Below are positions 1 through 64,000 of a stretch of DNA of 64,000 nt, one piece after another. The notes beneath the pieces are model-generated. The model saw only the letters and a list, made by a program, of their open reading frames with translations, did not search any database and was not told the DNA's origin. Positions within the stretch are counted from its first letter, which is position 1. Each line of letters opens with the position of its first letter. The DNA is from a virus. Made by a program: the position numbers and the translations under genes. The stretch spans positions 36,505-100,504 of IMG/VR virus record IMGVR_UViG_3300027668_000010; one strand, written 5' to 3'.

Positions 1-1
1 A

Positions 2-457
2 ATGTCAGTACTAATCGATAATAGATTATGTACTCATGCTGGGGTTAGTTCTCAATTCTTAAAAGATGTAGGTTTCTATAAGCAAGATAATGTAGATGAA
101 TCAATGATATCTAATTATCTAAATGAACTGTTTCACCACAAGCCAAATGAATTTACATTCAATGGTTGTTATGATAGAAATAATACAGGCAAAAGCCCAA
201 ATGGACATGGAGATGATGATTGGCAATCACCAATTTGGATTCGACCTCATTCATTACAAAGAGTTAATAAGAATACAGAATTAAAGAAAAATTACATTCA
301 AATTGTTGGGCATACTCAACAACATCATATTGATATTAAAGGTAAAACGACCGGTGGTAAGTATTATTATATTGATACACTTCCTATTGGTGAATACCTT
401 ATCGATACAGATGGTGAATTTAAAATAGGATATACAACAATTGTAAAATACACATAA
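2..457 (+). CDS. calcineurin-like metallophosphoesterase, C-terminal part (truncated by window edge)
   Basis: THAGVS, PIWIRP, QIVGHT and IDT motifs. Confidence 0.7.
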   Translation: MSVLIDNRLCTHAGVSSQFLKDVGFYKQDNVDESMISNYLNELFHHKPNEFTFNGCYDRNNTGKSPNGHGDDDWQSPIWIRPHSLQRVNKNTELKKNYIQIVGHTQQHHIDIKGKTTGGKYYYIDTLPIGEYLIDTDGEFKIGYTTIVKYT

Positions 458-639
458 GATGATTGAGATTTCACTATTAGAGTTCTATGCTAAATATTGT
501 AAAGTAAATGGAAAAGAACCTACCATAACAGATAAGGATAAATGGTTGCTTGAAAATTTAGAGAGTGGCAATATACAAAGAGTATGGACTCGTAAATATG
601 GATGGCAATACAAACAATTGTAAAATACATATAAGATGA
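436..639 (+). repeat. 27-bp direct repeat (436-462 and 613-639) flanking a small ORF
   Basis: aacaattgtaaaatacaYataagatga occurs twice with 1 mismatch. Confidence 0.85.
459..623 (+). CDS. small hypothetical protein (54 aa, absent from ORF track)
   Basis: ATG459-TAA623, MIEISLLEFYAKYC...; fills the gap between neighbours. Confidence 0.6.
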   Translation: MIEISLLEFYAKYCKVNGKEPTITDKDKWLLENLESGNIQRVWTRKYGWQYKQL

Positions 640-782
640 GAAAAATAGAAATAGAAATAAGTGAAATATGGGGGCAAATATACCTCCTTCCCTTTATAAA
701 GATAACACATGATAAGTTTCTTAACGGAAAATATGAGTTTATAGTAGGGTGGTTAAAATGGGAAGTAATTATAATGTTATGA
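636..782 (+). CDS. small hypothetical protein (48 aa, absent from ORF track)
   Basis: ATG636-TGA782; ATGA overlap with the next gene. Confidence 0.6.
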   Translation: MRKIEIEISEIWGQIYLLPFIKITHDKFLNGKYEFIVGWLKWEVIIML

Positions 783-1003
783 AAGGAATATTAGAATACA
801 ATTTAGACGAAAGAGAAGATGAAATGGCAATGAAAAAAGCTATGAAATCATCAGATATGGCAGGATTTATATGGGACTTACAACATAACTTTTGGAGAAA
901 ATGGAAACATGATGAAACTGATTTTAACTTAGAAACATATAGAGAAGCATTGGGTGAGTTATTAGAGAATTACAATATTAACATAGATGAGTTAATAGAA
1001 TAA
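779..1003 (+). CDS. hypothetical phage protein
   Basis: likely start ATG779 (ATGA coupling); MKGILEYNLDE... Confidence 0.65.
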   Translation: MKGILEYNLDEREDEMAMKKAMKSSDMAGFIWDLQHNFWRKWKHDETDFNLETYREALGELLENYNINIDELIE

Positions 1004-1030
1004 AAATTAAAAAAGTTAGATTGAAATTAA

Positions 1031-2281
1031 ATGATTGATTTCCAAAGTGAAGGTTCAATAGTAATGAATAAAGTGTATATGCACCCAATATGGTCGGATG
1101 TACATCTTCACCCTGCGCAAAATAAACTATCATTACTCTACATCTACGATATAGAGGAAAAGCGAGAGGTTGTTATCAACATTGGTAATAGTGATTACCA
1201 TACATCATCCCTAAGTGATATAACATTCGATATAAAGGAGGCAAATGTATTTGGGAAGAAATCCTTCCTAAATATGATAGAACTCCCACAAACGGTTGAA
1301 GCGGGGTTGTACAAATACCTACAAGATAACAAAACCCTAAAAGAATACCCAACATCAGCACATACATTTTATCAGAGAAAGTTTCATAATATGAAATGGG
1401 TAAATAATTTAATACCTATCACTAAACATATAGAATCTATCAGACAAACAAGAGATGAATTCCTACAGTATTACGATGTAGGTGGGGGAATCGAAAAAAG
1501 TGTGAAGAAATTTGACAATTTCTACATAGAGCCGTTATCCAAAGTAGAAAAAAGTGGGATATGGACAGAGAGTGGGATGGAGTGGACTCAATATCATCCG
1601 TTTACGTTAACTTCCCGCCCTTCAAACAACTTTGGGGGTATCAACTATGCTGCACTTAACAAAGAAGATGGTAGTAGAGATAGATTTGTGAGTAGATTCG
1701 ATGGGGGTAAATTAATCCAATTTGATTATGATGCATATCATCCTCGTATTATTGGTAAGATGGTAGGAGAACCGATTCCGTTGGATGTGAGTGGACACCA
1801 AACCCTAGCAGATATGTATGGGGTATCTTATTCGGAATCAAAACCAATAACGTTTCGTCAATTATATGGTGGTGTTCAAAGTGAGTACTTACATATACCG
1901 TTGTTTAAGAAAGTATCACACAAAATAGATAAGATGTGGGTTGAGTTCACACGTAATGGTTACATTATTACTCCAATGGGTAGAAAGCTTGTTAGAACGA
2001 ACCTAAACGATATGAACGCTAATAAACTATTTAATTATGTTTTACAATCAACGGAAACCGAATTAAATATGGTTATACTTTTAAAATTAATGGAGTTTAT
2101 GAAAGATATGAAGTCTAAAATGGTTTTATATACATATGATTCATATTTATTGGATATACACCCTACTGAAATTGGGGTATTAAAAGAATTAAAGATACTT
2201 ATAGAAGTAAATGGCTTTCCAACGAAAGTAGAGGCTGGTAATCGGTATTCAGAGATGAGTTCGGTTGAAATGAATAAATAG
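1031..2281 (+). CDS. short, divergent family-A DNA polymerase-like protein
   Basis: TSRPS, NYAAL, motif A FDYDAYHPR, motif B K..TFRQLYGG, FNYVLQS, motif C YTYDSYLLD. Confidence 0.75.
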   Translation: MIDFQSEGSIVMNKVYMHPIWSDVHLHPAQNKLSLLYIYDIEEKREVVINIGNSDYHTSSLSDITFDIKEANVFGKKSFLNMIELPQTVEAGLYKYLQDNKTLKEYPTSAHTFYQRKFHNMKWVNNLIPITKHIESIRQTRDEFLQYYDVGGGIEKSVKKFDNFYIEPLSKVEKSGIWTESGMEWTQYHPFTLTSRPSNNFGGINYAALNKEDGSRDRFVSRFDGGKLIQFDYDAYHPRIIGKMVGEPIPLDVSGHQTLADMYGVSYSESKPITFRQLYGGVQSEYLHIPLFKKVSHKIDKMWVEFTRNGYIITPMGRKLVRTNLNDMNANKLFNYVLQSTETELNMVILLKLMEFMKDMKSKMVLYTYDSYLLDIHPTEIGVLKELKILIEVNGFPTKVEAGNRYSEMSSVEMNK

Positions 2282-2289
2282 GCAAATAT

Positions 2290-4335
2290 ATGAAAGATTT
2301 TCTTAAAGAGATTATAAGGTTATGGTGGGTTGAAGCTGGAACTGCATTAAAAAACCCTAAATCAGAGGCATCCATTAAAGCACTTAGAACAATTTTAAAA
2401 GAAGACTTAGATTTTCCTAGTGAAGCCATTGAGTACATAATTGAAAATATAAAAACACCAACAACTCACTTTGCAGCAGATACCAAATCATCATCAGGAA
2501 TCAATGTTGGCAAAAATCAATCTGCAGTTTCAGCACAATTACATCCTGATTGGGATGATGACGATTTAAATGAAGATGGTAACGATTTAAATGAAGCTGA
2601 AAAGTTTTCTGCTATAAAGAACGATACTAACAATCGAACTGATTTTGGAAGTCAACAAGCTAAAGATGCAGCAATTGCATTAGGTACACATACAGATATT
2701 AATAAAGATACCGGTGATGCAGAGGAAGATGATTCTACCGAAGAAGAAACTCCCGAAGACAAATTGGCCAGAGAAAAGGCGGAAGAGAAAGCTGCTGAAC
2801 CTGAATTTGATAAAGCTGCTCAAATGGATATGATGACCGCTCTCGAAAAGGATGTGGTTAAAGCAAACGATGATAAAGTTGAAAAAGATACAGCTGGTGA
2901 GAAATCAGAACCACAAGCAAATGGGTATGTAGGTGATAAGGATAAAAGTTTAAAACAAGGTGACCCGATAGAATCTGATGTTTATCAACAAGAGTTACCA
3001 CCTGATGATAAAGAGTTTACAGAAAAGAATAAAAAGTTTGCAAACCCAATCCCACCCGAACCATATAAAATGCCGGATTTCTTAAATGATAATCCTAAAT
3101 TCCCTAAGAAATATGTTAAGGCATTAGAACGTATGATGAATACACAGCCAAAGGGTGATGCTACTAAATGGGGGCATTTTTCTGATATAGAGGGTGGAGC
3201 CGGTCAAATCTCAGCACAAGCTGGTGAGTTAATGACTATGATGGGTTCTACTATGAGTGATGATGAGTGGAATGAATTTTCTAACTCAATTCTTAAACAT
3301 GATGATGATTTCAATAAAGCTAATCCAAAACTTAAAGCTTCTAAACATAAGATAGTTGATAAAACGTGGGTAAAGGCAGCAACACAAAGTAGAAAAGCAA
3401 TTAAGGATAGATTAACTGCTCAATATGGTGAAGGTGTTGAAATTGTAGCAGGTGCGTGGGATACACAATCTGATGTAGAAGCCATGGGATTATCAGATTA
3501 TGAAAAAAACAAAGGATTTTCAACTGATATGTATCTTAAAGTAAGAAAGTCTAATGGTGAAGAAGTTTTAGATGAGGTATCATTAAAAAAATCAACTAAA
3601 GTAAACTTCCTAAATTCAGGAGCTGGTGAATTTGCAAAATGGGATAAAAACTTACCTGATGAAATTAATCAATCCGTATATAGAGATAAAGCTAGAGCTC
3701 GTAATATATCAGTTGTTAATGAAAATAGAGCTGAAATTGAAAAGTTATTAAAATCACCTGAAGGTGCATCATTAAATGCTTTACTTAAATCTAAAAAGAT
3801 GAATTTGGATGATGCATTACAGGGTAACTCTAGAGCTAAACAAAAAGTTCTATGGACTGCTATTAATGAATTAGCTAAAAACGGAAACAAAGGTGCACAA
3901 TCTACTGTAGATACTGATGATAAAGCACATAGACAGTTTCAAGCTGATTCGGTTAAAGCAATTACTGAAAATCCAAAAATGAAAGAGGGTATGTTGAATA
4001 CCATTAAAAATGAGTTTCCATTAAAAGCTGTAAGTGATGGTGAAGAAACTATGGCCATCGGACCAAACTCATTAGATAAGAAAACGATGAAAGAGATATT
4101 TGGTACTGATGATTATAGTATATTAAAAGAGAACTTAGTTGCTGAAGATGGACCACCACCATTTATTGGATATAAAATAGAAACTTCAGGTGAAGTATTC
4201 GCAATTGCAGATATTGTTATTAGAGAAGATGGACGTGGTTATGGTGGTCAATTTAAATTTGAAATGCAGTTGAATCAAAAATCATTTGCAAAACGACTGG
4301 AACAAGCACAAGCAGATGTTTACGGTGATAACTAA
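2290..4335 (+). CDS. large hypothetical protein, putative head/internal protein with acidic N-terminal region
   Basis: 681 aa ORF; MKDFLKE start, DLNE-DGN-DLNE, acidic linker. Confidence 0.55.
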   Translation: MKDFLKEIIRLWWVEAGTALKNPKSEASIKALRTILKEDLDFPSEAIEYIIENIKTPTTHFAADTKSSSGINVGKNQSAVSAQLHPDWDDDDLNEDGNDLNEAEKFSAIKNDTNNRTDFGSQQAKDAAIALGTHTDINKDTGDAEEDDSTEEETPEDKLAREKAEEKAAEPEFDKAAQMDMMTALEKDVVKANDDKVEKDTAGEKSEPQANGYVGDKDKSLKQGDPIESDVYQQELPPDDKEFTEKNKKFANPIPPEPYKMPDFLNDNPKFPKKYVKALERMMNTQPKGDATKWGHFSDIEGGAGQISAQAGELMTMMGSTMSDDEWNEFSNSILKHDDDFNKANPKLKASKHKIVDKTWVKAATQSRKAIKDRLTAQYGEGVEIVAGAWDTQSDVEAMGLSDYEKNKGFSTDMYLKVRKSNGEEVLDEVSLKKSTKVNFLNSGAGEFAKWDKNLPDEINQSVYRDKARARNISVVNENRAEIEKLLKSPEGASLNALLKSKKMNLDDALQGNSRAKQKVLWTAINELAKNGNKGAQSTVDTDDKAHRQFQADSVKAITENPKMKEGMLNTIKNEFPLKAVSDGEETMAIGPNSLDKKTMKEIFGTDDYSILKENLVAEDGPPPFIGYKIETSGEVFAIADIVIREDGRGYGGQFKFEMQLNQKSFAKRLEQAQADVYGDN

Positions 4336-4350
4336 ATACGGAGAGAATGA

Positions 4351-4740
4351 GTGAGAACACAACTATTATGTAGCTTTACCGATGAGAATTCATTTGAGGG
4401 GTTATTAGAAACTATATTTAAAAAGTACGAAATATTCAGTAGAAAGATATTCATATTAAAGTTAGACCCTTCTAAAGAATTGGTGATAAGTTATAATATA
4501 ATACCAAATGTTAATTCAGAGTTTTTACCAAGTACTATAATGGTACATCGAAAGCAGGAAAGTAACACTCTATACACTATTAATTCATTAAACAGTTTGA
4601 TATTAGACTTAAACAATGGTAAGGTAGATAACGAATACCAAGTAGATTGGCAGAATTACAAAAATTCAATGGTTCTGACTGATGGGGGTGGGTATAAGAT
4701 AATGAAAACACACTTATTCAGAATAGTCAACGTTAATTAA
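4351..4740 (+). CDS. hypothetical phage protein
   Basis: 129 aa ORF, GTG start preceded by GGAGA. Confidence 0.7.
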   Translation: MRTQLLCSFTDENSFEGLLETIFKKYEIFSRKIFILKLDPSKELVISYNIIPNVNSEFLPSTIMVHRKQESNTLYTINSLNSLILDLNNGKVDNEYQVDWQNYKNSMVLTDGGGYKIMKTHLFRIVNVN

Positions 4741-4779
4741 AATAATTTAATATTTATTAACATAAAAGACCAGCATAAT

Positions 4780-4811
4780 TTGGTAAATCCAATTAAATGT
4801 TGTATATTTAC
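4780..4811 (+). promoter_or_regulatory. Bacteroidota-type promoter
   Basis: ttggtaaatcc...ttgtatatttac. Confidence 0.7.
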
Positions 4812-4839
4812 AAAGTAAAGAAATCAAAAGGATAACACT

Positions 4840-5229
4840 ATGGCAAATTTAAATGAAAACAGACGTTTAATGGAAGCGCAAATCAAATCATTAAGAAATA
4901 TCAACGAAGCTTTGGGGATGACCAAAGGGAAAGATAACAGACTAATGAAAGATTTAGAAAATATCATAGGTAATGAAGTTGAGTATACTACTAAAAAGAA
5001 CGGTAGAGTATCAGTTATCACATCATTTAGTGTACCTGGTGGAAAAAACAAATTGGAAGTTGAAGAAGATATGGATGGAATGTGGGTTGTAACATTGAGA
5101 GCTAAGAAAGGTATGAAAATATGGGCTAATGAGTTCGATTTTGGATTTAGTGATATCAAAGATGAAGAAACTGCAATGAAAGCTGCAATGAAAATGGCTA
5201 AAAAGCACAAAGGTGCATTCGCTTACTAA
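4840..5229 (+). CDS. hypothetical protein with LNE/LME/INE-rich N-terminus (putative internal head protein)
   Basis: MANLNE-NRRLME-AQIKSLRNINE. Confidence 0.6.
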   Translation: MANLNENRRLMEAQIKSLRNINEALGMTKGKDNRLMKDLENIIGNEVEYTTKKNGRVSVITSFSVPGGKNKLEVEEDMDGMWVVTLRAKKGMKIWANEFDFGFSDIKDEETAMKAAMKMAKKHKGAFAY

Positions 5230-5259
5230 AAAGAAATTACAAAATATATACAGAAAGGA

Positions 5260-5291
5260 TTGGTTAATCCAAGTTCTTTCCGTATATTTAC
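5260..5291 (+). promoter_or_regulatory. Bacteroidota-type promoter
   Basis: ttggttaatcc...cgtatatttac. Confidence 0.65.
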
Positions 5292-5317
5292 AAACCAAAT
5301 GGGTTATAATCACATCA

Positions 5318-5452
5318 ATGAGTAAAGTACCTACTAAAGCAGTTATAAATACCGCAGAATGGCCTAAATGTGTATATTGTAAAGAATCAATACCGGTAGG
5401 ATTACAACTCAAAAGAATATGTTTAAAGTGTTTAGGTAATAAAAATAAGTAA
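5318..5452 (+). CDS. small C4 zinc-finger protein (DksA/TraR-like finger)
   Basis: ATG5318 downstream of a promoter; CVYCKESIP...CLKC. Confidence 0.5.
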   Translation: MSKVPTKAVINTAEWPKCVYCKESIPVGLQLKRICLKCLGNKNK

Positions 5453-5478
5453 AATAAATTAAAAAAAACAACAAAACA

Positions 5479-5511
5479 TTAGGAATATCCAAATTAATGT
5501 TGTATATTTAC
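5479..5511 (+). promoter_or_regulatory. Bacteroidota-type promoter upstream of a non-coding structured segment
   Basis: ttaggaatatcc...ttgtatatttac. Confidence 0.7.
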
Positions 5512-5517
5512 AAAGTA

Positions 5518-5675
5518 ATGATTGAGAGATGTACTCTTTCAGCCTTACAGATGTATTGGTTATTTAGAATTGGCGTAAAGTTCGCCCTTAGTAAAATAAA
5601 TAATCGGTGGTTTTAAATCCACTATAAAAAATTAAGACCAGGTCAACGTATGGGTTTAAATTAACGTTGAAAAAT
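5518..5675 (+). ncRNA. candidate structured small RNA or leader
   Basis: own promoter, no sizeable ORF, four stem-loops with G.U pairs. Confidence 0.45.
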
Positions 5676-5691
5676 AATAAATGAAATATAA

Positions 5692-5723
5692 TTAGGAAAT
5701 TAGAAATAGTTTTCGTATATTTG
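5692..5723 (+). promoter_or_regulatory. Bacteroidota-type promoter for the SSB operon
   Basis: ttagg...cgtatatttg (TAnnTTTG). Confidence 0.7.
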
Positions 5724-5763
5724 TTTAAATAATAATAATTAATAACTAAAAACATAGTAAATT

Positions 5764-6570
5764 ATGGCAATTGATTTAAATGCAATTCGAAACAGACTAG
5801 ACAGTCTACAAACAAAGGTAACAAAAACAGATAACCTTTGGAAGCCGAAGCCCGGCAAACAGCAAGTAAGAATAGTACCTTACATCCACAACGAATCCAA
5901 TCCGTTTATTGAACTTTTCTTCCATTATGGTTTTGGTGGTAAGAATATTCTTTCACCCCAAACACATGGTGAAGCAGACCCATTAGTAGAGTTCGCTCAA
6001 CAACTAAAGGCGACTGGTGATAGAAACGATTGGAATTTATCAAAAGATTTAACACCCAAAATGAGAACTTATGTTCCCGTTGTAGTTCGTGGTGAAGAAT
6101 CAGAAGGAGTTAAGTTTTGGGGATTCGGTAAAACCGTATATCAAGAACTACTTGCTTTCTTTGCAGACCCAGACTATGGTGATTTAACAGACCCGATTAG
6201 TGGTAGAGATATCACCGTTGAGTTTAAGACAGCAAAGGAGTTAGGTAAGAACTATCCTGAAACTTATATCAGAGTTAAACCAAATCAAACACCTATTTCA
6301 GAAGATAAGAATGTTTTGACAATGTTGAAAGACCAAATTGAACTTCCTGGTATGTTCAAAAAATATGATTATGATGAAATGAAAGGTTTATTGGAAACTT
6401 GGATGGAAACTGGGAAAGTTGGTGAAGATACGGAATCTGAAACTCAACCTACTCAAACAGAATCACCATTTAAAGGTGATACCCCACAAACATCAGCACC
6501 ACAATCATCAGCACCTTCTTCGAAGGCAGCAGATGTAAAGGATGCATTTGATGATTTATTTAATAACTAA
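5764..6570 (+). CDS. single-stranded DNA-binding protein (T4 gp32-like)
   Basis: WKPKPG..VRIVP, GVKFWGFGK, DLTDPISGRD, acidic tail DAFDDLFNN; sits before recA. Confidence 0.8.
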   Translation: MAIDLNAIRNRLDSLQTKVTKTDNLWKPKPGKQQVRIVPYIHNESNPFIELFFHYGFGGKNILSPQTHGEADPLVEFAQQLKATGDRNDWNLSKDLTPKMRTYVPVVVRGEESEGVKFWGFGKTVYQELLAFFADPDYGDLTDPISGRDITVEFKTAKELGKNYPETYIRVKPNQTPISEDKNVLTMLKDQIELPGMFKKYDYDEMKGLLETWMETGKVGEDTESETQPTQTESPFKGDTPQTSAPQSSAPSSKAADVKDAFDDLFNN

Positions 6571-6579
6571 AATTAGGAT

Positions 6580-7701
6580 ATGGCAACGAAACGTGATGAA
6601 TTATCTTCACTTCTCGCCAGTAATCTTAATAAAAAGTTCAAAGGACAGGCACAAGCTGCATATTTCTTAGATGGCTCAGAACAGACACCCACCGATTTAA
6701 CGGAGTGGGTGTCTACTGGGGATGATATGTTAGATTTAGCAATATCGAATCGACCGAATGGTGGGTTTCCTGTTGGACGAATAGTTGAGGTTACGGGTTT
6801 AGAAGCGAGTGGAAAATCTCTATTATCTGCACATACATTAGCAAACTGCCAGAAGAAGGGTGGGTTAGCAGTATACATAGATACAGAGAACGCTATCAAT
6901 CAAGAGTTTTTAGAAGCATTAGGTGTTGATACCGCAAAGTTACTTTATGTACCTTTGGAAACGGTAGAAGATATCTTTGATGCTATGGATTCGATTATTG
7001 AATCAGTAAGAAAATCTGATAAGAAACGATTAGTAACAATTGTAGTTGATTCAGTAGCAGCTGCTACCACTAAGGTAGAACTTGCTGCAGATTATGACCA
7101 AGCGGGTTATGCAACCCAAAAGGCTATAATCATTTCAAAAGCAATGAGAAAGATTACAAATCTTATCGGAAGAGAAAGAATCTTAGTGGTATTTACAAAT
7201 CAACTGAGAGTTAGAATGGGAGTATCCTTTGGAGACCCATATACAACATCAGGTGGTAAAGCATTAGGGTTTCACGCATCTTGTAGATTGAGAATGAAAC
7301 AGATGGGTAAACTTAACGCTAAAATCGGTGGGGTTGAACAAGCAGTTGGTATTAAGACTAGAGTTCAGGTTATTAAAAACCGAATGGGACCACCATTACG
7401 TTCAATAGATTTTGAAATATATTTTGATAGGGGAATTGATAGATATGCTTCATGGCTTAACACTATGAAAACATATAAGTTACTAGAACAAGGTGGTGCA
7501 TGGTACACATGGACTTCCAAAGAGACTGGTGAGATTATTAAATTCCAAGCAAAAGATTTTCAAGGTAAATTGGATGAGAAGCCAGAGATAAAGGAGGAAA
7601 TGTATAAACAAATTTGTGATGCATATATTTTAGGATACAAAGAAGCATCCGAAAACGCAAACACAGATACAACCCAATTAGATGATACACACGAAATATA
7701 A
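6580..7701 (+). CDS. recA: RecA/UvsX recombinase
   Basis: GGFPVGRIVE, GLEASGKS, YIDTE, VVDSVAA, FTNQLR, SGGKALGF, KNR. Confidence 0.95.
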   Translation: MATKRDELSSLLASNLNKKFKGQAQAAYFLDGSEQTPTDLTEWVSTGDDMLDLAISNRPNGGFPVGRIVEVTGLEASGKSLLSAHTLANCQKKGGLAVYIDTENAINQEFLEALGVDTAKLLYVPLETVEDIFDAMDSIIESVRKSDKKRLVTIVVDSVAAATTKVELAADYDQAGYATQKAIIISKAMRKITNLIGRERILVVFTNQLRVRMGVSFGDPYTTSGGKALGFHASCRLRMKQMGKLNAKIGGVEQAVGIKTRVQVIKNRMGPPLRSIDFEIYFDRGIDRYASWLNTMKTYKLLEQGGAWYTWTSKETGEIIKFQAKDFQGKLDEKPEIKEEMYKQICDAYILGYKEASENANTDTTQLDDTHEI

Positions 7702-8719
7702 AGAAATGGTTGACAATCTATCAGAAACAAAACATGGTGATGTTAATGATAAAGTAATGATTGTTGATGGATTGAATATGTTTATCAGATGTTTTGGGGC
7801 AGTTCCAACTTTAAATGATGATGGGAATCACGTCGGTGGGGTAACAGGTTTTCTGTTATCCCTCGGCGCTCTTATCCGAAACAATAAACCTACCAGGGTT
7901 TTTATGGTATTTGATGGAAAGGGTGGTTCTACTCGTAGAAAGAAAATGTATAAAGGTTATAAGGAAGGTAGAACTGGAATGACTAAAGTAAACAGATTAG
8001 CTGGATACGAAGATTTAGAAGACCAGAGAGAATCTATGAAGAATCAATTCAATACGTTGATGAGATACTTAGATTTACTTCCAATCGATGTATGTTTTGT
8101 AGATTACGTTGAGGCTGATGATATTATGGCATATGCTGCAAAGCATGTATTCAAAAAAGAAGTTTTGATAGTATCATCTGATAAGGACTTTCTACAATTA
8201 GTGGATGATAGGATATCAGTATGGCAACCGATAAAGAAAAAGATGATGTACAAAGATGATGTTCAAAAATTATATGGAGTTCCATCAAAGAACTTAGTGT
8301 ATTTCAGAATCTTCGATGGGGATAAATCAGATAATATTCCAGGTGTTAAGGGTGTAGGTCCTAAAACAATTTTAAATAAGTTACCATTCCTTCAAGAAGA
8401 TAATATGAGTATGGAGAAATTGTTTGAAAATGTAGAGAAGCTTGATGATGAGAAGTTAAAGGCAAAAATAATGAATAGTAAAGATGTATTAACATTGAAC
8501 TACGATTTAATGCAGTTAAAAGAACCAGATATGTTGAGTGCAGCAATAACCTCAACAGTCCGTAGCATGATAGATTCACCAATTGAAGGATTAAACTCAT
8601 TTCAGTTCAAAAAAGATTTTATGGTTGATAAACTATACACTGCTTTTAAGAATATAGAGGTATGGTTATCAAACACTTGGACCGAATTAGACACCTATTC
8701 AAAACAAACTAGAAAATAG
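7682..8719 (+). CDS. 5'-3' exonuclease / flap endonuclease (T4 RNase H-like)
   Basis: IVDGLN, FDGKGG, YKEGR, EADD, SSDKDFLQL, GDKSDNIPGVKGVGPKT. Confidence 0.92.
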   Translation: MIHTKYKEMVDNLSETKHGDVNDKVMIVDGLNMFIRCFGAVPTLNDDGNHVGGVTGFLLSLGALIRNNKPTRVFMVFDGKGGSTRRKKMYKGYKEGRTGMTKVNRLAGYEDLEDQRESMKNQFNTLMRYLDLLPIDVCFVDYVEADDIMAYAAKHVFKKEVLIVSSDKDFLQLVDDRISVWQPIKKKMMYKDDVQKLYGVPSKNLVYFRIFDGDKSDNIPGVKGVGPKTILNKLPFLQEDNMSMEKLFENVEKLDDEKLKAKIMNSKDVLTLNYDLMQLKEPDMLSAAITSTVRSMIDSPIEGLNSFQFKKDFMVDKLYTAFKNIEVWLSNTWTELDTYSKQTRK

Positions 8720-8720
8720 C

Positions 8721-8752
8721 TTGTTAGTTTAGAATAAAAGTCGTATATTTAC
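8721..8752 (+). promoter_or_regulatory. Bacteroidota-type promoter
   Basis: ttg...tcgtatatttac upstream of the helicase. Confidence 0.6.
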
Positions 8753-8771
8753 AAAGTACTAATAAAAAACT

Positions 8772-10130
8772 ATGGATACATTCGGGCAGAAATTTGGGAC
8801 TAGCTTTCAAATAAAAATAATATCAGCGTTATTATCTGATAGAATATTCCTACAAACGGTATATGATATCTTAAAGCCTGAGGCGTTCGATTCGGAGGCT
8901 AATGAGTGGTTAGTAAAGATAATACTAAAACATTTTGATGAATTTTCCAAATTACCCACCTTAGATGTATTCAAAGTTGAAATAGATAAGGTACAAAGGG
9001 ATGTACTAAAACAAACGGTTTTAGATAACTTAAAGCAAGTTTGGAATAAGTTAGAATCTGATGATTTAGAGTATGTTAAGGAACAAACGTTGGAGTTTTG
9101 TAAAAACCAAAACTTTAAGGGTGCTATCTTAGAATCTGTTCAATTACTTGAAGAAGGTAAGTTTGATGTTATCAAAGAAAAGATTGATAACGCTATGAAA
9201 TCAGGTCAAGATACTGATATCGGACATGAGTACAAAGCTGATGTTAAACAAAGGTATGAAGAAAACATTAGAAATGTTATTCCGACTGGATGGGATGTTG
9301 TTGATGAATTAGTTGATGGTGGGTTTGGAAAGGGTGAACTTATACTATTTGCGGCACCTCCGGGTATTGGTAAATCTTGGGCATTAATTAATGTTGGGAT
9401 GGCAGCTGTAAAAGCTGGTAAAACTGTGGTTCATTATACATTAGAGTTAAACGAAGGTTATGTAGGTCAGAGATATGATGCTATACTAACAGGTACAGCA
9501 GTACCTAACCTAAAATATAACATCGAAGAAGTAGAACGACAGGTTTCTAATTTATCAGGTGAATTGATAGTTAAGTATTGGCCTACTAAATCTGCTGGAT
9601 TGAACGCAATAAGAGCGAGTCTTGATAAATTAACATTGCAGGGTAAGAAACCTGATGTGATAATTTGTGATTACGCAGATTTATTATTGGGTAATAGTAG
9701 AAAAGAACGACACGAAGAGTTGGAAGAGTTAGTAGAAGGATTACGAGGTATTGCTGGTGAATATGAATGTCCGTTATATACAGCATCACAAATTAATCGA
9801 AGTGGAGCAGATGCAGATGTTATTACAGGCACATCAATAGCAGGTTCATTCTCAAAATTGATGACTGCTGATTTTGTGGTATCATTGAGTAGAAAGATTG
9901 AAGATAAATTAGCAGGAACGGGTCGATGGCACGTAATTAAAAACAGATTTGGGCCAGATGGAATGACTCTACCATCTAAAGCAAATATGAGTAATGGTAG
10001 GATGGATATTTATTCAGATGATAGCATTGATGGTAAAAAAACTCAAAGTGATATGAATAAAGGTGAATCATTAGTTCGTAAGAATTTATTACAAAAATAC
10101 AACGAATTAAAAACAGATACCGATTTTTAA
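8772..10130 (+). CDS. replicative DnaB-like helicase (T4 gp41-like)
   Basis: APPGIGKS, YTLEL, ICDYADL, TASQINR, KNRFG. Confidence 0.92.
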   Translation: MDTFGQKFGTSFQIKIISALLSDRIFLQTVYDILKPEAFDSEANEWLVKIILKHFDEFSKLPTLDVFKVEIDKVQRDVLKQTVLDNLKQVWNKLESDDLEYVKEQTLEFCKNQNFKGAILESVQLLEEGKFDVIKEKIDNAMKSGQDTDIGHEYKADVKQRYEENIRNVIPTGWDVVDELVDGGFGKGELILFAAPPGIGKSWALINVGMAAVKAGKTVVHYTLELNEGYVGQRYDAILTGTAVPNLKYNIEEVERQVSNLSGELIVKYWPTKSAGLNAIRASLDKLTLQGKKPDVIICDYADLLLGNSRKERHEELEELVEGLRGIAGEYECPLYTASQINRSGADADVITGTSIAGSFSKLMTADFVVSLSRKIEDKLAGTGRWHVIKNRFGPDGMTLPSKANMSNGRMDIYSDDSIDGKKTQSDMNKGESLVRKNLLQKYNELKTDTDF

Positions 10131-10185
10131 TCTATATTTATTATCACCCCAAATAAGTTAAATTAACAAAATTAAAAGGAAAAGA

Positions 10186-11178
10186 ATGGCATTATTTAAA
10201 GAAAGAATGGAGTATAAACCATTCGAATATCCAGAGTATTATACCGAAGGTTGGTTGAAGCAAGCACAAGCATTTTGGTTACATACTGAGATACCAATGC
10301 AAGGTGATATTAAAGATTGGAATGAAAATTTAACTAAAGAGGAAAAGAATTTAGTTGGTAATATTCTTTTAGGATTTTCACAAACAGAATGTGCAGTATC
10401 CGATTATTGGACTACTATGGTTACTAAGTGGTTTCCAAAGCACGAAATTAAACAAATGGCTATGATGTTCGGTTCGCAAGAAACAATTCATGCAACTGCA
10501 TATTCATACCTAAACGAATCTTTAGGATTAGAAGATTTTGAAGCATTCCTACACGAACCTGCAATAGCAGAGAAGTTTGATTTTCTAACATCTACTACAT
10601 CCGAATGGACACATACGGATTTACAAACAAATCCTATAGCACGAAAAGAAGTAGCCAGGTCATTAGCAATATTCTCAGCATTCGCCGAAGGGGTATCTTT
10701 ATATAGTTCTTTCGCAGTTCTATATAGTTTTCAAATGAGAAATCTTTTAAAAGGTATTGGACAGCAAATGAAATGGAGTGTAAGAGATGAATCTTTACAT
10801 TCGAAGATGGGTTGTCAGTTATTCAGAGAAATGTGTAATGAATATCCTGAACTTTTTGAAGAAGTTAAGGATGATGTGCATGAAGCAGCAAAACATATGA
10901 TAGAAATGGAACATAAGTTCATTGATATGATATTTGAGCAGGGTGATTTAGAAAACTTAAAATCATCTGATTTAAAAGAGTTTATCTCAAAAAGAGGTAA
11001 TGAAAAGTTAAAAGAATTAGGATACGAACCTACATTTGAATTTAATGATAAGAAAGCATCTAATTTAGATTGGTTTTATCATCTTACCGGGGGAATAACC
11101 CACACCGATTTCTTCGCAGTAAGACCAACTGATTATGCAAAGGCTGGTGAAGGTGAAGATTTTAGTGATATGTGGTAA
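10186..11178 (+). CDS. nrdB: ribonucleotide reductase class I beta subunit
   Basis: FWLHTEI, QETIHATAY, EGVSLYSSF, VRDESLH, HTDFF. Confidence 0.95.
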   Translation: MALFKERMEYKPFEYPEYYTEGWLKQAQAFWLHTEIPMQGDIKDWNENLTKEEKNLVGNILLGFSQTECAVSDYWTTMVTKWFPKHEIKQMAMMFGSQETIHATAYSYLNESLGLEDFEAFLHEPAIAEKFDFLTSTTSEWTHTDLQTNPIARKEVARSLAIFSAFAEGVSLYSSFAVLYSFQMRNLLKGIGQQMKWSVRDESLHSKMGCQLFREMCNEYPELFEEVKDDVHEAAKHMIEMEHKFIDMIFEQGDLENLKSSDLKEFISKRGNEKLKELGYEPTFEFNDKKASNLDWFYHLTGGITHTDFFAVRPTDYAKAGEGEDFSDMW

Positions 11179-11199
11179 TAATAAAAAAAAGAATAAGTT

Positions 11200-11499
11200 A
11201 TGGAATTTAATGAATTAATTACAAACGTAATAGGGTGGGCTGAAGATAAAGATATCTTAAAAGCTGAAAACGCACCTAAACAAATGTTAAAAGTTGTAGA
11301 AGAAGTTGGAGAAACTGCTGGGGCTTTACTTAAAAACAATAGGGATGAATTGATAGATGGTATTGGTGATTCCTTTGTAACATTGATTATATTATCAATG
11401 CAGTTAGGAGTACATCCATCCGAATGTTTAGAAGCGGCTTGGAATGAAATAAAAGACCGTAAAGGTGAAACTAAAAATGGGGTATTCATAAAAGAATGA
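11200..11499 (+). CDS. MazG-like nucleotide pyrophosphohydrolase
   Basis: KVVEEVGE, DGIGD, AWNEIKDRKG. Confidence 0.88.
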   Translation: MEFNELITNVIGWAEDKDILKAENAPKQMLKVVEEVGETAGALLKNNRDELIDGIGDSFVTLIILSMQLGVHPSECLEAAWNEIKDRKGETKNGVFIKE

Positions 11500-13268
11500 A
11501 AAATCACGGAGAAGAATTAGGATGGGAGTTGGATGTCGATTTCCCATCATGGGCAAATACAGAAATATATGTTAAAACAATTAGTAAAGGTTACCTTTTG
11601 GAAGGAGAAACTCCGAAAGATGCGTATTGGCGTGTCGCTACTAAAGTCGCCCGCCGTTTGGAACGGGGTGATATGGCCTCTAAGTTTTTTGATTATATTT
11701 GGCGTGGTTGGCTTAATCTTGCTACTCCCGTTTTATCTAATACGGGTACTGATAGGGGTTTGCCGATATCTTGTTTTGGAGTTGATGTTGGTGATTCGAT
11801 TCAAGAAATCGGAACCAAAAACTTAGAAATGATGCTACTCGCCAAAAGTGGTGGTGGTGTTGGGTTCGGTATGAATATGATTAGACCCGCTGGTAGTAAA
11901 ATCAATCAAAATGGAACATCAGATGGTGTAGTGCCATTTGCTAAGATATTTGATTCAACTATTATAGCTACCAATCAAGGTTCAGTTCGTAGAGGTGCTG
12001 CATCAGTAAACTTAAACATAGAACATGGTGATTTTGATGAATGGATTGATATTCGTGAACCAAAGGGTGATGTAAACAGACAATGTTTAAATTTACATCA
12101 ATGTGTAGTTGTTGGTGATAAGTTCATGCGACAATTAGAAGATGGAGATGCTGAAGCCCGTAGAAAGTGGAGTAAAGTAATTCAGAAACGTAAAGCAACT
12201 GGTGAACCTTATATTATGTATAAAGGTAATATCAATAAAGCAAATCCAGAAGCATATAAACATAATGGATTAAAAGTTCATATGACAAACATATGTTCTG
12301 AGATTACATTACATACAGATGAGAATCATTCATTCGTATGTTGTTTATCTTCTCTTAACCTTTCAAAATACGATGAGTGGAAAGATACAGATTTAATTTA
12401 TACAGCAACTTGGTTTTTAGATGGTGTATTAGATGAGTTTATTCAAAAAGCAAAAAATATGCGTGGTTTTGAAAACTCAGTACGTTCTGCTGAAAAGGGT
12501 AGAGCATTAGGATTAGGTGTATTAGGATGGCATACTTACTTACAACAAAGAGGTATTCCATTTGATTCATTAACCGCACAATTTGAAACTCGTAAAATAT
12601 TCTCTCAAATGAAGATTGAATCTGAAAGAGCAAGTAGAGATATGGCAGATGTTTACGGAGAACCACTATGGTGTGTTGGTACTGGGTTGAGAAATACTCA
12701 CCTAAGAGCAATTGCACCAACGGTATCTAACTCTAAATTAAGTGGTAACGTTTCTCCAGGTATTGAACCTTGGGCAGCAAATGTATTTACTGAACAAACT
12801 TCAAAAGGTACGTTTATTAGAAAAAACAGAGAATTAGAAAAAGTTCTTCGTAAAGCTGGAATCAACACCAAAGATACTTGGGATAAGATACTTGCTGATG
12901 GTGGTAGTATTCAGGATATAGCTGAATTAGATAATTGGTTATATTGTGATAATAAACTTACAAATATATCAGAAGTAGGTGAAGGTATTGAGTGTGATAA
13001 GGTAAAGGATGTATTTAAAACCTTTAAGGAAATCAATCAATTAGAATTGGTTAGACAAGCTGGTATTAGACAACAATATATCGACCAATCAGTATCATTG
13101 AACTTAGCATTCCCATCTGAGGCAACTCCGAAATGGCTTAATCTCGTACACATGGAAGCGTGGAAGCAAGGTGTAAAAACACTTTACTATACGAGAACCG
13201 AATCAGTACTTAGAGGTGATATAGCACAAAAGGCAATGGATGCAGACTGTATAAGTTGTGACGGATAG
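11496..13268 (+). CDS. nrdA: ribonucleotide reductase class I alpha subunit (no ATP-cone)
   Basis: ATPVLSN, PISCF, RRGA, TNICSEI, CCLSS, AIAPT, KTLYY, C-terminal CISCDG. Confidence 0.95.
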   Translation: MKNHGEELGWELDVDFPSWANTEIYVKTISKGYLLEGETPKDAYWRVATKVARRLERGDMASKFFDYIWRGWLNLATPVLSNTGTDRGLPISCFGVDVGDSIQEIGTKNLEMMLLAKSGGGVGFGMNMIRPAGSKINQNGTSDGVVPFAKIFDSTIIATNQGSVRRGAASVNLNIEHGDFDEWIDIREPKGDVNRQCLNLHQCVVVGDKFMRQLEDGDAEARRKWSKVIQKRKATGEPYIMYKGNINKANPEAYKHNGLKVHMTNICSEITLHTDENHSFVCCLSSLNLSKYDEWKDTDLIYTATWFLDGVLDEFIQKAKNMRGFENSVRSAEKGRALGLGVLGWHTYLQQRGIPFDSLTAQFETRKIFSQMKIESERASRDMADVYGEPLWCVGTGLRNTHLRAIAPTVSNSKLSGNVSPGIEPWAANVFTEQTSKGTFIRKNRELEKVLRKAGINTKDTWDKILADGGSIQDIAELDNWLYCDNKLTNISEVGEGIECDKVKDVFKTFKEINQLELVRQAGIRQQYIDQSVSLNLAFPSEATPKWLNLVHMEAWKQGVKTLYYTRTESVLRGDIAQKAMDADCISCDG

Positions 13269-13318
13269 AAGATAGTGTGGTCTAACGACCACCTTTAGGA
13301 CCGTTACTCGTAACGGAC

Positions 13319-13356
13319 GAGATGGGGAGATTCGCTACCTCCCCATTTCATTTTTG
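13319..13356 (+). terminator. intrinsic terminator after nrdA
   Basis: GAGATGGGGAG/CTCCCCATTTC stem followed by ATTTTT. Confidence 0.7.
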
Positions 13357-13379
13357 ATAACAATTAAAATAAAAGCATT

Positions 13380-13619
13380 ATGAAATATTTATACTTCTCA
13401 GCAGCTTGGTGTGGCCCATGCAAAACATTAGCACCGATTATGGCTCAAGTAGGCCAATCAGTATCAGTTCAAAAAATCGATGTGGATTCACAATCAGCAT
13501 TAGCATCACAATACAACGTTAGGAATGTACCAACTGTGATATTAATAAATGGGTCAACTGAAGTAAAAAGATTCGTTGGGATTCAGTCAAAAGAAACTTA
13601 TATAAATGCCGCAAGATAA
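13380..13619 (+). CDS. trxA: thioredoxin
   Basis: WCGPC active site, VPT. Confidence 0.92.
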   Translation: MKYLYFSAAWCGPCKTLAPIMAQVGQSVSVQKIDVDSQSALASQYNVRNVPTVILINGSTEVKRFVGIQSKETYINAAR

Positions 13620-13620
13620 A

Positions 13621-13653
13621 TTAGGAAATTCCAAAAAAAAGTTGTATATTTAC
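13621..13653 (+). promoter_or_regulatory. Bacteroidota-type promoter
   Basis: ttagg...ttgtatatttac. Confidence 0.65.
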
Positions 13654-13677
13654 AATAAGAAACAGTTACGAAAGAAA

Positions 13678-13881
13678 ATGGCACTACGAGGGGAATCACA
13701 TCCAGCACATAAGCTTACGGAAGAGCAGGTTACATCTATTAGAACCCTATATAAAATAGGACACCGAAACATCAAAGTTTTGGCGAGAAATAATGGAGTA
13801 TCACCAGCTAACATCCGTAGGATTGTAAAGGGTGAGACTTGGAGACATTTATTGCACGGAAAATTCAATGATTATCAATAA
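13678..13881 (+). CDS. stand-alone HTH DNA-binding protein (resembles HNH-endonuclease C-terminal domain)
   Basis: GESHPAHKLTEEQV..IR...LARNNGVS..NIRRIVKGETW. Confidence 0.7.
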   Translation: MALRGESHPAHKLTEEQVTSIRTLYKIGHRNIKVLARNNGVSPANIRRIVKGETWRHLLHGKFNDYQ

Positions 13882-13887
13882 TCAGTT

Positions 13888-14691
13888 ATGAAAGAAGAAG
13901 GTAAACATTACGTTGATGCATCTAAGGTGAGTGTAGCTCCAATTGCTAAATCTATCGCTAAAGATATGATTATCAAAAAACACTATACTCATGCATGGAC
14001 TGCATGTAGGTATTCATTAGGTATATACCATACATTAGATGAAAAAGATGTATTTGGAAACGACCAGCAATTAGTTGGAGTTGCTGTATACGGATTCCCG
14101 GTCGGAGCAAGAGCACCCACATCAGTATGTGATGGTTTAACAAAAGATAATATCTTAGAACTTACTCGATTATATGTAGATGATGGGTTCGGTTCAAATA
14201 TAGAGAGCTGTGCATTAGGTAAAACTTTCCAATGGATAAAGGATAATGATAAAAATATCAAAGTGTTACTCAGTTATGCTAATAATGGTGAAGGACACGT
14301 TGGTGGTATTTACAAAGCAACCAATTGGATTTATCAAGGATTAAACACCGATTACGCATTGATGGCAAACTGGGGTATATCCCTAACCAAAGACCCATAT
14401 GATTGGATTCATAGTAGAACTGTTTATAATAATTGGGGTAGTGGTAACTTAGAACATCTTCGTAGAGAGATTGGTAAGGAAGGTCATACTGAGTTTTGGA
14501 GAAGAGAAGAACCACCTAAACATAGGTACATTCAGATACTTGCTACCAATAAAAAAGAAAAGAAGGATTTATTCAAAAGGTTAAAGCATGAAATCAAACC
14601 TTATCCTAAAGAATTAAATGATTACAACACCGAAGTTGTAACACATACCACTTATGCGCCTGAAGAGAGTAATGATATCAATTTTTGGTAA
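13888..14691 (+). CDS. Mom-like (GNAT-fold) DNA modification protein
   Basis: KHY, GVAVYG, LELTRL, ES, LLSYAN..EGHVG.IYKATNWIYQG. Confidence 0.75.
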   Translation: MKEEGKHYVDASKVSVAPIAKSIAKDMIIKKHYTHAWTACRYSLGIYHTLDEKDVFGNDQQLVGVAVYGFPVGARAPTSVCDGLTKDNILELTRLYVDDGFGSNIESCALGKTFQWIKDNDKNIKVLLSYANNGEGHVGGIYKATNWIYQGLNTDYALMANWGISLTKDPYDWIHSRTVYNNWGSGNLEHLRREIGKEGHTEFWRREEPPKHRYIQILATNKKEKKDLFKRLKHEIKPYPKELNDYNTEVVTHTTYAPEESNDINFW

Positions 14692-14724
14692 TTGTTAATA
14701 ACTTTTCAAAAAAAATACAAAATA

Positions 14725-14756
14725 TTAGGATATACGGAAACGAATTCGTATATTTG
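14725..14756 (+). promoter_or_regulatory. Bacteroidota-type promoter
   Basis: ttagg...cgtatatttg upstream of the polymerase. Confidence 0.7.
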
Positions 14757-14776
14757 TTAAAATTAAAAACACATAA

Positions 14777-17293
14777 ATGTATCAAAATGTATATTATGAA
14801 AAACAAGCAGGAGTTATCCATTGTTGGGATGATTCTCGTGGATATTTTACAAAGAAGTATAGGAATTATGCTTATGTAGAAGATGGTAATGGTTCATACC
14901 AATCAATCTATGGTGAACGCTTAAAGAAAATCAATTATTGGAAGCATGAGGATAATCTGAAATTATATGAATCTGATGTAAATGAGGTAACTCGATTCTT
15001 GATTGATGAGTATGGTGATTCTGATGAGGTATCAGAGGGTAACGTTGTACTAACGTTTGACATTGAGGTAGAAATGAACTCAGGCCTACCTGATATTACG
15101 GAAGCTAAGAATGCAATGACTTCGGTAGCATTCCATGATTCAGCAACAAAAGATTATCACGTATATGTTATAAACGATGGTGATGAGATAAACAAAACTA
15201 TCAAAGGTGCTATGGTTCGTTCTTTCCGAAGTGAGGAAGATATGCTAATGGCATTCTTAACCAAATGGGAAGAGATTTCACCTACAATCATAACAGGTTG
15301 GAATATTGATTTCTTTGATGTGACTTATCTTTATAATCGAATGAATCGTTTATTGGGAACTAAAAACGCAAATAGATTATCCCCAATACAAAAGGTTCAT
15401 TGGAATAAATACAGACAACGTTATATCATAGCCGGTGTATCTGCATTAGATTATATGGCTCTATTTAAAAACTTTACATATACAGAACATCCAAATTATA
15501 GATTGGATACTATTGCTCGTATGACATTGGGTAGAGGTAAGATTGAATACGAAGGAAACCTCGACCAATTATTCAGAGATGATTTGGAAAAATTCATTGA
15601 GTATAACTTAGTGGATGTTGAATTGATTGTTGATATGGATAAGAAATTACAGTATATCGATTTGGCTAGAGCAATCTGCCATACAGGACACGTATTCTAT
15701 GAAGATTTTATATTCTCATCAAAATGGTTAGAAGGGGCGATATTAACATTCCTACGAAGAAGTAGTCGTATAGCTCCAGATAGACCTCACAGAAGAAATA
15801 AGAACGATGATGGAAGTGATGCAGAAGGTAAGTTTCAAGGAGCATATGTAAAAGAACCAAAACCTGGTCTTTATAAGTGGGTGTATGATTTAGATTTAAC
15901 ATCACTATACCCATCTATTATTATGACAATTAACATTTCCCCTGAAACAAAGGTTGGTAAGGTAAAAGGATACTCCGTTGAAGAACATATGAAATCTGCT
16001 ATTGATGAATACATCATTGTAGATGATAACGGTAAAGACTACCCATCAATGGATAAAGACAAGTTCGAAGATTTCGCTAAAAAGATGGATTTATCAGTAG
16101 CATCGAATGGTGTGTTATATAAGCAAGATTCCGTAGGTGTAATACCTGAGATTCTTAATGTATGGTTCGATAAGAGGGTTAAGTATAAAGACGAGATGAA
16201 AACGCATGGTAAAGCTGGGAATGATGAATTATACAAATTCTATCATCAAAGGCAGTTAGTTCAGAAGATTATGTTAAATTCACTTTATGGAGTATTAGGG
16301 CTACCTGCTTTTAGATTCTATGATGTGGATAATGCAGAAGCAGTTACACTTACAGGTCAGACTGTAATTAAAACTACTGAGATGATAGCTAATAGTTATT
16401 ATAGTAAAATCACAGGTGAGAATAAGGATTATAACATTTATGTTGATACGGATTCAGTATTTTATCAGGCAGCTCCATTAGTGAAAGCTAGAAACCCCGA
16501 AATTGATGAAAGTGATGATGCACAAATGATACCTGCGATACTGCAAGTAGCACAAGAGGTTGAGGCTCACATCAATGCAACGTATGATACGATGTCAAAA
16601 AAGTTATTCAACGTAATTAATCATCGGTTCGATATAAAACAGGAGACTATCGCAAAAGGTGGTTTTTGGGTATCAAAGAAACGATACGCACAATGGATTA
16701 TCAATGATAATACTGTGGATTGTGATAAATTAGATGTTAAGGGATTGGATGTAAAACGTAGTTCATTTCCAACATACTTTAAAGAGGTAATGTCAACTGT
16801 ATTATGGGATATTCTAAAGGATGAGGATAAGATGAAGTTGGACCAGAAGATTTTAGATTATAAGGATGACATGCCTAAAAGAAACTTTATCGATATTGCT
16901 AAGAATTCAGCAGTAAAGGGTATGAGTAAGTATTCTACTAAAACGCAAGTACTTGGTGAATTTATGAAAGGTACTCCAGCGCATGTTAAAGCAGCACTTA
17001 CTTACAATCAATTATTGAAGTATTACAAAACCGCTTTCAAATACGAACCAATGAAAGATGGTGATAAGATAAAGTATGTGTATTTGAAGAATAACCCATT
17101 AGGATTAGAAACAGTTGGATTGACTGGGTATAACGACCCAAAAGAGATATTGGATTTAGTAGAAGAGTATATTGATTACAATAAACTATGGGAACGTGAG
17201 TTAAAGAATAAGTTAGATGATTTCTATTCAGCGATGAATTGGGAGAACCCAAATCCAAACTTAGAGAATATAGGAAAATTCTTTTCGTTTTAA
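14777..17293 (+). CDS. family-B DNA polymerase (T4 gp43-like)
   Basis: FDIE, GWNIDFFD, YNLVD, DLTSLYPSII, KIMLNSLYG, YVDTDS, KKRY. Confidence 0.95.
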   Translation: MYQNVYYEKQAGVIHCWDDSRGYFTKKYRNYAYVEDGNGSYQSIYGERLKKINYWKHEDNLKLYESDVNEVTRFLIDEYGDSDEVSEGNVVLTFDIEVEMNSGLPDITEAKNAMTSVAFHDSATKDYHVYVINDGDEINKTIKGAMVRSFRSEEDMLMAFLTKWEEISPTIITGWNIDFFDVTYLYNRMNRLLGTKNANRLSPIQKVHWNKYRQRYIIAGVSALDYMALFKNFTYTEHPNYRLDTIARMTLGRGKIEYEGNLDQLFRDDLEKFIEYNLVDVELIVDMDKKLQYIDLARAICHTGHVFYEDFIFSSKWLEGAILTFLRRSSRIAPDRPHRRNKNDDGSDAEGKFQGAYVKEPKPGLYKWVYDLDLTSLYPSIIMTINISPETKVGKVKGYSVEEHMKSAIDEYIIVDDNGKDYPSMDKDKFEDFAKKMDLSVASNGVLYKQDSVGVIPEILNVWFDKRVKYKDEMKTHGKAGNDELYKFYHQRQLVQKIMLNSLYGVLGLPAFRFYDVDNAEAVTLTGQTVIKTTEMIANSYYSKITGENKDYNIYVDTDSVFYQAAPLVKARNPEIDESDDAQMIPAILQVAQEVEAHINATYDTMSKKLFNVINHRFDIKQETIAKGGFWVSKKRYAQWIINDNTVDCDKLDVKGLDVKRSSFPTYFKEVMSTVLWDILKDEDKMKLDQKILDYKDDMPKRNFIDIAKNSAVKGMSKYSTKTQVLGEFMKGTPAHVKAALTYNQLLKYYKTAFKYEPMKDGDKIKYVYLKNNPLGLETVGLTGYNDPKEILDLVEEYIDYNKLWERELKNKLDDFYSAMNWENPNPNLENIGKFFSF

Positions 17294-17325
17294 TTAGGAT
17301 ATATGGAAAAGAATTCGTATATTAG
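17294..17325 (+). promoter_or_regulatory. Bacteroidota-type promoter, near-identical to the copy at 20284
   Basis: ttaggatatatggaaaagaattcgtatatt shared with 20284-20313. Confidence 0.7.
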
Positions 17326-17357
17326 TATAAATAAATAATAAATAGTAAATTTAAAGC

Positions 17358-18053
17358 ATGAAAAAAGCATCAATTGAACAATTCGTCAATCGTTACAACT
17401 TAGGTGGTGAGGTTGAATCAGTAAAAATTGAATCTACAGATGATTCAATGAAAGTAAGTTTTATCTCAGATGATAAAACTCTATTAGGTACAGTAGAATC
17501 CGCAGAGAAGGATTTCCCAAATGGTGAATTTGGTATCTATACAACATCTCAAATGAAAGCACTATTAGGTGTAGTAGAATCAAACGTAGACGTAGGAGCA
17601 GAAGATTCGTATCTTACGTTTTCGGATAAAGGTACATCAGTAAACTATATGTTGGCTGATTTATCAGTTATTCCAGTAGTTCCAGATTTAAAGCAAGTAC
17701 CACCATTCGATTCTGAAATTACTTTAGATGATGAATTTACAAATAGATTCATTAAATCTAAAGGAGCACTTAACGAATCAGATACATTTACATTTACTTG
17801 TACTGGCGGTAAAGGTGAGGTTGTATTAGGTTATTCAACTATTAATACAAACAGAATCTCTATGACAGTTGAGTGTAAATGTGATACGGATATAAAACCT
17901 ATTTCGTTTTCAGCAAAATATCTAAAAGAGATACTAATGGCGAACAAAGGTTCTAAATCAGCAACTCTTAAAATAGCATCAGCTGGATTAGCACATGTTA
18001 AGTTCGAACGAGATGGTTTAGTTTCCAATTATTTTCTCGTAGAAATTAAGTAG
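17358..18053 (+). CDS. sliding clamp (T4 gp45/PCNA-like)
   Basis: 231 aa, EFGIY, FSAKYLKEIL, YFLV end; lies between polymerase and clamp loader. Confidence 0.78.
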   Translation: MKKASIEQFVNRYNLGGEVESVKIESTDDSMKVSFISDDKTLLGTVESAEKDFPNGEFGIYTTSQMKALLGVVESNVDVGAEDSYLTFSDKGTSVNYMLADLSVIPVVPDLKQVPPFDSEITLDDEFTNRFIKSKGALNESDTFTFTCTGGKGEVVLGYSTINTNRISMTVECKCDTDIKPISFSAKYLKEILMANKGSKSATLKIASAGLAHVKFERDGLVSNYFLVEIK

Positions 18054-18054
18054 T

Positions 18055-18086
18055 TTGGTAAAACCAATTCTTTTTCGTATATTTAC
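18055..18086 (+). promoter_or_regulatory. Bacteroidota-type promoter
   Basis: tttggtaaaacc...cgtatatttac. Confidence 0.7.
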
Positions 18087-18111
18087 AAATAATAATTAAA
18101 AACAATTAAGT

Positions 18112-19329
18112 ATGGATTTTTGGGATGCAGAGCCAGAGAAACCTAAATTTGATTTTGAGAAGCAGAAGAGTGAGTTAATCCAAAATATGGATTATCTCGC
18201 TACCATGTCTGTTCAAGAGCAAGTTTTGTATAAGAAGTGGGTAGAATTACAGGATGTTAAAATGATTAGGGATAAATCTCAAATCGCAGCAATGTATGAT
18301 ACTCAATGGGCTCCAACTGATATTAACAATTTGGAGCAAACTATTAAAGAGATTGAAGAGTTAGAACCTTATGTTGAAATTTTGGAAGATACTAAAGATG
18401 CAGCTAAATGGACATATGCTAGACGTATGATTCATTCTATGGATTTTACTGCTAATCCCGGCCGCAATGTTAAAATCAATGTTAAAGATAAAACGAGTGG
18501 TAAACTCTTAGGACAAATATCATTAGCATCAGATGTAACATCAATGGCAGTTAGAGATAACTACATTGGTTGGACTAAGGATGATAAGTTTAAGAAAGGA
18601 AAGCTAAACCATACTACAATTGCATCAACTATTGTTTGTACACAACCGTTAGGTTATAATTTCTTAGGTGGAAAGCTCGTTGCTATGATGACAACAGTTC
18701 CGGACGTAAGAGAATTTTGGAAGAAAAAGTATGGACAGACTTTGGTAGGTGTTGGTACAACTTCATTATATGGGATTCATTCTCAATATAATGGAATTCC
18801 TCACTTTAAAACATTGGGTGAATCAGCAGGAAAGATTTCTCTGAAACCTGATGATAAGTTCTACGAACCTTGGCATCAGCATATTAAAGAAGAACATGCC
18901 GAATGGTATGAAACCGCAATCACTAATGAACGAATTCGTAATGGTGCTAGTATGGGTACTGGTGAAGGTGCTAGTGGACCTGTAAGTGGTATCAAACAAA
19001 AGATTCTTGGAAAGATTTTCAAAGAATGTGGTATCAAACAATCAGCTTACCACCACGGATTCCACAGGGGAGTTTATTTGGCAATGATGTACGATAATGG
19101 ACAAGCATTCTTACGAGATGAAATTGAAGAATCTGAATTGGTGATGAAAAAGAAGTTTGAGGATGGAGTTCCTTATATTAATAATTGGTGGAAGAAGAAA
19201 GCCATCAAACGTTACACTAAATTACACTCAGAGGGTAGGTTAAAGCCTGAGCATTTATTTTATTTGGAAGCAATTGGAATGAGTTGGGAAAAGATGAAGG
19301 AAACTTACTTAAAAGAAATAGGAAGATAA
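18112..19329 (+). CDS. DUF4338 (DruA-like) protein
   Basis: PGR, LG.ISLASD, RDNYIGW, QPLGYNFLGGKL, W..KYG, TTSLYG..SQYN, LGESAG. Confidence 0.72.
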   Translation: MDFWDAEPEKPKFDFEKQKSELIQNMDYLATMSVQEQVLYKKWVELQDVKMIRDKSQIAAMYDTQWAPTDINNLEQTIKEIEELEPYVEILEDTKDAAKWTYARRMIHSMDFTANPGRNVKINVKDKTSGKLLGQISLASDVTSMAVRDNYIGWTKDDKFKKGKLNHTTIASTIVCTQPLGYNFLGGKLVAMMTTVPDVREFWKKKYGQTLVGVGTTSLYGIHSQYNGIPHFKTLGESAGKISLKPDDKFYEPWHQHIKEEHAEWYETAITNERIRNGASMGTGEGASGPVSGIKQKILGKIFKECGIKQSAYHHGFHRGVYLAMMYDNGQAFLRDEIEESELVMKKKFEDGVPYINNWWKKKAIKRYTKLHSEGRLKPEHLFYLEAIGMSWEKMKETYLKEIGR

Positions 19330-19339
19330 AATTACAAAT

Positions 19340-20272
19340 ATGATTAAAAAAGAAAAGCACTCACTATGGGTGGAACGGTATAGGCCGGATTCAATGGATG
19401 GGTATGTTGGTAATCAGCATATCATAGAGAAAGTAAAGATTTACATTGAGAGTAATGATGTACCCCATTTGTTACTATACGGACAAGCTGGTACAGGTAA
19501 AACAACTCTTGCTAAAATCATTACAAACCAAATCGATTGTGATTTGATGTATATTAACGCATCTGATGAAAACTCAGTTGATGCAGTTCGTGATAAGATT
19601 CGTGGATTTGCATCATCAATGGGATTCAAAGAGTGGAAGATTGTAATACTTGATGAAGCAGATTACCTAACACCAAACGCACAAGCAGCTCTCCGTAACC
19701 TGATGGAAACGTTCTCCAGAACGACAAGATTCATTTTGACTTGTAACTATGTAGAGAAAGTGATTGACCCTATCCAAAGTAGATGTCAAACATTTGGGAT
19801 TACACCACCATCTAAAAAGGAAGTAGCTATGAGATTGAAACAAATCTTAGATACCGAAGAGGTGAAGTATGAAATGTCTGACTTAGCAATCTTAGTGAAT
19901 AGTGGATACCCTGATATTCGTAGAGTTTTAAACGCAGCTCAACGACAAGTAGTAGGTAATGAATTAAAGATTGATAAAACATCAGCTATTCAGGCCAACT
20001 ATATGGATGAGGTACTTACTGTATTACAATCAAATGGTAGTGTTAAAGATTCTTTTACTAACGTAAGAAAGATTATAGCTGATTCAAAGGTAAGAGATTT
20101 TACACCATTTTACAGATTTTTGTATGATGAAGTAGATAACTATGCAAATGGTAAGATTGGTAGTACAATTTTAAATATAGCAGATGCTCAATATAAGGAT
20201 TCTCAATGTGTAGATAAAGAAATATCTGTGATGGCTATGTTGTTAGAAATAATAACTGACATTAGAAAATAA
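19340..20272 (+). CDS. clamp loader ATPase subunit (gp44/RFC-like)
   Basis: WVERYRP, GQAGTGKTT, INASD, LDEAD, SRC. Confidence 0.93.
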   Translation: MIKKEKHSLWVERYRPDSMDGYVGNQHIIEKVKIYIESNDVPHLLLYGQAGTGKTTLAKIITNQIDCDLMYINASDENSVDAVRDKIRGFASSMGFKEWKIVILDEADYLTPNAQAALRNLMETFSRTTRFILTCNYVEKVIDPIQSRCQTFGITPPSKKEVAMRLKQILDTEEVKYEMSDLAILVNSGYPDIRRVLNAAQRQVVGNELKIDKTSAIQANYMDEVLTVLQSNGSVKDSFTNVRKIIADSKVRDFTPFYRFLYDEVDNYANGKIGSTILNIADAQYKDSQCVDKEISVMAMLLEIITDIRK

Positions 20273-20283
20273 AAGTAAATAAA

Positions 20284-20315
20284 TTAGGATATATGGAAAA
20301 GAATTCGTATATTTG
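20284..20315 (+). promoter_or_regulatory. Bacteroidota-type promoter
   Basis: ttagg...cgtatatttg. Confidence 0.7.
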
Positions 20316-20364
20316 TGTAAACAATAAGTAAATTAAATTAGTAACAATAAACAAAAGTAGTATT

Positions 20365-20535
20365 ATGACAAATTCAAATGAAATTTTCGAATCAATTAAA
20401 GAATTATATACAGAGTTCGAAGCAGAGCACAACGGTACAACAAAAGCATCTAAAAGTAGAGCTAGAAAAGCTATCGGAGAAATCAAAAAGTTAGTAACTG
20501 AGTACAGAAAACTATCAGTAGAAGAATCTAAGTAA
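20365..20535 (+). CDS. histone H1-like (Hc1-type) small basic protein, 56 aa, absent from ORF track
   Basis: ...KASKSRARKAIGEIKKLVTEYRKLSVEE; own promoter. Confidence 0.7.
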   Translation: MTNSNEIFESIKELYTEFEAEHNGTTKASKSRARKAIGEIKKLVTEYRKLSVEESK

Positions 20536-20537
20536 TT

Positions 20538-20798
20538 ATGGCAAAGAAAAGTGGAAAGGTGATTGGTATGAACCAACCGCCACCTGCACCTAAAATGCAG
20601 TTAGACCCAACAAAGTTGGACACCGTTCGTTGTGAAGAATGTGATGGTATATTCTTCAATGAGGTAACGATGTACAAAGTAGTTCCTGCAGTACAAGCAC
20701 CTAATGGTCAGAAATCAATGTTACCTATTCCGGTACAACGATGTGCTGATTGTGGTAATGTATCAGAACAATTTTTACCAAAAGAGTTATTACCTTAA
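20538..20798 (+). CDS. zinc-ribbon protein
   Basis: CEEC...CADCG. Confidence 0.7.
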   Translation: MAKKSGKVIGMNQPPPAPKMQLDPTKLDTVRCEECDGIFFNEVTMYKVVPAVQAPNGQKSMLPIPVQRCADCGNVSEQFLPKELLP

Positions 20799-21253
20799 TG
20801 GCGAAAAAAGCAAGTACAGGTATAAAAGCAAAATCCATATTCGACCACCTTTCGGGAATTAAAGAAAAGAAAACATCTTGGGAATCTTTAACAGATATGG
20901 ACAAGAAATCATTCAGCCCCTTTATAATCAACCGATGGTTAAGTATGAATATGGATTTGCTGCCTATTGTTAATATTCTCCAAAAGTACACAATCGGACT
21001 TCTATCTGCTAGAGATACCTACAAAGTATATTTAGATTTCCTACCTAATAAGAAAACGTTTGATAAATATATCAAAGGTAAATCTGATGGGAAATATAAT
21101 AAAGATATGTTAAAGTATCTATCTACTTGGTATGGTGTTTCTCAGAGAGAGGTTATCGATTATATGGAGCTCCTACCGAAGCAGGAGGTTTTGGATATAT
21201 TAATGAAATACGGGTTAACAGATAAAGAAGCTAAAAAACTATTAAAAAAATGA
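20798..21253 (+). CDS. clamp loader small subunit (gp62-like)
   Basis: FSPFIINRWLS, WYGVSQREVIDY; context. Confidence 0.7.
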   Translation: MAKKASTGIKAKSIFDHLSGIKEKKTSWESLTDMDKKSFSPFIINRWLSMNMDLLPIVNILQKYTIGLLSARDTYKVYLDFLPNKKTFDKYIKGKSDGKYNKDMLKYLSTWYGVSQREVIDYMELLPKQEVLDILMKYGLTDKEAKKLLKK

Positions 21254-21516
21254 TGAGAAATAAAAACGTATTAGTAGATATGCTGAGAACATCAGCAATG
21301 GCTGATAAAGCAAAAGCACTACTTTCATTAGATTTGTTGGAACATCGAGCCGTAGGGATTGGTGACCATTCAACTGATGATTTCTATAAAAACGCGGAGG
21401 AAGCTCTTATGTTATTGGTAGATGCAGATGATAGATTAACGGCATTGGATAAGTATTTTAATCCAAATACAATTTCCAACGATAGTAATGAAAGTAAAAC
21501 TTGGTTAAATGGATAA
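21250..21516 (+). CDS. hypothetical protein
   Basis: VGIGDHS motif, coupled ORF. Confidence 0.65.
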   Translation: MMRNKNVLVDMLRTSAMADKAKALLSLDLLEHRAVGIGDHSTDDFYKNAEEALMLLVDADDRLTALDKYFNPNTISNDSNESKTWLNG

Positions 21517-21946
21517 TATTATATTAAAATTGGAGAATATTAAAGAATCAAAATCGAAAGTAGTTCATAGAGGTGAGAGAGAATACAAAGCCAATATGGG
21601 TGATAAAACCCTAACTGCAATCCAACATTGTGAAGAAACATATCCTATAATGATGGAAGAGTACAAACGTATTATGTGGGACCAATATGAAACGTTTTGT
21701 AAGAAACAAAAAAATTATGGGCCGGGTAACATATCAGTAGGTACTCCCTTAGAAACGAAGGATGATATTAAATTATCATTAACTGGATTGTGGTTTAGAA
21801 TGAATGATAAAATTCAAAGACTAAAACAATTAGTTGTATTAGGACATGATGATGAAGTAGGTGAATCTGTGCAAGATACATTTCAAGACTTATCGGTATA
21901 TGGAATCATAGCTCAAATTGTTCAAAATAAAAAGTGGGGAAAGTAA
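21509..21946 (+). CDS. DUF1599 / nucleotide-modification-associated domain protein
   Basis: KKQKNYG, RMNDKIQRL, ESVQDTFQDLSVY. Confidence 0.72.
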   Translation: MDNIILKLENIKESKSKVVHRGEREYKANMGDKTLTAIQHCEETYPIMMEEYKRIMWDQYETFCKKQKNYGPGNISVGTPLETKDDIKLSLTGLWFRMNDKIQRLKQLVVLGHDDEVGESVQDTFQDLSVYGIIAQIVQNKKWGK

Positions 21947-21947
21947 T

Positions 21948-22532
21948 ATGAAAAACTTATTAACATTAGTAGTATGTATATTGTTTACATACATAGGGTT
22001 TGGACAGAAAACAAAAACAATAGAAACTGATATATTTAAAATAGTATATTCAGAAAAGTATCAACAACCCCTTTCAGTAGAGTATGAGGTTCAATGTCCT
22101 AATGGGGATGCGAGTAGGAAGGGTATGAATTTCTATGGAGTTGATTCTGTAATAACATCAAACAACGCTGATTATAAAAACAATGTATGGGATAAAGGTC
22201 ATATGGCACCTGCAGCTGCATTCAATTGTAATACACAACTATTAAGAGAAACATTCAGTTATCTTAATTGTGCACTACAACATCAAGGTTTAAATAGAGG
22301 CCCATGGAAAGAATTGGAAGCGTTTGAGAGAAGCTTAGCAAAAGTACATTCATTAGTTATTGTAATTATTACAATTCATTTTGATGATGAGATGGGGTTA
22401 CTCCCAACTGATGCGAGAGTACCTACTGGATTTACAAAGAAAATATTCACAGGCTCTTCTGATTCACTCGTATTCCATTTTCCTAATAGTAATGTAGCCG
22501 GTGTAAATTGGTTGGAATTTCAAATAGATTAA
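21948..22532 (+). CDS. DNA/RNA non-specific endonuclease (NucA-like) with signal peptide
   Basis: DKGHMAPA, TFSYLN, Q..LNRGPW..LE; hydrophobic N-terminus. Confidence 0.85.
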   Translation: MKNLLTLVVCILFTYIGFGQKTKTIETDIFKIVYSEKYQQPLSVEYEVQCPNGDASRKGMNFYGVDSVITSNNADYKNNVWDKGHMAPAAAFNCNTQLLRETFSYLNCALQHQGLNRGPWKELEAFERSLAKVHSLVIVIITIHFDDEMGLLPTDARVPTGFTKKIFTGSSDSLVFHFPNSNVAGVNWLEFQID

Positions 22533-22551
22533 AAATATAATTGTTCATAAC

Positions 22552-22608
22552 TTAACAATTTGTTAACATTAAAAGCTTGGTAATACCAGGCTTTTTTTGT
22601 ATATTTAC
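22552..22608 (+). promoter_or_regulatory. TTAACA-N5-TTAACA box plus terminator-like hairpin overlapping a promoter
   Basis: 22563-22608 repeated at 52836-52881 (46 bp, 1 mismatch). Confidence 0.7.
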
Positions 22609-22647
22609 ATAGTAAGAAAGTTAAGAAATACTTAAACAATTAAAACT

Positions 22648-22866
22648 ATGAGTGAATTATATCAAGTAATTAGAACAACTGAGGGGTATGAAGAACATAC
22701 AACCGATTTATCACATACTGATGCTGTGGAGTTAGTAACAGAATTAGAATCGTGTTTTGAAGGTGAACAATATGAAGTACACCCACAGATGGAAGCAACA
22801 CCTGAGCGTGAGTATAGAACTATACCACATGGAGCAGCTGATGGTTGGGAAGATTTAAATTACTAA
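22648..22866 (+). CDS. small acidic hypothetical protein
   Basis: 72 aa ORF with own promoter. Confidence 0.65.
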   Translation: MSELYQVIRTTEGYEEHTTDLSHTDAVELVTELESCFEGEQYEVHPQMEATPEREYRTIPHGAADGWEDLNY

Positions 22867-22870
22867 AAGT

Positions 22871-22902
22871 TTGGTAGTTCCAATAATAATTTGTATATTT
22901 AC
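22871..22902 (+). promoter_or_regulatory. Bacteroidota-type promoter
   Basis: tttgg...ttgtatatttac. Confidence 0.65.
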
Positions 22903-22905
22903 ACT

Positions 22906-23853
22906 ATGAAAGAATCAAAGATAAGTAATGTGTTTACATTTGGGGTGAAAGAACCTAATGAGGGTGATGTTACGGTATCATATTCGCAATACACGCAATA
23001 TGCGAATTGCCCACATCAATGGAAGTTGAATTATATGGATGGTAATCGTTCATTCGACCCATCAATCCATTTGGTATTTGGCACTGCAATGCACGAAACC
23101 TTACAAAGTTGGTTAGATACATTGTATAATAACTCAATTGAGGATGCATCTAAAATCGATTTAGGTAAGATGTTATACGAATGTATGTTAGTTGAATACA
23201 AAAAGATGAGAGAACAGACTGGAGTAGAATTCAGTAACGCATCTCAGATGGAAGAGTTCTTAGAGGATGGTATCGCCATACTTGATGAAGTTACTAAGAA
23301 TAGAGTTGATTACTTCAATACTCGTCATATGAACTTAGTAGCTATTGAATTACCAATATACCAAAAAGCAATGGAATCTCACAATGTTTATATGAGGGGG
23401 TTCTTAGATTTGGTATTCGAAGATACATACGAAAACAAACTACAGATTTGGGATATCAAAACATCTACGATGGGTTGGAACAAATGGCAGAAAGCTGATA
23501 AAACTAAAACAGCACAATTGGTGTTGTATAAGAAGTTCTTATCAGAACAATTCGGATATCCATTAGATAGAATTAGTACAAAGTATTTTATAGTAAAACG
23601 TAAGTTGATGGAAGGAATGATGTTTGCTCAGAAGAGAGTTCAAACATTCGAACCCGCAAACGGTAAACCGACACTAAATAAGATTACTAAGAGTTTTGAG
23701 GATTTCGTTAGAAATTCGTTCAATGAGGATGGTTCATATAGAACCAAATCGGAGTATCCTGCTATGGCAGGTAAGAACGGAAAATCATGCAAATACTGTC
23801 CATTTAAAACTGACTACGAAAAGTGTCCGAAGGAGAATAGACATCGAGTTTAA
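22906..23853 (+). CDS. PD-(D/E)XK exonuclease (RecB/AddB/Cas4-like, Cys cluster)
   Basis: SYSQ...CP, FGTAMHE, GFLDL, WDIKT, QL.LY, CKYCPF...C. Confidence 0.85.
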   Translation: MKESKISNVFTFGVKEPNEGDVTVSYSQYTQYANCPHQWKLNYMDGNRSFDPSIHLVFGTAMHETLQSWLDTLYNNSIEDASKIDLGKMLYECMLVEYKKMREQTGVEFSNASQMEEFLEDGIAILDEVTKNRVDYFNTRHMNLVAIELPIYQKAMESHNVYMRGFLDLVFEDTYENKLQIWDIKTSTMGWNKWQKADKTKTAQLVLYKKFLSEQFGYPLDRISTKYFIVKRKLMEGMMFAQKRVQTFEPANGKPTLNKITKSFEDFVRNSFNEDGSYRTKSEYPAMAGKNGKSCKYCPFKTDYEKCPKENRHRV

Positions 23854-23873
23854 CAATAATTAAAAATTAAAAT

Positions 23874-24413
23874 ATGAAAAAGTTAATATTATTAACAATA
23901 CCCGTTATATTTGGATTAGGTAGTACAAACCCTCATATGGTGGAATCAGCAGATACATTAGAACTAACAAACGTTGAAATGAAGTTAGTTGAACCTGTAT
24001 TTGTAACCCCAATATATACCTTAGATGTTGAATCATTAATTGAAGCGATGATTTGGGTTGAAAGTAGAGGAAATGATTCCGCATATTGCAAAAGAGAAGA
24101 AGCGGTAGGGTGTTTACAAATACGACCTATTATGTTACGGGAATGTAATCGTATATTAGGTATTCAGAAATCTGAATTAGAATACGCATTAGAGGATAGG
24201 TGGAGTAGAGAGAAGTCGATTGAAATATTTCATATCGTAAATAGTTATCACAACAAAAATAATACATATGAAGCAATCGCACGGTCGTGGAATGGTGGGC
24301 CACAATGGATTAAAAAAAGTAATACAAAAAAATATTGGAGAAAAGTTAACCATCAACTCAAAAAACTCAAAAAAGAAAATGAATATAGTTCTAATAGGTT
24401 CGCCCAGCTATGA
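23874..24413 (+). CDS. lysozyme-like / transglycosylase with N-terminal hydrophobic segment
   Basis: IWVESRG, AVGCLQI, ARSWNGG. Confidence 0.7.
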   Translation: MKKLILLTIPVIFGLGSTNPHMVESADTLELTNVEMKLVEPVFVTPIYTLDVESLIEAMIWVESRGNDSAYCKREEAVGCLQIRPIMLRECNRILGIQKSELEYALEDRWSREKSIEIFHIVNSYHNKNNTYEAIARSWNGGPQWIKKSNTKKYWRKVNHQLKKLKKENEYSSNRFAQL

Positions 24414-24774
24414 AAACATCAGAAAGCTTAGAGATTTCCTGTTTACTATAAAGCAGAGGTTAGGTACGGATGTTAATATCATTACGCGGGGGAATAAAGA
24501 TGGATGTGAAAAGTACATTCGGAAATATGCAATTGAGTTTGGATTCCGATATACTGAATACAACCCAGCAAGTACCAACAGAAATCTATATAGTGGAATG
24601 AGTAAGGAGTATTATGATAAACCATTTCATCCTACACAAACATTACATCAGTATGATTGTATTGTAAAGCACGCTGATAAAATGTTTTACTTTGGTGGTA
24701 TAAAGCCATCCGAACAAAAGCACTTGGAGAGATTATTAAATAGATATAATAAAAAAGTAATGTATTTGGATTGA
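24379..24774 (+). CDS. SLOG-superfamily (YspA/DprA-like) protein
   Basis: IVLIGS, IITRGNKDG.EKY..KYA. Confidence 0.55.
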   Translation: MNIVLIGSPSYENIRKLRDFLFTIKQRLGTDVNIITRGNKDGCEKYIRKYAIEFGFRYTEYNPASTNRNLYSGMSKEYYDKPFHPTQTLHQYDCIVKHADKMFYFGGIKPSEQKHLERLLNRYNKKVMYLD

Positions 24775-24826
24775 TTAATTTCAATTACATATTTATAGTA
24801 AACATATAAAAACAAGTTATAAAACA

Positions 24827-26224
24827 ATGAGTACAGAAAAAAAGAAACGCAAGATATTATTGCTATCAGATGATATGAGACTCCATAGTGGAATCGCTAC
24901 AATGTCGAAGGAGATGGTTCTACATACAGTACACAAATACGATTGGATTCAAGTCGGAGCAGCTGTTAAACATCCTGATGCAGGAAAACTATTTGATGTA
25001 TCAGATTCAGTAGCAGCAGAAAGTGGTGTTAAGGATGCTAGTGTAAAGATTATCCCATTTAGTGGATATGGTAATCAAGAACTACTTAGACAATTAATAG
25101 CATCAGAACGACCCGATGCTATATTACACTTTACAGACCCGAGGTTTTGGGAGTGGTTGTATGCTATGGAAGATGAAGTTCGTAGACACTGCCCTATTAT
25201 GTATTATAATATATGGGATGATTTACCAGACCCACAATGGAACGCTCCGTTCTATGCAAGTTGTGATTTACTAATGGGTATTTCAAAACAAACGTATGGT
25301 ATTAACCATAGGGTATTAGAAAAGTTTGGTGAGAAGTATGAAGATTGGCAGATAAAGTATGTACCACATGGTGTATCAGAAAAGTTCAAACCAATTCCAA
25401 AAGATTCAGTTGATTTCGGTAAAGTAACTGAATTAAAAAAGAAGCTGAATATTTCAGATAAGAAGTTCGTTGTGTTATATAACAATAGAAACATCCGTAG
25501 AAAGAACCCAGGTGATGTAATATTAGCATATAAAGAAATGTGTGATAGCATGACCGTTGATGAAGCTAAGGATTGTGTTTTATTATTACATACAACACCC
25601 ATCGACTCTAATGGTACAGATATCCCTGCAGTAATTAAGGAATTATGTTCTGATTATGATGTGGTATTTACAAACGCTCAGTTCTCAACTGATGAATTGA
25701 ATGTATTATACAATATTGCTGATGTTACACTTAATATGGCATCCAATGAAGGATTCGGATTAGCAACTTGTGAATCAATGAAAGCAGGTACACCTATTAT
25801 AGTTAATGTAACAGGTGGTATGCAAGACCATTGTGGATTTACCAAAGATGGTAAGTTCATATCAGCTGATGATTATATAGAATTAGGGTCACTCCACAAC
25901 CACAAAAAACTTCCAGAGAATTTAGGATGGGGTAGATGGGTAAAGCCAATATGGCCTACAAATCGTTCATTACAAGGTTCTCCTATGACACCTTATATAT
26001 TTGATGATAGGTGTTCATACGAAGATGCTGGTAAAGCATTAAAGCAATGGTATGATATGAGTGAAGAGACTCGTATCGAATGTGGATTAGAAGGTTCGGA
26101 GTTCGCAAATTCAGAAGAAAGTGGAATGAGTGCAAGAAATATGGGAGCGAGATTTATCGATTCCATTGAAGGTACATTTAAAAATTGGTCACCAAGAAAC
26201 GAAATAAATTTATGGAAAATATAA
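24827..26224 (+). CDS. glycosyltransferase family 4
   Basis: YVPHGV, NRNIRRK, NEGFGL..ESMKAGTP. Confidence 0.88.
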   Translation: MSTEKKKRKILLLSDDMRLHSGIATMSKEMVLHTVHKYDWIQVGAAVKHPDAGKLFDVSDSVAAESGVKDASVKIIPFSGYGNQELLRQLIASERPDAILHFTDPRFWEWLYAMEDEVRRHCPIMYYNIWDDLPDPQWNAPFYASCDLLMGISKQTYGINHRVLEKFGEKYEDWQIKYVPHGVSEKFKPIPKDSVDFGKVTELKKKLNISDKKFVVLYNNRNIRRKNPGDVILAYKEMCDSMTVDEAKDCVLLLHTTPIDSNGTDIPAVIKELCSDYDVVFTNAQFSTDELNVLYNIADVTLNMASNEGFGLATCESMKAGTPIIVNVTGGMQDHCGFTKDGKFISADDYIELGSLHNHKKLPENLGWGRWVKPIWPTNRSLQGSPMTPYIFDDRCSYEDAGKALKQWYDMSEETRIECGLEGSEFANSEESGMSARNMGARFIDSIEGTFKNWSPRNEINLWKI

Positions 26225-27561
26225 AGAAGTTATGTGTAGTAAGTGCGCCCGTTGCAACCCGAAGTGGTTATGGTGCACGTAGTAGAGATTTTGTAAGAGG
26301 TCTTATCAAATCAAAACCAGATTGGGATATTAAAATCCTTTCTCAGAGATGGGGAGCAACTCCAATGGATGCACTTAAAGAAGGTGAAGATAGTGATTTA
26401 TTAAATAGAATCATATTGGAGAAAATGGATACTAAACCAAATGTATGGATTCAAATTACTGTACCAAATGAGTTTCAATCAGTTGGTGATTATAACATTG
26501 GTGTTACTGCAGGTGTAGAAACAACAGTTATGCCACCTGAATGTTTAGAGGGTATTAATCGTATGGATTTAACATTAGTATCATCCAATTTTACTAAGGA
26601 GGTAATAATGAGTTCTACCTTTGATAAGAAGGATAAAGATTCAGGTCAACAAATAGGCCAGTTGAAGCTTGAAAAGCCGGTTGAGGTTCTATTTGAAGGT
26701 ATCGATTTGGATATCTACAATGAAAAAGCAGCAACTGAACCTAGAATTGATAATGTTCTCAAAGATGTTACAGAGGAATTTGCGTTCCTATTTGTAGGAC
26801 ATTGGTTAAAGGGTGAATTCTTACAAGATAGAAAGAATGTAAGTGGTTTAATTTGGACATTCTTAAATCAGTTCAAAAATAAAAACAAAGTACCAGCATT
26901 AATTCTAAAAACATCATCAGGTTCTACTTCATTAGTAGATAGGGTTCATATTAAACAACAGATTGAACACATAAAGAATCATGTAAGAAAAGAAACGGGT
27001 GCAAAGAAATTACCTAATATATACCTACTACATTCAGATTTAACAGATGCGGAAATGAACGCATTATACAATCACCCAAAAGTTAAAGCCCATACTTCTT
27101 TTACGAGAGGTGAAGGATTTGGAAGACCTTTATTAGAAGCTACTATTAGTGGTAAACCAATGGTTGTTAGTGGTTGGAGTGGTCATATGGACTTTATGCA
27201 ACCAACATTTGTTAATGTAATTAGTGGTAAGTTAGACAACGTTCATAATACAGCTGCTGATAAGTTCCTTCTTAAAGAAGGGCAGTGGTTCACAATTGAT
27301 TATAGTGCCGCTGGTTCATATATGGAAGGTATTTTCAAAAATTACAAAACACATTTGGAATTATCAAGAAAACATCGTAAGTTTACAAAAGATAACTTTT
27401 CATTTGATAAGATGGTTGAATTAATGGGTACTCTAATAGATGAAACTAAGGTTGCCTCTAAACCACAGACTGTTGGTTTACAGTTACCTAAGTTGAAAAA
27501 AGTAGGAAGTACTACGGAGACACCTAAGTTAACCCTACCTACATTGAAAAGAGCTAAATAA
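26212..27561 (+). CDS. glycosyltransferase family 4
   Basis: SGYG, DRKN, GEGFGRPLLEA, SGHMDF. Confidence 0.85.
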   Translation: MENIKKLCVVSAPVATRSGYGARSRDFVRGLIKSKPDWDIKILSQRWGATPMDALKEGEDSDLLNRIILEKMDTKPNVWIQITVPNEFQSVGDYNIGVTAGVETTVMPPECLEGINRMDLTLVSSNFTKEVIMSSTFDKKDKDSGQQIGQLKLEKPVEVLFEGIDLDIYNEKAATEPRIDNVLKDVTEEFAFLFVGHWLKGEFLQDRKNVSGLIWTFLNQFKNKNKVPALILKTSSGSTSLVDRVHIKQQIEHIKNHVRKETGAKKLPNIYLLHSDLTDAEMNALYNHPKVKAHTSFTRGEGFGRPLLEATISGKPMVVSGWSGHMDFMQPTFVNVISGKLDNVHNTAADKFLLKEGQWFTIDYSAAGSYMEGIFKNYKTHLELSRKHRKFTKDNFSFDKMVELMGTLIDETKVASKPQTVGLQLPKLKKVGSTTETPKLTLPTLKRAK

Positions 27562-28052
27562 TGCCTGATTATTACAATACACATCTAAGAAAAACATCAG
27601 ACCCTACTCTAATTAACAAAACCAAATTAGAGAGGGGAATGGTTGTTAAAATGAAATACAAAAAAGATAAGGAAACTAAACTTTATATAGTGTTTGTATT
27701 ACAACCCAAATGGCCAAATACAACAGATGGTAAGTTACATGGATTATCATTCTCAGTAATACCTCCAAATAAGGTCAAAGAAATTTCAGAACTGTATGAT
27801 GAGGTTATATCATCTTCGAAAAAGGTGAAACGATTGGATTTAGCTAAGATTCAAATCAATGAAGCATCTAAAGTGTTTTATACATCAGAAATCAAAACTG
27901 AAAAACAATTAAGAGCTGGTTATAGAACATTTGATTTAAAGAAAATACAATCAGTTATGGCAGTTAACTATGATTGGGGTAAATATGATAAGATACCATC
28001 AGCAGCTCAACGTAGAATTGATGAACAAAAAAAGTTAGATGATGAAGATTAG
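27561..28052 (+). CDS. hypothetical protein, weakly reminiscent of T4 gp2 DNA end protector
   Basis: IVFVL...HGLSF..IPP...YRTF; weak resemblance only. Confidence 0.35.
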   Translation: MPDYYNTHLRKTSDPTLINKTKLERGMVVKMKYKKDKETKLYIVFVLQPKWPNTTDGKLHGLSFSVIPPNKVKEISELYDEVISSSKKVKRLDLAKIQINEASKVFYTSEIKTEKQLRAGYRTFDLKKIQSVMAVNYDWGKYDKIPSAAQRRIDEQKKLDDED

Positions 28053-28662
28053 TTATGCAATACCCGTTTGTAATGAGTTAAATGAAATTAAAAGATTAAT
28101 TCCCTTTTTACTACAAACCAAACAACCTGATGATGAGGTTGTTGTACTATTTGATTCAATTAATGGGTCTGATGGGGTTAGGGATTACCTTATGAGTGCT
28201 AGTGAGTATGGTGAATTTAAATGGTATGATTATCCATTCGATGGGCACTTTGGTAATATGAAAAATAAACTAACTACTCATTGTAGTGGTGATTATATAT
28301 TTCAGATTGATGCAGATGAAATTCCAAATGAATCATTCATGCTTAACATTCATGCAATACTTGAAGAGAATGATGTTGATGTTGTTTTAGTACCGAGAGT
28401 TAATACAGTAGAAGGTTTAACTGATGAGCATATCCAAAAATGGGGATGGAACGTAGATGAAAAAGGATGGGTACAGTTTCCCGATTATCAATGGAGGATT
28501 TATAAGAACAACGAATCAATCAGATGGCAAAATAAAGTACATGAAACTTTAATAGGATATAACACCATTTCTAATTTACCTTCAATAGAAGAGTTAGCAT
28601 TATATCACCCAAAGACAATTGATAGACAAGAAAAACAAAACGCATACTACGATACCTTATGA
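28039..28662 (+). CDS. glycosyltransferase family 2
   Basis: ISYAIPVCNE, FQIDADE, PDYQWR, VHE. Confidence 0.85.
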   Translation: MMKISYAIPVCNELNEIKRLIPFLLQTKQPDDEVVVLFDSINGSDGVRDYLMSASEYGEFKWYDYPFDGHFGNMKNKLTTHCSGDYIFQIDADEIPNESFMLNIHAILEENDVDVVLVPRVNTVEGLTDEHIQKWGWNVDEKGWVQFPDYQWRIYKNNESIRWQNKVHETLIGYNTISNLPSIEELALYHPKTIDRQEKQNAYYDTL

Positions 28663-29501
28663 TATTTTGGAGAACGTATAACAACAAAGTACACTCAATT
28701 GAAGAAACTAACAAATTAGGATTCCCAATTGATAATGCATCATATATACCTGATGAGTATTTAGAAAAAGGTGAATTTGTAATTTTAAGGACAGCATTTG
28801 GAGTGGGTGATTGGGGAATAATATCAGCATTCCCTCGAAAACTTAAAGAGAAGTATCCTGATTGTAAGGTTTTAATACCATCACCAACATTACTAAGAAG
28901 TATGTTTGGTGAGCTAGAGAAAAATTGGAGCTCTTGGAGTGACCCATTTAAAGTAGTTAATACTATATTTGATAACAATCCTTATGTTGATGGGTTTATT
29001 GATTCATTTGAAGAAGATGTGTTCAATGACCACTATCGTATATATGGTAATACAGATGTACCATTGATGGAAGAAATTTTACGATTTTGGCAGTTTGATA
29101 ATTTTGATAATATTGAGCCGGAATTACATTGGTCTAAAGAAGAACTAGAACTCGGTGATAAAATCATTAAGGAACATTGTAATGGTGAATTCGGAACTCT
29201 CCTTATATCAAACAGATTTGATGGTATTGGTATTAAGAAAATTCAGAAAGTGGTTAGTGATTATAACTTACCAATGTTTTATTGGACTAAATCACCTGAA
29301 ATTGATGGGTTGGAATTTACAAAAGCTTTGGATATGAGACATATAGATACTCGTATTCAACTATACATTAAAAGTAAAGCAAAGTTCAATGTAGGTAATC
29401 AGACTGGTGTTAATGATACAATAGCAAACTATACACCAACATTAACCGTAGCTCGACCTAATATTGGGTCTAATATAATCCGTAGTCAGATTTATTTATG
29501 A
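28659..29501 (+). CDS. GT9-like (heptosyltransferase-like) glycosyltransferase
   Basis: GVGD, LKEKYPDC, NNPYVD, VGNQTG. Confidence 0.55.
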   Translation: MIFWRTYNNKVHSIEETNKLGFPIDNASYIPDEYLEKGEFVILRTAFGVGDWGIISAFPRKLKEKYPDCKVLIPSPTLLRSMFGELEKNWSSWSDPFKVVNTIFDNNPYVDGFIDSFEEDVFNDHYRIYGNTDVPLMEEILRFWQFDNFDNIEPELHWSKEELELGDKIIKEHCNGEFGTLLISNRFDGIGIKKIQKVVSDYNLPMFYWTKSPEIDGLEFTKALDMRHIDTRIQLYIKSKAKFNVGNQTGVNDTIANYTPTLTVARPNIGSNIIRSQIYL

Positions 29502-30181
29502 AAATAGTAGTTTATACCGCAATCATTGGTGGATATGATACATTAACCGAACCATTAGTAACACCTGATGGGGTTGATTTCATATGCTTTACTGATAGGG
29601 ATATTAAAAGTGATGTATGGGAAATTCGAAAGGTTTTACCTTTATATGAAGATAATACCCGAACTGCCAGAAAATATAAAATATTACCTCATAGATTTTT
29701 ACCTGAGTATGATATATCAATTTGGGCCGATGGGAACGAAACGATAGTAGGTGACGTTAATAAACTTTTAGAAAAGTTCCTTACTGATAAGAATATGGCT
29801 GTTTATAATCATATGAGTTGTTGGGATAAGCGGGATTGTGTATATAAAGAAGCTCAGGCTATATTTGATTTAGGTAATAACAATAATAATTGGAAAGATT
29901 CCCCATCTATAATTCAGAAACAAATAAAACGATATACGGATGATGGGTATCCTTTAAACAATGGATTAATAGTTAGTGGGGTAGTTCTTAGAAAGCATAA
30001 TGAAGGTGATATTATAAAATGTATGGAACTATGGTGGGAAGAACTTAAATATGGTAGCAAAAGAGACCAGCTGAGTTTTAATTATTCTGCTTGGAAATGT
30101 AATACTCACTTTAATTGGATTAACCAAGATATCAGAAATGATGGTTATGTCTTAGAAGTTAAACACAATCACCAAAAATGA
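29498..30181 (+). CDS. DUF616/TOD1-like glycosyltransferase
   Basis: VYTAIIGGYD, FICFTD, KILPHRF, W.DG, RDQLSF. Confidence 0.8.
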   Translation: MKIVVYTAIIGGYDTLTEPLVTPDGVDFICFTDRDIKSDVWEIRKVLPLYEDNTRTARKYKILPHRFLPEYDISIWADGNETIVGDVNKLLEKFLTDKNMAVYNHMSCWDKRDCVYKEAQAIFDLGNNNNNWKDSPSIIQKQIKRYTDDGYPLNNGLIVSGVVLRKHNEGDIIKCMELWWEELKYGSKRDQLSFNYSAWKCNTHFNWINQDIRNDGYVLEVKHNHQK

Positions 30182-30735
30182 AAATAGCAATACATCAACC
30201 GAACTTTTTACCTTGGTATCCGTTTTTTCAAAAAGTTGAAGAAGTGGATAGGTTTATTATATTAGGTAATCCACAATTTGAAAAAAATGGGTTTCAAAAC
30301 CGTTTCAATCTAAATGAGAAATGGCATACGATGAGCACCAAAAAGGGATTAGACCCTATTAATACAAAGATATATTTAAATCCTTTAAAAGATTGGAATA
30401 AAATTAAATTAAACTTACCGGAATATAAAGATATTTTAGATAAGTTGGATGAGTGTATTAGTGATAATCTGTTTACAACCAATTCTAAAATAATAGAAAA
30501 ACTTACAGAAATGTTAGGGTATAACACAGAGATATTATACGATTATCCAACTGATTTAAAATCAACTGAGCGGTTAGTGGATATCTGCTTACATTATGGG
30601 GCTACTGAATACCTTTCGGGTATTAGTGGTAAGAAATATTTAGATTTGAATTTGTTTGAATCTAATGGAATTAAGGTAAAGTTCCAAGAAACATCAACAA
30701 AAATACATACATTAAAATTATTAAGTAATGAGTAG
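30178..30735 (+). CDS. WbqC-like protein
   Basis: AIHQPNFLPW, FQNR, YLSG.SGK.YL. Confidence 0.85.
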   Translation: MKIAIHQPNFLPWYPFFQKVEEVDRFIILGNPQFEKNGFQNRFNLNEKWHTMSTKKGLDPINTKIYLNPLKDWNKIKLNLPEYKDILDKLDECISDNLFTTNSKIIEKLTEMLGYNTEILYDYPTDLKSTERLVDICLHYGATEYLSGISGKKYLDLNLFESNGIKVKFQETSTKIHTLKLLSNE

Positions 30736-31282
30736 AAAAACATTTAGATTCGATGATATATGTTCAAACGCTGATATGAAACTTCATATTGATATAGCAG
30801 AACATATTAAAAAAGAAATCCCATCAGCGGATGTAATATTCTGTGTATCACCATTGGTGCATGATATGAGTTCAGAGATTGGTAAAACAAAACAACGAAT
30901 ATTTCCACAGATATTAAACGCACATAGTGATTATAGGAAATTTTATCAAGTAGATAACTGTGGTATCCCCACATTTCCAGAGTGGATAAGTAGAGCTGGG
31001 CATGGGTTAATACACGTCGACCATAGATTATTAACTAAAGAAACACAAGAACTTAGTATCCTAACCAGTTGTAGTTTATCTAAATCTACTACATTCGTAC
31101 CACCATTTAATAAATGGAATGCACATACTGATGCAATTTGTAATGAGCATGGTATAAAGTTAGTAAAATTTGAAGATGGGTGGTTATGTTGTGAATATAA
31201 CGAATACAATCCTAAGAATAATCTATGGTATATACATGCTAGAGAATTTACATTAGAAAGTTTTAAAAATTGGTTAGGGTGA
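30728..31282 (+). CDS. polysaccharide deacetylase-like protein
   Basis: FRFDD, HGLIH, FVPPFN. Confidence 0.6.
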   Translation: MSRKTFRFDDICSNADMKLHIDIAEHIKKEIPSADVIFCVSPLVHDMSSEIGKTKQRIFPQILNAHSDYRKFYQVDNCGIPTFPEWISRAGHGLIHVDHRLLTKETQELSILTSCSLSKSTTFVPPFNKWNAHTDAICNEHGIKLVKFEDGWLCCEYNEYNPKNNLWYIHAREFTLESFKNWLG

Positions 31283-32274
31283 AACGTATATTACTTATAA
31301 CATCCCAATATAGGGTAGGTGAGCGAATATATCCAATAATACCACATCTTGCAACGGAGTATGATGTCGACTTACTAAAAGTATATCAAATGGCTGATAA
31401 TCATAAGTGGGTTGGTGATGTTGATATGAGGGGTGTATTTAATAAAAAATATTCAGAGTACTTTCAGAATATATATCAACATAAATGTGATGTATCAAAT
31501 TACGACCTCATCATATCCGATGATAATAGGGATAGTAAAAAGACTAATCTAAGAGATGTATATTCTAAAAAGAACTGTAATCTTATAGCATTTGGACATG
31601 GTAACACCGAAGAACCCTACTTCAAACGAGGATATAAGATTGTATTTGATAAATGTATGGTGTTCGGTAAAAAGGATACTATACATACAGATTGCATAGC
31701 TAGTGGTATTCCATGTAATGATAATCTTATTAACTATAAGAATCTTCCCAAAAAACATATATTGGTTATAGTTAACTTTTTAGGTAATAGGAATGCACCA
31801 TTTCAAAAATTCAATGAGGATTTTTTCAAAAAGATTGATATATTAAATATACAAAAGTACTTTAATCTTCCTGTAATTATAAAATTAAAGAGTCGGGCTG
31901 ATGAGGGTGGTTATTCCCAAAATACATCATACCTACATAAGATTTTACCAGATGAGTTAGATTATAAAATAGTAATCGATACCGTTGATGATAATAAACT
32001 AATAGCGGAGAGTAAGTGTGTTATTTCAGCACCATCAACTTTTGCGTTTAAACCAATACAGCTTGGAATACCTACTGTTTTAATAAAAAGATATGGCCAG
32101 GATGGTAGTTTTTCTGATTACGATTCTTTATTTGATATTAATACAAATATATTACCACATTTATCAAATGATGTAAAGCATACCGATTGGATATTAAATT
32201 CAATAGAAGGTGGTTTGATGTTTAATAGTACAGATATTGTAGTTAACATTTTAAAAGAATTAATCCGAAATTAA
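31279..32274 (+). CDS. GT-B fold sugar transferase (possible nonulosonate transferase)
   Basis: HGN, ISAPST, LGIPT; island context. Confidence 0.5.
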   Translation: MKRILLITSQYRVGERIYPIIPHLATEYDVDLLKVYQMADNHKWVGDVDMRGVFNKKYSEYFQNIYQHKCDVSNYDLIISDDNRDSKKTNLRDVYSKKNCNLIAFGHGNTEEPYFKRGYKIVFDKCMVFGKKDTIHTDCIASGIPCNDNLINYKNLPKKHILVIVNFLGNRNAPFQKFNEDFFKKIDILNIQKYFNLPVIIKLKSRADEGGYSQNTSYLHKILPDELDYKIVIDTVDDNKLIAESKCVISAPSTFAFKPIQLGIPTVLIKRYGQDGSFSDYDSLFDINTNILPHLSNDVKHTDWILNSIEGGLMFNSTDIVVNILKELIRN

Positions 32275-32306
32275 TTAGGTTATATGGGAAATAATTAGTA
32301 TATTTG
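32275..32306 (+). promoter_or_regulatory. Bacteroidota-type promoter inside the glycosylation island
   Basis: ttagg...gtatatttg. Confidence 0.6.
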
Positions 32307-32327
32307 TGTAAACAATAGGTATAAATA

Positions 32328-33287
32328 ATGAAAGAAAACATAATTGTATATGTGTCATCTAGAAACAACTATGATATGGTTGAAGGGGCTGTTCTAAAAA
32401 ATATTAAATTAGATGGTTACGAATTTATCAATGTGGATGATGGTAGTTGTGATGAAGAGGTAGCTAAAGGGATAGAACAATCAAAAAGGATTGGGTTCAC
32501 ATTCCTACAGAATAAGAAGCGTGGTGTACAGTATGCAACTCAAACCGTAATTGATTGGGTAAATGAAAATAGACCTAACTGTAAGTACATAGTTTGTTTT
32601 CAGCACGATAATTACCCAATAAGTGATAACTTCTTTGATTCAATGAATACACAAATTAAATCATTGGAAAATGAAAACGTAGGATTGATTGGATTTAATG
32701 TTTTAGATAAGGGTAGTTATACCGGCAATTCGTTAAAACGATACTATAACTCAGAACCCAATGTTAAGGGGATGATAGGTATGTGCCATTTAACTGTAAT
32801 GGATAATCGTAAGAGGTGGTTATGTCCTACACGTCAACCAAACCTAATTAAGCATGAGGGGTTCAACACTCCGTTTTCAATTGAATTCCCAATGTGGGCT
32901 GCAATCGGTATTAATGTAAAAGCATGGAATGATGTAATAGAGCCAACGGAGGATTACCAATTTCACTTATGGGCTCCAGATATAGCATTCCAATTCAATT
33001 TTAAAAATTATATGTCGGTTATTCTACCAAATTTATATTGTATGAATGACCAGAATTTGAAGAACAATTTTGGGATACATGAGAATAGCGCCCATAGTGC
33101 TAAAGCTGGTAATGAATTCCATTTCGGAGAATACGGACCTCATTTAACTAATTTCAAAAAGAGATGGGGGTGGGATTACGAAAATGTAAAAGGGACGTTC
33201 CCAAAAGTAAAAGATAAGTACGTTGGTACTTTAATAGAACAATATTATATGCACGATATAAATAAAGGACCATTATGGAAACTATGA
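32328..33287 (+). CDS. GT2-like glycosyltransferase
   Basis: VSSRN, VDDGS, FQHD, FKKRWG. Confidence 0.65.
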   Translation: MKENIIVYVSSRNNYDMVEGAVLKNIKLDGYEFINVDDGSCDEEVAKGIEQSKRIGFTFLQNKKRGVQYATQTVIDWVNENRPNCKYIVCFQHDNYPISDNFFDSMNTQIKSLENENVGLIGFNVLDKGSYTGNSLKRYYNSEPNVKGMIGMCHLTVMDNRKRWLCPTRQPNLIKHEGFNTPFSIEFPMWAAIGINVKAWNDVIEPTEDYQFHLWAPDIAFQFNFKNYMSVILPNLYCMNDQNLKNNFGIHENSAHSAKAGNEFHFGEYGPHLTNFKKRWGWDYENVKGTFPKVKDKYVGTLIEQYYMHDINKGPLWKL

Positions 33288-34303
33288 TTATGAGTAGATT
33301 TTTACATATAGTTGGAACACGCCCCAACTTTATAAAAGCTTGGCCTGTTATTGTAGAACTAAATAAATTAGGTTATACTAATGAGGTTTTAAATACAGGC
33401 CAACATTATGATAAGAATATGACAGATGATATTCTGAATGATATTGGTATGTATACCCCACATTATAATATTAATAGAGGTAATGTTGCAGAAATGATTA
33501 ATGGGATTACACCTATTATGGAGTACAATTATGATGCTATCTTTATTTATGGAGATGTTGATTCCAGCTTAGCTGGGGCAATCGCAGCTCATTCAAAAAA
33601 AATAGATATAATTCACGTTGAATCGGGACTAAGGAGTGGTGATTTACAAATGCCTGAAGAAGTTAATAGGAGAGTAATTGATATACTATCTAAATGGAAA
33701 TTTACAACAGAGATTGATGGGGTACATAATCTAATAGATGAGGGGTTATCAGAAAACACCAAGTTGATTGGGAACACAGCTATCGATACGTTAAAGAAGT
33801 TACCTTTACATAAAGTAAATACGGATAATTTCGGAGGCATATTACTAACACTCCACCGACCTTTCAATGTTGATAATTGCCCCAACCTCACAGAAATTCT
33901 TTTGGAAGTTGATTCATTAGGATTGGATGTTATATTCCCAATACACCCCAGAACCAGAGAAAACATAATAGGTCATTATAATAATATTACATTAGTTGAA
34001 CCAATGGGTTATAAAAAATTCATGTCAACCTTAGTAAATTCTGATTTTGTAATAAGTGATTCAGGTGGTATACAATGTGAATGTGCTTCATTGAATGTTC
34101 CGTTATTCATACTAAGACCAAGCACAGAGCATAAATCAGTATTAAAACATAACAAAGCAAAGTTAATTAACACAGATGATATTACTCTCAAAAAATTAAC
34201 CGATTTCATAGAGAATGAGTATAACCATAACTCAGTAAATACTTTATGGGATGGTAAAGCAGCAGAGAGATTAGCATTTGAAATAAGTAAAATATATGAG
34301 TAA
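33275..34303 (+). CDS. wecB: UDP-N-acetylglucosamine 2-epimerase (non-hydrolysing type)
   Basis: GTRPNFIK, TGQHYD, HVESGLRS, MPEEVNR, TLHR, HPRT, DSGGIQ. Confidence 0.92.
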   Translation: METMIMSRFLHIVGTRPNFIKAWPVIVELNKLGYTNEVLNTGQHYDKNMTDDILNDIGMYTPHYNINRGNVAEMINGITPIMEYNYDAIFIYGDVDSSLAGAIAAHSKKIDIIHVESGLRSGDLQMPEEVNRRVIDILSKWKFTTEIDGVHNLIDEGLSENTKLIGNTAIDTLKKLPLHKVNTDNFGGILLTLHRPFNVDNCPNLTEILLEVDSLGLDVIFPIHPRTRENIIGHYNNITLVEPMGYKKFMSTLVNSDFVISDSGGIQCECASLNVPLFILRPSTEHKSVLKHNKAKLINTDDITLKKLTDFIENEYNHNSVNTLWDGKAAERLAFEISKIYE

Positions 34304-35252
34304 GATATTAGTTACAGGTTGTGCAGGCCTGATTGGAAATCACGTAGTAGAAATCCTTTTAGATAAAGGTTACGATGTAATCGGAGTAGATGATTTGAGT
34401 TATGGTTCGAATATGATGAATCACCCAAAGTTCAAATTTGTAGAAAGTAAAGTGCAAAGAGTTTCATTAAAACAGTTGATAAATACGGATGAGTTGGATG
34501 TAGTATTCCATTTAGCAACTCTAAAAAAACCATTTAATGGAGTTAAGTGTAACTCATCAGATGTAATGTTAAATAGCGTTACAATGGCTCAAACTATTAA
34601 ATCCATATGTAAATCGACTGGAGCATTTCTCATATTCAGTAGTACATCAGATGTATATTCAAACTCAAGTACATTTAAAGAAACCGATAGATTAACGATT
34701 GGACCTCCTACCATTAGAAGATATAGTTATGCGATGACCAAATTATGGGAAGAGCAATATTATATGGACTTATTTAAAGAAGGTTACATCAATGGTTCGA
34801 TTGCTAGAATATTTGGATGCACCAGTCCAAAAGCTGTAAAAGGTTGGAGTGGTGGACATATCCCATTATTTTTAGATAAAGCAATGAAAGGTGAGGATAT
34901 TGTTATACATGGTGATGGTACTCAAACGAGAAGTATAGCTCACGCCGAAACCATCGCTGCAGGATTAATTAGAATGTATGAGATGAAGCAAGTTTCAACT
35001 AAAGAAATATTTAATTTAGGTTCTGATAAACAGGCCTCAGTAAGAACGGCAGCGGAACTAATTAAAACAATAACAAATAGTAAATCAGAAATAAAACACA
35101 TAAGTACTAAAGAGGCTTTTGGTGATTATCCTGAAATAGAATATAGATTCGCAGATACCAAAAAAGCACGTAAGATTTTAGGTGTTACATTTGATGATAA
35201 TTTGGATGATATAATAACAGAAATGTACAACGAATGGAAAATAGAAAAATAG
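34296..35252 (+). CDS. NAD-dependent sugar epimerase/dehydratase (SDR)
   Basis: GCAGLIG, SSTSDVY, YAMTK, GDGTQTRS. Confidence 0.88.
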   Translation: MSKILVTGCAGLIGNHVVEILLDKGYDVIGVDDLSYGSNMMNHPKFKFVESKVQRVSLKQLINTDELDVVFHLATLKKPFNGVKCNSSDVMLNSVTMAQTIKSICKSTGAFLIFSSTSDVYSNSSTFKETDRLTIGPPTIRRYSYAMTKLWEEQYYMDLFKEGYINGSIARIFGCTSPKAVKGWSGGHIPLFLDKAMKGEDIVIHGDGTQTRSIAHAETIAAGLIRMYEMKQVSTKEIFNLGSDKQASVRTAAELIKTITNSKSEIKHISTKEAFGDYPEIEYRFADTKKARKILGVTFDDNLDDIITEMYNEWKIEK

Positions 35253-35280
35253 TAGTAAAATTAATAGCAAACTAAGAGTT

Positions 35281-36636
35281 ATGAAAATAAAAAATATCCA
35301 CAACGCATTTACAGTAGTAAATGTAAACAATCATAAAATAATATGTGACCCTTGGATATCAGAAGGAATATTTGATGGGACTTGGGGTAAATTCCCTTAT
35401 GTTAAAAACATAGAACAATATATAAAAGATACAACCCATTGTTTTATATCACATGTACACCAAGACCACATGGATTTAGAAGCTATAAAGCTTATGGGTA
35501 AATCTACTAAATTTTACATCCCAAACATATACCCAAACCATGTTATAACCAATATATTAAATAATTTAGGATTTGAATACATAAAGATGTTAGACCCATT
35601 AGTAAAAACCGAAATAGAACCTGGATTATATTTTAGTATAATACCACCAATGAATGGGGGTGGTTTGGTTATGGATAAAACAGATGAAGAGGGAACATTA
35701 GCACATTTATCTGTTGATGCTGGGTTAGTTATAGAGGATAAAGATGCAAAAGTAGTATTATTATCTGATAATGGACCTTATAAATTAAATAAAGAGTTAA
35801 CGAAGGTGATGGGTGGTGCAGATTTATTAGCATTTCCTTTTAATGGTGTAGCCGATAATTACCCGGTATGTTTTAATAATATGACTTTAAAAGAAAAACA
35901 AAACGCTTCTTTAAGAAGGCAATCAAATAGAAAAACACTTCAATCTGAAACTTTTAAAACATTACAACCCAAAAATCTTATGCCATATTCATCTGATATT
36001 GTTATAATAGGACCAAGAGCAAAGGATTTTGCTAACGTACATCCTATTGAGTATGTAGATAGGGAATTGGTATCAAAAATATATGAAGAATCAACAAATA
36101 TACCAACACATGCGGTATGTTACAATAATAATATAATGATAGAAAATCATAATATGGTTATAGAGGGGGATTATATTGAACATGATTTTAAATCATATGC
36201 ATATTCTAAATACTCTAATGATATTAACCCCATTATATCACACCCTTCTATAGATAAAGAAACATTAATGCATAATTTTAAATTAGCATGTGATAATATG
36301 TTTTCTATGATGGGAAAGTTAAATCTAAAATCAGAATGGGTATTATGCTTTAATATTGAAGATTTAAATATTAGTTTTAGTGTAAATCTAAAAACAAAAA
36401 CATTAAAATTTAACAAAACGCAACCACCATCATTTCTATCTCTTTCTTATATTAATGAAAAAGTTCAAACACTAACAATCACATCAGGGTATTTAGATAA
36501 GCATTTTTTGTTTTATCACCATTGGAATAATTCTATTATATCACATAATTTAAATTGGCATAGAACTATAGATGAATATTGTGGGGGGATGGAAAGTGCA
36601 CTAAACTTCTTACACTTAAACACTAAAGATAGATAA
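35281..36636 (+). CDS. metallo-beta-lactamase-fold protein, CMP-Neu5Ac hydroxylase (CMAH)-like
   Basis: DPW...F.GTW, ISHVHQDH, PFNGVADNYPVCF, LQPK..MPY. Confidence 0.65.
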   Translation: MKIKNIHNAFTVVNVNNHKIICDPWISEGIFDGTWGKFPYVKNIEQYIKDTTHCFISHVHQDHMDLEAIKLMGKSTKFYIPNIYPNHVITNILNNLGFEYIKMLDPLVKTEIEPGLYFSIIPPMNGGGLVMDKTDEEGTLAHLSVDAGLVIEDKDAKVVLLSDNGPYKLNKELTKVMGGADLLAFPFNGVADNYPVCFNNMTLKEKQNASLRRQSNRKTLQSETFKTLQPKNLMPYSSDIVIIGPRAKDFANVHPIEYVDRELVSKIYEESTNIPTHAVCYNNNIMIENHNMVIEGDYIEHDFKSYAYSKYSNDINPIISHPSIDKETLMHNFKLACDNMFSMMGKLNLKSEWVLCFNIEDLNISFSVNLKTKTLKFNKTQPPSFLSLSYINEKVQTLTITSGYLDKHFLFYHHWNNSIISHNLNWHRTIDEYCGGMESALNFLHLNTKDR

Positions 36637-37562
36637 TGGGAAATAAAAAAATAGCAGTTATAACGCCAGTATCTCATCTTGATGGTGTAGTAGAATTACT
36701 TTTAACTAAAGGTACATTATTTGTATTTGAAGAAGCAACAAAAGTTAGGGTTAGAGAATTATTACTAACACATGATATTGATACTATTATATGTAACCCT
36801 AACCAACAGACATATAAAATAGATAAAGAATTACTAGATGGGACTAATGTTAATCTAATTAATACCTGTTCCACAGGTATGAATCATATTGATGTTGAAT
36901 ATTGTGAATCTATTGGAATCAAAATATATTCTCTTACCAAAGATTATGAATTAATTAATCAACTACCATCCACATCAGAACTTGCGTTCGGATTGTTGTT
37001 GGACTTAATGCGAAACATCACAAAATCAAACAACGTTACAAAACGTGATGAGAGTTGGGATTACTTACCATTCATAGGCCAACAGATGAAAGATTATAGA
37101 ATTGGTATTGTTGGTTATGGTAGACTTGGTAAGATGATGGCTAAGTATTGTAGGGCATTTGATGCTATTGTGGATATATACGACCCATATTCAAATGAAT
37201 CGACTGTTGATACCTTAGAAGAGTTATTTGATAAGTGTGATGCTGTATCACTTCATGTTCACGTTACTGATGAAACTAAGTATATGATTGATTATAACTT
37301 ACTTTCCCGTAATGTTAAGTTCTTAGTAAATACAGCACGTGGTGAAATTGTAGAAGAATCTGATGTTGTTAAAGCATTAAAGGAATCTAAGTTATTAGGT
37401 TACGGTACGGATGTAATTGAAGATGAATTTGGTGATATTAAAAATTCACCTCTGTTTTATTTGGAAAATTCAAATTTAAATTGTATATTTACACCTCACA
37501 TTGGTGGTATGACCATACAAGGACAAACAAAAGCCTACAAATGGGCCATTAATAAACTGTAA
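36636..37562 (+). CDS. D-isomer-specific 2-hydroxyacid dehydrogenase
   Basis: GIVGYGRLG, SLH, VNTARG, DV, TPHIGG. Confidence 0.88.
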   Translation: MGNKKIAVITPVSHLDGVVELLLTKGTLFVFEEATKVRVRELLLTHDIDTIICNPNQQTYKIDKELLDGTNVNLINTCSTGMNHIDVEYCESIGIKIYSLTKDYELINQLPSTSELAFGLLLDLMRNITKSNNVTKRDESWDYLPFIGQQMKDYRIGIVGYGRLGKMMAKYCRAFDAIVDIYDPYSNESTVDTLEELFDKCDAVSLHVHVTDETKYMIDYNLLSRNVKFLVNTARGEIVEESDVVKALKESKLLGYGTDVIEDEFGDIKNSPLFYLENSNLNCIFTPHIGGMTIQGQTKAYKWAINKL

Positions 37563-37567
37563 AAACT

Positions 37568-38119
37568 ATGAAAGTATTAACAATTATACCGGCTAAGTTA
37601 GATTCGACTAGGTTAGAGAAAAAGAATATTCGTAAGATTAACGGAAAAACATTAGTGGAACATTCAATTGAATATGCAAAGAACAGTAAGCATGATGTAG
37701 ATATCATAGTTTCATCAGAATCAGATGAGGTTAAAGAAACCGTTTTACCACATGATGTTATATTTCATAATAGAAAACAAGAACTATGTGGGGATACAGA
37801 AGTAGTAGATGTATATTTAGATGTTGTAAATAACGTAGTTAAAGATTATGATTTAGTAGTAGCGTTACAGCCTGATAATCCTAACAGGTCACATACTTTA
37901 GATGAGTGTATTAATTATATGTTGGATAACAATTACGATGATTTGATTACAGTAAATCCAAATTATAAACGAAGTGGTTCAGTTCGTATTTTTAAATATA
38001 AATATTTAAAAAATGGTGAAGTGAGTAAACGGCTTGGGTGTATAAAGGATTCTGCTATTGATATTCATTATGAAGATGATTTAAATAAAACAAAAACTAA
38101 AATGGCAAGTAATGATTAA
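37568..38119 (+). CDS. neuA: acylneuraminate cytidylyltransferase-like
   Basis: IIPAK..STRLEKKN, LQP.NP.R, IDIH...D. Confidence 0.8.
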   Translation: MKVLTIIPAKLDSTRLEKKNIRKINGKTLVEHSIEYAKNSKHDVDIIVSSESDEVKETVLPHDVIFHNRKQELCGDTEVVDVYLDVVNNVVKDYDLVVALQPDNPNRSHTLDECINYMLDNNYDDLITVNPNYKRSGSVRIFKYKYLKNGEVSKRLGCIKDSAIDIHYEDDLNKTKTKMASND

Positions 38120-38933
38120 AGTAATAGCAGAGATAGGTTGGAATCATTGTGGTGATATGAACCTTGCAAAAGAAATGATTTTAGCCGCTAAAGAAAGTGG
38201 TGCAACATACGCAAAATTCCAAAGTTGGTCAGTAAGCAAATTAAAAGCTGGTGATTGGGATTCTGATGGTAGACGTGAAATATATAAAAAAGCAGAGCTA
38301 ACAAAAGAACGTCATTTGGAACTGATAGATTACTGTAAAAAAGTGGATATCACATTTCTATCAAGTGTATTCAGTATTAGAGATGCTGAGTTATTAGTAG
38401 AGTTAGGTGTTAGGGAAGTTAAAATCCCAAGCTTTGAATCTAGGAATCATAAACTTATAAGATTCTGCGATGATAATTTTGATGTGGTTTTCATGTCAAC
38501 TGGGACTTCTAATTTAGACGAAATCGCCGAAAGTGTTAAGAATATTAAAAAATCAAACTTATATTTACTACACTGCGTTTCAACTTATCCATGTGACCCA
38601 TCAATGGCTAACATACTTCGTATGAATAGCTTGAAACTATTAGGATGTTCAAAAGGTGAAAGTCGACCTAAAATTGGATATTCAGACCATATTCAAGGTG
38701 TTGAATCCGCAAAAGTTGCAATTGGGGAAGGTGCAGAAGTTATAGAGAAGCACTTTACAACTGATAATGATTTACCAGGTAGAGATAATAAGTTTGCAAT
38801 ACTACCACATGAAATGAAAGATTTAACCGATTACATTACTATGCGAGATGAAATGTTTATATCACATGGTACGGGATATCAAAGTAGTGAATCAGATTCA
38901 AGAACTAATTACGCTGGTAGGTTTGATGTATAA
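38112..38933 (+). CDS. neuB: N-acetylneuraminate/nonulosonate synthase (no SAF domain)
   Basis: IAEIGWNH.G, KFQ, KIPS, STG, LHCVSTYP, GYSDH, IEKHFT. Confidence 0.9.
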   Translation: MIKVIAEIGWNHCGDMNLAKEMILAAKESGATYAKFQSWSVSKLKAGDWDSDGRREIYKKAELTKERHLELIDYCKKVDITFLSSVFSIRDAELLVELGVREVKIPSFESRNHKLIRFCDDNFDVVFMSTGTSNLDEIAESVKNIKKSNLYLLHCVSTYPCDPSMANILRMNSLKLLGCSKGESRPKIGYSDHIQGVESAKVAIGEGAEVIEKHFTTDNDLPGRDNKFAILPHEMKDLTDYITMRDEMFISHGTGYQSSESDSRTNYAGRFDV

Positions 38934-38953
38934 TTTTAAAAAAGAAAATTAAT

Positions 38954-39589
38954 ATGGTTAGTATTATACTTAGAAATAAAAATGAATCCGAATATATAGG
39001 ATTTACATTACAATCGATATGTGATTACCTGCCTGATGCGGAGGTAATCGTTATGGATAATAACTCAACTGATGATTCATTAAGTGTGGTTTCTCTATTT
39101 AATGATAGGTTAAGTATATCAGTAATTAATATAAATAATTACACTCCAGGAAAATCAATTAATGATGCAGTTAAGATATGTTCCAATGAAACTATATTAG
39201 TACTATCAGCACATTCTCAAATTACAGATATGGATTTGCCATATGTAGTTAAAGAACTAAAAACACATGCTGCTGTATTTGGAAATCAAACACCAATTTA
39301 TCGTGGTAAGAAGATTTCTAAACGATATATATGGTCGCATTTTACAACTTCCTCTAAAGTAAATATGTGGTCGGAGATTGAAGATAGACCTTTTTTACAT
39401 AACGCATTTTGTTTTTATAACAAAGCGGATTTGGTTAATAAACCATTCGATGAGAATTATTCAACTAAAGAAGATAGATATTGGGCAGCTGATATTTTAT
39501 CAATTAAAAAATCATATTTATATACACCGGTGATAGGAGTGAACCATTATTATACTAACAATGGTGCAACTTGGAAAGGTATCGGTTAA
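38954..39589 (+). CDS. glycosyltransferase family 2
   Basis: VSIILRNKNE, DNNSTD, ED.YW. Confidence 0.8.
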   Translation: MVSIILRNKNESEYIGFTLQSICDYLPDAEVIVMDNNSTDDSLSVVSLFNDRLSISVININNYTPGKSINDAVKICSNETILVLSAHSQITDMDLPYVVKELKTHAAVFGNQTPIYRGKKISKRYIWSHFTTSSKVNMWSEIEDRPFLHNAFCFYNKADLVNKPFDENYSTKEDRYWAADILSIKKSYLYTPVIGVNHYYTNNGATWKGIG

Positions 39590-39599
39590 AATTATTATA

Positions 39600-40448
39600 A
39601 TGAAAATATTAGTTACAGGCGGTGCAGGTTTTGTTGGCACCAATCTTATTAAACGGTTATTAAAAGATGGACATGAAGTCATTTCTATTGATAATTACTC
39701 AACAGGTAAACCCGAAAACGAACAAAGTGGTTGTACCTATTTTAATGATGATATAGATAATATAACTAACTACGATAACTACCTATTGAGTAGTGTAGAT
39801 GTTGTATATCACTTAGCATCAATCGCAAGAATACAACCATCATTTGAACGTCCTGAAGATTACATCCAAACCAATTTTGGAGGGACATATGAAGTAGTTA
39901 AGTTCTGTGTTAAGTATAATATTCCATTAGTCTATGCTGGTTCATCATCTAAACACAATGGTAGATTCAAAAACCCATATACATTCTCAAAGGATTTGGG
40001 TGAGGATATTATAACATTATATTCAGAACACTTTGGATTAAAAGCATCAATAGCTAGATTTTATAATGTGTACGGACCACATCAATTAACTGAGGGTGGT
40101 TACACTACATTAATTGGCAGATGGCTTAATAATATAGAAAACGGAAATGATTGTGTTATCTATGGTGATGGAGAAAAGAGACGTGATTTCACTCACATTG
40201 ATGATATCGTAGAAGCTCTTATTAGAATACCACAAAAAGATGCTTGGGGGTGTTCATTTGAATTAGGTAGAGGTGTTAATCATTCAGTTAATGAAGTAGC
40301 TGATATGTTTGGTATAACACCTACATACGAAGATGATAAGCCTGGTGAAGCACAAACTACATTAAATGATGATATAGTAGCATCTGAGATTTTAGATTGG
40401 AAAGCTAGTATCGATTTAAAAGATTACATAAAAACAATAATAAAATGA
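39600..40448 (+). CDS. NAD-dependent sugar epimerase/dehydratase (SDR)
   Basis: GGAGFVG, YTFSK, RFYNVYG, RDFTH. Confidence 0.9.
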   Translation: MKILVTGGAGFVGTNLIKRLLKDGHEVISIDNYSTGKPENEQSGCTYFNDDIDNITNYDNYLLSSVDVVYHLASIARIQPSFERPEDYIQTNFGGTYEVVKFCVKYNIPLVYAGSSSKHNGRFKNPYTFSKDLGEDIITLYSEHFGLKASIARFYNVYGPHQLTEGGYTTLIGRWLNNIENGNDCVIYGDGEKRRDFTHIDDIVEALIRIPQKDAWGCSFELGRGVNHSVNEVADMFGITPTYEDDKPGEAQTTLNDDIVASEILDWKASIDLKDYIKTIIK

Positions 40449-41212
40449 AGAAAAATATAGTATTTATCCCAGCTATTGATGCCGGTAGAGGTAGGCATAA
40501 CGCATACCAATACAGTATTTCTTCTTGGAGGAAATGGGCTGAAAAACACAATGCGGAGGTATTGGTATGGGATACCCCATTATATACATGGGAGGATATG
40601 ACCATTCCTTGGCAGAGATATTATTTATTTAAGATATTGGAACATAACAATATAGATTATGACCAGATTCTAATGGTAGATTCAGATACAGTTGTACATC
40701 CAGATACCCCAAACTTCTTTGAATTTACAGAAAGAAAGTATGTTGGTGTATTAGATTTAGGTTGTTGGGAATGGACTGGTAGGTCTATCAGACACTATAA
40801 GGATTTATTTAATGGATTTAAGATTGATAGAGGTATATACTTTAATGGTGGGTTTCAGATTGTTAACGAAACGCATAAACCATTCTTTGATAAAGTAATA
40901 GAATTTTATAATGAACACAAAGATGTATTAGTAGAAAAGCAAAAGGCTGGACTTGGTACTGACCAAACTGTTATAAACTATTTAGTTCAGACGAGTGGTA
41001 TTGATTTAAAAATGTTTTCTCCATCATATAACTTACACCACTTAGTTAGTAAAAACTTACTGAACTTCGGTCATTCTTGGTGGGGAGATACACTTGAAAA
41101 TCTATATGAGCAAGCTTGGGTGTATCACTTTAACGCAATGCCGGCAAATAAGTTAAACAGAGATTCCGATTATTTTATAAAAAGAGCATATACTGAGTTA
41201 TGGGAAAAATAG
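40445..41212 (+). CDS. GT-A fold glycosyltransferase (GT8-like)
   Basis: MVDSD, YFNGG, DQTVINY, YHF. Confidence 0.75.
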   Translation: MKKNIVFIPAIDAGRGRHNAYQYSISSWRKWAEKHNAEVLVWDTPLYTWEDMTIPWQRYYLFKILEHNNIDYDQILMVDSDTVVHPDTPNFFEFTERKYVGVLDLGCWEWTGRSIRHYKDLFNGFKIDRGIYFNGGFQIVNETHKPFFDKVIEFYNEHKDVLVEKQKAGLGTDQTVINYLVQTSGIDLKMFSPSYNLHHLVSKNLLNFGHSWWGDTLENLYEQAWVYHFNAMPANKLNRDSDYFIKRAYTELWEK

Positions 41213-42147
41213 CATTCATTTCAGAACTACCATTTAATGGTAAAGTAGACCGAAACCACCCACATATGAGAACCGAGTTTGCACAGTTCTGTGCATTACA
41301 AGCGGACCATTATTGTTTCTATGATATAGATGATATTAAAAGTGGATACGACCACATAATATTACTTGTAAGTAAGACGGATTCACTAAGGGATTACCTT
41401 TATAAAAAGGGTGATATAGTTGCAGGGCTACGAGTACATGGTAATAAAATTTGGTTTATGCAAGAGTCAAGCGCTCAGATATATCAAACAAAACCACTAC
41501 ATCTACAAATCTGGCATTATAACTTATTACAAGAAGTTGATGGTGTTCTAACTGAGAATACTACTGATTTTAACTATTTTAGGGGTATCATTGGGGATAA
41601 AAAAGAAATAAATACCATTCCGACTTTGATTATTCAGGATAATATTGTACATTTAAGGGATAACGTAAAAGAAGAAAAGACAATGGTGGGTGGTAACTTC
41701 AATTCATGGTATGGGGGATTTGATTCTTATTTAGTTGCATCTGAATTTGAAACACCTATATCAGTACCTAAAATGCGTAAGGTTGATAATGAACATCAGT
41801 TGGTGGAGGTATTACCCCACGTAACATTTAACGAATGGATGGGTATATTATCAAAATATAAATATGCAGTACATATGATGTCAAATGTTACGGCTGGTAC
41901 GTTTTCACTAAATTGTTCATTTTTTGGAATACCTTGCATTGGGTATGTAGAATCCGATACACAAAGATTAACACAACCGAAGTTATCAGTTGATAGATTT
42001 GATTTAGGTAAAGCTGTTAAATTAGCCAAACTATTAAAAAACGATAATGATTTTTACAATGAGTGTTCTAAAGAAGCACTTGATAACTACAACAAACACT
42101 TCTCAGAAGAAGTATTTTTAACCCATATGAAAAAAGTTTTAAAATGA
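41200..42147 (+). CDS. putative GT-B glycosyltransferase
   Basis: AGTF..NC...GIPCIG; island context. Confidence 0.55.
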   Translation: MGKIAFISELPFNGKVDRNHPHMRTEFAQFCALQADHYCFYDIDDIKSGYDHIILLVSKTDSLRDYLYKKGDIVAGLRVHGNKIWFMQESSAQIYQTKPLHLQIWHYNLLQEVDGVLTENTTDFNYFRGIIGDKKEINTIPTLIIQDNIVHLRDNVKEEKTMVGGNFNSWYGGFDSYLVASEFETPISVPKMRKVDNEHQLVEVLPHVTFNEWMGILSKYKYAVHMMSNVTAGTFSLNCSFFGIPCIGYVESDTQRLTQPKLSVDRFDLGKAVKLAKLLKNDNDFYNECSKEALDNYNKHFSEEVFLTHMKKVLK

Positions 42148-43355
42148 TAACAAAAAAAGATATTTCGTTTATACAACCCTCAAGGAACAATTTACGCTAC
42201 TTGAAGTGGTCATACGATTCAATCAGAAAGAATGGTGGACCAGAACCAACTATATGTGTTGCTGATGATTTCAGTAACGATGGAACTTGGGAATGGTGTG
42301 AGGATATGATGAAGAAAGACCCAAACTTCAAAGCAATAAGAAATGAAGGGCCGAAACGATTAGGACATACGATTCTATATGATGAGTTAGTTGAGATAGC
42401 AGATACTCCAATTGTAGGAATCTACCATGCAGATATGTATCTTTGTCCTGGTGCATTGGAATCTGTATTAGAACATATCAAACCAATGCACGTTGTATCA
42501 CTTACTAGAATAGAACCACCACTACATCCAGATGGGCCTGAGAAGATTCTATTGGATTTTGGTATAGAGCCTGAAGAGTTTGAAAAGTTAGAAGATGAAC
42601 TCCTACATCAGATTCCATCATTAAAGCAGGGTAAAACTACGGAAGGTATATTTGCACCTTGGTTCTTATTTAAAGAAGATTTCACATCAATTGGTGGGCA
42701 TGACCCATTATTTGCACCACAATCAAAAGAAGATACTGATATTTTCAATAGATTTCATTTGAATGGATATAAGTTCGTTCAGACTTGGGATGGGTTTGTA
42801 TATCATATGACTTGTAGAGGTAGTAGATTTGCAGATGGTGCTAAGAGAAACCCAAATGGTGAAGTGTTTATGAAGAATAGAGAAACGGATGAGTGGTTAA
42901 CTCAGAACAACCGTTCAAAACGTAACTTCATCAGAAAGTGGGGGCATTTTTGTAAGCATGATTCTTTAATGAAACCAATCGTACCACCAAAGTATGATAT
43001 TGGATTTAGAGTTTCTAATGTAAATGAGAAAATTCTAAATATGTTAGAACCTTGGTGCAACAATATTAGTGTTGAAACTGGGATGAATAATGAATTAATT
43101 AACGAATATATTAAATCAGAACAACCGGATACGGAATTTAATATAGCAGATAAAATAAACAATACAGTTGGAAATGATATTATTGTAAAGTTTGATGCAA
43201 ATAAATTAACCCAATATTCGTTTCAGCTGATAACAGAGTTCTCATCAATACTTGAGTCATCAGAAATTGAGATAGGTGAGTTCGAATTGGATATCTTCAA
43301 ATTCACCATCAATAGATTGAAAACTTACGAAAGTGAATTGATAGTATGCTGGTAA
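42144..43355 (+). CDS. glycosyltransferase family 2
   Basis: DDFSNDGT, HADM, IGGHD, EDTD, VYH, F.RKWG. Confidence 0.85.
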   Translation: MITKKDISFIQPSRNNLRYLKWSYDSIRKNGGPEPTICVADDFSNDGTWEWCEDMMKKDPNFKAIRNEGPKRLGHTILYDELVEIADTPIVGIYHADMYLCPGALESVLEHIKPMHVVSLTRIEPPLHPDGPEKILLDFGIEPEEFEKLEDELLHQIPSLKQGKTTEGIFAPWFLFKEDFTSIGGHDPLFAPQSKEDTDIFNRFHLNGYKFVQTWDGFVYHMTCRGSRFADGAKRNPNGEVFMKNRETDEWLTQNNRSKRNFIRKWGHFCKHDSLMKPIVPPKYDIGFRVSNVNEKILNMLEPWCNNISVETGMNNELINEYIKSEQPDTEFNIADKINNTVGNDIIVKFDANKLTQYSFQLITEFSSILESSEIEIGEFELDIFKFTINRLKTYESELIVCW

Positions 43356-43392
43356 ACAACCAAAAAATTAAATTGATATAGTTATTTGTATT

Positions 43393-43635
43393 ATGATGTA
43401 TTATATTCTACTTCCCGATGACGCCGAAGATGGTGTTCAGTACTCAACAAATGTGTTGGGTGAATCCTCATTCAAAAACTTTTGGGCAGACCAGGGGTTC
43501 GAAATATTAGTTCGTTTAATCGAAATGTATCCAGATACATTAGACACAGTAAAAATCAAAGATGACCAATCTAAAGAATACTCAATTGAGGATTTTTTGA
43601 ATATAACATCTAAACTTAATCTTATCAGAAATTAA
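43393..43635 (+). CDS. hypothetical protein
   Basis: 80 aa ORF. Confidence 0.6.
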   Translation: MMYYILLPDDAEDGVQYSTNVLGESSFKNFWADQGFEILVRLIEMYPDTLDTVKIKDDQSKEYSIEDFLNITSKLNLIRN

Positions 43636-43637
43636 TT

Positions 43638-43874
43638 ATGGGAAAAATACCACTAAACAGAATCAATTTTGATGATTTTGATGATTATGATGATACAGAA
43701 TACTTAGAATCCAAACGAACCGCAAAACGCAAAGTTAAAAATGAAAAACATACAGAAAACTACGATGAAAGTGACTTTCACGAACCACAAAGGCTGCCTT
43801 CCGGTTGGAGAGAGGGTGATAGTTTTATCGGTCTCAGACGAAAAGGAAGAAGTGACACTAGCCGACCCCTTTGA
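43638..43874 (+). CDS. hypothetical acidic/basic protein
   Basis: 78 aa ORF; 3' part overlaps another frame. Confidence 0.5.
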   Translation: MGKIPLNRINFDDFDDYDDTEYLESKRTAKRKVKNEKHTENYDESDFHEPQRLPSGWREGDSFIGLRRKGRSDTSRPL

Positions 43875-43917
43875 CCAACAATGGGTTGTTCCAAAATTAT
43901 ACGTTAATTTAAATTAA
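43741..43917 (+). CDS. small beta-rich hypothetical protein (58 aa) overlapping the upstream ORF
   Basis: ATG43741-TAA43917; GCLPVGERVIVLSV...DPFDQQWVVP. Confidence 0.45.
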   Translation: MKNIQKTTMKVTFTNHKGCLPVGERVIVLSVSDEKEEVTLADPFDQQWVVPKLYVNLN

Positions 43918-43954
43918 TACATATTTATATCCAAACAACAATAAAGGATATATA

Positions 43955-44560
43955 ATGAGTTTTACAAGAGAACAATTACAAAAAGCAGTTAAATCAAACG
44001 AATACCGATGGTTTGAAGGTGGTGATTACAACTTAAACATAGTAGGTATCAGAAATTCAGATACCGAAGGTAAGGTAACCAACAAATTTGATGATTGGGT
44101 TACACTCTCATATAGTGTTAATGGTGAAATGATGTTTCATTGTTTTGATGCAACAACAGACCCTGGTTCACATTGGGAAAAGAACTTGCTAAACAAAGAT
44201 GGTGTAGCAATATTAGTACCTGGACAATATAGAGGTTCTCATACAATTGGATTACATCAAGGTAAGTATGAAGCACTTAGACAGAAAAGTTCACTTAAAG
44301 TTTACAGAGACAAAGATAAAGATGGTGTATATGATTTCTTAGAAGAGAATATCAAAGAAGGTATATATGGAATCAATATCCATAGAGCAACTTCAAGAGT
44401 GGGTGGTAAATCAACTCAAATAGATAAATGGTCAGCAGGTTGTCAAGTAATTGCCGCAAACGCAGATTTCAAATTATTTATGGAAGTTGTAAATAAATCA
44501 GCAAAACTTTACGGAAATTCATTCACTTATACATTAATTGAAAGTAAAGATATAATATAA
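43955..44560 (+). CDS. putative endolysin, L,D-transpeptidase (YkuD)-like fold
   Basis: TTDPG, GINIHRA...WSAGCQV His/Cys motif; followed by membrane proteins. Confidence 0.7.
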   Translation: MSFTREQLQKAVKSNEYRWFEGGDYNLNIVGIRNSDTEGKVTNKFDDWVTLSYSVNGEMMFHCFDATTDPGSHWEKNLLNKDGVAILVPGQYRGSHTIGLHQGKYEALRQKSSLKVYRDKDKDGVYDFLEENIKEGIYGINIHRATSRVGGKSTQIDKWSAGCQVIAANADFKLFMEVVNKSAKLYGNSFTYTLIESKDII

Positions 44561-44703
44561 CAGATAATATGGTATGGTATTAAAAATTCCAACTATTTAT
44601 TGTTAGAAATAAGTTTTACAAATACGATTAATAATTATAAAAATAAAGATATACTATGCGATAGTAATCTGTGTTTACACAAAGGGGTACTGAGGTGACT
44701 GAT

Positions 44704-44958
44704 ATGAATGAATTAATGATAGAAATTTTAAGTGGATTGGGTGTATTAGCATCTGGATTTTTTTATACAAAATTCCAAACAACACAAAACCATAAAGAAA
44801 TTGACCAACTAAAACGTCAAATGCAAGATAATGAAAAAACTGATGCAGCTAGGGATACGGAAATTGCAGTTCTAAAAAGCACAAATGGTGGAATTATGAC
44901 TCGTTTAGATAAAATGGATATTTTACTTGAAAAGATATTCGATAAATTGAATAAATAA
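44704..44958 (+). CDS. TM plus coiled-coil protein (holin-like)
   Basis: N-terminal hydrophobic helix, heptad C-terminus. Confidence 0.55.
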   Translation: MNELMIEILSGLGVLASGFFYTKFQTTQNHKEIDQLKRQMQDNEKTDAARDTEIAVLKSTNGGIMTRLDKMDILLEKIFDKLNK

Positions 44959-44987
44959 TAAAATATAGTTACAGAAGAAGTTAAAAT

Positions 44988-45236
44988 ATGATAAAAACAA
45001 TTTGGAGAAACTTAATGTCATTTAAAAATATATTCAAAGATGATAACGATGTGAATGAAAAGAATGTAATTGGGTTTATGTCGTTTGCTATAATGACTGT
45101 ATTCGCAGTTGTAGACTTAACAACAGGCTACTTCGGTAAAGACTTAGTAATCAATGAGTTTATATATAACTCATTTGTAATTGTTACATTAGGATGTTTT
45201 GGTATTGCCGGAATAGAAAAGTTCGCTAAAAAGTAA
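44988..45236 (+). CDS. two-TM membrane protein (holin-like)
   Basis: two hydrophobic helices, basic tail EKFAKK. Confidence 0.6.
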   Translation: MIKTIWRNLMSFKNIFKDDNDVNEKNVIGFMSFAIMTVFAVVDLTTGYFGKDLVINEFIYNSFVIVTLGCFGIAGIEKFAKK

Positions 45237-45240
45237 TAAT

Positions 45241-45846
45241 ATGGAGTTAGTGGCAGCATTCCTTACTGGCGTAGTAGGGCCAGCATTATATTTAATCATC
45301 AACAAAGTTATAATCAAACGTGCTTCGGTGAAGTGTAAGGTACGAGAGGCTATTGTTGATACTACAATTATTAACAATGAGTTGGAGAAGATTAGAGAAG
45401 AGTTTGAAGGGGATAGAGTTTGGATTTCTCAATTCCACAATGGTGGTAACTTTTACCCAACAGGTAAATCAATACAGAAATTCTCAGTATTCTACGAAGT
45501 AATGACAAACGGTGTATCATCAGTTGCACATACATTTAGTAACATACCATGTTCTCTGTATCCAAAAACATTCGAAGTTCTTATGGATGGTAAGGGTATA
45601 TTTATAAATGATTACAAAGACCCAACAATTGCAACATATGGGTTAAAACAAGCTGCTGAAGCAGTTGGTACTAAATCAACATTTATGATACCTTTATTTA
45701 CATTAGATGGATGTAAATTTATGGGAACGATTGGGTTGGATTATGTTGGTAAAAACCGAAAACTAACCAAAGATGAGTGGGAACACCTTCAGATTAAAGC
45801 AGGTAGAATTGCAGGATACTTATCATCATATTTGGGTAAATCATAA
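45241..45846 (+). CDS. N-terminal TM plus GAF-like domain protein (T4 holin T-like architecture)
   Basis: DRVWISQFHNGG, FSVFYE, KSTFMIPL, GTIGLDY. Confidence 0.6.
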   Translation: MELVAAFLTGVVGPALYLIINKVIIKRASVKCKVREAIVDTTIINNELEKIREEFEGDRVWISQFHNGGNFYPTGKSIQKFSVFYEVMTNGVSSVAHTFSNIPCSLYPKTFEVLMDGKGIFINDYKDPTIATYGLKQAAEAVGTKSTFMIPLFTLDGCKFMGTIGLDYVGKNRKLTKDEWEHLQIKAGRIAGYLSSYLGKS

Positions 45847-45910
45847 AATATATTAATAGTTACAAAACAAGTTAGGAGCGAAATAAAGTAAATAAAACAA
45901 GGAATATGTC

Positions 45911-46180
45911 ATGGATGACAGCGTAATATTAATAGTATCCACTTTAGCGGGTGCATTAGGAATCAAAGAAATTTGGAGTATCGTTAAAAAACGAATGGAC
46001 CAGACACATTCTATAACTGAAAATTCACAATCATACAAAGAAAAACGTATAGAAGAGCTAGAAAATGATTTAAAAGAATCACAATCCACTATATTAGCAC
46101 TTACCATCAGAGTATCTAAGTTGGAAGAACGTATCTTACATACTGCTAAGAATCGTGTAAAATCAAACAGTACTGAGTAA
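45911..46180 (+). CDS. TM plus coiled-coil protein
   Basis: hydrophobic N-terminus, heptads. Confidence 0.6.
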   Translation: MDDSVILIVSTLAGALGIKEIWSIVKKRMDQTHSITENSQSYKEKRIEELENDLKESQSTILALTIRVSKLEERILHTAKNRVKSNSTE

Positions 46181-46218
46181 GTACCATTGATAAAAAATAA
46201 TTCAATACTTATTAGTAT

Positions 46219-46386
46219 ATGAATAGATTAAGAGAATATAGTTGGAAAGATTGGATTAACGTTCCAAAGAACAAAGAATTGTACAATTCTAATATGAATG
46301 AAGGATTACGTCAATTTCAATTAGAGAAAAATCGTAGAGATAAATTAACTCAGGTAGCTGTATTTAATCAAAAAGGATTCCAATGA
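46219..46386 (+). CDS. small hypothetical protein (55 aa, absent from ORF track)
   Basis: ATG46219-TGA46386, ATGA overlap with next gene, ATACTTAT upstream. Confidence 0.6.
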   Translation: MNRLREYSWKDWINVPKNKELYNSNMNEGLRQFQLEKNRRDKLTQVAVFNQKGFQ

Positions 46387-47174
46387 AAAAGTCAAAATTA
46401 ACAGAGTTATTAGAAGCTCTTTACATCAAGTATGGTAATAAGAATATTACAGAATCATATAAATCTCAGATAGCTCAAATTGTTAAAGAAGAGATAACAA
46501 AAGTTAGTACAATACTTAAACTCAAAGAAGATGAACAATTAGACCAAGCATTCAACGATGCAAAGCCTGTTACTGAAGAAAAAGTTTACATTGACTATCT
46601 AAATAAGAAAAAGGGATTTAAACAAGATAGGATTAAATTTAAGTCTTATGAAGATGCAGTAAAATGGGCCAATAAGAATTTTGAAAAGTTTAATCCTGAT
46701 ATGATTAAATACGAATCAGTAACAGAGGAAGCTAAAAGAGATTATAAAGATGAGTATAAGAAGTTCCAATCTTCAGACAAATCAAAGAAATACAGAGCAG
46801 AACTAAATAAGTACAATAGAGATAAAGGTACTTATGGTAATGGTGATGGTAAAGATGCATCTCACAAAGGTGGTAAGATAGTAGGTTTCGAATCTGAATC
46901 TAAGAATAGAGGAAGAGCTGAGAAAAGTAGATTGAAGAAAGAAGAAAAACTTACAGAAAATAAAGCTCGTTTTGTAAGAAATCATATGGAATTTTATCAA
47001 ATGGAAATTGATAGTCTTAAAGGCCAAATAGCATATTCTCAAGACGCATTGAGACAAAAAGATATAAAAGATTGGGAAAAGAAAGAATTTACATTAGTTT
47101 TAAAAGATACTAAACAAAGATTAAAAGATAATCTTAAAGCTTTACAACGAATAAAAAAAGTAAATAATGTCTGA
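46383..47174 (+). CDS. modular protein with [LIV]xE linkers, including an HNH-like mini-module
   Basis: NITE/PVTE/ESVTE/KLTE linkers; GDGKDASH...KNR module. Confidence 0.6.
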   Translation: MKKSKLTELLEALYIKYGNKNITESYKSQIAQIVKEEITKVSTILKLKEDEQLDQAFNDAKPVTEEKVYIDYLNKKKGFKQDRIKFKSYEDAVKWANKNFEKFNPDMIKYESVTEEAKRDYKDEYKKFQSSDKSKKYRAELNKYNRDKGTYGNGDGKDASHKGGKIVGFESESKNRGRAEKSRLKKEEKLTENKARFVRNHMEFYQMEIDSLKGQIAYSQDALRQKDIKDWEKKEFTLVLKDTKQRLKDNLKALQRIKKVNNV

Positions 47175-47424
47175 ACCAACTCAATCATTTTTATCTAAAA
47201 ATTGGCATATTCTATTATGGGCAGTCTCAGCAGTCTTTATTGCAGGTGGGTTATTTGCAGAATTTCAATATTTACAATCTGAAATAGAAACTCTTAATCA
47301 ACGTTTGAATAAAAAGATTGATGTAATAACTCATTTAGATAATAGAGTTGAAAAAATAGAGCATTGGGTAGAATACGAAACTGGTTATAAAGCAGGTATC
47401 GGTAGTAAAAGAAAAGGTAAATAA
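47167..47424 (+). CDS. TM plus coiled-coil protein
   Basis: WHILLWAVSAVFIAGGL then heptads. Confidence 0.6.
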   Translation: MSEPTQSFLSKNWHILLWAVSAVFIAGGLFAEFQYLQSEIETLNQRLNKKIDVITHLDNRVEKIEHWVEYETGYKAGIGSKRKGK

Positions 47425-48509
47425 TGCCAGTCTATAAGAGAAAAGATATGCCACAAGTGAATACTCAAAAACTGAGTAAAGCTATTGATATTGCAAAATC
47501 TAAGGTAAAGGTAACTAAAGGAATGAGTATTGCAGGGAGTCTAAAACCTTCTCAGAAAGAACTCATTAAATCTAAGGTTATTGGTATCTCAAAAAAATAC
47601 AACAAACCTACTGATATGAAACCTTTAATCATATCTAAGGATAACTACATAGTTGATGGCCATCACAGATGGGGAGCTGCAAAATTCAAATTCGGTAAAG
47701 ATGCAAAAGTTCCTACATTCACATTACACTTAAAACGAGATGAAGCAATTGAACTTTATAATGATATTGCAAGTTCATTAAATGAAGACATTACGATACC
47801 AATTAACGTAGGTGATACCGTATTAGGTGGTAAGTTCAAAAATAAAAGAATCGTTGTTAAATCAATCGGTAAGAACGAAAAAGGTGATATTACAATCAAC
47901 AACAAACCACTAATGAAATTCAGATTAGTGAATGAAAGTACAGGTGCATCAATACAATGTTCCAACTGTAATCATAGTTGGGATATTATACATAGTGATG
48001 ATAGACCATACTTTTGTCATAATTGTGGGTATGATGCACAATCACAAAAGATTGATTTAGTTGGATTAGAGGATTGGAAAAAAACACTAAAAGAAAACGT
48101 AGCACCTAATCACAATGGTAAATCAGCACCATATGGTAGTGGCTATGATGTGGTGGAAGATGCAATCAACGAAATCCCAATGGGTGATTTACAGAAGATA
48201 GATACATTCGCAGATAAGAAACTTAATCCAATGGATGTAGTACTTACAGGTAAACATTTCTTTGACCGATTAAACGACAAAAGAAACGATAAAGAGATAT
48301 CATCAGCAGAATTGATACGTTTTTTTAAACAACTTTCGAAAAAGAAGAAAGAATTCTTAGGGTTCTTAGACACCTACAATTCGGTAGTTGCAACTGATAA
48401 TAAAACCAATATCAATATACCTTTTATGAAACAAGCAAATAAAGTGATTGCTAAGACCGTAATGAGAAAGAAAGATTTCAAAACAACTGATAAAAAGTTG
48501 GATATTTAA
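47424..48509 (+). CDS. modular protein: ParB/Srx-like domain, small beta domain, Zn-ribbon, possible RNase-like domain
   Basis: PLIISKDNYIVDGHHRW; CSNC..CHNC; HFFDRLND; LNE/VNE/LKE/INE linkers. Confidence 0.65.
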   Translation: MPVYKRKDMPQVNTQKLSKAIDIAKSKVKVTKGMSIAGSLKPSQKELIKSKVIGISKKYNKPTDMKPLIISKDNYIVDGHHRWGAAKFKFGKDAKVPTFTLHLKRDEAIELYNDIASSLNEDITIPINVGDTVLGGKFKNKRIVVKSIGKNEKGDITINNKPLMKFRLVNESTGASIQCSNCNHSWDIIHSDDRPYFCHNCGYDAQSQKIDLVGLEDWKKTLKENVAPNHNGKSAPYGSGYDVVEDAINEIPMGDLQKIDTFADKKLNPMDVVLTGKHFFDRLNDKRNDKEISSAELIRFFKQLSKKKKEFLGFLDTYNSVVATDNKTNINIPFMKQANKVIAKTVMRKKDFKTTDKKLDI

Positions 48510-48528
48510 TAATAAATTCGTATATTTG
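48498..48528 (+). promoter_or_regulatory. Bacteroidota-type promoter
   Basis: ttgg...cgtatatttg. Confidence 0.55.
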
Positions 48529-48530
48529 TA

Positions 48531-49289
48531 ATGAAGCTACTAAAAGATTTAATAATAGAGGGGATGTACGATAAACTGACGGGTCAGATAAACAAAGATG
48601 TATTTAAAACTATAAAGAGTGCTATCAAAGGTAGTGGTACTGAATCTAAACCAAAGAAGTTTAAAGGTTACATGGTTAGAAAAGAACCTATGGGTACAAT
48701 GCAGGATTTATTTGCAAAAGAAACTCGTAAATTACAAGTTGGTGATTACTCAGATAATATAAGTGGTGTTGATGTTGAGGTAGAACTTAAATTAGCAGTA
48801 ACAGATGATGGTGTTGAGCCAGGTAAGTTCTTTATTGATGGGTTTGCCGAAGCTGATGAAGATTACCCAACATTGGAAGTGAATATCGGTATCCACCCTA
48901 ATGATATAAATGGAAGTATTTTCTCAAAGATACAACCAGTACTCAGAGATTTGGTAAGACATGAAATAGAACACCTAACACATGGTAAAGATTCTGCTTC
49001 CGAAAAACCTAGTAAAACGATGAGGGGTGATGATGCTATGAGACGTAAAATACAAGACAACCCTAAATTATACTACAAATACTTTTTATTACCAAAAGAG
49101 GTAGATGCTAACATACATGGATTATACTCAAAGGCTAAAACAATAAAAAAACCATATCAGAAAGTGGTTGATGATTATTTAGATTCTTTGGTTGATGATG
49201 GTGTAATTACAACTAAGAAGAGAACTGAGATTTATAATAAATGGAAAGCCCGTATTCCAAAAATTGGTGGTATTCCTAAATTAAAATGA
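48531..49289 (+). CDS. zincin-like metallopeptidase-domain protein with LIIE leader
   Basis: HEIEH plus downstream Y...PKEVDA; leader MKLLKDLIIE. Confidence 0.6.
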   Translation: MKLLKDLIIEGMYDKLTGQINKDVFKTIKSAIKGSGTESKPKKFKGYMVRKEPMGTMQDLFAKETRKLQVGDYSDNISGVDVEVELKLAVTDDGVEPGKFFIDGFAEADEDYPTLEVNIGIHPNDINGSIFSKIQPVLRDLVRHEIEHLTHGKDSASEKPSKTMRGDDAMRRKIQDNPKLYYKYFLLPKEVDANIHGLYSKAKTIKKPYQKVVDDYLDSLVDDGVITTKKRTEIYNKWKARIPKIGGIPKLK

Positions 49290-49888
49290 AGAAAAGTGAA
49301 TTTATATCAGAGGTATTCAAAGAAGAAATCCAAATGATACGTGAAGGTAAGACTCTTCGTGTGTTTGATTTCGATGATACTTTAGCAACTTCAACATCAT
49401 ACATCTATGTAAAACATAAGGATGGTAAAGAATCCAAATTAGACCCATCAGATTACGCAACTTATAACGAAAAACCTGGTGATGAATTTGATTTCAAAGA
49501 TTTCAATAGAAAACTAAACAATCCAAAGGTAATCAAAAAGAACTTCAATCTACTTCAGAGAATGTTAGATAACCCACAGAAAAAGGTTACGATTCTAACT
49601 GCTCGTAAGTTGGCATTTCCAGTAAGAAAGTATCTAAAGGATACATTTGGGATGGATGTGTATGTAGTTGCACTTGGTAGTAACAATCCTAAAGACAAAG
49701 CAGATTGGATTGAAAAGCATATTAAGAAGGGGTACAAATCAATTGCTTTCATGGATGACAGTAAAAAGAATATCCAAGCGGTGGATGCACTCAAATCCAA
49801 ATACCCCAATGTTCAAATAAAAACCAAATGGGTAACAGAGGGTATCGAAGAAGATGTTCAGAAATATGTTAACAAAATCCTCAAATAA
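49286..49888 (+). CDS. HAD-superfamily phosphatase with E-terminated leader
   Basis: FDFDDTL, ILTAR, K, FMDDS..N. Confidence 0.8.
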   Translation: MKKSEFISEVFKEEIQMIREGKTLRVFDFDDTLATSTSYIYVKHKDGKESKLDPSDYATYNEKPGDEFDFKDFNRKLNNPKVIKKNFNLLQRMLDNPQKKVTILTARKLAFPVRKYLKDTFGMDVYVVALGSNNPKDKADWIEKHIKKGYKSIAFMDDSKKNIQAVDALKSKYPNVQIKTKWVTEGIEEDVQKYVNKILK

Positions 49889-49985
49889 TTCACAATAATC
49901 AGAGATATGTTAGGATTATTTAAATAAAAGTTGTATATTTGTAGTTAATGAAGTTCACTAAATTTAAAACCATATTTATTATCAA

Positions 49986-50225
49986 ATGAATTACGAAAAG
50001 AAAGTAATGCAGAACACCTACGAAATCTTAACAAATGAGGGTTTCGAATGGACTAATGAATTTAGTAACTCAATGAAATTAAAAATGATTGAGTTATTAT
50101 TAGAGTATTTTACAGATATTGAACACTATGAAAAATGTGCTAAATTGAAACCAATACTCAATAAATTGGAGAATAACAATGAAAATAGTAGTGAAATCAT
50201 TATCACCGGAAGTAACAACAGTTAA
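49986..50225 (+). CDS. small protein with UVR-like motif
   Basis: EYF..IEHYEKCAKLK. Confidence 0.55.
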   Translation: MNYEKKVMQNTYEILTNEGFEWTNEFSNSMKLKMIELLLEYFTDIEHYEKCAKLKPILNKLENNNENSSEIIITGSNNS

Positions 50226-50340
50226 AGAGTGGATAGTATACGTTATGAGTGAAACAGACCAATCAATAGAAGCATCTATATGTGGAATTGATAGTTTAGT
50301 TGCAACTATAACAGATTTAGCACTGAAATACAAACTTTAA
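50179..50340 (+). CDS. small hypothetical protein (53 aa, absent from ORF track)
   Basis: ATG50179-TAA50340. Confidence 0.45.
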   Translation: MKIVVKSLSPEVTTVKEWIVYVMSETDQSIEASICGIDSLVATITDLALKYKL

Positions 50341-50352
50341 ACATATTTATAT

Positions 50353-50574
50353 ATGAAATTATATATTTTAAATGATGATATTAATACATTTGAGCATGTA
50401 GTAGATTGCATTCAAAAGTATTTAAATTATCCGTATATGCAAAGTGTATCAATTTCCCACATCGTAAATGATAATGGGGAATGTTTGGTTAAACAGACTG
50501 ATGATGAAGAGTTGATACAAAATGTATATGAAAATTTAGTTAAAGACGGTTTAAACTTACGAATAGAGAATTAA
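50353..50574 (+). CDS. clpS: ClpS-like adaptor
   Basis: ILNDDINTFEHVV, IVNDNG.C.VK. Confidence 0.75.
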   Translation: MKLYILNDDINTFEHVVDCIQKYLNYPYMQSVSISHIVNDNGECLVKQTDDEELIQNVYENLVKDGLNLRIEN

Positions 50575-50575
50575 T

Positions 50576-50743
50576 ATGAGCAAATCAAAAGGATTAGGTG
50601 ATGATATTAAAAAAATAACATCAGCCACTAAATTAGATATAATTGCAGAAAAAATTGCAACAACAATTGGTAAAAAAGACTGTGGTTGCAGTAAACGCCA
50701 AGAGAGTCTTAATAAAATGTTCCCATACGGAGATAAGAAATGA
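50576..50743 (+). CDS. small phage protein (55 aa, GLGD...DCGC..RQE.LN type; absent from ORF track)
   Basis: ATG50576-TGA50743, ATGA overlap with next gene. Confidence 0.65.
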   Translation: MSKSKGLGDDIKKITSATKLDIIAEKIATTIGKKDCGCSKRQESLNKMFPYGDKK

Positions 50744-52818
50744 ATTTAAAAGAATTTATACAAACGGAAATAAAATCACAAATGAGTGAATCCAAAGATA
50801 TGACATTTGTTGATTATCTTAAAGTGTTAGATGCTAAGTTTTTAGATGCTATGAAAGCAGTTCGTGGAGACAATGGAAGTGATGCTGCAATTACACCAAC
50901 TAGAGGTGATATACTACAAAACTTTACATTATTCAGAAATTACTTATCTGCTTTAACTAAGAAATATAAAGGTGATAAGACTAAACTTAGATTTATATCA
51001 GAACACACTAACAAATTCAATGAAACAATAGAATCGGTAGTTAACGAAGCTAAAAAGAAATTACCAAACTTTAAAAAAATTCCATCGTGGGCTAAGTATG
51101 TAGCTCAATCATCTGATGGTGAGTGGACTTGGTATGAAGATACACCAACGATGATAAAATTCAAAGATGGTTCAGGTGGTGCTTGGAAGCAAGATGGTAA
51201 CCAAACTTATACTGGTGTAAAAACTAATGGTAAGGATTGGGATAAGATACCTACATACTATAATGTAAAGAATGGAGTAATTACCGAATCAATCAACGAA
51301 GAACAGATAGATGAGAAAAGTAGATTGAAGAAAGAAGCTTCATTCAGACCAAACTCAGGTACTATGAGTGGTGGAACACATAATCTTGATAATCGCAAAT
51401 ACAAATTAAACAGAGATGTTACTGGTGTTAGAATTGGTGATTATGTTGGAATTACATTACCCAAAGGTACTATTATATATAATATATCAGGTGGGTTATT
51501 CGCAGACCATATATCATTAAAAAAATATGCTGACCGTAATAGAATCTATTTTAATAAACCTACATTTAAAGGAATATCAATCACAAGAGAAAAAAGTACT
51601 TTAAACTCTATTGAAACAAATAGTAAAATATTAGAATCAATAGTTAACGAAGGTGATGATTTTAATATGGTATCTGCTAAATTTAAAGATGCACTTGATG
51701 ATGCATCATCACTATCTACAAAATCCGTAAAACTATTAATAAAGAAGTTTAAGGAAGAATCACCTAAAGCTGCAATGGATTATGCAAAGCAGGAATTTGG
51801 ATGGATGATGAAAGAGGGTAGCTCTAAGTTTAAAGAATCGGTAACAAACGAAGAACAGATAGATGAGAAACTAATCACATTCTCAAACAGAGCACCTTAT
51901 GGACAGATAGTGTTTATGGCAGGTGGAGCTGGTAGTGGTAAAGGATTCGCAATTGATAACTTCATAGATTCAGCTGGATTCAAAGTAAGAGATGTTGATG
52001 ATATGAAAAAAGCAGTTGGGAAATTAAACCAATTAGGTAAATTCTCAGTTGATAAGTGGTATAAAAAATATGGTAAGACATTATCAGATAAATCTAAGGG
52101 TAATGGGTTATCACCTAAAGCTCACGTTGAAGAGTTTGTATTAGGTAAGGGAATGAGTATTTCAGATATCTCAAAAGATTTAAAGAATCCTAACAATGTA
52201 GCATCACTACATTATATCGTAGACTCTATGGGATTAAAAGATAAGTGGTTAATTAATATGTTAAGTGGTAAAACAAACAAAGAAACTTTACCAAACCTAT
52301 TGTTTGATATTACTGCTAAAAAAGTATCATCAATTACAGATGTTATCAAACCATTAATCGCCAATGGATATGATTCTAAAAACGTTCACCTTATTTGGGT
52401 ACTTAAAAATTATCATGCAGCAGTTGAAGCTAATAAAGAAAGAGCAAGAGTTGTACCAAGTGATATTTTACTACAAACACATGAAGGTGCTACTAAAACT
52501 ATGTGGCAAGTTCTAACCCAAATACAACCAAAAGGATTAAATGGTAGAATTGATGTTATTTTAAATAATAATAAATTCACAGCTGCCTTTGTTGATTCAA
52601 ATGGTAAGGAAATCCAAGTAGAACCTAACCAAATGAACAAACTTAAAAAAGCACAACCAGTTGTTAGTGGATTCAAATCACTTCCTATCAAAAAACAAGG
52701 TGGTGGTGTAATTCCTGAAACACAATGGCAAGGTATACTCAAAGGTTGGATTCTATCAAATACACCAAATACAATTGATTTTGAAGAATTAGAAGAACCA
52801 CCAAAGGATAAAGAGTAA
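50740..52818 (+). CDS. modular polyprotein ending in a zeta-toxin-like P-loop kinase
   Basis: linkers ESVVNE, ESINEEQIDE, ESIVNE, ESVTNEEQIDE; MAGGAGSGK, LLFD, NKERARVV. Confidence 0.75.
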   Translation: MNLKEFIQTEIKSQMSESKDMTFVDYLKVLDAKFLDAMKAVRGDNGSDAAITPTRGDILQNFTLFRNYLSALTKKYKGDKTKLRFISEHTNKFNETIESVVNEAKKKLPNFKKIPSWAKYVAQSSDGEWTWYEDTPTMIKFKDGSGGAWKQDGNQTYTGVKTNGKDWDKIPTYYNVKNGVITESINEEQIDEKSRLKKEASFRPNSGTMSGGTHNLDNRKYKLNRDVTGVRIGDYVGITLPKGTIIYNISGGLFADHISLKKYADRNRIYFNKPTFKGISITREKSTLNSIETNSKILESIVNEGDDFNMVSAKFKDALDDASSLSTKSVKLLIKKFKEESPKAAMDYAKQEFGWMMKEGSSKFKESVTNEEQIDEKLITFSNRAPYGQIVFMAGGAGSGKGFAIDNFIDSAGFKVRDVDDMKKAVGKLNQLGKFSVDKWYKKYGKTLSDKSKGNGLSPKAHVEEFVLGKGMSISDISKDLKNPNNVASLHYIVDSMGLKDKWLINMLSGKTNKETLPNLLFDITAKKVSSITDVIKPLIANGYDSKNVHLIWVLKNYHAAVEANKERARVVPSDILLQTHEGATKTMWQVLTQIQPKGLNGRIDVILNNNKFTAAFVDSNGKEIQVEPNQMNKLKKAQPVVSGFKSLPIKKQGGGVIPETQWQGILKGWILSNTPNTIDFEELEEPPKDKE
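51295..51870 (+). repeat. 24-bp exact direct repeat in linker DNA (51295-51318, 51847-51870)
   Basis: aacgaagaacagatagatgagaaa twice. Confidence 0.9.
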
Positions 52819-52824
52819 TAATTC

Positions 52825-52881
52825 TTAACATAAATTTAACATTGAAAGCTTGGTAATACCAGGCTTTTTTTGTATATTTAC
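52825..52881 (+). promoter_or_regulatory. TTAACA-N5-TTAACA box plus terminator-like hairpin overlapping a promoter
   Basis: second copy of the 22563-22608 element. Confidence 0.7.
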
Positions 52882-52888
52882 TATAGTA

Positions 52889-53029
52889 ATGAGTGATAAG
52901 AAAGAACATATAGTTAAATTGGAAAAGATAACCCTATCTCAACAAGAGATATGGCAAGCAATGCGTTCTAATGTAGAGAAAAATAAGAAAAAATACAATC
53001 GTAAAGAAAAACACAAAGACAAAACTTAA
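52889..53029 (+). CDS. 46-aa basic protein with ArfA-like C-terminus (absent from ORF track)
   Basis: RSNVEKNKKKYNRKEKHK; own promoter. Confidence 0.55.
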   Translation: MSDKKEHIVKLEKITLSQQEIWQAMRSNVEKNKKKYNRKEKHKDKT

Positions 53030-53081
53030 CAATTTGTTAACATTGAAAGCTTGGTAAATACGGATATTATTCGTATATTAG
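53026..53081 (+). promoter_or_regulatory. TTAACA-N5-TTAACA box plus promoter
   Basis: ttaacaatttgttaacattgaaagcttggt...cgtatattag. Confidence 0.65.
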
Positions 53082-53136
53082 TAGTGTAATAAGGGTTAGG
53101 TATTAACCCAATTGAAAATTAAAAAATAAATAAGTT

Positions 53137-53739
53137 ATGAGTAAGAAAATCAAATTAGTAATCGAAGGTACAGAGTATCAACTTCCAATTTCAGCAGCAC
53201 GATTGAAAGGGGATTGTAAATGGAATGATGAAACCCACATCTATATGGGTGCAAAAAATACCGCATCAATCATCAAACAATATGTAAAGAAATTCTTTCC
53301 AGAAATTAAGGTTTGGAGTAAATCCAATGTATATAGTGGTGGTTCATCAGTTGATGTAAATATATCTAATTCAGATGGTTCGGAAGTCAATTACAATATA
53401 TACCAACAAATTCAGAGTTTCTCTAATAAGTTCAAAGCAGGTTCGTTCAATGGTATGGAAGATATCTATGAGTATAAGGAAGGTACAATAACTACCGATA
53501 ACAATACTCCACTAAAATATTTCCCATCTTATGTGTTTTGTAAGAACGCTCCAAAGTGGGGAACTGTTGAGTATTGGATGAATGAATACAGAGAGTTCAA
53601 AAATATGACTTCTGAAAATTCAAACTATGATTCTTATATGGCTGCAGTTAATAAAGCTGGTGGCTGGTTGAATATGAACAAAGCCTATATGAGTGATAAA
53701 GAATATAGTATGGTAGCAAAAACCTTAACATTAAATTAA
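53137..53739 (+). CDS. LPD29-like (polyvalent-protein-associated) domain protein
   Basis: KKFFPEIK, YSGGSSVDV, GSFNGMEDIYEY. Confidence 0.6.
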   Translation: MSKKIKLVIEGTEYQLPISAARLKGDCKWNDETHIYMGAKNTASIIKQYVKKFFPEIKVWSKSNVYSGGSSVDVNISNSDGSEVNYNIYQQIQSFSNKFKAGSFNGMEDIYEYKEGTITTDNNTPLKYFPSYVFCKNAPKWGTVEYWMNEYREFKNMTSENSNYDSYMAAVNKAGGWLNMNKAYMSDKEYSMVAKTLTLN

Positions 53740-53781
53740 CATTAGAAATTAGGATAATTCAAATATAATTCGTATATTTAC
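53725..53781 (+). promoter_or_regulatory. TTAACA-N5-TTAACA box plus promoter
   Basis: ttaacattaaattaaca...ttagg...cgtatatttac. Confidence 0.65.
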
Positions 53782-53788
53782 ATAGTAA

Positions 53789-54259
53789 ATGAGTGAGATG
53801 ATAAAGATAAAAAAGAAAATAGTTTACTTCGATATGGATAACACATTGGTTAATTTCCAAAGTGCCATCGACCAACTACCAACGCAAGTTAGAGAGAGTT
53901 ACAATGGTGAGTTGGATAATGTGCCAGGTATATTCTCAAAAATGAAACCAATTGCTAGAATGGTTGAGTTGTTCAACCAAATGGCTGATGATGAACGTTA
54001 CGATGTTTATATACTATCCACATCCCCTTGGGATAATCCGACCGCTGCTTCTGATAAAGTTGCATGGGTTAAGAAATACCTTCCACTACATGGATACAAA
54101 CGATTGATTCTATCTCACCAAAAACACCTTAACATTGGTGATTACCTTATTGATGATAGAACTGCTAATGGGGCAGGGGAGTTCGGTGGTGAACTTATTC
54201 AGTATGGTTCATTAAAATTCCCAACTGCAGAAAGTATTAAAACTTACTTAAACGTATAG
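53789..54259 (+). CDS. 5'(3')-deoxyribonucleotidase (HAD, NT5C-like)
   Basis: FDMDNTLVNF, ILSTSPW, K..W, GDYLIDDR. Confidence 0.88.
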   Translation: MSEMIKIKKKIVYFDMDNTLVNFQSAIDQLPTQVRESYNGELDNVPGIFSKMKPIARMVELFNQMADDERYDVYILSTSPWDNPTAASDKVAWVKKYLPLHGYKRLILSHQKHLNIGDYLIDDRTANGAGEFGGELIQYGSLKFPTAESIKTYLNV

Positions 54260-54260
54260 G

Positions 54261-54761
54261 ATGGATAGATTACCAAATGTAAAGAACGTAAATAAAGCAA
54301 AACGGCACAAAAAGAAACACCAATTTAAAATAGGAACCGCTGTTGTATTTAAATGGATGGGTGAACGTGATTACGGACACATATCAGCATTAACATTTGA
54401 TAAGGGAACTAAAAACGCACAATACTCCATAAAAGCTACGGGTAGAATGGGGTGTGTGTATCATACATTGGAATTAGATGACCCAAACGACCCGTATTGT
54501 TATGTATCATCTATATTAACTAAATCTATACCTGATAAGGAACTCCAAAAGATTTCAGACCACAAATTAGGTAAACATTTGATTACAGTAGTTAAACCAT
54601 CTGTAACTAAAGAGGTGGTTAAAAAGAAGGTGGTTAAGAAAAAGGTAATAAAAAAGGTAGCTAAACCTAAGAAAGAATCTGTTAATAAAACAGAACTTAA
54701 AAAAGCAATAAATAAACAAAAGGATTTCTTAAACGGAAAAATAGAGAAAAACTTTTGGTAA
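54261..54761 (+). CDS. hypothetical protein with Lys-rich tail
   Basis: VVKKKVVKKKVIKK. Confidence 0.6.
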   Translation: MDRLPNVKNVNKAKRHKKKHQFKIGTAVVFKWMGERDYGHISALTFDKGTKNAQYSIKATGRMGCVYHTLELDDPNDPYCYVSSILTKSIPDKELQKISDHKLGKHLITVVKPSVTKEVVKKKVVKKKVIKKVAKPKKESVNKTELKKAINKQKDFLNGKIEKNFW

Positions 54762-54789
54762 ATCCAAAAATTAATTGTATATTTGTATT

Positions 54790-55008
54790 ATGAGTTTAAC
54801 TAAAAGATGGATAGAAGACCAGATGGTGAATAACGGAAAAGAATGGAGCTGGATGGATTCAGCTGAGAAAGCTTATGGTGAGGAATTTGATGATGCAGAT
54901 GCTACCATAGATGATGATGAGGCTCGTCATTATGAAGAGCAAAAACGTAAAACCACAGATGATAGAAACAATGGTGATGGGTATGTTGATTATACTGAAG
55001 ACGAATGA
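54790..55008 (+). CDS. small acidic hypothetical protein
   Basis: ATG54790 after promoter 54755-54785. Confidence 0.55.
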   Translation: MSLTKRWIEDQMVNNGKEWSWMDSAEKAYGEEFDDADATIDDDEARHYEEQKRKTTDDRNNGDGYVDYTEDE

Positions 55009-55349
55009 AGAATTTATTAATAGGGTTAACCCTTACCTTTATAGGACAGATATTGATATTCTTTCAAACCAATGGTCAATTCTTTATACCTTGGTTTAAA
55101 AATCACCCATTCATAATATCGTTAGTAGGTGGTACTATGGTATCATACCTATTCATTACAGGAACAGGTTATACCGTAGAGTATTTCGGTGGAACTGTTT
55201 GGGAAAACAGATTATTGGGATTTGGTATGGGTATGATATCATTCTCATTTTTAACTTGGGCTTATTTAGGTGAAGGAATCACCACAAAAACAACAATATC
55301 GTTAATGTTAGCATTAACTTTAGTATTAATTCAAATTCTTTGGAAATGA
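55005..55349 (+). CDS. 4-TM small membrane protein (SMR/DMT-like)
   Basis: four hydrophobic helices, LGEG motif. Confidence 0.6.
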   Translation: MKNLLIGLTLTFIGQILIFFQTNGQFFIPWFKNHPFIISLVGGTMVSYLFITGTGYTVEYFGGTVWENRLLGFGMGMISFSFLTWAYLGEGITTKTTISLMLALTLVLIQILWK

Positions 55350-55573
55350 CAAATGTTAGTAATGTAAAAAATAGTATAATGAATCAGCAACTTCATATAT
55401 TAATGTATATAAAGGGTATTGTATATGGTAGTGGTAATATAAATGGAATACCACAATGGCTTGATAGAAGTAAATTATACAAATTAACTGATGAGGCATT
55501 CAACACCGATTATCTGTTTACTCAAAGAGATTTTGAATTTTTAGAAAGGTTACACTTAAAATATAAATTTTAA
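55346..55573 (+). CDS. hypothetical protein
   Basis: coupled ORF. Confidence 0.5.
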   Translation: MTNVSNVKNSIMNQQLHILMYIKGIVYGSGNINGIPQWLDRSKLYKLTDEAFNTDYLFTQRDFEFLERLHLKYKF

Positions 55574-55598
55574 TACTTATATACAAACAAAAGAAGTT

Positions 55599-55826
55599 AT
55601 GGATAATATATTTAAACAAATGAGTACTATTCTATTTGCCATTATGGTAGTTATAGGAATAATCACAGTAGGTGTGTTTGTATTCGCAGGACCAGCTTGG
55701 TACATATGGAATCATATAATAAGTCCAAAGTTCGGTTTACCAATATTTTCTTTTTGGGAAGCATTCTTAACAGTATTAATGATTAAATTGTTAATACAAC
55801 CGTTTTCATCTTTTAAGAAGATATGA
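55599..55826 (+). CDS. two-TM membrane protein
   Basis: WN...P.FGLP..SFWEA. Confidence 0.6.
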   Translation: MDNIFKQMSTILFAIMVVIGIITVGVFVFAGPAWYIWNHIISPKFGLPIFSFWEAFLTVLMIKLLIQPFSSFKKI

Positions 55827-56437
55827 AGAAGGGGGATGTAATGTCATCTGGATTTGTTCTTGGTAGGGGAAGGCAACCAATGAACCTATCAGAAAAGGCT
55901 ATTAGATATGCGATGAAAAACTCCAAATCTAATTCAGGCGCATCTAGATTCTTAAATATATCATTAACAACTTATGAAAAGTATTCTAAGAGATATATTG
56001 ATGAGGAAACGGGTAAGACGTTATGGGAAATTCAAAAGAACAAACGTGGGTTAGGTATTAAAAAACCATACAATATAACCAAAGGTAAATATGCTTTAAA
56101 GGATATATTAGAAGGTAAGTATCCTGAATATTCAGTACATCAATTGAAACGAAGATTGATGAATAATTCTGATAAAGTAGATTTCCCATGCAAATGTCAT
56201 AACTGTGGATATGATGAACGTAGAATTACAGATAATAAAATACCATTGGTATTAGACCATATAGATGATAATTGGACAAATCATATAAAAGAGAATATAC
56301 GATTTTTATGTTATAATTGTTTTCATAATCTAAAGGGTAATATCAGAGGTGGTCAACCACAATGGCGTATTGAACAGGTGGCAAAAGCTAAAGCTACAAT
56401 AAAGTTAAATAAGAAAAAAGAAGAATCTAATAAGTAA
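55823..56437 (+). CDS. HNH endonuclease-domain protein with N-terminal HTH-like region
   Basis: CHNCG, LDHIDD..TN...NIRFLCYNC. Confidence 0.8.
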   Translation: MKKGDVMSSGFVLGRGRQPMNLSEKAIRYAMKNSKSNSGASRFLNISLTTYEKYSKRYIDEETGKTLWEIQKNKRGLGIKKPYNITKGKYALKDILEGKYPEYSVHQLKRRLMNNSDKVDFPCKCHNCGYDERRITDNKIPLVLDHIDDNWTNHIKENIRFLCYNCFHNLKGNIRGGQPQWRIEQVAKAKATIKLNKKKEESNK

Positions 56438-56450
56438 ACAATAAAAATAG

Positions 56451-58073
<1,623 letters not shown>

Positions 58074-58121
58074 TAATTTAACTAATTAATTTTATATACT
58101 TATAATAAATGTAAGGATTAT

Positions 58122-58301
58122 ATGTTTAGTAATACAATATTTGATAATACTCAGGCCTTTAGCCAAAAGTATCCATTTCAGTATATAAATATTCTCTTCC
58201 CATTAAATGAAGAAACTGAACTAACAATACAGTTGTATGATAAAATAATTAGGATGTTGAAGGATGATACAGGTAGTATGTGGGCTATTGATTTGGAATG
58301 A
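58122..58301 (+). CDS. small hypothetical protein (59 aa, absent from ORF track)
   Basis: ATG58122-TGA58301, ATACTTAT upstream. Confidence 0.45.
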   Translation: MFSNTIFDNTQAFSQKYPFQYINILFPLNEETELTIQLYDKIIRMLKDDTGSMWAIDLE

Positions 58302-58659
58302 TAAAGTATTAATTGGTAAAAGAAAATCGAATAATAAATCATATCCTGGAAAGTGGGAATTCCCCGGTGGAAAGGTTGATATGTATGAGAGTTTTTCGGA
58401 AGCAGTTAAGCGTGAATGGAAAGAAGAGTTGGATATAGAAGTACAACCAATCCATCAACTTAGAACATTGAACAATGATGATATTGAATTTATACCGTTC
58501 ATTTTGAAATTAATAAGTGGTAAAGCTAAGATGCTTGAGCACGATGAAATTAGATTTGTGGAGAGGAAGGAATTCCTCTCTATGGATTTAACAAAATTGA
58601 GTAAAGAAGCGGGGCTAATATTATTTGGCTCATATGGTATATTTTTAAAAAGGAGTTAG
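58264..58659 (+). CDS. NUDIX hydrolase (MutT-like)
   Basis: WEFPGGKV...E...EAVKREWKEEL. Confidence 0.9.
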   Translation: MIQVVCGLLIWNDKVLIGKRKSNNKSYPGKWEFPGGKVDMYESFSEAVKREWKEELDIEVQPIHQLRTLNNDDIEFIPFILKLISGKAKMLEHDEIRFVERKEFLSMDLTKLSKEAGLILFGSYGIFLKRS

Positions 58660-58803
58660 TTTATGTTAAAGAAAGTATTACGAGTATGGTCTGTGATTGT
58701 ATATAAATTTCGTAAAAAAGCAAAGAAAGAACACATGGTAAAGGATTGGTGGATGGAGATAGGACGACCACATCTAACTAAATATGATTAAGTATAATAA
58801 CAA

Positions 58804-59055
58804 ATGAAAGAAGTAGGTATTAGATGGGGTGATATGAATAAAGCCCAACAGGAATCAATAATGGTTTTAAAAAATTGGTTACATCAGATGTGGTCTAACG
58901 ATGATATAAGAGATTATTATAGTTTACATAAATGGTTATCTGAAATCCCCAATAAAAATACATTGGTATCAGCATCCGATTTAACAGTTCTTAAAGAATT
59001 GTGGGATGTGTATAGTTCAAGCATAGATACCCAAACAAAAGTTAATTTAAAATAA
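58804..59055 (+). CDS. hypothetical protein
   Basis: 83 aa ORF. Confidence 0.55.
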   Translation: MKEVGIRWGDMNKAQQESIMVLKNWLHQMWSNDDIRDYYSLHKWLSEIPNKNTLVSASDLTVLKELWDVYSSSIDTQTKVNLK

Positions 59056-59089
59056 AAAAACACCATATTTATATAAAAGTAAGGAACAC

Positions 59090-59458
59090 ATGGAAGTAAT
59101 GTTATCACAATATCAGGCAGTTGTATTAAATAGAGCAATTGATATATTTAGTACTAGAAAAATAGGAACAAATACCTTAATAGATGATGCGTATATTTTA
59201 CAAAAACGGCTTGCCGAATGGGTAGCCGTAAATACACCTAAAACAGGTAATAGTAGTTCAGTTTCTGCTGTAACAGCATCGGCTACATTGGCATTCAATA
59301 CGGTTATTAATGATAATCGGGCAGTAACAGTACCAGTATATTCAGATGTTGTAGGTAACGACTCGGCAGTAGGTGTTGATATCGTTTCACGAGAAAAATC
59401 GGAATTTACAACTGTTAACGTTTCACGAGAATCATCGAACAATACATCTACATTTTAA
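59090..59458 (+). CDS. Ser/Thr/Val-rich hypothetical protein
   Basis: 122 aa ORF, ATATTTAT upstream. Confidence 0.55.
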   Translation: MEVMLSQYQAVVLNRAIDIFSTRKIGTNTLIDDAYILQKRLAEWVAVNTPKTGNSSSVSAVTASATLAFNTVINDNRAVTVPVYSDVVGNDSAVGVDIVSREKSEFTTVNVSRESSNNTSTF

Positions 59459-59600
59459 TCTGCTTAACGATTTCTAAATCTAAAAATATAATACCCCAAT
59501 TTGTATAAATAATAAATACTTTTTGGGTTATTTTTTGCTTAAAAGTTTGGTTTATTGAATAAAAATGTGTATATTTGTTTAAATAAAGTTTAAAAAAGTT

Positions 59601-60746
59601 ATGATAGAAACCGCACTATATAGTTTCGCATCCAATTCTACAAAATCGGAGATATCCCCTAAAGCATTCTTTGGGTTTAATAATGAATCTGATTTTGCAT
59701 TGAGTTGGGTAACATCAGTTAAATCAGCAAAACTACACTTCAAAAATGTAGTATTGGTAACCGATACTTGGGCTTGGGATAACATATTCTCAAAATTAGA
59801 TTTACCATTTGATGAGGTTAAATTAACATTAGATTCTATCGATGAAAACACTAATATGTGGGCCATTTCAAAAGCACATGCTATATTAGAAATGAACGAA
59901 CCATTTTTACATATCGATTCGGATGTTTATATATGGGAATCTTTAGATAAAAAATATCTAATGAGTAATGTTTTGGTTCAAAGTAATGAATCATCAGAAT
60001 CCGATATACAATCTGATTTTTATAATCATTTGGAACATATCCATACTCTACATTTCAACGGTACAAACGTATATTTAGATAATTCAAATATGAGTGAACG
60101 TAATATATATGCTTATAATTGTGGAGTAGTTGGTGGCACAGATGTGGAGTTTTTAAGAAAATGGGCGGGGCAGATGATTGAAACCGCAAATGCAATTGAT
60201 TCCATTATGCCTTCAATTAATGAGTTAACAAACTCAGGTGATATTATGGTATGGGTTGAACAATCATTACTTATGTTGATGGCTGAACATCATATGGTTG
60301 ATGTATCTGAATTAGTAGAAAATGGAGTTGAACAATCATACTATACACATTTTTGTGGTAATGTTAAAAGGTCTGTAAATCTTATGAAAGCCCTTAATGT
60401 TAAATCAAACACATTATTTGGTGAAATCAAACTACCAATTGATGGATTTGGTATATCTACAGGTGGTGTTATAAAACCTAAACCAACAAATGATATACCA
60501 ACATATGACCCTCAAACAGGGGATTTAAATCCCCACTACAAAGAACTTACAGGTAAAGTAAATCCGATGAATGAATTCCTAAATCTTATTGAAGAAAAAA
60601 ACGTGAAATACGGTATATTAAAAGAAAAGAATAATATCATACTAAATCGGTATAAAGAATCTAAAGAAGTACCCATTCCAAAATGGAAACATTTGGTTAA
60701 TAAAATAATAAATTTAATAAAAAGTTATGGCAAATCACGTAAGTAA
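59601..60746 (+). CDS. DUF6734-like GT-A protein with C-terminal extension
   Basis: W..SK, PFLHIDSDV, YNCGVVGG, EQ, YTHF.G; promoter 59547-59577. Confidence 0.6.
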   Translation: MIETALYSFASNSTKSEISPKAFFGFNNESDFALSWVTSVKSAKLHFKNVVLVTDTWAWDNIFSKLDLPFDEVKLTLDSIDENTNMWAISKAHAILEMNEPFLHIDSDVYIWESLDKKYLMSNVLVQSNESSESDIQSDFYNHLEHIHTLHFNGTNVYLDNSNMSERNIYAYNCGVVGGTDVEFLRKWAGQMIETANAIDSIMPSINELTNSGDIMVWVEQSLLMLMAEHHMVDVSELVENGVEQSYYTHFCGNVKRSVNLMKALNVKSNTLFGEIKLPIDGFGISTGGVIKPKPTNDIPTYDPQTGDLNPHYKELTGKVNPMNEFLNLIEEKNVKYGILKEKNNIILNRYKESKEVPIPKWKHLVNKIINLIKSYGKSRK

Positions 60747-61317
60747 TAGAATAGTAATTTCAAATATCAATAATGATATTTTAGATGAAGTAAATCGTAT
60801 ATTCAAAAAAGCAGATGGTGAATACGAGGTTGGTACAGAAGAGTTAGCAAAGCGTGTATTCGGTGATGATGCTCCTGATGAATATGATAGAAGTTGGTAT
60901 TGTGATAATTGTGGAGCTAAGTGGATGCATGGATATGCTGAGCTTGAAGAATACGATAGTATGGATGAAATTTGTATAGAGATAACATCAGCGTGGGATT
61001 CGATAAATGGGTGGGTATATAGATTATTCCAAAATCTATCTAAGATTAACGAAAGTGTTATCATAATGAATACATTTGAAGATGAAGGTTATAACTTCGC
61101 CGGTGTGTATTATACATCTAAAGAGAATGAAGATGAATGTGAGTGGATAGATATGGATGAACATGATGTTGATATAATGTTTGGAGATGATATTGAACAA
61201 TCTGCGATTGCTAATGATAAATTTTACGATGCGATGTATGAATTAGAAAAATCACATAAAGAATGTCATTTAAGAGTTATTGAAGATATGAAATTAAACC
61301 CAGAAAATTATGAGTAA
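60727..61317 (+). CDS. DUF1281/Api92-like protein
   Basis: MANHVSN, W..DNCGAKW, TSAW, EDEG.NFAG. Confidence 0.55.
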   Translation: MANHVSNRIVISNINNDILDEVNRIFKKADGEYEVGTEELAKRVFGDDAPDEYDRSWYCDNCGAKWMHGYAELEEYDSMDEICIEITSAWDSINGWVYRLFQNLSKINESVIIMNTFEDEGYNFAGVYYTSKENEDECEWIDMDEHDVDIMFGDDIEQSAIANDKFYDAMYELEKSHKECHLRVIEDMKLNPENYE

Positions 61318-61510
61318 GTCAGCATATCAAATAAGAAAAACATCAGTTGAAAGAGATTTCTCTGTAATATTAAACGATAGTTTAGGGAGTGTATTAGAAT
61401 TTGATACATTCGAAGATGCTTCTCAAATAGTTATAATACTAAATTCAAATTCGGATAGTAATTGTAGATATGAGTTGGTAGTAGTTCCTTCACTTAAAAA
61501 ATCCATATGA
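61310..61510 (+). CDS. hypothetical protein
   Basis: coupled ORF. Confidence 0.55.
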   Translation: MSKSAYQIRKTSVERDFSVILNDSLGSVLEFDTFEDASQIVIILNSNSDSNCRYELVVVPSLKKSI

Positions 61511-61809
61511 AGTTAAGAAGTGGTAAATACGCAGGTAAAGATATAGAGTATGTTCGAAGGGTAGCACCCTGGTATATCAATTGGGTAAAAACGAATAGAC
61601 CTGAGATGTTAAAGGAACGTACTTCTAAGAAAGAACCTAATGATACTATTAACTCAATGAAATCTGATAACCTTTGGGCACGGAGTATAAAACCTAACTT
61701 AGATTTTGATACCCAACCATCAGAATTGTATAAGATACCATTAGAAGAACCAATCGCTGAAATTAAAGTTGAGGTTGAAAAAGATACATCAAATGAATGG
61801 TGGGGTTAA
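61507..61809 (+). CDS. protein with GKY.G...P.Y..W motif (DUF3820-like)
   Basis: SGKYAGK...PWYINW. Confidence 0.55.
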   Translation: MKLRSGKYAGKDIEYVRRVAPWYINWVKTNRPEMLKERTSKKEPNDTINSMKSDNLWARSIKPNLDFDTQPSELYKIPLEEPIAEIKVEVEKDTSNEWWG

Positions 61810-61822
61810 CAAAATTTAAAAT

Positions 61823-62137
61823 ATGAAAACACAAAAGTTAATTAACGAATACAAAGAAGCATCACCAAAAGAAATGCGGTATGCTATATTAGAAAACTTC
61901 TTCTTTGGATTAAGTGGAGCAGTAATTGTTCCATTCATTGCATTAAGAATGGATATAGGGGTACTCATAGGTTATATGATACATTACTTTTATATCAGTA
62001 AAGTTATTAACAGACCCAAATACACAACAAGTTTAGCAAAGTTTATCTTATTCCCAATACCAACATCAGTTGGGGCGTATACGGGATATAAATTAGCATA
62101 CTTTGTTTCACAATATTTAACACAATACATTCAATAA
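61823..62137 (+). CDS. membrane protein
   Basis: hydrophobic helices. Confidence 0.6.
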   Translation: MKTQKLINEYKEASPKEMRYAILENFFFGLSGAVIVPFIALRMDIGVLIGYMIHYFYISKVINRPKYTTSLAKFILFPIPTSVGAYTGYKLAYFVSQYLTQYIQ

Positions 62138-62203
62138 AACATCAATTATAATTTGGTAAATCCAAATAAAAATTGTATATTTACATAACAAGAAACATAT
62201 GAT

Positions 62204-62383
62204 ATGAAAAGTAAAAGAAAGCAAGAGATTATAGATAATCTTGAAGGAACTTTAGCTAATAAAAAGAACGTTAACGAAGTAGTTCGAACCGTTCTAATAA
62301 AGATTTTAGAGAACGTTAAGAATGATACCCATGTGGTAGCTAAGAAACGAGGGAGAAAAGCAAAACGAAAGAAAGATTTATGA
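62204..62383 (+). CDS. small basic protein (59 aa, absent from ORF track)
   Basis: ATG62204-TGA62383 after promoter 62153-62184; KKRGRK tail. Confidence 0.55.
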   Translation: MKSKRKQEIIDNLEGTLANKKNVNEVVRTVLIKILENVKNDTHVVAKKRGRKAKRKKDL

Positions 62384-62565
62384 TATTTTGGGAAGAAATG
62401 TGGAATTTACCAAAGAATAAACCAAAAGAAATAACTAAAGAGATTTTAGAAGAAGAGTTGTGGGACCATTATTCAGAGTTACCGAATCCTCTTTGGTATG
62501 AACAGCCAATCCAAATTGATAATGTGGATGATAAAATTAAGCCAGCACCACAAAAAACGGAATAG
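62380..62565 (+). CDS. hypothetical protein
   Basis: ATGA-coupled ORF; WDHYSELPNP. Confidence 0.55.
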   Translation: MIFWEEMWNLPKNKPKEITKEILEEELWDHYSELPNPLWYEQPIQIDNVDDKIKPAPQKTE

Positions 62566-62673
62566 CAGCCGGTGGTAATACATTAGAAGAACTAAGAGCA
62601 GAACTTAACCGTATGTTAGAATCACTCGATAAAGAAGTTCTTCAGTACGAAGATTAAACTAAAACTATAAAGT

Positions 62674-62865
62674 ATGAATACAGTATATTTTCAACCACCA
62701 AATATTAATAAACAATATTGTGAAGCAGGTATGATTTCAGAAACAGACCCTAACCACATTTGGTATTTCGATGAACCTTGTAAAATATTAATTAGTGAGG
62801 TAACGATAATACCTAAAGAACAAGTCATTTATAACAAAAAGGACAGGTTATATTATATTAAATAA
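62674..62865 (+). CDS. hypothetical protein
   Basis: 63 aa ORF. Confidence 0.55.
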   Translation: MNTVYFQPPNINKQYCEAGMISETDPNHIWYFDEPCKILISEVTIIPKEQVIYNKKDRLYYIK

Positions 62866-63080
62866 ATAACAATAAAATAAAGAGATAGAGTGATACCTCT
62901 TCCCTACCGTAGGATTCACTCCGAAGGTGTGTAGAAGAAAAATTCCGATGGAATTCCTCAAGTGGTAATATTAACAATCTAAAACAGTAATGAACGATTT
63001 ACATACAATAGTATTTATATCAAAACTAACTTTATTATCCATTGTAGTATTAGCATTGGGGTATTATTTTAATAAAAATA

Positions 63081-63515
63081 ATGATGAATAACGAAGAGAT
63101 GATAACAATAGAATCTAATATATGTTTTGAATGTGGTTCAGATATGAATATTCATAATCACCACGTAGTACCGAAAGTATTAGGTGGTACTAAAACAATT
63201 CCGTTATGTACTTCCTGCCATAGTAAAGTACATTCAAAGAATTTAACTAAATTTTCAAAATTAGCTAGGATTGGAAGGATGAAGTATGTGGCGAATGGTG
63301 GTAAGTTGGGAAGACCAGAAGGAGCGAAAGAATCAAATGATAAGTTTTTATCGAAACCAAAGAACCAGGAGATATTCAAACTCCTACAACGTGGTTTGAA
63401 ATACTCAGAGATTCAGAAGGTTGTTGGATGTTCTCCGAAAACAATTAAAAAAGTTAAAGAGTTTCAACCACTTTTAGCAGAGGATAATATGAGAAAGGGT
63501 GATAGGATACTATAA
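63081..63515 (+). CDS. HNH endonuclease fused to a resolvase-like arm and HTH
   Basis: CFECG, HHVVP..GG, LC.SCH..VH; GGKLGRPEG; HTH. Confidence 0.75.
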   Translation: MMNNEEMITIESNICFECGSDMNIHNHHVVPKVLGGTKTIPLCTSCHSKVHSKNLTKFSKLARIGRMKYVANGGKLGRPEGAKESNDKFLSKPKNQEIFKLLQRGLKYSEIQKVVGCSPKTIKKVKEFQPLLAEDNMRKGDRIL

Positions 63516-63525
63516 ATAAAAAGTT

Positions 63526-63861
63526 ATGGGTATATCAAAGAAACTAAAATTAAAACAGCAAAGGTTAAAGGAAGATAAACGTAAACAGATAGAAGAACGT
63601 TATAACAAAATACAAGAGTTATCCAAAAACCACAATCCATTACCAGATAGGGGTAGGTATAATACACATACACATCTTGGAGTAAATCCAAACTCTAATA
63701 TGATTAATGTAAAGCAGGGGTATTTTAATAAAGGTAAGTATCAACATAAGCGGGTTGAAACTGTTCCAATCCATTATCTTAAATGGATGTTAGAAACTAA
63801 AGAATTAAATAAATCAGAAACCAGATTGGTTAAAAAACTCATAAAAAGTGAGGGTGAATAA
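63526..63861 (+). CDS. basic protein with DUF3820-like motif
   Basis: GKYQ.....VPIHYLKWM. Confidence 0.55.
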   Translation: MGISKKLKLKQQRLKEDKRKQIEERYNKIQELSKNHNPLPDRGRYNTHTHLGVNPNSNMINVKQGYFNKGKYQHKRVETVPIHYLKWMLETKELNKSETRLVKKLIKSEGE

Positions 63862-64000
63862 ACTCACTAAACTCACAAAAAAAGTGAGGTGGAAAAGAAT
63901 CAGCTAAATCCAGATAATGATACTAAAACTAATAGTAGTAATAGGGTATATAGTAAGGAATAGAATACTATACTATATGGATAAGTAAATCAATGTAACT

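Follow-up and report, generated by a model that had tools for sequence, protein, structure and literature searches.

Among the predicted proteins of an uncultured, marine, T4-like phage are chains of modules joined by short, stereotyped peptides that end in glutamate. These joints are conserved as peptides, mark domain borders and serve as points of module exchange. We consider it fairly probable that the chains encoded by ORFs 50740, 46383 and 47424 (and probably the shorter proteins of ORFs 48531, 49286 and 53137) are precursors of cargo loaded into a T4-type prohead. A polyprotein-cargo reading had been proposed earlier from the sequence alone; the computational predictions reported here agree with it, and presence in the virion, cutting and injection are what we infer from them.

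Source and identity of the phage

The window analysed is a stretch of 64,000 nt taken from the 100-kb IMG/VR record IMGVR_UViG_3300027668_000010 (~53% complete), and the ORFs and linkers described below lie on its + strand. The capsid protein is 56–60% identical to its counterparts in Flavobacterium phage immuto and Microcystis phage Mel-JY01 and is matched in 2,281 phage records, most of them from T4-like phages and cyanophages; an acidic gp22-like scaffold protein is encoded by a separate gene. The predicted gp23-type capsid protein and gp22-like scaffold place the phage among the T4-like phages, in a Straboviridae-related far-T4 clade. From the look of the ORF list, N-termini in the window resemble those of what we take to be DNA polymerase, clamp, clamp loader and ribonucleotide reductase. 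Relatives are labelled G001, G002, G003, G005, L001, L002 and L031, with G000 denoting the phage studied here, and joints were surveyed across 120 metagenomic relatives.

A five-module chain in ORF 50740

ORF 50740 (50740..52818, 692 aa) encodes a polyprotein whose modules recur in over 100 relatives, singly, in a different order and within other genes. Behind a leader (residues 1–17) lie a helical module (18–97), a beta-rich module (104–182), a third module (195–298), a second helical module (305–365) and a P-loop kinase (377–692). With a slash marking the border, the four linkers between them read ESVVNE/A (51031..51048, residues 98–103), ESINEEQIDE/K (51286..51315, residues 183–192), ESIVNE/G (51634..51651, residues 299–304) and, preceding the kinase, ESVTNEEQIDE/K (51835..51867, residues 366–376); linkers 2 and 4 have 24 identical bases in common. 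The leader MNLKEFIQTEIKSQMSE (50740..50790) resembles the T4 capsid targeting sequence (CTS) and reads MNLREFIQSEIKSQLSESVNE followed by A in relatives. It opens MNLKEFIQTE, in which I-Q-T-E is not a strict I-x-E, followed by M-S-E at residue 17.

The border of the kinase module is especially regular, [IL]DE preceding KLITF in 20 of 20 distinct contexts. The kinase assignment of the sequence-only reading is supported by a Walker A motif and a match to phrog_5268 at 1e-43, although the match to Zeta_toxin is weak (0.0018, below the Pfam cut-off). The AF2 model of the whole protein, which is of low quality (pLDDT 49), has ESVVNE and ESIVNE at predicted helix ends; this counts against a cargo role.

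Module exchange at the joints

The expectation that payloads would be swapped at the linkers was borne out: it is exactly there that modules come and go, change order and pass from one gene to another. Modules 2–4 of ORF 50740 are missing from L001 (88% identical), with the junction lying within a linker; both there and in X15, a contig from an RNA-library run, linker 1 is joined to linker 4. Other relatives have the module order reversed, or the kinase first. One marine metagenome contig fuses position 50792 directly to 51846, and contigs of other marine metagenomes join 51039 to 51846. The ends of HSPs that are at least 75% identical fall within 8 aa of a joint in 56% of cases and their starts in 27%, compared to 7% at random.

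Among cultured T4-like phages, RB16, KP15 and Aeromonas phage 65 encode the kinase module as a gene of its own, and so does Cronobacter phage leE. The leaders of the standalone kinases (MKSFKDFVSLDE and MKSFKQFTESTLTE, each followed by A, and MKKFSEFIKLEE, followed by K) are T4 CTS-like and end where linker 4 ends; leader and linker are in this respect equivalent. An ATAAATA box lies upstream of the standalone gene in RB16, KP15 and leE. The same modules are found as single genes with a CTS-like leader in T4-like phages of E. coli and Klebsiella. A Pfam search of 50 members of the module pool gave matches limited to Zeta_toxin, DUF5824, UPF0227 and RuvB_C, most pool modules matching no Pfam family, LPD families included.

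The joint motif as a peptide rule

ORF 50740 contains four joints of the form ES[IVL]x0-1[NST]E against ~0.018 expected (Poisson P ~4e-9), and the 100-kb record seven against 0.8 (the record-wide expectation was computed over 31,358 residues). Across the 120 relatives ESVNE is the commonest 5-mer, with 207 copies in 98 proteins, a minimum spacing of 52 aa and a median of 84; 170 of the 207 copies are followed by A, G or S. When borders were anchored on module starts, giving ~159 distinct contexts, Glu stood immediately before the border with few exceptions. L, I or V predominates at P3 of these borders, while P2 and the DNA spelling are variable, the P3–P1 variants including VNE, LKE, LNE, VKE, IDE, LSE and LDE, and ES[VI]NE alone has at least eight DNA spellings. 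Within single genomes the DNA can be more uniform: all five joints of G000 use AAC-GAA, though AAC accounts for 33% of Asn codons, and G005 carries the same 15-mer in five copies. The joints probably have a second role at the DNA level, as short stretches of homology where modules are more readily exchanged in frame.

A comparison with replication proteins had been proposed in the sequence-only reading. The joint motif is absent from these proteins and concentrated in the polyprotein ORFs. The simpler [LIV]xE is not depleted within modules (observed/expected 1.23, compared to 1.17 in replication proteins), which counts against the cargo reading; cut specificity would then have to depend on which sites are accessible. 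ORFs 46383, 48531, 49286 and 53137 each have a leader with a terminal [LIV]xE, conserved in orthologues, and ORF 47424 lacks one. There is no enrichment of such leaders genome-wide (15 of 123 ORFs with [LIV]xE at residues 6–14, compared to ~11% by chance), and taken by itself the leader pattern is a weak part of the earlier reading.

Further chains in ORFs 46383 and 47424

ORF 46383 (46383..47174, 263 aa) has the leader MKKSKLTELLE and joints at NITE-24, PVTE-65, ESVTE-115 and KLTE-192, and its modules are found within ORF 50740-type polyproteins of other phages. PHROG matches cover residues 116–183, right after ESVTE-115, and 200–257, shortly after KLTE-192. Contigs of three studies part from the sequence at precisely 46728, the base directly past ESVTE.

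ORF 47424 (47424..48509, 361 aa) was characterised by alignment, AF2 and Foldseek. A ParB-N domain (1–120) is followed by SLNE-121, a small beta module (122–167), LVNE-171, a Zn ribbon, TLKE-224, AINE-250 and a C-terminal module (251–361); apart from these four joints and VVE-245, no [LIVM]xE occurs in its 361 residues. In an alignment of 59 sequences (A3) the border residues E121 and E250 are invariant, and cassette insertions occur only at those borders. Structure prediction, suggested in the sequence-only reading, placed a linker at a domain end here: the confidently folded ParB domain (AF2 pLDDT 76–96 over residues 1–120) ends at SLNE-121, pLDDT falling below 50 at residues 122–125 directly past it. 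Its Foldseek matches are ParB, Noc and Srx, as the proposed ParB-like module would require, while the Zn ribbon finds weak Pfam matches only. The absence of an N-terminal leader from this ORF counts against the cargo reading.

Neighbouring single-module proteins and weaker candidates

The linker and leader strings quoted in the earlier reading are all present in the ORFs to which it assigned them, including the starts of ORFs 48531, 49286 and 4840. The layout it supposed common to seven ORFs is found in 50740, 46383 and 47424, whereas 48531 and 49286 have single modules and 2290 and 4840 are weak.

ORF 48531 (48531..49289, 252 aa) is a conserved single-module HExxH protein with the leader MKLLKDLIIE/G; [IL][IVL]E/[GS] is conserved at residues 8–10 in seven of eight listed orthologues, the eighth being called from an internal start. 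Alone in the gene block, it is present in every case and shows no shuffling among relatives. The motif is present as HEIEH, but Pfam, PHROG and Atlas searches placed the protein in no family and yielded no significant peptidase match; among named Atlas clusters, LPD23 and SprT-like come nearest, at low scores (0.85–0.87). It is possible that this protein is itself cargo or a processing enzyme.

ORF 49286 (49286..49888, 200 aa) encodes a HAD-type phosphatase, as predicted, with a DxDxT motif and matches to Pfam DUF2608 and phrog_415, behind the leader MKKSEFISE/VFKEEIQMIRE/G. In L002 and L031 this module forms the C-terminal part of a 542–553 aa protein, and the leader is there an internal joint, YMNLDE/LISDVFVDE/IRMLSE/G. 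No search supports the HNH-like module that had also been proposed. Possibly a further member is ORF 53137 (53137..53739, 200 aa, leader MSKKIKLVIE/G), which is syntenic in relatives and carries large polyvalent protein associated domain 29 (LPD29; PF18847, E 6.7e-8).

Two candidates are weaker. ORF 2290 (2290..4335, 681 aa) keeps F-L-x-E at residues 4–7, its conservation being limited to residues 1–163 in G001 and G003, and neither ESVNE-type joints nor module sharing was found for it among relatives. ORF 4840 (4840..5229, 129 aa), behind a sigma-A-like promoter at 4801, has no homologues among the relatives searched. Both offer little beyond an N-terminal [LIV]xE.

Prohead protease, head genes and promoters

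The clade has a gp21-type protease, and the capsid protein has a matching site. PF03420 proteases were found in G003 and G002 and in the cultured relatives immuto and Mel-JY01. The ~53% complete, 100-kb record itself gave no match to the gp21 family (Peptidase S77/U9), so the anticipated protease is found in the clade but not on the contig, whose start falls within the gene directly downstream of the protease gene in G003. The head-cluster polyprotein that this gene encodes shares modules with the pool; its place in G003, G001 and G000 is between the protease gene and that of the scaffold. A small head-cluster ORF (genome 532–891) contains ESVVNE/A. The capsid protein has a conserved [LI][VI]xE/A at residues 57–61, a predicted maturation site. 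[LIV]xE followed by a small residue is the documented cutting rule of gp21-type proteases.

The box ATATTTATA, a putative late promoter, precedes eight structural genes and occurs in 16 copies on the + strand and three on the − strand. One + strand copy (43921..43929) heads the gene run that reaches ORFs 46383 and 47424, and another (50343..50351) lies 397 bases upstream of ORF 50740. Against the cargo reading, ORFs 48531 (promoter at 48519), 49286, 53137 and 4840 lie behind host-type, sigma-A-like (early-type) promoters and not behind the late-like box.

Proposed mechanism and alternatives

We propose that a short N-terminal CTS-like leader would take the chain into the assembling scaffold core, where a gp21-type prohead protease would cut after Glu in [LIV]-x-E joints followed by A, G or S (canonically ESVNE in relatives; here ESVVNE, ESIVNE, EEQIDE, SLNE, LVNE and AINE). 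Cutting would free modules of 50–320 residues, among them a ParB-type nuclease-like domain, a Zn ribbon, a Zeta/PNK-like P-loop kinase, a HAD phosphatase and several unknowns, which would remain in the head and pass into the host along with the DNA. What indirect support there is for the cutting comes from the invariant border Glu, the small P1' residue and the corresponding site in the capsid protein. Protease-jointed chains would in that case probably be a means of plug-in loading of changeable enzymes into the capsid. That one leader loads a string of unrelated effectors, with each joint both cut site and in-frame recombination point, we put forward tentatively, at a little short of an even chance; if the joint plays both parts, marine phages could therefore recombine an injected enzyme kit module by module.

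It is unlikely, in our judgement, that these are uncut cytoplasmic multidomain proteins of the polyvalent type, in which joints act as flexible linkers and recombination homologies with no protease involved. In favour of this view, codon bias does not account for the uniformity of the joint DNA, as seen in G000, in G005 and in the shared bases of linkers 2 and 4, early-type promoters precede several of the genes, and [LIV]xE is not depleted within modules; the kinase and HAD phosphatase pair could equally be ordinary cytoplasmic RNA-repair enzymes. However, recombination alone leaves unexplained why Glu is invariant, with L, I or V at P3, when P2 and the spelling of the DNA are free, why A, G or S is preferred past the Glu, why the same motif occurs in head-cluster proteins beside the protease gene, and why the CTS-like leaders of standalone homologues end at the same border.

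Two further explanations keep the cutting and change its purpose or its agent. In T4, gp22, gp67 and gp68 are core proteins whose fragments leave the head before DNA is packaged. The chains might likewise be prohead core or scaffold components, assembly aids as opposed to effectors, cut to fragments that leave before packaging. This would fit the polyprotein between the protease and scaffold genes, the small size (median spacing 84 aa) of many modules for which no function could be recognised, and the cleavage of T4 core proteins to several fragments that exit the head (PMC9026906). We regard it as improbable, since a ParB-type domain, a P-loop kinase, a HAD phosphatase and an LPD29 neighbour would be purposeless in a disposable scaffold, fast combinatorial turnover suits an arms race more than a structural role, and a separate acidic gp22-like scaffold protein is already present. 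Less probable still is cutting by another enzyme such as the HExxH protein of ORF 48531. Its constant presence, HEIEH motif and faint likeness to LPD23 and SprT-like clusters would suit such a part, and zincin-type self-processing has been proposed for polyvalent proteins (PMC5512222), but the protein has no significant peptidase-family match, [LIV]xE before a small residue is the gp21-type rule, and the same rule holds at the clade's predicted capsid maturation site.

If the joints of the favoured cargo precursors are cut and the pieces packaged, they would represent a general evolutionary device for diversifying the proteins injected ahead of the phage genome, and the modules would be likely first-minute counter-defence tools. 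The T4 capsid-targeting principle would then extend from single proteins to exchangeable polyproteins, and a location and timing could be assigned to hundreds of marine phage proteins without known function (two families sampled have 317 and 656 members). The linkers and leaders would also be natural, ready-made parts for loading foreign proteins into capsids, and homologues in RB16, RB43 and KP15 bring the idea within reach of laboratory phages.

Comparison with known systems

We found no published description of ESVNE polyproteins in the literature. Ejection or inner-body proteins of the giant phages phiKZ, 201phi2-1 and SPN3US are similarly cut after Glu by a gp21-like protease at a three-residue motif; some chains have several sites, and paralogue families are present. 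The leader of SPN3US gp53 and gp54 contains ...ARESVE (PMC5694885). Their motif is A-x-E or S/A/G-x-E, with A, S or G at P3 compared to L, I or V here. In contrast to the present chains, cleavage mainly strips long propeptides from single proteins, and neither a beads-on-a-string array of unrelated modules nor use of the sites as exchange joints is described.

Polyvalent proteins (Iyer et al. 2017, PMC5512222) also combine many unrelated conflict-type domains in one phage polypeptide, with delivery alongside the DNA proposed and extensive mosaicism; domain types that may be shared are ParB-like, Zeta-toxin-like kinase and, in the neighbouring ORF 53137 only, LPD29. ORF 50740 with five modules and ORF 47424 with four to five, non-homologous and independently recombining, fit that description, but Pfam searches here found no MuF, MPTase-PolyVal or other typical polyvalent anchor domain. 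Polyvalent proteins are moreover mostly very large, described without a repeated cleavable linker, and their proposed processing is by an embedded zincin peptidase (PMC5512222).

The T4 internal proteins IPI, IPII, IPIII and Alt offer a further comparison, in which the likeness is limited to the leader as far as homology goes, Pfam and PHROG searches having found none. In T4 the 10-residue capsid targeting sequence, which gp21 removes, suffices to bring even foreign proteins into the head (PMC9026906), and the leaders MNLKEFIQTE, MKKSEFISE and MKLLKDLIIE resemble T4 MKTYQEFIAE in their hydrophobic-x-Glu end. The two systems also share a gp21-family protease in the clade, genes outside the main structural cluster and payloads that are hypervariable between related phages. 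The T4 proteins, however, are single and small, with one cleavage at the leader, whereas here up to five modules (more in relatives) stand behind one leader with a stereotyped internal joint, and these modules move between genes at the joints.

The joint motif and its recurrence

ORF 50740 (ORFs are named by their start in the window) contains four joints of the form ES[IV]x0-1NE, at residues 98, 183, 299 and 366, compared to 0.018 expected from composition (P ~4e-9). The strings quoted in the sequence-only reading were all present at the ORFs to which it assigned them, and the contrast it expected with replication proteins was seen, as both replication and glycosylation genes lack this motif. 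Single further copies occur in ORF 46383 and in a small ORF of the head-gene cluster (genome 532–891; ESVVNE/A, where the slash marks a predicted cut). A search with residues 1–376 of ORF 50740 returned 317 metagenomic proteins of 380–1,211 residues, each sharing only a quarter to a half of the query. An unbiased count of 5-mers in the best 120 of these 317 relatives placed ESVNE at the top, with 207 copies in 98 proteins (~2,400 times expectation); it was the sole top 5-mer to recur within one protein, and was followed directly by A, G or S in 170 of the 207 copies. Joints in the relatives are at least 52 residues apart (median 84). Those in the window differ from this consensus by one residue; a scan of this genome for the exact DNA pattern of ESVNE found none, its joints containing one extra residue. 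Protein gp079 (842 aa; YP_010114604.1) of Flavobacterium phage vB_FspM_immuto has a leader, MKKLIRIVE/A, and the joints ESVNE/G and ESLNE/D, and a cultured carrier therefore exists.

Module exchange at joints

Loss and reordering of modules at linkers, as predicted from the sequence alone, were both found among relatives. In contig L001 (88% identical) module 1 is fused to the kinase module, the last of the five in ORF 50740 (residues 377–692), with the junction lying within the linker (ESVINS-VNEEQLDE), and in other relatives the order is reversed or the kinase comes first. Contig breakpoints likewise fall at joints: 50792 (leader end) is joined to 51846 (linker 4) in contigs from other marine metagenomes, 51039 (linker 1) is joined to 51846 in a contig from an RNA-library run recorded as freshwater, and 46728, the first base after ESVTE in ORF 46383, is the exact divergence point of contigs from three studies. 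Most of the interval is also covered by contigs from RNA libraries (~90–95% identity); these are uninformative on transcription timing, and DNA carry-over is possible. Among local alignments of ≥75% identity, 56% of ends and 27% of starts lie ≤8 residues from a joint, compared to 7% of random positions; the HSPs are non-independent, and the percentages are therefore to be read as an effect size, with no P value implied. ORF 50740-type proteins of other phages contain modules of ORF 46383 as well as the ParB and Zn-ribbon modules of ORF 47424, thus these genes share one module pool.

Summed contig depth in three marine metagenomes was higher over window 46598–47027 (residues ~72–215 of ORF 46383), by up to 20–50-fold in two runs, and over 49393–49822 (part of the HAD phosphatase gene); these modules are therefore common to much more abundant phages. 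The related 169-kb genome G001 lacks its protease gene, and its contig breaks off at either end (G001:C1:92–106 and 169240–169254) within an ORF, only a few codons away from an ESVNE joint. Assemblies are probably interrupted at the head-cluster polyprotein by the repetition of joints or modules.

Constraint at module borders

In an alignment of 59 ORF 47424 homologues, E121 and E250 are invariant; ahead of the border Glu, P3 is L or I in most sequences and occasionally V, and P2 is variable. Extra cassettes occur only at these two borders, every insert bringing its own ...xE. When borders were also anchored on conserved module starts, independently of any linker definition, Glu preceded the module in all but a few of ~159 distinct contexts, with P3 mostly L, I or V (VNE, LKE, LNE, VKE, INE, IDE, LDE, LSE). 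Across genomes, ES[VI]NE is encoded by at least eight different DNA sequences. AAC-GAA is used in five of five joints of this genome, in which AAC makes up only 33% of Asn codons, and one relative has five identical 15-mers. Linkers 2 and 4 of ORF 50740 (ESINEEQIDE and ESVTNEEQIDE) share the identical 24-base string AACGAAGAACAGATAGATGAGAAA (window 51301–51324 and 51847–51870), which is the footprint of recent duplication or gene conversion between joints. The constraint on the joints is a peptide rule, and not a DNA word alone.

Structure prediction, which had been proposed as a check that linkers separate domains, agreed with this for ORF 47424, but the model of ORF 50740 was too poor to judge linkers 1–4. 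In AlphaFold2 models from the ORF 47424 alignment, residues 1–120 are confident (pLDDT 76–96) and form a ParB N-terminal/Srx-like domain according to Foldseek; pLDDT drops below 50 at 122–125, directly after SLNE-121, and dips again at 164–175 around LVNE-171. PHROG matches in ORF 46383 span residues 116–183 and 200–257, so that the first begins immediately past ESVTE-115 and the second shortly past KLTE-192. The AlphaFold2 model of the whole of ORF 50740, based on a MAFFT alignment of shuffled relatives, had a mean pLDDT of 49 and was discarded for linkers 1–4 and for fold search. All that this poor model shows is that secondary-structure class switches at the joints (helical, beta, unmodelled, helical, alpha/beta); ESVVNE and ESIVNE are at predicted helix ends.

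Leaders and standalone homologues

Leaders ending in [LIV]xE, a feature on which the sequence-only reading relied, are conserved in orthologues but are not enriched genome-wide (15 of 123 ORFs, compared to ~11% by chance); being no commoner than chance, they leave the leader claim to rest on other evidence. ORF 47424 has no leader, and ORFs 2290 and 4840, which had been included as members, share the N-terminal motif and nothing beyond it. Scanning viral contigs with a leader DNA pattern returned only ~7 true relatives, and mostly an unrelated ~200-aa family from high-GC contigs starting MNFKEFIQKL.

In 214 records of cultured phages, most of them Straboviridae, the kinase module is a standalone protein (~280 residues). 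These proteins start MKSFKDFVSLDE/ALITFGG in RB16p227 of E. coli phage RB16, MKSFKQFTESTLTE/ALITFGG in KP15_200 of Klebsiella phage KP15 and MKKFSEFIKLEE/KLMVFG in Aeromonas phage 65, their leaders ending where the window reads ...EEQIDE/KLITFSN. In RB16, KP15 and Cronobacter phage leE the start is preceded, at ~35 bases, by an ATAAATA box similar to the T4 late promoter; leE and Aeromonas phage 65 have a hoc-like gene near the standalone kinase. Modules 2 and 3 also occur as short standalone versions, which begin at the border or have a leader ending ...ITE/G, ...ESVNE/A or ...ESVEE/A. The leader of ORF 49286, MKKSEFISE/VFKEEIQMIRE/G, is matched by an internal joint, YMNLDE/LISDVFVDE/IRMLSE/G, in the related contig L002. 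Leader and linker are equivalent.

A neighbouring ORF at window 53137–53739 (200 aa) gave a Pfam match (E 6.7e-8) to LPD29, large polyvalent protein associated domain 29; it has the leader MSKKIKLVIE/G and two paralogues in G001.

Prohead protease, source phage and promoter-like boxes

The gp21-like protease that the proposed processing calls for was sought with PF03420, which gave no match in the window's own record; PF03420 proteases were found in relatives G003 (L014:1474–2100; E 6e-38) and G002, and are annotated beside scaffold and capsid genes in immuto and Mel-JY01. Directly after the protease, G003 has a gene for a 606-residue polyprotein (leader MKLTNLLNLNE/A), and the window's record starts inside the homologue of this gene; the protease is missing because the contig starts just after its locus. 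The G003 polyprotein has modules in common with the ORF 50740 pool, in a different order from that in G001. Capsid proteins of five clade members have in common the site [LI][VI]xE/A at residues 57–61, ~24–30 residues before a conserved WAGVALPLVRR block, which we take to correspond in position to the T4 gp23 maturation site. The gp21 protease of T4 and those related to it in giant phages recognise a three-residue motif and cut after Glu (PMC5694885, PMC9026906). In the T4 capsid targeting sequence, exchanging this Glu for Asp blocks processing (PMC9026906).

The window forms the final 64 kb of a 100.5-kb IMG/VR record estimated to be ~53% complete; its GC content is ~32%, and the + strand carries nearly all genes. 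T4-type structural genes lie upstream, in the record's first 36 kb; among their products are a gp23-like major capsid protein and an acidic scaffold protein of gp22-like type. Judged by the capsid protein, Microcystis phage Mel-JY01 (60% identity) and immuto (56%) are the nearest relatives in culture, and matches extend to 2,281 phage records, which belong largely to T4-like phages and cyanophages. Near-identical DNA is present in marine metagenomes of several studies; megablast with the interval found no match among cultured phages. In NCBI, homologue P0138 of ORF 47424 (554 aa) belongs to a metagenome-assembled genome classified as Vicingaceae (Flavobacteriales); this may point to the host or may reflect a phage contig binned in error. 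An 84-aa ORF outside the window (genome 970–1224, L062:970–1224), flanked by the scaffold gene and the small proteins of the head cluster, looks like ribosomal protein bS21, and RpsU is annotated at the equivalent position in Mel-JY01. A 537-aa ORF (window 56460–58073) looks like a phage-encoded GroEL-type chaperonin.

The box ATATTTATA, with 16 copies on the + strand and three on the −, precedes eight structural genes and appears late-promoter-like. Its copy at 43921 heads the gene run reaching ORFs 46383 and 47424, and that at 50343 lies upstream of ORF 50740. Replication genes are preceded by a box of Bacteroidota type, GTATATTT(A/G), and so are ORFs 48531, 49986, 53137 and 4840. The strand-specific box (T/C)GTATATT(T/A)(G/A), present 29 times on the + strand and once on the −, precedes replication genes and many small genes (window 4801, 5281, 5501, 5714, 8742, 14747, 17316, 18076, 22598, 22892, 48519, 49932, 53072, 53771, 54776, 59568 and others); it fits the Bacteroidota −7 element TAnnTTTG, hinting at a host in this phylum. 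Box positions thus place the strongest members behind the late-like box, and the single-module proteins not.

Alternative explanations

A role as cut sites and a role as recombination joints are both compatible with the joint data. If the proteins were uncut polyvalent proteins with recombination joints, the presence of [LIV]xE within modules would be unsurprising, and the depletion there that we had anticipated as a sign of selection against internal cutting was not found. T4 gp23 also retains internal sites that are left uncut, and the missing depletion is therefore neither for nor against cleavage. Uncut proteins explain less of the data than do exchangeable cargo polyproteins serving as candidate substrates of a gp21-type prohead protease, chains that would enter proheads and be cut into pieces kept in the head and injected. 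The same is true of disposable prohead core proteins, and of cutting of the joints by the HExxH protein ORF 48531, for which an Atlas search gave low-score leads only (LPD23 and SprT-like).

As to what the cargo might do, the HAD module lies C-terminal to a ~350-aa part in two relatives (L002:5599–7260 and L031, complement 2621–993), and this part, with motifs GGAVRD...DFD, presumably resembles a CCA-adding or poly(A) nucleotidyltransferase. The putative nucleotidyltransferase and the P-loop kinase suggest RNA or tRNA repair as one function of the cargo set; equally, kinase and HAD phosphatase could be an ordinary cytoplasmic RNA-repair set.

Comparison with known systems

Full-text literature searches (ESVNE; polyprotein with prohead protease) found no description of this system, and no usable literature turned up on the virion proteomics of Slopekvirus. 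New here are the enzyme-type modules, the degenerate joint variants and the joints seen in contigs of other metagenomes; the invariance of the border Glu in module-anchored contexts; the bridge to standalone homologues in RB16, RB43 and KP15 led by a capsid targeting sequence (CTS); and the cultured carrier immuto, which brings a decisive proteomic test within reach.

The putative system would work like the T4 internal proteins and their CTS, and it resembles two further groups: the ejection proteins that giant phages process with a protease, and the polyvalent proteins described by Iyer et al. 2017 (PMC5512222). Unlike all three, it chains unrelated modules behind one leader through a stereotyped, predicted-cleavable joint, and this joint doubles as the point of exchange.
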